From Promethearchaeota archaeon (GTDB lineage: Archaea > Asgardarchaeota > Odinarchaeia > Odinarchaeales > JBHLKK01), in the NCBI GenBank assembly GCA_048939465.1, contig JBHLPL010000035.1, positions 1 to 17,468 on the forward strand: a stretch of 17,468 nucleotides of DNA, given 5' to 3'. Below, in pieces: positions 1 to 17,468 of the stretch. The first letter of the stretch is position 1, and the number at the start of each line of letters is the position of its first letter. Below the pieces are notes generated by a model. The model was given only the letters and a program-made list of their open reading frames with translations. It searched no databases and was not told the DNA's origin. A program made the position numbers and the translations under genes.

Positions 1-872
1 AATTGATTGATAGCTTTCCACCCAGTGCAATGCATGGGCACTACAAAATCTGGGCCTATCTTCTTCATCTCCTCAATAGTTGGCCCGATGATCGGCTCAA
101 AAATCGGCCCACTGAGGTGAAACCCACCTAAAACTGCGTGAACACTGCTCGTTCGTGCAACCTTCTGGACATGTTTAACCGTATTGATGATGCCAGAATG
201 GGAACATCCACCGATAACTACCAGCCCTCTGCCCTTCACCTTTACTGCTACCCCCTGGTCATCATGAAAGGGATCCACAACCCATTCATCATCGATTTTC
301 GCCTCAGCCCAGGGAAAACCTTTCTCAAAATCCGTTACTCGCTGCACCTCTCCTGAAACCAAGATAAGATCTGAGGCCAGTGTAGAAGCCTCTTTAGCTT
401 TATGAAGTGCCACCCCGCTTTCTTTTAGGGCTGCTTCATCTAACGCAGGAAAGTCGACTATCCTCATATGGGGGACATTGAGGCGGCGCTCAAGAAAAGC
501 GTCCGGATGGAGGATAAGGGGTATTGTTTTTGTGGCACGGTTTAGAAATTCTACTAAAGCTCCAAAATGGTCAAAATGACCGTGGCTTAGAACCACCGAC
601 TCAACTTCGCTCAAGTCTACCTTTAAAACATCTGCGTTGTTAAAGAGACAGGTCGTTGACACACCCGCATCCATTAGCACTACGTGTTCCTCCGAGCCCA
701 TGCTGACTTTGAGAAGACACGATAATCCATGTTCTGCTAAAGGCAGATTCGGAGGGGGAGTCCTTGGCCTCTTGGCGACATCTGTGCTCTGAAGTAAGAG
801 CACGTCAGTGTAATTGTCTACCAAGACTGTGACTTCCAGTTTGTCTGCTTCTTGCAAATTCAGTCCACTCAT
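1..872 (-). CDS. MBL-fold metallo-hydrolase (partial, runs off the left edge)
   Basis: Not in the ORF track because it has no stop in the window. Manual translation from ATG at 872 gives MSGLNLQEADKLEVTVLVDNY...AEHGLS...MDAG...VLSHGHFDHFG...PMHCTGWKAINQ. It has the HxHxDH metal motif and the C-terminal HCTG motif; SD-like GGAGGT at 881-886. Confidence 0.9.
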   Translation of the reverse strand, partial: MSGLNLQEADKLEVTVLVDNYTDVLLLQSTDVAKRPRTPPPNLPLAEHGLSCLLKVSMGSEEHVVLMDAGVSTTCLFNNADVLKVDLSEVESVVLSHGHFDHFGALVEFLNRATKTIPLILHPDAFLERRLNVPHMRIVDFPALDEAALKESGVALHKAKEASTLASDLILVSGEVQRVTDFEKGFPWAEAKIDDEWVVDPFHDDQGVAVKVKGRGLVVIGGCSHSGIINTVKHVQKVARTSSVHAVLGGFHLSGPIFEPIIGPTIEEMKKIGPDFVVPMHCTGWKAINQ

Positions 873-1296
873 CGTGTAGAACCTCCTGATAGATTAGTTG
901 TATGCATACCTATACCAGCTAAATTGTCGAAAGCAGTATTTCAGTTTTCCTTGAGGCCAGTATTAGAAACCATAAGAGCCTTCTTTAAGAGGGGGAAGAG
1001 GATTAAATTTCATCTCTCTCATACGTGTGTGCTAAGAAACCCAGAAAACAGACACAATACAAAAAAATGTAATACAAAAACAGCTGAACAGCAACTGGAA
1101 AACTAGCCAATAAGCTACAAAAACCAGACAAGACTAGAGGAATTGAAAGACTTAAAAAAAGGAATATTCACTTGCTCATTTCTTCTAAATCTTCAGCTAG
1201 TTTCACAGGCCGTTCACGATCTACAGAGACTACTCTGCTTAGCTCGCGCTAATCCAAAATCAAAGTGCGGGGGGTGGGATTCGAACCCACGAAGAC

Positions 1297-1327
1297 CTCG
1301 TCGAAGCCTAGATTATCTATTGCTTCT
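1297..1327 (-). other. tRNA intron at a non-canonical position in the variable loop (31 nt)
   Basis: AGAAGCAATAGATAATCTAGGCTTCGACGAG. Hairpin GAAGC/GCTTC with TAGA/TCTA inside; bulges AG|A and AG|G flank a CGT/ACG helix. The boundary could shift by 1 nt. Confidence 0.8.
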
Positions 1328-1341
1328 CTACGTCACAGGAG

Positions 1342-1371
1342 TTTTGCACTCCAACCGAGATGGCTGGAATA
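1342..1371 (-). other. tRNA intron at canonical position 37/38 (30 nt)
   Basis: TATTCCAGCCATCTCGGTTGGAGTGCAAAA. Internal hairpin ATTCCAGCC/GGTTGGAGT, bulges GGT and AAC, imperfect central helix CUGA/GCAA. Confidence 0.85.
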
Positions 1372-1490
1372 CCTCAGTCCTGCCCCTTAGACCTGGCTCG
1401 GGTACCCCCGCGACAATCTCGAACTAAGTACGAATATGATTTAATCTCGGAGTACTGTTATTCAACTGGAATAATTCTTAGCATTCTCTC

Positions 1491-2126
1491 CTAAATATCT
1501 TTATCAATAGGCAAATGGATGGCGAACTCACAAGAGTCATCGCCGCTGCAAATTGACTTGAGCATCTCGATTTCTTCTATCGGCTTTTCAAGGATGCCCT
1601 CCCAAAGCTGTTTATACCATCCAGCACCACAATAGCAGAAGGTTGGAGAGACCTTTTCTCCGGCTTTGAGAAGAGATTTCATGATTGGACAGTGACAGTA
1701 ACTTAGTCGCTTCTCTTCAGCATTCTTCGCTGCTTTGACTCCTTTGGGATTGTAGGGGATTTTCGTTACATAGATGACATTTCCCTTTCGAACAGGGTAT
1801 TCATACCATGAGAGACCATGCCAGGAAGTGTCCTCATTCATAATGGGAAAGAGAGCATCAATGCTTCCCAGTTCAAGATATTTCTTCCTGAGGAACTTTA
1901 TACGCTTTTTGGGAAAGCGATCAGGGCAACTACACATCATAATGGTCTTTCGATCTTCTTCATCCACAAGAGAATCAAGGCGTTCCATTGCACCTTTAAA
2001 CCATCGAGCTCTTTCCTTTAGTGGTGAATCAGCGTTCAGTTTTTCGCTTCCTTGCATTACCTTCTTTCGAATGGTTTTTCCAACAGATCGATCGAGGTTT
2101 TCAGATAATGATTCTAACCAAGTCAT
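1491..2126 (-). CDS. DUF6144-like protein (Cys-rich C-terminus resembling V4R/ATC-hydrolase-type domains)
   Basis: ORF track 1491..2135. ATG at 2126 is preferred because AGGTG lies 6 nt upstream. Motifs CSC, YCHCP and FCYCGAGWYKQLWEGIL...GDDSCEFAI. Family assigned from memory. Confidence 0.7.
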   Translation of the reverse strand: MTWLESLSENLDRSVGKTIRKKVMQGSEKLNADSPLKERARWFKGAMERLDSLVDEEDRKTIMMCSCPDRFPKKRIKFLRKKYLELGSIDALFPIMNEDTSWHGLSWYEYPVRKGNVIYVTKIPYNPKGVKAAKNAEEKRLSYCHCPIMKSLLKAGEKVSPTFCYCGAGWYKQLWEGILEKPIEEIEMLKSICSGDDSCEFAIHLPIDKDI

Positions 2127-2487
2127 TAACAACACCTTTGAGTACAGCTTCTGGAGCTCACAAGTATCCTTAGAGTTTTTCAGAAGTCGAGAAGATACTT
2201 TTATTATTTAAGATTAACCAATTTTCTCTACGAGTTTGCCAAGTCTTTAATAACCCGTGGCGGTGTGTCAAATCTTGGACAGATGTGTGAGATGTCTAGG
2301 CATTCAGAGCCCGTCTCTCGTCATACCTAGATGATTTTTTGTCCCAGATGCACATCTTTTATTGGACTGCTCATAATGTTTAATAATCATGATGGTCCAT
2401 CTCCTCTCATCGGAGGGGGTCTTCTCATCACACCTCAGATAGTGAAAAACGTTCAAAGCATAGTGAGAGAATTCAAAAGATTGGACG

Positions 2488-3945
2488 GTGTTTATAATCA
2501 AAGAAAAATCGATTAATGCGCGAATACGCGGTGTGTTCTCGACAGCGTTATCAAGATTATTAGTTGACAATGATTTTAGGGTCACTCAGAGTTCAGACGT
2601 AATACTGAAAAGACTGGACTTAGAAGAAGAAGTTAAACCCCCCGAGCTGGAAATCTGGGACCTTCAAGGTAAACAAGGTGTATTCTTAACTGGAAGTATA
2701 GCCGCTGTTAAGAAAGCAGTCTCAATCCTAAAAGATGTATTTCTAGACGTTATAGTACGTTCTTTCATAGCTGAGATAAATGCGATTTACAAGGGAACAG
2801 TGAAGGGGGTAGATTACGAGAGAATGACGTCTTTCGTGGATTTGGGTGATTTTCGTGGTCTTCTGTCAGGAAAAATCCTGGAAGTTGGAAAGAACCTTCT
2901 TGTTAAGATCATCAGACCAGAGAAGGGCAGAAGGGGGGCAATTGTATCGGATGAGATATCAATTCCCGGGAAATTTGCGATTATAATTCCAAACGACGGC
3001 GTTAGGATTAGCAGGAGAATTATGGATGGATCATTAAGGAAAGCACTATATTCCCTTGGCAGGAATATCAAACCGGAAGGATGGGGAATACTATGGCGAA
3101 CAGCAGCAGCCTATCAGGATACGGCAGCACTTACCGAAGAAGTAAACGATCTCAAAGCGAATCTAGAGGATTTGATGCAGAAAGCCGAAGTCACGAAAAA
3201 ACCAACCAAGCTTCTTGACGGATTAACAACTATCGAAGTAGAATTTCCGGCCATTTCTAAGAAAAAGCTGGATGAGATTAGGGAAGGAGTCTCAGCAACA
3301 ATTGCAAATCACCACATGTACAAGGCCGCCGGTCTAGACTTCGCAATTGGTGTGGATCTGGCAGAAAAGCTTATTGCAAGAATTCCGAAGGAGCGGGACC
3401 TAATTAAGGATCAATTCACTGAAATCTTTAGAAGCAAGCTGCCTAAAGTAGGCGAAAAGGTAGCAATTGAACATGTTAAACTCGACGGCCGGGTTATTCA
3501 TCTCTCACCTGGATATGTGGTCGAGTGCGACGCAACGCGGAGTAATTACCTACTGAAAAGATATTTCCGGGGCGGCGGAACTTACGACGGGTTAGAAATA
3601 CCTATGGAAGACGGGGATTACGCGTTGACGAAAATCAGCGAAGGGGAGTGGGCTCTCAGGACAACATATTTCTCTGCCAATAATGAACTCAAGGGTGAGT
3701 ATTATAACATTTCTACTCCAATCGAAATATATCCTGAGAGAATCAGATATGTTGATTTGGAGGCGGATGTAATAAAATGGCCCGATGGTCAAGTGAAGAC
3801 AGTGGATTTGGAGGAATTAAGAGAAGCTACATCCACTGGTGTTATCACGCAAGCCCTTGAGGATCAGGTTGTCTCTCTCATAGAGGATTTAAGAAATAGA
3901 TTGAAAGCTTCCAAAAAAGATGATGAACACAGCATTGAAGGCTAA
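2488..3945 (+). CDS. fau-1: Probable ribonuclease FAU-1 (RNase G/E-like N-terminus plus DUF402 C-terminus)
   Basis: 485 aa. N-terminal ARIRGVFSTALSRLL, RNase E/G-like SxRI...GWGILWRTAA, and DUF402-like GEYYNISTPIEIYPERIRYVDLEADV. Confidence 0.85.
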   Translation: MFIIKEKSINARIRGVFSTALSRLLVDNDFRVTQSSDVILKRLDLEEEVKPPELEIWDLQGKQGVFLTGSIAAVKKAVSILKDVFLDVIVRSFIAEINAIYKGTVKGVDYERMTSFVDLGDFRGLLSGKILEVGKNLLVKIIRPEKGRRGAIVSDEISIPGKFAIIIPNDGVRISRRIMDGSLRKALYSLGRNIKPEGWGILWRTAAAYQDTAALTEEVNDLKANLEDLMQKAEVTKKPTKLLDGLTTIEVEFPAISKKKLDEIREGVSATIANHHMYKAAGLDFAIGVDLAEKLIARIPKERDLIKDQFTEIFRSKLPKVGEKVAIEHVKLDGRVIHLSPGYVVECDATRSNYLLKRYFRGGGTYDGLEIPMEDGDYALTKISEGEWALRTTYFSANNELKGEYYNISTPIEIYPERIRYVDLEADVIKWPDGQVKTVDLEELREATSTGVITQALEDQVVSLIEDLRNRLKASKKDDEHSIEG

Positions 3946-4070
3946 TGAGAAGGCTAGAAGGCTGTCAGCGCCAACAATGTGTTAGAATCCTTGAATCAAA
4001 ACTTTATCACACTTCGCAAAGGTTTAAGTACTTTTGGAGGAAAAGACGGGTTGTTAGGTGGGTGAAAAAG

Positions 4071-4634
4071 GTGTCATCATTTCCACCCCTCGAGCATATT
4101 GCTAAAAAACGAAAAAAGCTCGGATTAACACAAAAGCAGCTGGCTAAGTTGGCAGGAATTAGTCAGTCTCTGATTGCAAAAATAGAATCTAAGAAGATCA
4201 GCCCGTCTTATTTAAAGGTTAAGGCAATCTTCGATGTTTTGGATAGTCTTGAGAGAAAGAATGATCTTCGTGCCAGAGGCATAATGAGCAGCAATGTTGT
4301 TGGCATCGATAAAGATGCACCGGTTTCCAAAGCCATACAGCTAATGCGAGAGCATGATTTTTCTCAGATTCCGGTTTTTGACGGAAGGAAAGTTGTGGGG
4401 AGTATCGAAGAGAAAACGATTCTGAATCAAATTACCAAAATGGGCAATCCAATGGAATTGGTGAACATGCCCATCGAGAGAATAATGGATGAATCATTTC
4501 CCCTTATTGACGAGGGTACGCCGTTGTCGATAATTTTGGCCCTTTTTAAATACTGTTCAGCAGTTCTAGTCTCACGAAAGGGAAGTATAATTGGGATAAT
4601 AACCAAGGCAGATTTGTTCAAAACAGTCGCTTAA
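4071..4634 (+). CDS. Cro/C1-type HTH plus tandem CBS-domain transcriptional regulator
   Basis: In-frame GTG at 4071 after SD-like GGTGGGTGA gives 187 aa. HTH RKKLGLTQKQLAKLAGISQSLIAKIE is followed by a CBS pair (FSQIPV...VVGSI; IIGIITKADL). The track's 3945 start adds an implausible N-terminal extension. Confidence 0.88.
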   Translation: MSSFPPLEHIAKKRKKLGLTQKQLAKLAGISQSLIAKIESKKISPSYLKVKAIFDVLDSLERKNDLRARGIMSSNVVGIDKDAPVSKAIQLMREHDFSQIPVFDGRKVVGSIEEKTILNQITKMGNPMELVNMPIERIMDESFPLIDEGTPLSIILALFKYCSAVLVSRKGSIIGIITKADLFKTVA

Positions 4635-4788
4635 AAGATTCCTGAAAAGAGAAGTCGAGAGCGGAATGCTCGGAATAGCGGCAACGGTGGTGGTATCGGT
4701 GCTCCTAGTATTGGCACTCCAGAGAGACAAGAAAGACAAAGCCAAAGAGGGGACAATATTGCCATAGCCAACTGAAGGGTGTGATTCT

Positions 4789-5856
4789 GTGAAGACCCCC
4801 AATCATCCTCAAGAGACGAAGCTTCCTGTTCTAGTCCTATCGATCCTTTTAGCGTTTGTCTTTACAGTGGCCCTGACTTTTGCCACAATAGAGATCCCCC
4901 GAATACTGTCAATACTGTTGGCAGAGTGGGGGGGTCCGGATGTTAACCCAGGAACGCCTGCCGCGGAGGAATTCATGAAAATAGCAAGGCCGATAGGCTA
5001 CGCTTGCCTTGCGATCGTCATAGTCTTGATAATAATGGGCTTCATTGTAAAGAGAAAGAATTTATCGACGTTGGGAGCCGTATTCTTCTTCTTGCCAACT
5101 TTCGGCTACTTTGCAGCTTCTATGTTTTTTCTTGCCGGCTTAGGAATACTGCGGATCACGTGGACGCCATTCTGGGAAATCAATCTCCTCAAACTAGGAG
5201 ACATCGTCTTCCTGCCATATATGATTCTAACTTATTTATTTGCTCTCGTAGGCCTAGATATTAGGGATGTTCTGGTACTTTCAGTCATGGGGTTAGGCTT
5301 CTTCATATTCCTACTAGGCACAATAGCGTGGTTTTACGGAAAAGTAGAGAAAAAAGAGACAGTCAGCTTCTGGATATACAAGTATTCAAGACACCCTCAG
5401 TACCTCGGTTACATCGTCTGGAGTTACGGAGTCATGTTACATGCTTCTCTAATTCCATTCCCCTTTGGAGGTTCAAATCCCGGAGCTAGCCTGCCTTGGT
5501 TGATCTCGACACTTATCGTGGTTTGCATTGCGTTGGCTGAGGAAAATACTATGAGTAAAAAAGACAGGGACACCTATCTGAAATACAAAGAAAGCGTTCC
5601 GTTCATGTTCCCTGTCCCCAAGTTCGTAACCTCCTTAGTAACGGCTCCAATCAGAATCATGTTTGGAAAAAACTGGCCAGAAAACGGAAAGGAGATAGTC
5701 GGCACTTTCACGATCTATTTTCTAATATTCGGCTTGTTGTCACTACCGTTTGCCGTCCTGAACTGGCCTCCAGGCCAGTGGTGGGGATTGTGGCCCTACA
5801 ATGTATGGCCATTCAGTACCCAACCAGGCCTTGGCCCGATCTTCATCCCAAGCTGA
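4789..5856 (+). CDS. Isoprenylcysteine carboxyl methyltransferase (ICMT/Ste14/PEMT)-like integral membrane protein
   Basis: 355 aa with many hydrophobic segments. Family motif IYKYSRHPQYLG followed by EE...Y..Y...VP. Confidence 0.75.
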   Translation: MKTPNHPQETKLPVLVLSILLAFVFTVALTFATIEIPRILSILLAEWGGPDVNPGTPAAEEFMKIARPIGYACLAIVIVLIIMGFIVKRKNLSTLGAVFFFLPTFGYFAASMFFLAGLGILRITWTPFWEINLLKLGDIVFLPYMILTYLFALVGLDIRDVLVLSVMGLGFFIFLLGTIAWFYGKVEKKETVSFWIYKYSRHPQYLGYIVWSYGVMLHASLIPFPFGGSNPGASLPWLISTLIVVCIALAEENTMSKKDRDTYLKYKESVPFMFPVPKFVTSLVTAPIRIMFGKNWPENGKEIVGTFTIYFLIFGLLSLPFAVLNWPPGQWWGLWPYNVWPFSTQPGLGPIFIPS

Positions 5857-5924
5857 TTGTGTAGAAGCGAACTGAAATGCGCCTTAAGGGTCTTCTTACA
5901 TGAAAATTGATCCTGTTTACTGCC

Positions 5925-5959
5925 GTGAACCACTCCACCCTTTCGGATGGGGTCTTCCT
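5925..5959 (-). mobile_element. Isolated IS200/IS605-type right-end remnant
   Basis: Minus strand AGGAAGACCCCATCC-GAAA-GGGTGGAGTGGTTCAC: subterminal hairpin, GAAG at its foot, TCAC terminus. Closely similar to 13438-13469. Confidence 0.7.
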
Positions 5960-5988
5960 ACGGAGAGGAAGATGAAATATATTGAGAA

Positions 5989-6711
5989 TTACTTCCGTTT
6001 TCGTCTGCCGGTTCTCTTGGCAGCGATGAGACCAACTTTTGCTCCAGGGGGCGCATTCCTGGATACCGTGTAGGATTTGCCAGGTCCTTGTTTCGCCCCG
6101 CCCCCGTGAGGATGACTAGCAGCAACCATAGCTACGCCTCGGACGGTAGGATATTTCCAGCCTTTTGAGCGGGCTAAATGATGTTTTTTGCCCGCTTTTA
6201 AGAAGGGTTTTTCAGGACGTCCTCCACCGGCTACTACTCCAATCGTGGCTCTACAGGCCGGATCGAACGGCTTCATTGCACCAGAGGGCAGTTTTATGAT
6301 AACCTTATCCTGAGCGCGGGAGATCAGCGTAGCGTAAGTACCAGAAGACCGTACAAGTTTTCCTCCGTCCGATGGCGTGCGCTCGATGTTGAACACTGGG
6401 GTTCCCTCAGGTATGTATTCCAGAGGCAGTGAGTTTCCGGGAGTTATCGGTACATTTGAACCGTATGATATTGTCTGACCTACTGCGATCCCTTCAGGGG
6501 CGATGATTAACTGTTCTATGCCATTTTCAAATTTTACTCTCGCAAGAGGGGCTCCTCGTCCGGGATCGTGTAATAGCTCAATTACGACACCAGAAATAGC
6601 TTCATCCTTTTTTGTCAATAGATGTTTGGCTTCACCCTTTCGTTTGTGCGATGGTGCACGAAACTGCCTACTGCCACGTCCTCTTCTTTGGGCCAGAATG
6701 CGTTTACCCAT
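5989..6711 (-). CDS. rpl2: 50S ribosomal protein uL2
   Basis: MGKRILAQRRGRG, HDPGRGAPLA, RSSGTYA, HPHGGG motifs; SD-like GAGGAG upstream. Confidence 0.98.
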   Translation of the reverse strand: MGKRILAQRRGRGSRQFRAPSHKRKGEAKHLLTKKDEAISGVVIELLHDPGRGAPLARVKFENGIEQLIIAPEGIAVGQTISYGSNVPITPGNSLPLEYIPEGTPVFNIERTPSDGGKLVRSSGTYATLISRAQDKVIIKLPSGAMKPFDPACRATIGVVAGGGRPEKPFLKAGKKHHLARSKGWKYPTVRGVAMVAASHPHGGGAKQGPGKSYTVSRNAPPGAKVGLIAAKRTGRRKRK

Positions 6712-6739
6712 ATCTTCATTCTCCTCTAATCATTAATCA

Positions 6740-7000
6740 TTAGAACATACCTAATTTGGTAGCTACATCAGCAGCACTATGTTCTGAAGTAAGGCGAACA
6801 TATGCCTTTTTCTTTCCATTTGGAAGGATAAGCGTATTTACCTTTTCTACTTCAACCTCATAAAGCAGTTCGACAGCCCGCCTAATTGTTATTCGATTTG
6901 CTTCACGAGCTACCATAAAAGTTATTTTGTTCTCTTTTTCGATTAATTCAAGAGCTGTTTCAGTTGTTACAGGCCGAATAATGATTTTATGCGGGTCCAT
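6740..7000 (-). CDS. rpl23: 50S ribosomal protein uL23
   Basis: IIIRPVTTE...KKAYVRL; 86 aa; lies between uL4 and uL2. Confidence 0.97.
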   Translation of the reverse strand: MDPHKIIIRPVTTETALELIEKENKITFMVAREANRITIRRAVELLYEVEVEKVNTLILPNGKKKAYVRLTSEHSAADVATKLGMF

Positions 7001-7024
7001 AGAGTTTCGCCCTCCTATCGTATC

Positions 7025-7810
7025 CTAGAGAGGTAGTTCATTCAGTTGCTGAATAGCGGATTTGGTCCAAACAGTTAACCTTCCAGCATGAATGCCCGGA
7101 GCAAGTAGCTCGGCATTTAGATTCTTAACATTCACAATATCTAGTCCTGGGTGATTTGCAGCAGCTTTGAGAATGCCTTGATCATCTGTTATAACCAGTA
7201 ACGGTCCTTTGGGTCTTTTGTATTTTCTTCCCCGCATTTTTCCTTTTCCCGCTCTTATTTTTCTCCCCTGCTTAGCCCGTTCAACGTCAGGCCAGACACC
7301 AAGACTTTGAAGAACATCCTTGGTTTCTTTTGTGGTTGCCAAGCCCTGGATTTCATCAACCACAACCAGCGGAAACTCAGGAACATCTTCAATCGCGTGC
7401 CCTCTGTCTCTAACCAGATCAATATTGGCTGTAGCAGCAATAGCTGAGCGAATCGCCAAACGCCTTTCTTTCTTGTTGATCTTCTCACGCAGTCTTTTTT
7501 CCGCCCTTGGAGGATGAGCGACCCTTCCTCCAACTGTCATCGGCGCGAAAGCTGCTCGCTGAGCCGCGCGATATCCGTGACCCTTCGTACGAGGGACCCT
7601 AGCTATCCCCCTACCAGTTCCCAAATTTTCGGCCGTAGTCCTTTTTCCAGCCAATTTGTTGGTTCCGTGGGGTTGGTAGCGGGCCGACTGCGCAGCTATG
7701 ACAGCCCTTTTGATCATGTCGGGCCTATAAGGAGTCTGAAAAACTTCCGGCAGTTTTATCTTTCCTTCTTTCTTCCCCTTCAAAGTGTGAACATTAGCAT
7801 TTTTGACCAT
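7025..7810 (-). CDS. rpl4: 50S ribosomal protein uL4
   Basis: YRPDMIKRAV, GRGIARVPR, RAGKGKMRGR, LLAPG...GRLTVWT motifs; GGAGG SD. Confidence 0.98.
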   Translation of the reverse strand: MVKNANVHTLKGKKEGKIKLPEVFQTPYRPDMIKRAVIAAQSARYQPHGTNKLAGKRTTAENLGTGRGIARVPRTKGHGYRAAQRAAFAPMTVGGRVAHPPRAEKRLREKINKKERRLAIRSAIAATANIDLVRDRGHAIEDVPEFPLVVVDEIQGLATTKETKDVLQSLGVWPDVERAKQGRKIRAGKGKMRGRKYKRPKGPLLVITDDQGILKAAANHPGLDIVNVKNLNAELLAPGIHAGRLTVWTKSAIQQLNELPL

Positions 7811-7822
7811 TTCAATCTCCTC

Positions 7823-8827
7823 CTACCTGCCCTGCTTGCTGGAAGTAGAGACTATGCTGATTTCAGGTGGTTTTTCGGCAACCTCCGCTGTTGGCCGAAT
7901 CGGGTATCTCAACCGAATGAGTCGCTTCACCTGCCCAGGAAGCGTCCCTTCAATAATGACATAAGGTCCCTTTATTATACCATACCGTAGAAAACCACCA
8001 GCAGGAGAAATCTCCCTGCCATCTTCTCCAATCTTTAGGATGCGTTTGTTGACCTCTACACGTTGATGGTAACCCATTTGCCCTGCTCTTGGCACCGAGT
8101 ATTTAACTCTCGCAGGATGCCACGGACCTATGGCTCCGACTCCTCGCTTGGTCTTGCGTGACTTAGGGGGAAGAAGCCTGATTCCCCATCGTTTTACAGG
8201 TCCTTGAAAACCCTTTCCTTTGGTTACCGCGATAGCATCAACGTAATTGCCCTCTTTCAAAACGTCCCTTATCTTCACTTCTTTTCCCAGTAAAGTCTTG
8301 ATGTATTCAAATCGTTCTTCAACCGACCCTCCCCCGACCATGTTTTCAAATACTGCAGGTTTTTTGCTTGGTACAGCTGCTAGACGAGGCTGAGTATGCA
8401 TTATTACTCTAATCTCTTCGAGTCCATTAAGATTCTCGCTCATCTTTTCCAAAGCACCATCACTGTCGTACTCTTTTGGCACAGGAAAAGTTCGTTTAAG
8501 ATCAGCGCTCAGCTCTGGTGCCCAAGCCTCTCCCACGGTCTTCAAGCCATATTGGGTTCTTTTGTATCCTTTGATTCCGCAGACAGTTAAGGGTGGAGAG
8601 TCAAGAACGGTAACCGCATATATCAATTCGTGGCCATAATACGGGCTTTGAGGACGTTCATCCACCAGTACAATGTGTGTCATACCAGCCTTATACCCAG
8701 CGAAACCGAGTATAGTGGGCTCCCCGTCGTACTCCGGCCAATTTCGAATACGTCCTACAGGTCTTGCGGCCCTACCTCTAGGCAAGTAGGCTAGACTTCC
8801 ACTTTTGGGGCGGTGTTTTCGAGGCAT
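7823..8827 (-). CDS. rpl3: 50S ribosomal protein uL3
   Basis: GSLAYLPR, GFAGYKAGMTH, TKGKGFQGPVKRWG, PRAGQMGYHQR motifs; GGAGGT SD. Confidence 0.98.
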   Translation of the reverse strand: MPRKHRPKSGSLAYLPRGRAARPVGRIRNWPEYDGEPTILGFAGYKAGMTHIVLVDERPQSPYYGHELIYAVTVLDSPPLTVCGIKGYKRTQYGLKTVGEAWAPELSADLKRTFPVPKEYDSDGALEKMSENLNGLEEIRVIMHTQPRLAAVPSKKPAVFENMVGGGSVEERFEYIKTLLGKEVKIRDVLKEGNYVDAIAVTKGKGFQGPVKRWGIRLLPPKSRKTKRGVGAIGPWHPARVKYSVPRAGQMGYHQRVEVNKRILKIGEDGREISPAGGFLRYGIIKGPYVIIEGTLPGQVKRLIRLRYPIRPTAEVAEKPPEISIVSTSSKQGR

Positions 8828-9079
8828 TCATAGACCTCCTTTTTGTGAAGCGTCATACTACAAAGATGGTTTGGCCATAATTTAGTCACTAAGGGCTTTT
8901 CACAATAACAGATTTAGTACGTGAGGGTTTCAAATGTAGGAACACCTTATTAACATTATGCCTAGGCACCACAACTTAGCACATCTTTTCTCCATCTCTC
9001 AAGCGAACATTCTTTAAAGATTTTATGAGTCCTTATATTATCCATATCCGATAAAGAACTCCCAGGGTGAGAGAAGTTG

Positions 9080-9925
9080 ATGGAAAAGATCACAGTGATG
9101 TTGCCCTCTTCCTTGATTATTGATTCACCAGATCTTAGATCAAAAACTGAGAAAATCGGACACATCGGGCGTGTTTTGTCTATATATCGAATTACGAGAA
9201 TAATGCTTTACTACACTCATGAAAGCAACCATAAAAAGAACGCTCGTTTGATTTCAAGTCTGTTGGAGTATATGGAGTGTCCACAGTACTTGAGAAAGAG
9301 GTTATTCCCGTTGAGACCTGAGCTAAAGTACGTAGGCATACTTCCCCCGCTTAGGACCCCACATCATCCGACAGAGAGTAGATTAGAAGAGCTTAATGAT
9401 GGGGAATTACGGGAAGGTGTGGTTGTGAAGTCAAATAGGAATCTTTCTTTGGTAGATGTGGGCGTTGAAAGAGCAATTATGTTGAAAGAGGCAAACCTAC
9501 CTGCTGGAAAACGTGTTACCGTCAGAATAACCAGAAATGAGCAAATTCATGCAAACTACGTAAAACCGAGCACTATTGGGGAATACTGGGGATATTCAGT
9601 AAGTACCACTGGGCGATTCTTAGGAAGAAGTCTGAGAAAGATCCCATCCGATATATTAATCACAACGTCGCGGAGGGGGGTCAAAATCAATGATGTTGCT
9701 AAGGAGCTTATGAATAGCTGGCGCAAGTCTCGTAGGGTTTTATTGGTTTTTGGGGCTCCGCATCAAGGCCTAGACGAGATTTTAGGAGAAGAAGGTATTG
9801 AATTAAAGGAAGTAGCAGATTTTAATATCAACACAATTCCCAGACAAGGTACAAAGACAGTGCGAACTGAGGAGGCCGTTCAGTCTACCCTGGCAGTTTT
9901 GGACCTGCTTTCTGACATTTTTTAA
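9080..9925 (+). CDS. SPOUT-class RNA methyltransferase (COG2106/DUF171, putative uridine N3 methyltransferase)
   Basis: YMECPQYLRK, GILPPLRTPHH, FGAPHQGL, NTIPRQGTKTVRTEEA motifs. ATG at 9080 (TTG at 9077 is the alternative); GGGTGA SD. Confidence 0.9.
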   Translation: MEKITVMLPSSLIIDSPDLRSKTEKIGHIGRVLSIYRITRIMLYYTHESNHKKNARLISSLLEYMECPQYLRKRLFPLRPELKYVGILPPLRTPHHPTESRLEELNDGELREGVVVKSNRNLSLVDVGVERAIMLKEANLPAGKRVTVRITRNEQIHANYVKPSTIGEYWGYSVSTTGRFLGRSLRKIPSDILITTSRRGVKINDVAKELMNSWRKSRRVLLVFGAPHQGLDEILGEEGIELKEVADFNINTIPRQGTKTVRTEEAVQSTLAVLDLLSDIF

Positions 9926-9948
9926 GTGTTTTCTTACGAGAATATCAT

Positions 9949-10671
9949 ATGAAACAAATAAGGATTATCGTGGATAAAAGAGAACGTGTCTCAGGTATTC
10001 CAGAGTTTCTTAAGCAAGATGATATTCGGGTCTCGTTTAGGCAATTGTCTGTTGGGGATTACGTGCTTTCAGATAGATGTGCTATTGAACGCAAATCTGC
10101 TTCCGACTTCGTCTCTTCCATGTTCAGTGGAAGGCTTTTTGATCAAGTGCAGCGTTTATCTGGAGCCTATGAACTTCCCTTGATCATAATAGAAGGAGAC
10201 TTCTTCAACTCTATTCAAGTATCTGGGAGGGAGAAAGCGATATTGGGTGCAATAGCGAAAATATCAATAGAAACGCCTACAAGATTTCTGTTTACAGAAT
10301 CAAGGCAGCAGACAGCCAAACTACTTTCAACACTTGCCAATCACGAACAGATATTCCATGGATGGAGCCCGATAGTGCGGAAAAGTCCGAGACAACTAAC
10401 CGAAGATGAGATGAAGCTGTTCATCATAACAAGTTTGCCGAATGTCGGATCAAAGCTGGCTTACAGATTACTCAGGAGTTTTGGTTCTGTCAAAGGAATC
10501 ATCAATGCAACAAGTGCGGAGCTTTCCCGCGTAGAAGGCATTGGAAGAAAAAAGGCACATGCGATTGCCAAATTGATCAAAGCCCCATACAGGTTAGACA
10601 GAGACGAGGTAAAGCAGATAAAGCTCGGAGAATACGATCAGGATAAGCCAAACAAGAAATCGTATTTATAA
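9949..10671 (+). CDS. xpf: Stand-alone XPF/ERCC4 structure-specific nuclease with HhH2 domain
   Basis: IIVDKRE, GDY...IERKS..DF nuclease core, HhH motifs LPNVGSKLA and VEGIGRKKA, and a C-terminal PIP-box-like QIKLGEY (10615-10635). Confidence 0.92.
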   Translation: MKQIRIIVDKRERVSGIPEFLKQDDIRVSFRQLSVGDYVLSDRCAIERKSASDFVSSMFSGRLFDQVQRLSGAYELPLIIIEGDFFNSIQVSGREKAILGAIAKISIETPTRFLFTESRQQTAKLLSTLANHEQIFHGWSPIVRKSPRQLTEDEMKLFIITSLPNVGSKLAYRLLRSFGSVKGIINATSAELSRVEGIGRKKAHAIAKLIKAPYRLDRDEVKQIKLGEYDQDKPNKKSYL

Positions 10672-10706
10672 CAAAGTTGATGTGACTACCAAAGAGGGGG
10701 TAATGA

Positions 10707-12930
10707 ATGTCCAAAACAAAGCAGCTTGCTGAAGAAATTAGCAAGTTGATGGGTAGAAAGGAAAACATCCGAAATGTTGGAATAATAGCACATATAGATC
10801 ATGGGAAGACCACATTATCAGATTCACTTCTTGCTGCATCAGGCTTGCTCTCACCTTCATTAGCAGGAAGGATTCGCGCTTTGGATTATCTCGACGAAGA
10901 GCAGGAGCGCGGAAAGGTCTACGAGAACCTCTCGTTGCCCCGAAATAACAATAAAGTCCGCCAATATTTCGCTTCTGCACAGACTGGACAATACACGGTA
11001 CATAATTAACCTAGTTGATACACCAGGACATGTAGATTTCACTGGAAAGGTTACACGCGCACTTAGGATTATAGATGGAGCATTGATTCTAGTAGATGCT
11101 GTTGAAGGAGTAATGGTGCAGACAGAAACTGTAACACGACAGGCGCTGCAAGAACTTGTAAGACCGGTTCTGTTCATTAACAAAATAGATCGACTAATTA
11201 GAGAGCTAAGACTAGCTTCTGAGCAAATAGAAAAAAGACTTACGCAAATCATCAGTAGTTTTAACACCCTGATAGACATGTACGCAGACGAGGAATATAG
11301 AGACGCATGGAAAGTGAGTGCGTCTGGGGGATCTGTTGCATTTGGATCTGCCCTTCATAGATGGGGGTTCACAGTTCCGACGATTTCTGAACAGGACTTG
11401 AAATTCCAAGACATAATTCGATTTTATGAGAAGAACGAGGTAGATAAACTGAGTGAGATATTACCTGTGCACAGAGCAATATTCAGCATGATTGTTTACA
11501 ACTTGCCAAATCCGATAGAAGCTCAGAGATACAGGATTCCAAGAATATGGCAGGGGGCCCTTGAATCTGAAATTGGAAGTGCGATGATGAACTGTGATGA
11601 AAAGGGTCCTTCTGTTATATATGTAAACAAAGTTTTGGTGGATCCTCACGCAAAATTAATTTCCGCGGGGAGGATTTTTTCAGGAACTGTAAAGGAAGGA
11701 AGTGAAGTATACCTAGTATCTGCTGGGAAAAAGCAGAGAATACAGCAAGTCAGTATGTATATGGGGGACAGAAGAGAGGTAGTCAAAGAGGTAAGTGCAG
11801 GCAATATTGTGGGACTGCTGGGCCCAGAAACGGTGATAGGAGAGACTATTGTAGAAGCAGATTATTGGGATAAGATAGTTCCGCTTGAAGAAATTAGATA
11901 TGTCTCAGAGCCAGTGGTTACAGTAGCCCTAGAAGCGGAACTATTGAAAGATCTTCCTAGACTGGTTAAAGCGATGGAGGAACTCTCGGTTCAGGACCCT
12001 AATCTCTCAGTGATAATAAACCCTGAAACTGGCGAGTATTTGCTGTCGGGAATGGGGGAACTTCATCTGGAAATAGCAATCAAAGACATCCAAAAGACAG
12101 GGATTAGATGTCTGGCATCCACACCCACGGTGGTATATCGTGAAACTGTAAAGAAAGCAGGAAAGGTGATTACTGAGAAGAGTCTGGACGAAAAAGAGCG
12201 GGTAACAGTTTTGGTGGAGCCAATTGATGAGAAAACAGCGTCTCTTTTTGCCCAAGGAATAATATCGCCAACCAAAGATTGCAGGTATATCTCAAAGGTT
12301 CTCCGTGATAAAGCAGATTGGTCCGAAGAGGAGACGAAGAAGATATTGTCTCTCAACAAGTATGGCAACTTCCTCATGGCTAGGACAGACTTCGAAGGTC
12401 TTCCTCAGGAAACAAAGGAAATAATAGTCTCTGAAATGAACCGAATATGTTCTTCGGGGCCACTTAGCGAGGAGCCACTTAGAGGCGTCAAGATTGAATT
12501 AGTAGATCTGGAGACAAGCGGATTAACGCAGCAAAGTTCGGCCGGATCAGCTATCCTGATTAGAAATGCCACAGCTGATTCATTTCTGTCTGCCTCGCCC
12601 ACCCTGTTAGAACCAATCTATAAGATTCAAGTAAATATCCCCTCAGAATACATAGGGGTCATCACAAATTTGATGTTACAAAGAAGAGGACAGATACAAG
12701 GTATGAAACAAACGAACCATATTGCGACTATTATGGGGAGAATACCAGTAGCAGAAAGTTTCGGATTGGCAAATGAATTGAGGTCCAAAACGTCCGGTCA
12801 CGCATTTTGGCAGACGCAGTTTGAAACTTGGGAAGAAATATCCCCAAAGCTCCTGTCAAAAACAGTTGCCAGCATAAGAAGACGGAAGGGATTGCCACCA
12901 CCCACAGAAGCAGACAACAGATATTTTTGA
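10707..12930 (+). CDS. fusA: Elongation factor 2 homolog (probable divergent paralog), join(10707..10914,10946..12930), 730 aa after removing a 31-nt intron
   Basis: G1 AHIDHGKTT lies in the first ORF. G3 DTPGH, G4 NKID, SGMGELHL, GPLSEEP and ELRSKTSG lie in the next frame. Removing 31 nt rebuilds EQERGITIKSANISL and gives 2193 nt = 731 codons. Confidence 0.92.
10915..10945 (+). other. Putative BHB-type (splicing-endonuclease-dependent) intron in the EF-2 mRNA
   Basis: AGGTCTACGAGAACCTCTCGTTGCCCCGAAA. Bulge AA|A (10913-15), bulge AA|T (10944-46), central helix GCGG/CCGA (3 of 4 Watson-Crick), inner stem GGT..ACGAGA-ACC-TCTCGT..GCC. Coordinates 10913-10943 and 10914-10944 give the same spliced product; 10915-10945 fits BHB geometry best. 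Confidence 0.8.
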
Positions 12931-13004
12931 TGCGAGGTGCGGGATTCGAACCCGCGTTCCTAGCTTGGGAGGCTAAGGTCCTAACCAGACTAGACTAACC
13001 TCGC
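12931..13004 (-). tRNA. tRNA-Gly(CCC), intronless
   Basis: Minus strand GCGAGGT/ACCTCGC acceptor plus A, anticodon arm TTAGC-CTCCCAA-GCTAG (CCC at 12969-12967), T arm GCGGG-TTCGAAT-CCCGC; 74 nt. Confidence 0.96.
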
Positions 13005-13029
13005 AGGTCCAGTAGGATTATGTTTAACT

Positions 13030-13037
13030 TTTTTAAA
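13030..13037 (-). promoter_or_regulatory. TATA box of tRNA-Gly
   Basis: TTTAAAAA on the minus strand about 26 nt upstream of the tRNA 5' end. Confidence 0.55.
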
Positions 13038-13081
13038 GGATTATTGGTTTATCACCTATTCTTTTGGTTTGAGAACCAATG

Positions 13082-13089
13082 TTTTTATG
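13082..13089 (+). promoter_or_regulatory. TATA-like box of tRNA-Arg
   Basis: TTTTTATG about 25 nt upstream of the tRNA 5' end at 13113. Confidence 0.45.
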
Positions 13090-13112
13090 CAGATTCGTGA
13101 TAATATCTCAGT

Positions 13113-13218
13113 GGGCCCGTAGCGTAGTATGGATAACGCGCATGGCTTCGGATATGAGGCATTATATTCCATAGTTGAAACCATGAGATCGCAGGTTCGA
13201 ATCCTGCCGGGCCCGCCA
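13113..13218 (+). tRNA. tRNA-Arg(TCG) with a 28-nt intron at 37/38 (13152-13179); CCA encoded
   Basis: Acceptor GGGCCCG/CGGGCCC, then G and CCA. D stem GCGT/ACGC, anticodon stem CATGG/CCATG, anticodon TCG at 13148-13150, T arm GCAGG-TTCGAAT-CCTGC. Confidence 0.95.
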
Positions 13219-13259
13219 ATTTTTGAGTGTAGATATCCAGAAGCGTTTATCTTCTTCTC

Positions 13260-13469
13260 CACAAGAAGACTTCATCCAGAAGGGCGGAGACGAATTGCGA
13301 GGAGTTTAAATACTTGCTTTCACGATAGCCTTAAGGAATTGAGACGGGGTACCACTCGCCAATTCGCAAACACAAGGTTTCAGGGCAGGAACTGCCCGTG
13401 GAGCCTGTGAGACGTCCCGCTGGGGAATGGATGAAACAGGAAGCTTCATCCGAAAGGGGGGTAGTTCAC
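13260..13469 (+). mobile_element. Non-autonomous miniature IS200/IS605-family derivative (left-end hairpin, internal TATA box, tnpB-tail/omegaRNA-like segment, right end)
   Basis: Hairpin CTTCATCC-AGAA-GGGCGGAG (13270-89) and hairpin CTTCATCC-GAAA-GGGGGG (13444-61) with GAAG foot and TCAC end. GGGCAG-GAA-CTGCCC stem at 13383-97. One frame reads RAGTARGAC, like TnpB C-terminal tails. No transposase ORF. Left boundary uncertain by about 10 nt. Confidence 0.72.
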
Positions 13470-13479
13470 GAATACTAGA

Positions 13480-13899
13480 TTGTTAAAAACTGCGGCTCGC
13501 GTCTGGTTGATGGAAATCCTTGTTTCATGCTTCAATTTCTTTGTGCTCATGAACCTTATTTACGAACCGAGATGGGGCGAGCTGGTGGCACATCAAATCG
13601 GGATGTCTACTCGAATCGTCTACATCTTCATCTTTGCATATTTCTTGTTGCGATTCGTCAAGGAGTATGAAACTAAAGATTTGATTCATGCTGGGATTTT
13701 GTGGTTGGTTCTGACACTGCTATTCGAATGGGGAGGCAGTTTTGTAATAGGACGTTCAATCGAAGAAATTCTGATTGGTTGGAACATATTCGCTGGGTAT
13801 ATGTGGCCTTACGTGTTGCTGACCTATCTGTTATCAAACCTCATTGTTGGTACAATTTTGTACCCTGGTAAGAAGAGGTCAAGCCGGATGCTCAACTGA
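13480..13899 (+). CDS. Hypothetical small membrane protein (about 4 hydrophobic segments)
   Basis: 139-aa ORF with alternating hydrophobic helices; family not recognised. Confidence 0.78.
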   Translation: MLKTAARVWLMEILVSCFNFFVLMNLIYEPRWGELVAHQIGMSTRIVYIFIFAYFLLRFVKEYETKDLIHAGILWLVLTLLFEWGGSFVIGRSIEEILIGWNIFAGYMWPYVLLTYLLSNLIVGTILYPGKKRSSRMLN

Positions 13900-14188
13900 G
13901 GTAAATATCTATTTTGGACACAGCCCCCTAAGATATCCGAATAAGGACGACTAAATTGAGACTTCTGGTCATTGTGTGAGATAAGGGATTCGAGCCCCTC
14001 AACGGCAAACCGAAAGGATTATTCACGGCACATTCAAGCAAACATGTGTAACGGGGGGAATTCAAACCTAGATTTGAGTCAGTTCGGATCCGCCGACTTC
14101 TTATTGTAATAACTATATCTGCTTGAAAGACTAGTTGAAGATTAATATATTTCATCGACTAATTGCTAAGAATCGATGAGGGATTGGT

Positions 14189-16015
14189 ATGAGTCAAGTT
14201 GGGAAGGCTCCCACATTGTACGGAACTTTATTCCGACTTCCGTCCATGGGGCAACTGCTGATTATGATGGTTTCGAGTAGTTTGCTTACGGGAGTCATAG
14301 TGCAGATTGCTTTAGGAGCTTCCAATTTTCTATTTCTTGGATTGGTTGAAGGGAGTATAGTCTTCCTTGTCCCGTCAATTGTCTCTGCAGTAATTTCATA
14401 CATATTGATACATAAAGAAACCAAAATGCTGATTTTTCGGCATATGGTCGCGATATCTACATCAGCAACAATCTTATGGAATTCCATTTACATTCTTAGC
14501 GCAATATTGTCCTGGGCATTTCAAATAAACTACGTAATTGTTGACGGTTTTTTCATAGGTATGGCCCTTGCTCTTACCGTTAGGTTGCTCACATATTTCG
14601 CTCTGAGTTTTTCCGGGCCAGTCCCCGATGCAATTTCTTCCATAATTCAGCCAGGATTCAGTTTCTTGTTGGCCTATTTTTTGCCGATCACCCCCCTCGG
14701 AATTCTTCTGGGCGATTTTGCTTATTGGGTGCCTAGATTTGCTATTTCCACCATATTGATGACTTCAGCCAGTTTTGGATACATGTATCTCACAGATAGA
14801 CCCCTAAAGAAAACTGTAGGAATAGGTGGAATCTCCTTTTTGAGAGCGTTCTTATCAGAATGGGTAGTCAGCGACAGCAGTAAGATCGAGCAATACTTTG
14901 AGCGACTGGGTAAGAAGATGGATCTGCCGATATCAACAATACTCTTTAAGACGATGGACAACCGATCAAAGGCCATAACGGTAGTACCATATATTCATCC
15001 GGGACCGTTTAGAAACGTCGGTAGCAGCAATCTTCCCTCCGTCCTAATAGATGATCTGGAAAGCAAATTTGGGGCAACTACATTGGTTTTTCATGGGCCT
15101 TCAACCCATGCACATAACCTAGTTAGATCTCAGGAATGTCAAAAGGTTCTGGAGAAGGTCGAAAAGATGATAGAAGCGAATAATAACGAATTTACGCTAG
15201 CGACTCCTTTTGTTGAAGCCAAAGGTTCTGGCTGTCAAGTTAGTTGTCAGCTATTTGGTGATTTTGGTCTTTTGATAATTACATCTGCACCAGAGGATAC
15301 GGAAGACATAAAACATCAGACTGCACAACAAATAACCAAAGCGGCAAGGGAGCTTGGCATAGAACATGTCGCCATTATTGACGCACATAATGCCAAGAGC
15401 CCAGAAATGGCCAAAGAACCCATCGCCAGCGGCTCGGAAGAGGAAAAGGAATTGATTCGCGTAGTCAAAAGAGCAATATCAAAGAGCTTGACGACAAAGA
15501 AAGCACAGTTGAAGATAGGGGTTGCAAGAATTCGTCCTTCAGATGGCAGTAGACAAAAGGGCATAGGGGACAGTGGAATCATGGCGCAGATTCTGGAAGT
15601 TGGCGGACAACGTGCAGCTTATATTTTGATTGATGGAAATAATATGATCAAGGGGTTGAGGGAGAGAATACTAGAATCGTTGAAAGAAGTAGGAATTGAG
15701 AAAGCGGAGATCATGACCACAGACACGCATTCGGTTGATGCCACAACCCTTGAAGCCGGGAACGCTGTAGGAAAGAGCTATGATATTAACAAGATAGTCG
15801 AGCACGTTAAGGTAGCAACGGAACAGGCTATCGAGGACCTAGAAGTTGTGAAGGGATATGTCAGCGTCGATAAAGTGAAAGATCTCACAGTAGCTGGAGA
15901 AATAATTAGCGAGATTATTGAATCCACCGCAGTCTCTTGGAAGACTGCAAAAAGAGCATTCCCACTAATAGGAATTGCTTTTCTTCTGATACCTGTTATA
16001 TTCATGTTTTTGTGA
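14189..16015 (+). CDS. DUF2070 family membrane protein (COG3356)
   Basis: 608 aa: multi-TM N-terminus, soluble C-terminal domain with HPGPFRNVGSSNLP, HGPSTH, IDAHN, DGNNM, TTDTHSV, and a C-terminal TM helix. Confidence 0.85.
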   Translation: MSQVGKAPTLYGTLFRLPSMGQLLIMMVSSSLLTGVIVQIALGASNFLFLGLVEGSIVFLVPSIVSAVISYILIHKETKMLIFRHMVAISTSATILWNSIYILSAILSWAFQINYVIVDGFFIGMALALTVRLLTYFALSFSGPVPDAISSIIQPGFSFLLAYFLPITPLGILLGDFAYWVPRFAISTILMTSASFGYMYLTDRPLKKTVGIGGISFLRAFLSEWVVSDSSKIEQYFERLGKKMDLPISTILFKTMDNRSKAITVVPYIHPGPFRNVGSSNLPSVLIDDLESKFGATTLVFHGPSTHAHNLVRSQECQKVLEKVEKMIEANNNEFTLATPFVEAKGSGCQVSCQLFGDFGLLIITSAPEDTEDIKHQTAQQITKAARELGIEHVAIIDAHNAKSPEMAKEPIASGSEEEKELIRVVKRAISKSLTTKKAQLKIGVARIRPSDGSRQKGIGDSGIMAQILEVGGQRAAYILIDGNNMIKGLRERILESLKEVGIEKAEIMTTDTHSVDATTLEAGNAVGKSYDINKIVEHVKVATEQAIEDLEVVKGYVSVDKVKDLTVAGEIISEIIESTAVSWKTAKRAFPLIGIAFLLIPVIFMFL

Positions 16016-16052
16016 GAGAAATCGAGGTTTTCCACTGTGGATTAGGATTGTC

Positions 16053-16385
16053 CTAGAGGCGGACAAAATAATTTTTGATTTCATCCCAAACCTCTTTTCT
16101 CAATCGCAAAATATCGTGGATTTCAACTTCTTCAGCTTCTTTGACCACATTTCTGAGTTGAATAACACTACCGACAGCCACAACATTTTCTATATCAACG
16201 GGAAATTCTACATCAAGACCTTTTATGATCAGTTCTGCCTTAAAATTAGGAATGCTAACTCTTAAGCTGCGAACAATTCCAATACGTCTGGCCTTGCTAT
16301 CAACAACCTCTTTTCCTAGGACGTATCCCGGCATTCTCAGCTCATAGAATTCGGTTTCTAGTTTTAGGGACTCTTCCTCTGTCAA
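16053..16385 (-). CDS. PRC-barrel-like domain protein
   Basis: LGKEVVDSKARRIGIVRSL...VAVGSVIQL resembles the PRC-barrel pattern. TTG start with GGAGT SD. Confidence 0.65.
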   Translation of the reverse strand: MTEEESLKLETEFYELRMPGYVLGKEVVDSKARRIGIVRSLRVSIPNFKAELIIKGLDVEFPVDIENVVAVGSVIQLRNVVKEAEEVEIHDILRLRKEVWDEIKNYFVRL

Positions 16386-16597
16386 TTTTGACTACTCCGA
16401 ACTACTTTTTGTTCTTCCAACGCGTCTTAAACATTTCCTATTAGAACTAAAGGCATATATTTAATATTAATTTGTCTAGGGGATATGGGTTTCTTGTTAA
16501 TATAGAATTATAGAATATAGGATAGTCAGTAATTTAGAGTCGGGCAGATATAGTATCGAAGGATAAAGCTTGAATTATGCCACATGGAGAAATGTGA

Positions 16598-17468
16598 ATG
16601 AGCTCGGAACAGACCGATCATCCTCTGGTCAAAGCAGACGCAGTAGAAAGAAGGTTATATCAGGAGGTCATTGTTGGAACGGGTGTGGCGCATAATAGCC
16701 TGGTAGTCCTACCAACAGGTCTCGGAAAAACGATCATTGCAGCATTGATTGCAGCGCATCGTCTCCACAAGTATTCTAACTCGAAATGTGTTTTTCTTGC
16801 ACCGACTCGTCCTCTCGTTCTTCAACATCGTAGGACATTTAGAAAGATGTTAGATGTGCCCGAAAGCGAATTGGTTGCTTTTACAGGGTCAATTAAACCA
16901 TTAAAACGAATTCAGCTGTGGAAAGAGAGTAGAATAATCTTCATGACGCCTCAGATACTGGAGAATGACCTCATTGTTGGTAGATATCCAATAGAAGATG
17001 TCTCACTGGTTGTTTTTGACGAAGCTCACAGGGCAGTCGGGAGCTATCCCTACACGTTCATCGCAGAACAGTACCTAAAGCGGGCCAAGAATCCAAGAAT
17101 CCTCGGATTAACTGCGTCCCCAGGTTCATCTAAGACGAAAATAAAGGAAGTATGCGAGAATCTGTTTATCGAAAATGTTGAAGTGCGTACGGAGAAAGAT
17201 TCCGATGTGGCGCCTTACCTTGTACCCATTAAACTCGATTGGAAACTGATTGATCTGCCTCCAGAGCTTTCAACTATCAAAAAAGAATTGGAGGAATTGC
17301 TTAGAGAGAGGCTAAAACTGCTAAAAAGTTATGGATTTGTCAAATCATATGATGTAAAGAAAGTTTCCAGAAAAGACCTGATCGGATTACGGGCAAAAAT
17401 CCAAAAAGAGCTTGGTTCCACTTGTTTAACCAAAGATCAGGTCAAAGAGCTGACAAAGATAGTTTTGA
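16598..17468 (+). CDS. hef: Hef/FANCM (Mph1)-like SF2 DEAH helicase (partial, runs off the right edge)
   Basis: Not in the ORF track because it has no stop in the window. From ATG 16598: MSSEQTDHPLVKADAVERRLYQ...VVLPTGLGKT...FLAPTRPLVLQH...MTPQILENDL...VFDEAHRAVGSYPY...LGLTASPG. Confidence 0.92.
   Translation, partial: MSSEQTDHPLVKADAVERRLYQEVIVGTGVAHNSLVVLPTGLGKTIIAALIAAHRLHKYSNSKCVFLAPTRPLVLQHRRTFRKMLDVPESELVAFTGSIKPLKRIQLWKESRIIFMTPQILENDLIVGRYPIEDVSLVVFDEAHRAVGSYPYTFIAEQYLKRAKNPRILGLTASPGSSKTKIKEVCENLFIENVEVRTEKDSDVAPYLVPIKLDWKLIDLPPELSTIKKELEELLRERLKLLKSYGFVKSYDVKKVSRKDLIGLRAKIQKELGSTCLTKDQVKELTKIVL

What the first reader, a model, noticed from the sequence alone, without database searches (positions are those of the whole stretch)
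10909..10946. tRNA-type (BHB) intron inside the GTPase switch-I motif of an EF-2 gene
Seen in sequence: a 31-nt insertion splits RG|ITI and shifts the frame, so the unspliced mRNA stops at 11007-11009 after 100 aa. All G motifs and the rest of the 730-aa protein are intact, which argues against decay. The insertion folds as helix (GCGG/CCGA), 3-nt bulge AA|A, inner hairpin, and 3-nt bulge AA|U. Cutting after the second base of each bulge, the archaeal EndA rule, gives exactly the in-frame product GGA-ATA-ACA (G-I-T). The outer exon-exon helix is missing, so this is a relaxed BHL/HBh' form. Established: endonuclease-spliced introns in archaeal protein genes are rare, and the best-known case is cbf5 in Crenarchaeota. 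Inference: this is an mRNA intron in a translation GTPase. Splicing would act as an on/off switch tying EF-2 paralog synthesis to tRNA-splicing capacity. Automated pipelines would call it a pseudogene.
Basis: partly seen in the sequence, partly recalled or inferred. Interest (0 to 1): 0.93.

Follow-up and report, generated by a model that had tools for sequence, protein, structure and literature searches.

The report
Spliced mini-intron in Asgard EF-2 paralog
A 31-base insert that breaks an elongation-factor-2-like GTPase gene of an uncultured Asgard archaeon has the conserved shape of the introns that archaea cut out of tRNAs. It is very probably removed from the messenger RNA, a kind of splicing published for only one other archaeal coding sequence, and at least four other genes of the same genome carry similar inserts.

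Summary
Removing 31 nt (10915-10945 by the endonuclease rule; 10913-10943 and 10914-10944 give the same product) joins 10707-10914 to 10946-12930. The result is a 730-aa EF-2-family protein with RGITIK restored.

It is not chance, decay or mis-assembly:
- The same 30/31-nt insert sits at the same codon in all 16 genomes examined from two Asgard families.
- RNAalifold, run without constraints, predicts a 4-bp helix, a 3-nt bulge and an inner helix, with compensatory changes.
- Both exons evolve under dN/dS of about 0.1.
- Contigs from three independent metagenome studies carry the insert without indels.

The genome has two EndA paralogs and RtcB. The protein lacks the diphthamide loop, so it is the aEF-2p paralog. 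A frameshift reading fails because stops lie in the insert in 7 of 16 genomes. T4-type bypassing fails because there is no matching landing codon.

No RNA data exist, so splicing itself is inferred. The "on/off switch" idea is unsupported: I confirmed similar mini-introns in aIF5B, kae1, pyrG and ahcY of the same genome.

Published precedents are cbf5 and the HVO_1309 5'UTR. This scan had already flagged the same aEF-2p intron on other DNA (e1-4810837, e1-4810873).

The parts
10707..10914 (+). Exon 1 of the aEF-2p gene: Met1 to Gly69 plus the first base of the Ile70 codon. It contains the P-loop AHIDHGKTT.
   Evidence: GTP_EFTU positions 1-54. dN/dS is 0.08 against same-genus orthologs.
10909..10912 (+). 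Central helix H, 5' strand (GCGG, exonic).
   Evidence: Pairs with 10940-10943. Pair 11-43 of alignment A1 covaries: AU 8, GC 4, CG 3, GU 1.
10913..10915 (+). 5' bulge AAA. The predicted cut lies between 10914 and 10915.
   Evidence: A 3-nt bulge is predicted by RNAalifold and by single-sequence MFE in 6 of 6 homologs. It is invariant in 16 of 16 sequences. The Gly codon is GGA in 14 of 14 intron-bearing genes against 26 of 66 intron-less ones.
10915..10945 (+). 31-nt intron under the EndA rule. By sequence alone 10913-10943 and 10914-10944 are equivalent.
   Evidence: It is single-copy in the genome. It is 28/31 and 30/31 identical to same-genus copies, although dS is 0.5-0.8.
10916..10939 (+). 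Inner helix h' (GGU 10916-10918 / GCC 10937-10939) closing an apical hairpin (10921-10926 / 10930-10935, loop 10927-10929).
   Evidence: Pairs 17-40 (CG 13, GC 3), 18-39 (GC 12, GU 3, AU 1) and 19-38 (UA 10, UG 3, CG 2, GC 1) covary.
10940..10943 (+). Central helix H, 3' strand (CCGA, intronic).
   Evidence: Here it forms 3 standard pairs plus a G.A; in family f12 it forms 4 of 4.
10944..10946 (+). 3' cut-site triplet AAU, with the predicted cut between 10945 and 10946. No outer helix follows it.
   Evidence: In G127 and G036 the triplet is AGU, and only a cut after its second base gives Ile rather than Val.
10946..12930 (+). Exon 2: the rest of the Ile70 codon through the stop at 12928-12930. 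It covers switch I to domain V, and the diphthamide loop is replaced.
   Evidence: dN/dS is 0.12-0.15. The first 46 codons (G2, G3) have no start codon of their own.

Best explanation
The 31 nt are an archaeal splicing-endonuclease (EndA-type, bulge-helix-bulge family, HBh' form) intron in the pre-mRNA of aEF-2p, the diphthamide-less EF-2 paralog of an Asgard archaeon. The transcript folds so that four exonic bases (GCGG) pair with four bases near the 3' end of the intron. A 3-nt bulge (AAA) and an intron-internal helix with a hairpin follow. The inferred steps are these. The host EndA, probably an (alpha-beta)2 enzyme made from the two paralogs in the genome, cuts after the second base of the bulge (10914|10915). 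It cuts at the symmetric site two bases past the central helix (10945|10946). RtcB then joins the exons to give GGA-AUA-ACA, which restores switch I (RGITIK) and the 730-aa frame. The 31-nt intron is released, probably as a circle. Unspliced mRNA can only give a 100-aa P-loop fragment. Shown here: the sequence, the conserved structure, the selection on both exons and the presence of the enzymes. Not shown: cleavage and ligation. The intron is best seen as one of many such mini-introns in the protein genes of this lineage, not as a device specific to EF-2p.
For: 1. Excision restores one 730-aa ORF and the RGITI motif.
2. A 31-nt insert (30 nt in one genome) lies at the identical codon in all 16 genomes examined from families f1 (3 genomes) and f12 (13 genomes).
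3. RNAalifold without constraints predicts H, a 3-nt bulge and h'.
4. Across the alignment 87% of cells pair, against 75% in shuffles (0 of 500 reach it). The covariation score is 0.48 against 0.10-0.16 when partners are slid. Nine pairs change on both sides.
5. The same fold is the MFE in 6 of 6 homologs folded singly.
6. In G127 and G036 only the cut after the second bulge base gives Ile. A plain deletion gives Val, which is never seen in 78 intron-less homologs.
7. dN/dS is 0.08-0.15 at dS 0.5-0.8 in both exons.
8. The 46 codons between the insert and the first possible start (11083) encode G2 and G3 and are 93-95% identical within the genus.
9. Two EndA paralogs, each with N-terminal and catalytic domains, and RtcB are present.
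10. The host is rich in tRNA introns: 12 of the 15 tRNAs that ARAGORN found have one, and one lies 180 nt downstream.
11. Independent DNA contigs carry the insert.
12. An HBh' this good occurs at 0.9% of random sites.
13. Similar mini-introns that restore conserved motifs occur in aIF5B, kae1, pyrG and ahcY of this genome.
Against: There is no RNA-level evidence of any kind, because no RNA run was listed. In this genus the central helix has only 3 standard pairs plus a G.A, and there is no outer helix. The 3' site is therefore not a true bulge, and cleavage would need a broad-specificity enzyme, whose architecture is inferred only from the presence of two paralogs. A published preprint warns that relaxed BHB-like motifs arise often by chance, so the motif alone would be weak evidence; the case rests on comparative data. 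The 16 sequences come from only two lineages, and kin are not independent.
Confidence: 0.85

Rival explanations
1. Translational recoding: the ribosome shifts frame (+1) at GGA-A, or hops over the 31 nt as in T4 gene 60, so no RNA splicing is needed.
For: In this genome the exon-2 frame is open through the insert. A hairpin follows a GGA codon, as at the T4 gene 60 take-off site (my recollection of that system).
Against: The exon-2 frame has stop codons inside the insert in 7 of 16 genomes: G016, G134, G133, G128, G135, G124 and G122. No GGN landing codon precedes exon 2 in any sequence. No conserved slippery site exists. A read-through would put 10 non-conserved residues into switch I. The covarying pairs join exon 1 to the 3' end of the insert, which is the geometry of a BHB substrate and not that of a frameshift stimulator.
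Confidence: 0.04
2. The gene is functionally split or negatively regulated. The structured insert is a cleavage or stalling element, for example EndA cutting without ligation that leads to decay, and the parts are not joined into one protein.
For: Eukaryotic TSEN cleaves some mRNAs for decay without splicing (PMC10485636). Nothing here shows ligation.
Against: Exon 2 is under purifying selection in exactly the frame that only joining restores. Its first 46 codons (G2, G3) have no start codon. Insert length is held at 31 nt (30 nt in one genome), which gives an exact in-frame RG-ITIK junction in all 16 genomes. RtcB is present.
Confidence: 0.07
3. Pseudogene or assembly/sequencing artefact.
For: A frame-breaking insert in a MAG contig is what an error or a decaying gene would look like. 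The canonical aEF-2 copy was not found in this 91%-complete assembly.
Against: dN/dS is about 0.1 in both exons. The insert is conserved in 16 genomes. Contigs from three independent studies contain it with 0 gaps, and no intron-less joint was seen. The rest of the ORF has no other lesion.
Confidence: 0.02

Closest known systems
cbf5 pre-mRNA intron of Crenarchaeota (Watanabe 2002; Yokobori 2009, PMC2738675)
   Same: It is a short intron inside a protein-coding sequence with a relaxed BHB-like fold. Hosts have a two-subunit EndA. It shows lineage-specific presence and absence that suggests gain or precise loss.
   Different: The gene differs (a translational-GTPase paralog rather than a pseudouridine synthase), and so does the phylum (Asgard rather than Thermoproteota). 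cbf5 splicing was shown by RT-PCR and in vitro cleavage; this case rests on comparative inference only. Here the intron is one of several in protein genes of the same genome.
BHB intron in the 5'UTR of Haloferax volcanii HVO_1309 (PMC7714728; PMC10485636)
   Same: It is an mRNA substrate of the archaeal splicing endonuclease outside tRNA and rRNA.
   Different: That intron lies in a 5'UTR and does not interrupt a reading frame. It is cut by an alpha2-type enzyme and has a canonical BHB.
Non-canonical tRNA introns of Asgard archaea (PMC11291895; bioRxiv 10.64898/2026.10.13.758758)
   Same: The size range, the HBh'/hBHBh' geometry and the presumed enzymes (two EndA paralogs, RtcB) are the same, and so is the host group. 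This genome is itself rich in tRNA introns.
   Different: Those papers describe tRNA genes only. Neither reports introns in protein-coding genes.
Unconventional cytoplasmic splicing of XBP1/HAC1 mRNA (IRE1 plus RtcB/Trl1); from my own knowledge
   Same: It works alike: a protein endonuclease cuts two stem-loop sites, a tRNA ligase joins the exons, and removing a short intron changes the reading frame and so the protein made.
   Different: The endonuclease is IRE1, not EndA. That splicing is stress-regulated, and no regulation is shown here. This is an analogy, not family membership.
aEF-2p, the EF-2 paralog of dph-lacking Asgard archaea and Korarchaeota (Narrowe 2018, PMC6143161)
   Same: It has the five EF-2 domains and intact G motifs but lacks the HxDxxHRG diphthamide loop. 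A same-genus genome also holds an aEF-2 with the HxDxxHT variant.
   Different: That paper does not mention any interruption of the gene. In this assembly the partner aEF-2 copy was not found.

Membership tests
Archaeal EndA-type (BHB) intron | A 4-bp central helix forms between the exon-1 bases just upstream of the 5' bulge and the intron bases just upstream of the 3' cut site. | tested here: met
   Columns 10-13/41-44 of A1 pair in 95% of cells, and pair 11-43 covaries. In this window there are 3 standard pairs plus a G.A; in f12 there are 4 of 4.
Archaeal EndA-type (BHB) intron | A 3-nt bulge holds the 5' splice site, and a cut after its second base gives the correct product. | tested here: met
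   The AAA bulge is predicted by RNAalifold and by MFE in 6 of 6 homologs. The junction gives GGA-AUA, that is G-I.
Archaeal EndA-type (BHB) intron | A second 3-nt bulge is flanked by an outer exon-exon helix (canonical hBHBh'). | tested here: not met
   No pairing exists between the columns upstream of 10 and those downstream of 47. The motif is therefore the HBh' subclass and not the full canonical form.
Archaeal EndA-type (BHB) intron | A flanking helix (h or h') of at least 2 pairs lies next to a bulge. | tested here: met
   h' has 3-4 pairs with changes on both sides.
Archaeal EndA-type (BHB) intron | The host encodes a splicing endonuclease able to cut relaxed motifs, and an RtcB ligase. 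| tested here: inconclusive
   There are two EndA paralogs, each with N-terminal and catalytic domains. One is closest to PDB chain 3p1z_B (which I recall, from memory, as a two-subunit crenarchaeal enzyme) and the other to 1a79_A. RtcB is present. The (alpha-beta)2 assembly and its specificity are inferred, not shown.
Archaeal EndA-type (BHB) intron | Cleavage at both sites and exon ligation occur in vivo or in vitro. | not testable with these tools
   No RNA run was listed for this sequence.
aEF-2p (Narrowe 2018) | EF-2 domain architecture with conserved G1-G4 motifs. | tested here: met
   Pfam finds GTP_EFTU, D2, EFG_III, EFG_IV and EFG_C. The motifs were listed.
aEF-2p (Narrowe 2018) | Loss of the HxDxxHRG diphthamide loop, including the modified His. 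| tested here: met
   The aligned segment has no His where G040 has HEDPIHRG.
aEF-2p (Narrowe 2018) | It co-occurs with a second, aEF-2-type gene carrying the HxDxxHT variant. | tested here: inconclusive
   None was found in this 91%-complete assembly. It is present in same-genus G001 as HVDPAHTT.
Programmed +1 frameshift | The shifted frame is open through the insert in all carriers. | tested here: not met
   Stops occur in 7 of 16 genomes.
T4 gene 60-type bypass | Matching take-off and landing codons flank the gap. | tested here: not met
   The take-off codon is GGA, and no GGN lies directly before exon 2 in any of the 16 sequences.

The most novel reading that the evidence does not exclude
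EndA/RtcB splicing is a general, obligatory step of mRNA maturation in this Asgard lineage. Dozens of protein genes would carry 25-33-nt BHB mini-introns. These include several translational GTPases hit at G-domain motifs: aEF-2p and aIF5B at switch I here, and the P-loop and G3 in other Asgard EF-2 genes. That pattern would imply either very old shared introns or a site-biased insertion process. It would also give the cell a global handle on the synthesis of translation factors and housekeeping enzymes, in the prokaryotes closest to eukaryotes.
Probability: 0.3. Interest if true: 0.9.

Novelty: new member of a known kind. Interest (0 to 1): 0.72.

Why it matters
The papers I found report endonuclease-type splicing of archaeal mRNA for cbf5 (coding sequence) and for one Haloferax 5'UTR. 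Reviews say that more cases probably remain to be found (PMC10485636).

This is a well-supported new case in Asgard archaea, the closest prokaryotic relatives of eukaryotes. It lies in a translational GTPase paralog, is conserved across two families with covariation, and is accompanied by similar introns in at least four other genes of the same genome.

There are practical consequences. Gene callers will report this gene, and others like it, as truncated or as pseudogenes. That distorts EF-2/aEF-2p phylogenies, marker-gene completeness estimates and metabolic reconstructions for these lineages.

There is also a conceptual question. Transcription and translation are thought to be coupled in archaea, so how do these cells avoid translating unspliced mRNA? 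The data also give a concrete, testable substrate set for Asgard EndA.

Tried and rejected
- RNA evidence: no RNA holder was listed for the gene in two searches, so expression and splicing could not be examined.
- The 81-nt MFE fold paired GCGGA with a downstream exonic UCCGC. That pairing is not conserved in G001 or in f12, and I dropped it as chance.
- I tried to use the neighbouring intron-containing tRNA (13113-13215) as a host-specific BHB control. Its fold is a long rod without clean 3-nt bulges, and ARAGORN's anticodon call is doubtful, so it was inconclusive.
- A motif-plus-open-frame scan around known junctions gives many false hits, including one that would delete conserved SAHH residues. 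I therefore made no homology-free genome-wide count.
- The first 91-row tree did not finish its careful search. A 29-row careful tree replaced it.
- One Pfam call failed on a bad reference.
- No second EF-2 copy was found in this assembly.
- No other copy of the insert exists in the genome, so it is not a repeat or MITE.
- The apparent second interruption of the f12 genes near residue 430 is one open frame with a divergent stretch, not an intron (same open-frame length on both rows).

Full report
**What is in the sequence**

On the + strand an ORF starts at 10707 with a P-loop (AHIDHGKTT) and stops at 11007-11009 after 100 aa. A second frame is open from the insert onward and encodes ITIKSANISL...DTPGH...NKID and the rest of an EF-2-like protein up to the stop at 12928-12930.

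Pfam places GTP_EFTU positions 1-54 on the first piece. It places positions 55-177, plus D2, EFG_III, EFG_IV and EFG_C, on the second.

Removing 31 nt in any of three registers (start 10913, 10914 or 10915) gives a single 730-aa ORF reading ...EEQERG-ITIKS... Other registers give E or K at the junction.

**Host organism and gene identity**

The window is contig C68 of a 1.96-Mb MAG, 91% complete. A same-genus relative is filed at NCBI as a Candidatus Hodarchaeota (Asgard) MAG.

The spliced protein keeps G1-G4 but has no His-containing HxDxxHRG loop where a 52%-identical Asgard EF-2 (G040) has HEDPIHRG. The same-genus genome G001 also holds a second, 35%-identical EF-2 with HVDPAHTT. That is the R-to-T variant that Narrowe et al. 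describe for the aEF-2 of paralog-bearing Asgards (PMC6143161). The partner aEF-2 was not found in this assembly.

**Is the insert real DNA?**

Contigs from three studies other than the likely source sample cover the insert with no gaps and no joint that skips it. Examples are a 267-nt contig of X6 spanning 10863-11080, X4 pieces covering 10856-10937 and 10908-11061, and an X8 piece covering 10889-10949. The insert has no other copy in the genome.

**Comparative evidence**

I fetched orthologs from relatives with the genome search. A 31-nt insert sits between the same Gly and Ile codons in both other genomes of the genus (G001, G002). It is also present in every one of the 13 genomes of family f12 for which both sides of the site could be read; one of these has 30 nt with an in-frame TGA. 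Family f12 is a different family, with "same phylum" kinship only.

Other Asgard families lack it at this site, including f2, which is in the window's own order.

On a careful ML tree the intron-bearing genes form two fully supported clades on an unresolved backbone. An AU test does not reject a single clade (p = 0.30). One gain with losses and two gains at the same site both remain possible.

**Structure**

RNAalifold, run unconstrained on the 16 sequences with 14 nt of exon on each side, predicts exactly four pairs between exon 1 and the 3' end of the insert, then a 3-nt bulge, then a 4-pair inner helix.

Counting pairs for the helix-bulge-helix-hairpin model gives:
- 87% of cells paired, against 75% in shuffles (0 of 500 as high).
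- 38-48% paired when the partners are slid by 1-3 columns.
- A covariation score of 0.48, against 0.10-0.16 for the slid versions.

Pair types are AU 8, GC 4, CG 3, GU 1 at the second pair of the central helix; there the exonic partner is the third base of the Arg codon. The first inner pair is CG 13, GC 3. The next two inner pairs also change on both sides.

Each of six homologs folded alone gives the same architecture as its MFE. In this genus the outermost central pair is G.A, so the helix has three standard pairs. No exon-exon outer helix exists in any lineage. In Marck and Grosjean's terms this is HBh'.

In this genome 0.9% of random 31-nt sites, tried in three registers, do as well.

The first bulge base is the third base of the Gly codon. 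It is A in all intron-bearing genes, but only 26 of 66 intron-less homologs use GGA.

**The cut rule**

Archaeal EndA is known to cut after the second base of each 3-nt bulge. I state this from my own knowledge of Marck and Grosjean 2003 and of the EndA-RNA structures. The preprint read says only that one cut falls inside each bulge.

Here the three registers are indistinguishable. In G127 and G036, however, the 3' triplet is AGU. The EndA rule gives AUA (Ile), whereas a plain deletion gives GUA (Val). None of 78 intron-less homologs has Val there: 69 have Ile and 9 have Met. This is a small but independent confirmation of the mechanism.

**Selection**

Against G001 and G002, dN/dS is 0.08 for exon 1 and 0.12-0.15 for exon 2, at dS 0.5-0.8. 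The intron itself is 28/31 and 30/31 identical.

The 46 codons after the insert (G2, G3) precede the first possible start codon of that frame, at 11083. Even so, they are 93-95% identical in protein within the genus. They must therefore be translated as a continuation of exon 1.

**Enzymes**

The genome has two EndA paralogs, each with the N-terminal and catalytic Pfam domains. One is closest to chain 3p1z_B and its relatives. From memory, I believe those chains are catalytic subunits of crenarchaeal two-subunit enzymes. The other is closest to 1a79_A. There are also two RtcB genes.

Two paralogs fit the broad-specificity (alpha-beta)2 type that handles relaxed motifs (PMC5829648 abstract; the preprint). 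The assembly state is inferred.

The host is rich in tRNA introns: 12 of the 15 tRNAs that ARAGORN could find have one. An intron-containing tRNA lies at 13113-13215.

**Rivals**

- A +1 frameshift is excluded because the exon-2 frame has stops inside the insert in 7 of 16 genomes.
- Gene-60-type hopping lacks a landing codon.
- Pseudogene and artefact readings are excluded by selection, conservation and independent contigs.
- Cleavage without ligation cannot explain selection on exon 2 in the joined frame.

**Context that changes the interpretation**

While listing GTPase domains in the genome, I found that aIF5B is split in the same way. A 29-nt insert at C69:18515-18543 lies between GGI and TQHIG, which is again switch I. 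It has a full hBHBh' motif.

It is conserved with compensatory changes in G001 and G002. It appears as 33 nt in f15 and as 30 nt in a Baldrarchaeum MAG, and is absent from 24 other relatives.

Earlier first-reader notes on this same genome listed further candidates. I checked three:
- kae1: 25 nt at C69:30130-30154, minus strand, with an 8-bp outer helix, restoring GPG|LGPCLR.
- pyrG: 31 nt at C116:17805-17835, minus strand, restoring SG|IGKG.
- ahcY: 32 nt at C118:346-377, minus strand, with an 11-bp inner stem, restoring WDFD|NIYG.

All three are split and have 4 of 4 central pairs.

Other Asgard EF-2 genes carry BHB-like inserts at other G-domain sites, and one lineage has a mini-intein in the P-loop.

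The EF-2p intron is thus one instance of a wider load of mini-introns in protein genes. That argues against a switch dedicated to EF-2p, although splicing capacity would necessarily limit the synthesis of all these proteins.

**Literature**

Full-text searches found cbf5 (PMC2738675) and the HVO_1309 5'UTR (PMC7714728; PMC10485636) as the published mRNA cases. They found papers on tRNA-intron richness in Asgards that do not mention protein genes. They found nothing on introns in EF-2 or aEF-2p; Narrowe 2018 contains no such mention.

Within this scan the same aEF-2p intron had already been flagged and followed up on other genomes (e1-4810837, e1-4810873). My results agree with those notes and were obtained independently on the sequences.

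**Verdict**

The missing piece is RNA-level proof. It is a new member of a known kind, and the interest lies in its host lineage, its conservation and the company it keeps in the genome.

Noticed in passing
G000:C69:18515-18543 (+), which is L114:1394-1422: The aIF5B gene of the same genome is split between GGI and TQHIG (switch I) by a 29-nt insert with a full hBHBh' motif: outer GGG/CCC, central GGUA/UGCU, bulges UAA and AGA. The same site carries 29 nt in G001 and G002 with compensatory changes, 33 nt in f15 (G022, G032) and 30 nt in G012 (Baldrarchaeum). It is absent from 24 other relatives.
   Followed up: partly
G000:C69:30130-30154 (-); G000:C116:17805-17835 (-); G000:C118:346-377 (-): kae1 (25 nt, canonical hBHBh', restores GPG|LGPCLR), pyrG (31 nt, restores SG|IGKG) and ahcY (32 nt, 11-bp inner stem, restores WDFD|NIYG) are also interrupted by BHB-type mini-introns. 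ahcY has further breaks that I did not resolve.
   Followed up: partly
L008:1479-1507 (+), L004:3378-3406 (-), L016:1363-1393 (+), L019:1362-1393 (+), L009:1816-2032 (-): EF-2 genes of other Asgard families carry BHB-like inserts at other G-domain sites. There is a 29-nt insert at DTPGHV|DF (G021, G011), a 31/32-nt insert in the P-loop at HGK|TT (G023, G033) and a roughly 217-nt insert at DTPG|H (G031). The first two show 4-bp central helices by eye.
   Followed up: partly
L010:3469-4209 (-), G007; also G018: The EF-2 family gene of family f3 has an in-frame mini-intein of about 167 aa in the P-loop (GK|C...HN|TT). Pfam Intein_splicing matches at E = 4.7e-28.
   Followed up: yes
window 13113-13215 (+) and 12929-13005 (-): An intron-containing tRNA (Rfam 58.9 bits, roughly 28-31 nt in the anticodon loop; ARAGORN's SeC call looks wrong and the loop reads CUUCGGA) lies 180 nt downstream. 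A tRNA-Gly(CCC) on the opposite strand abuts the aEF-2p stop codon. Genome-wide, ARAGORN finds only 15 tRNAs, 12 of them with introns, which suggests many heavily interrupted tRNA genes are missed.
   Followed up: partly
G000:C31:2961-5708 (-): One of the two RtcB genes has a 973-aa open frame with about 1.4 kb between its Pfam-matched parts. This is probably an intein.
   Followed up: no
window 9949-10671 (+), 9077-9925 (+), 2488-3945 (+): The neighbours are ordinary archaeal housekeeping genes: an XPF/Hef-like ERCC4+HhH nuclease, a Methyltrn_RNA_3 family methyltransferase and a DUF402 + RNase_E_G protein. I did not identify any of them further. None appears interrupted.
   Followed up: no
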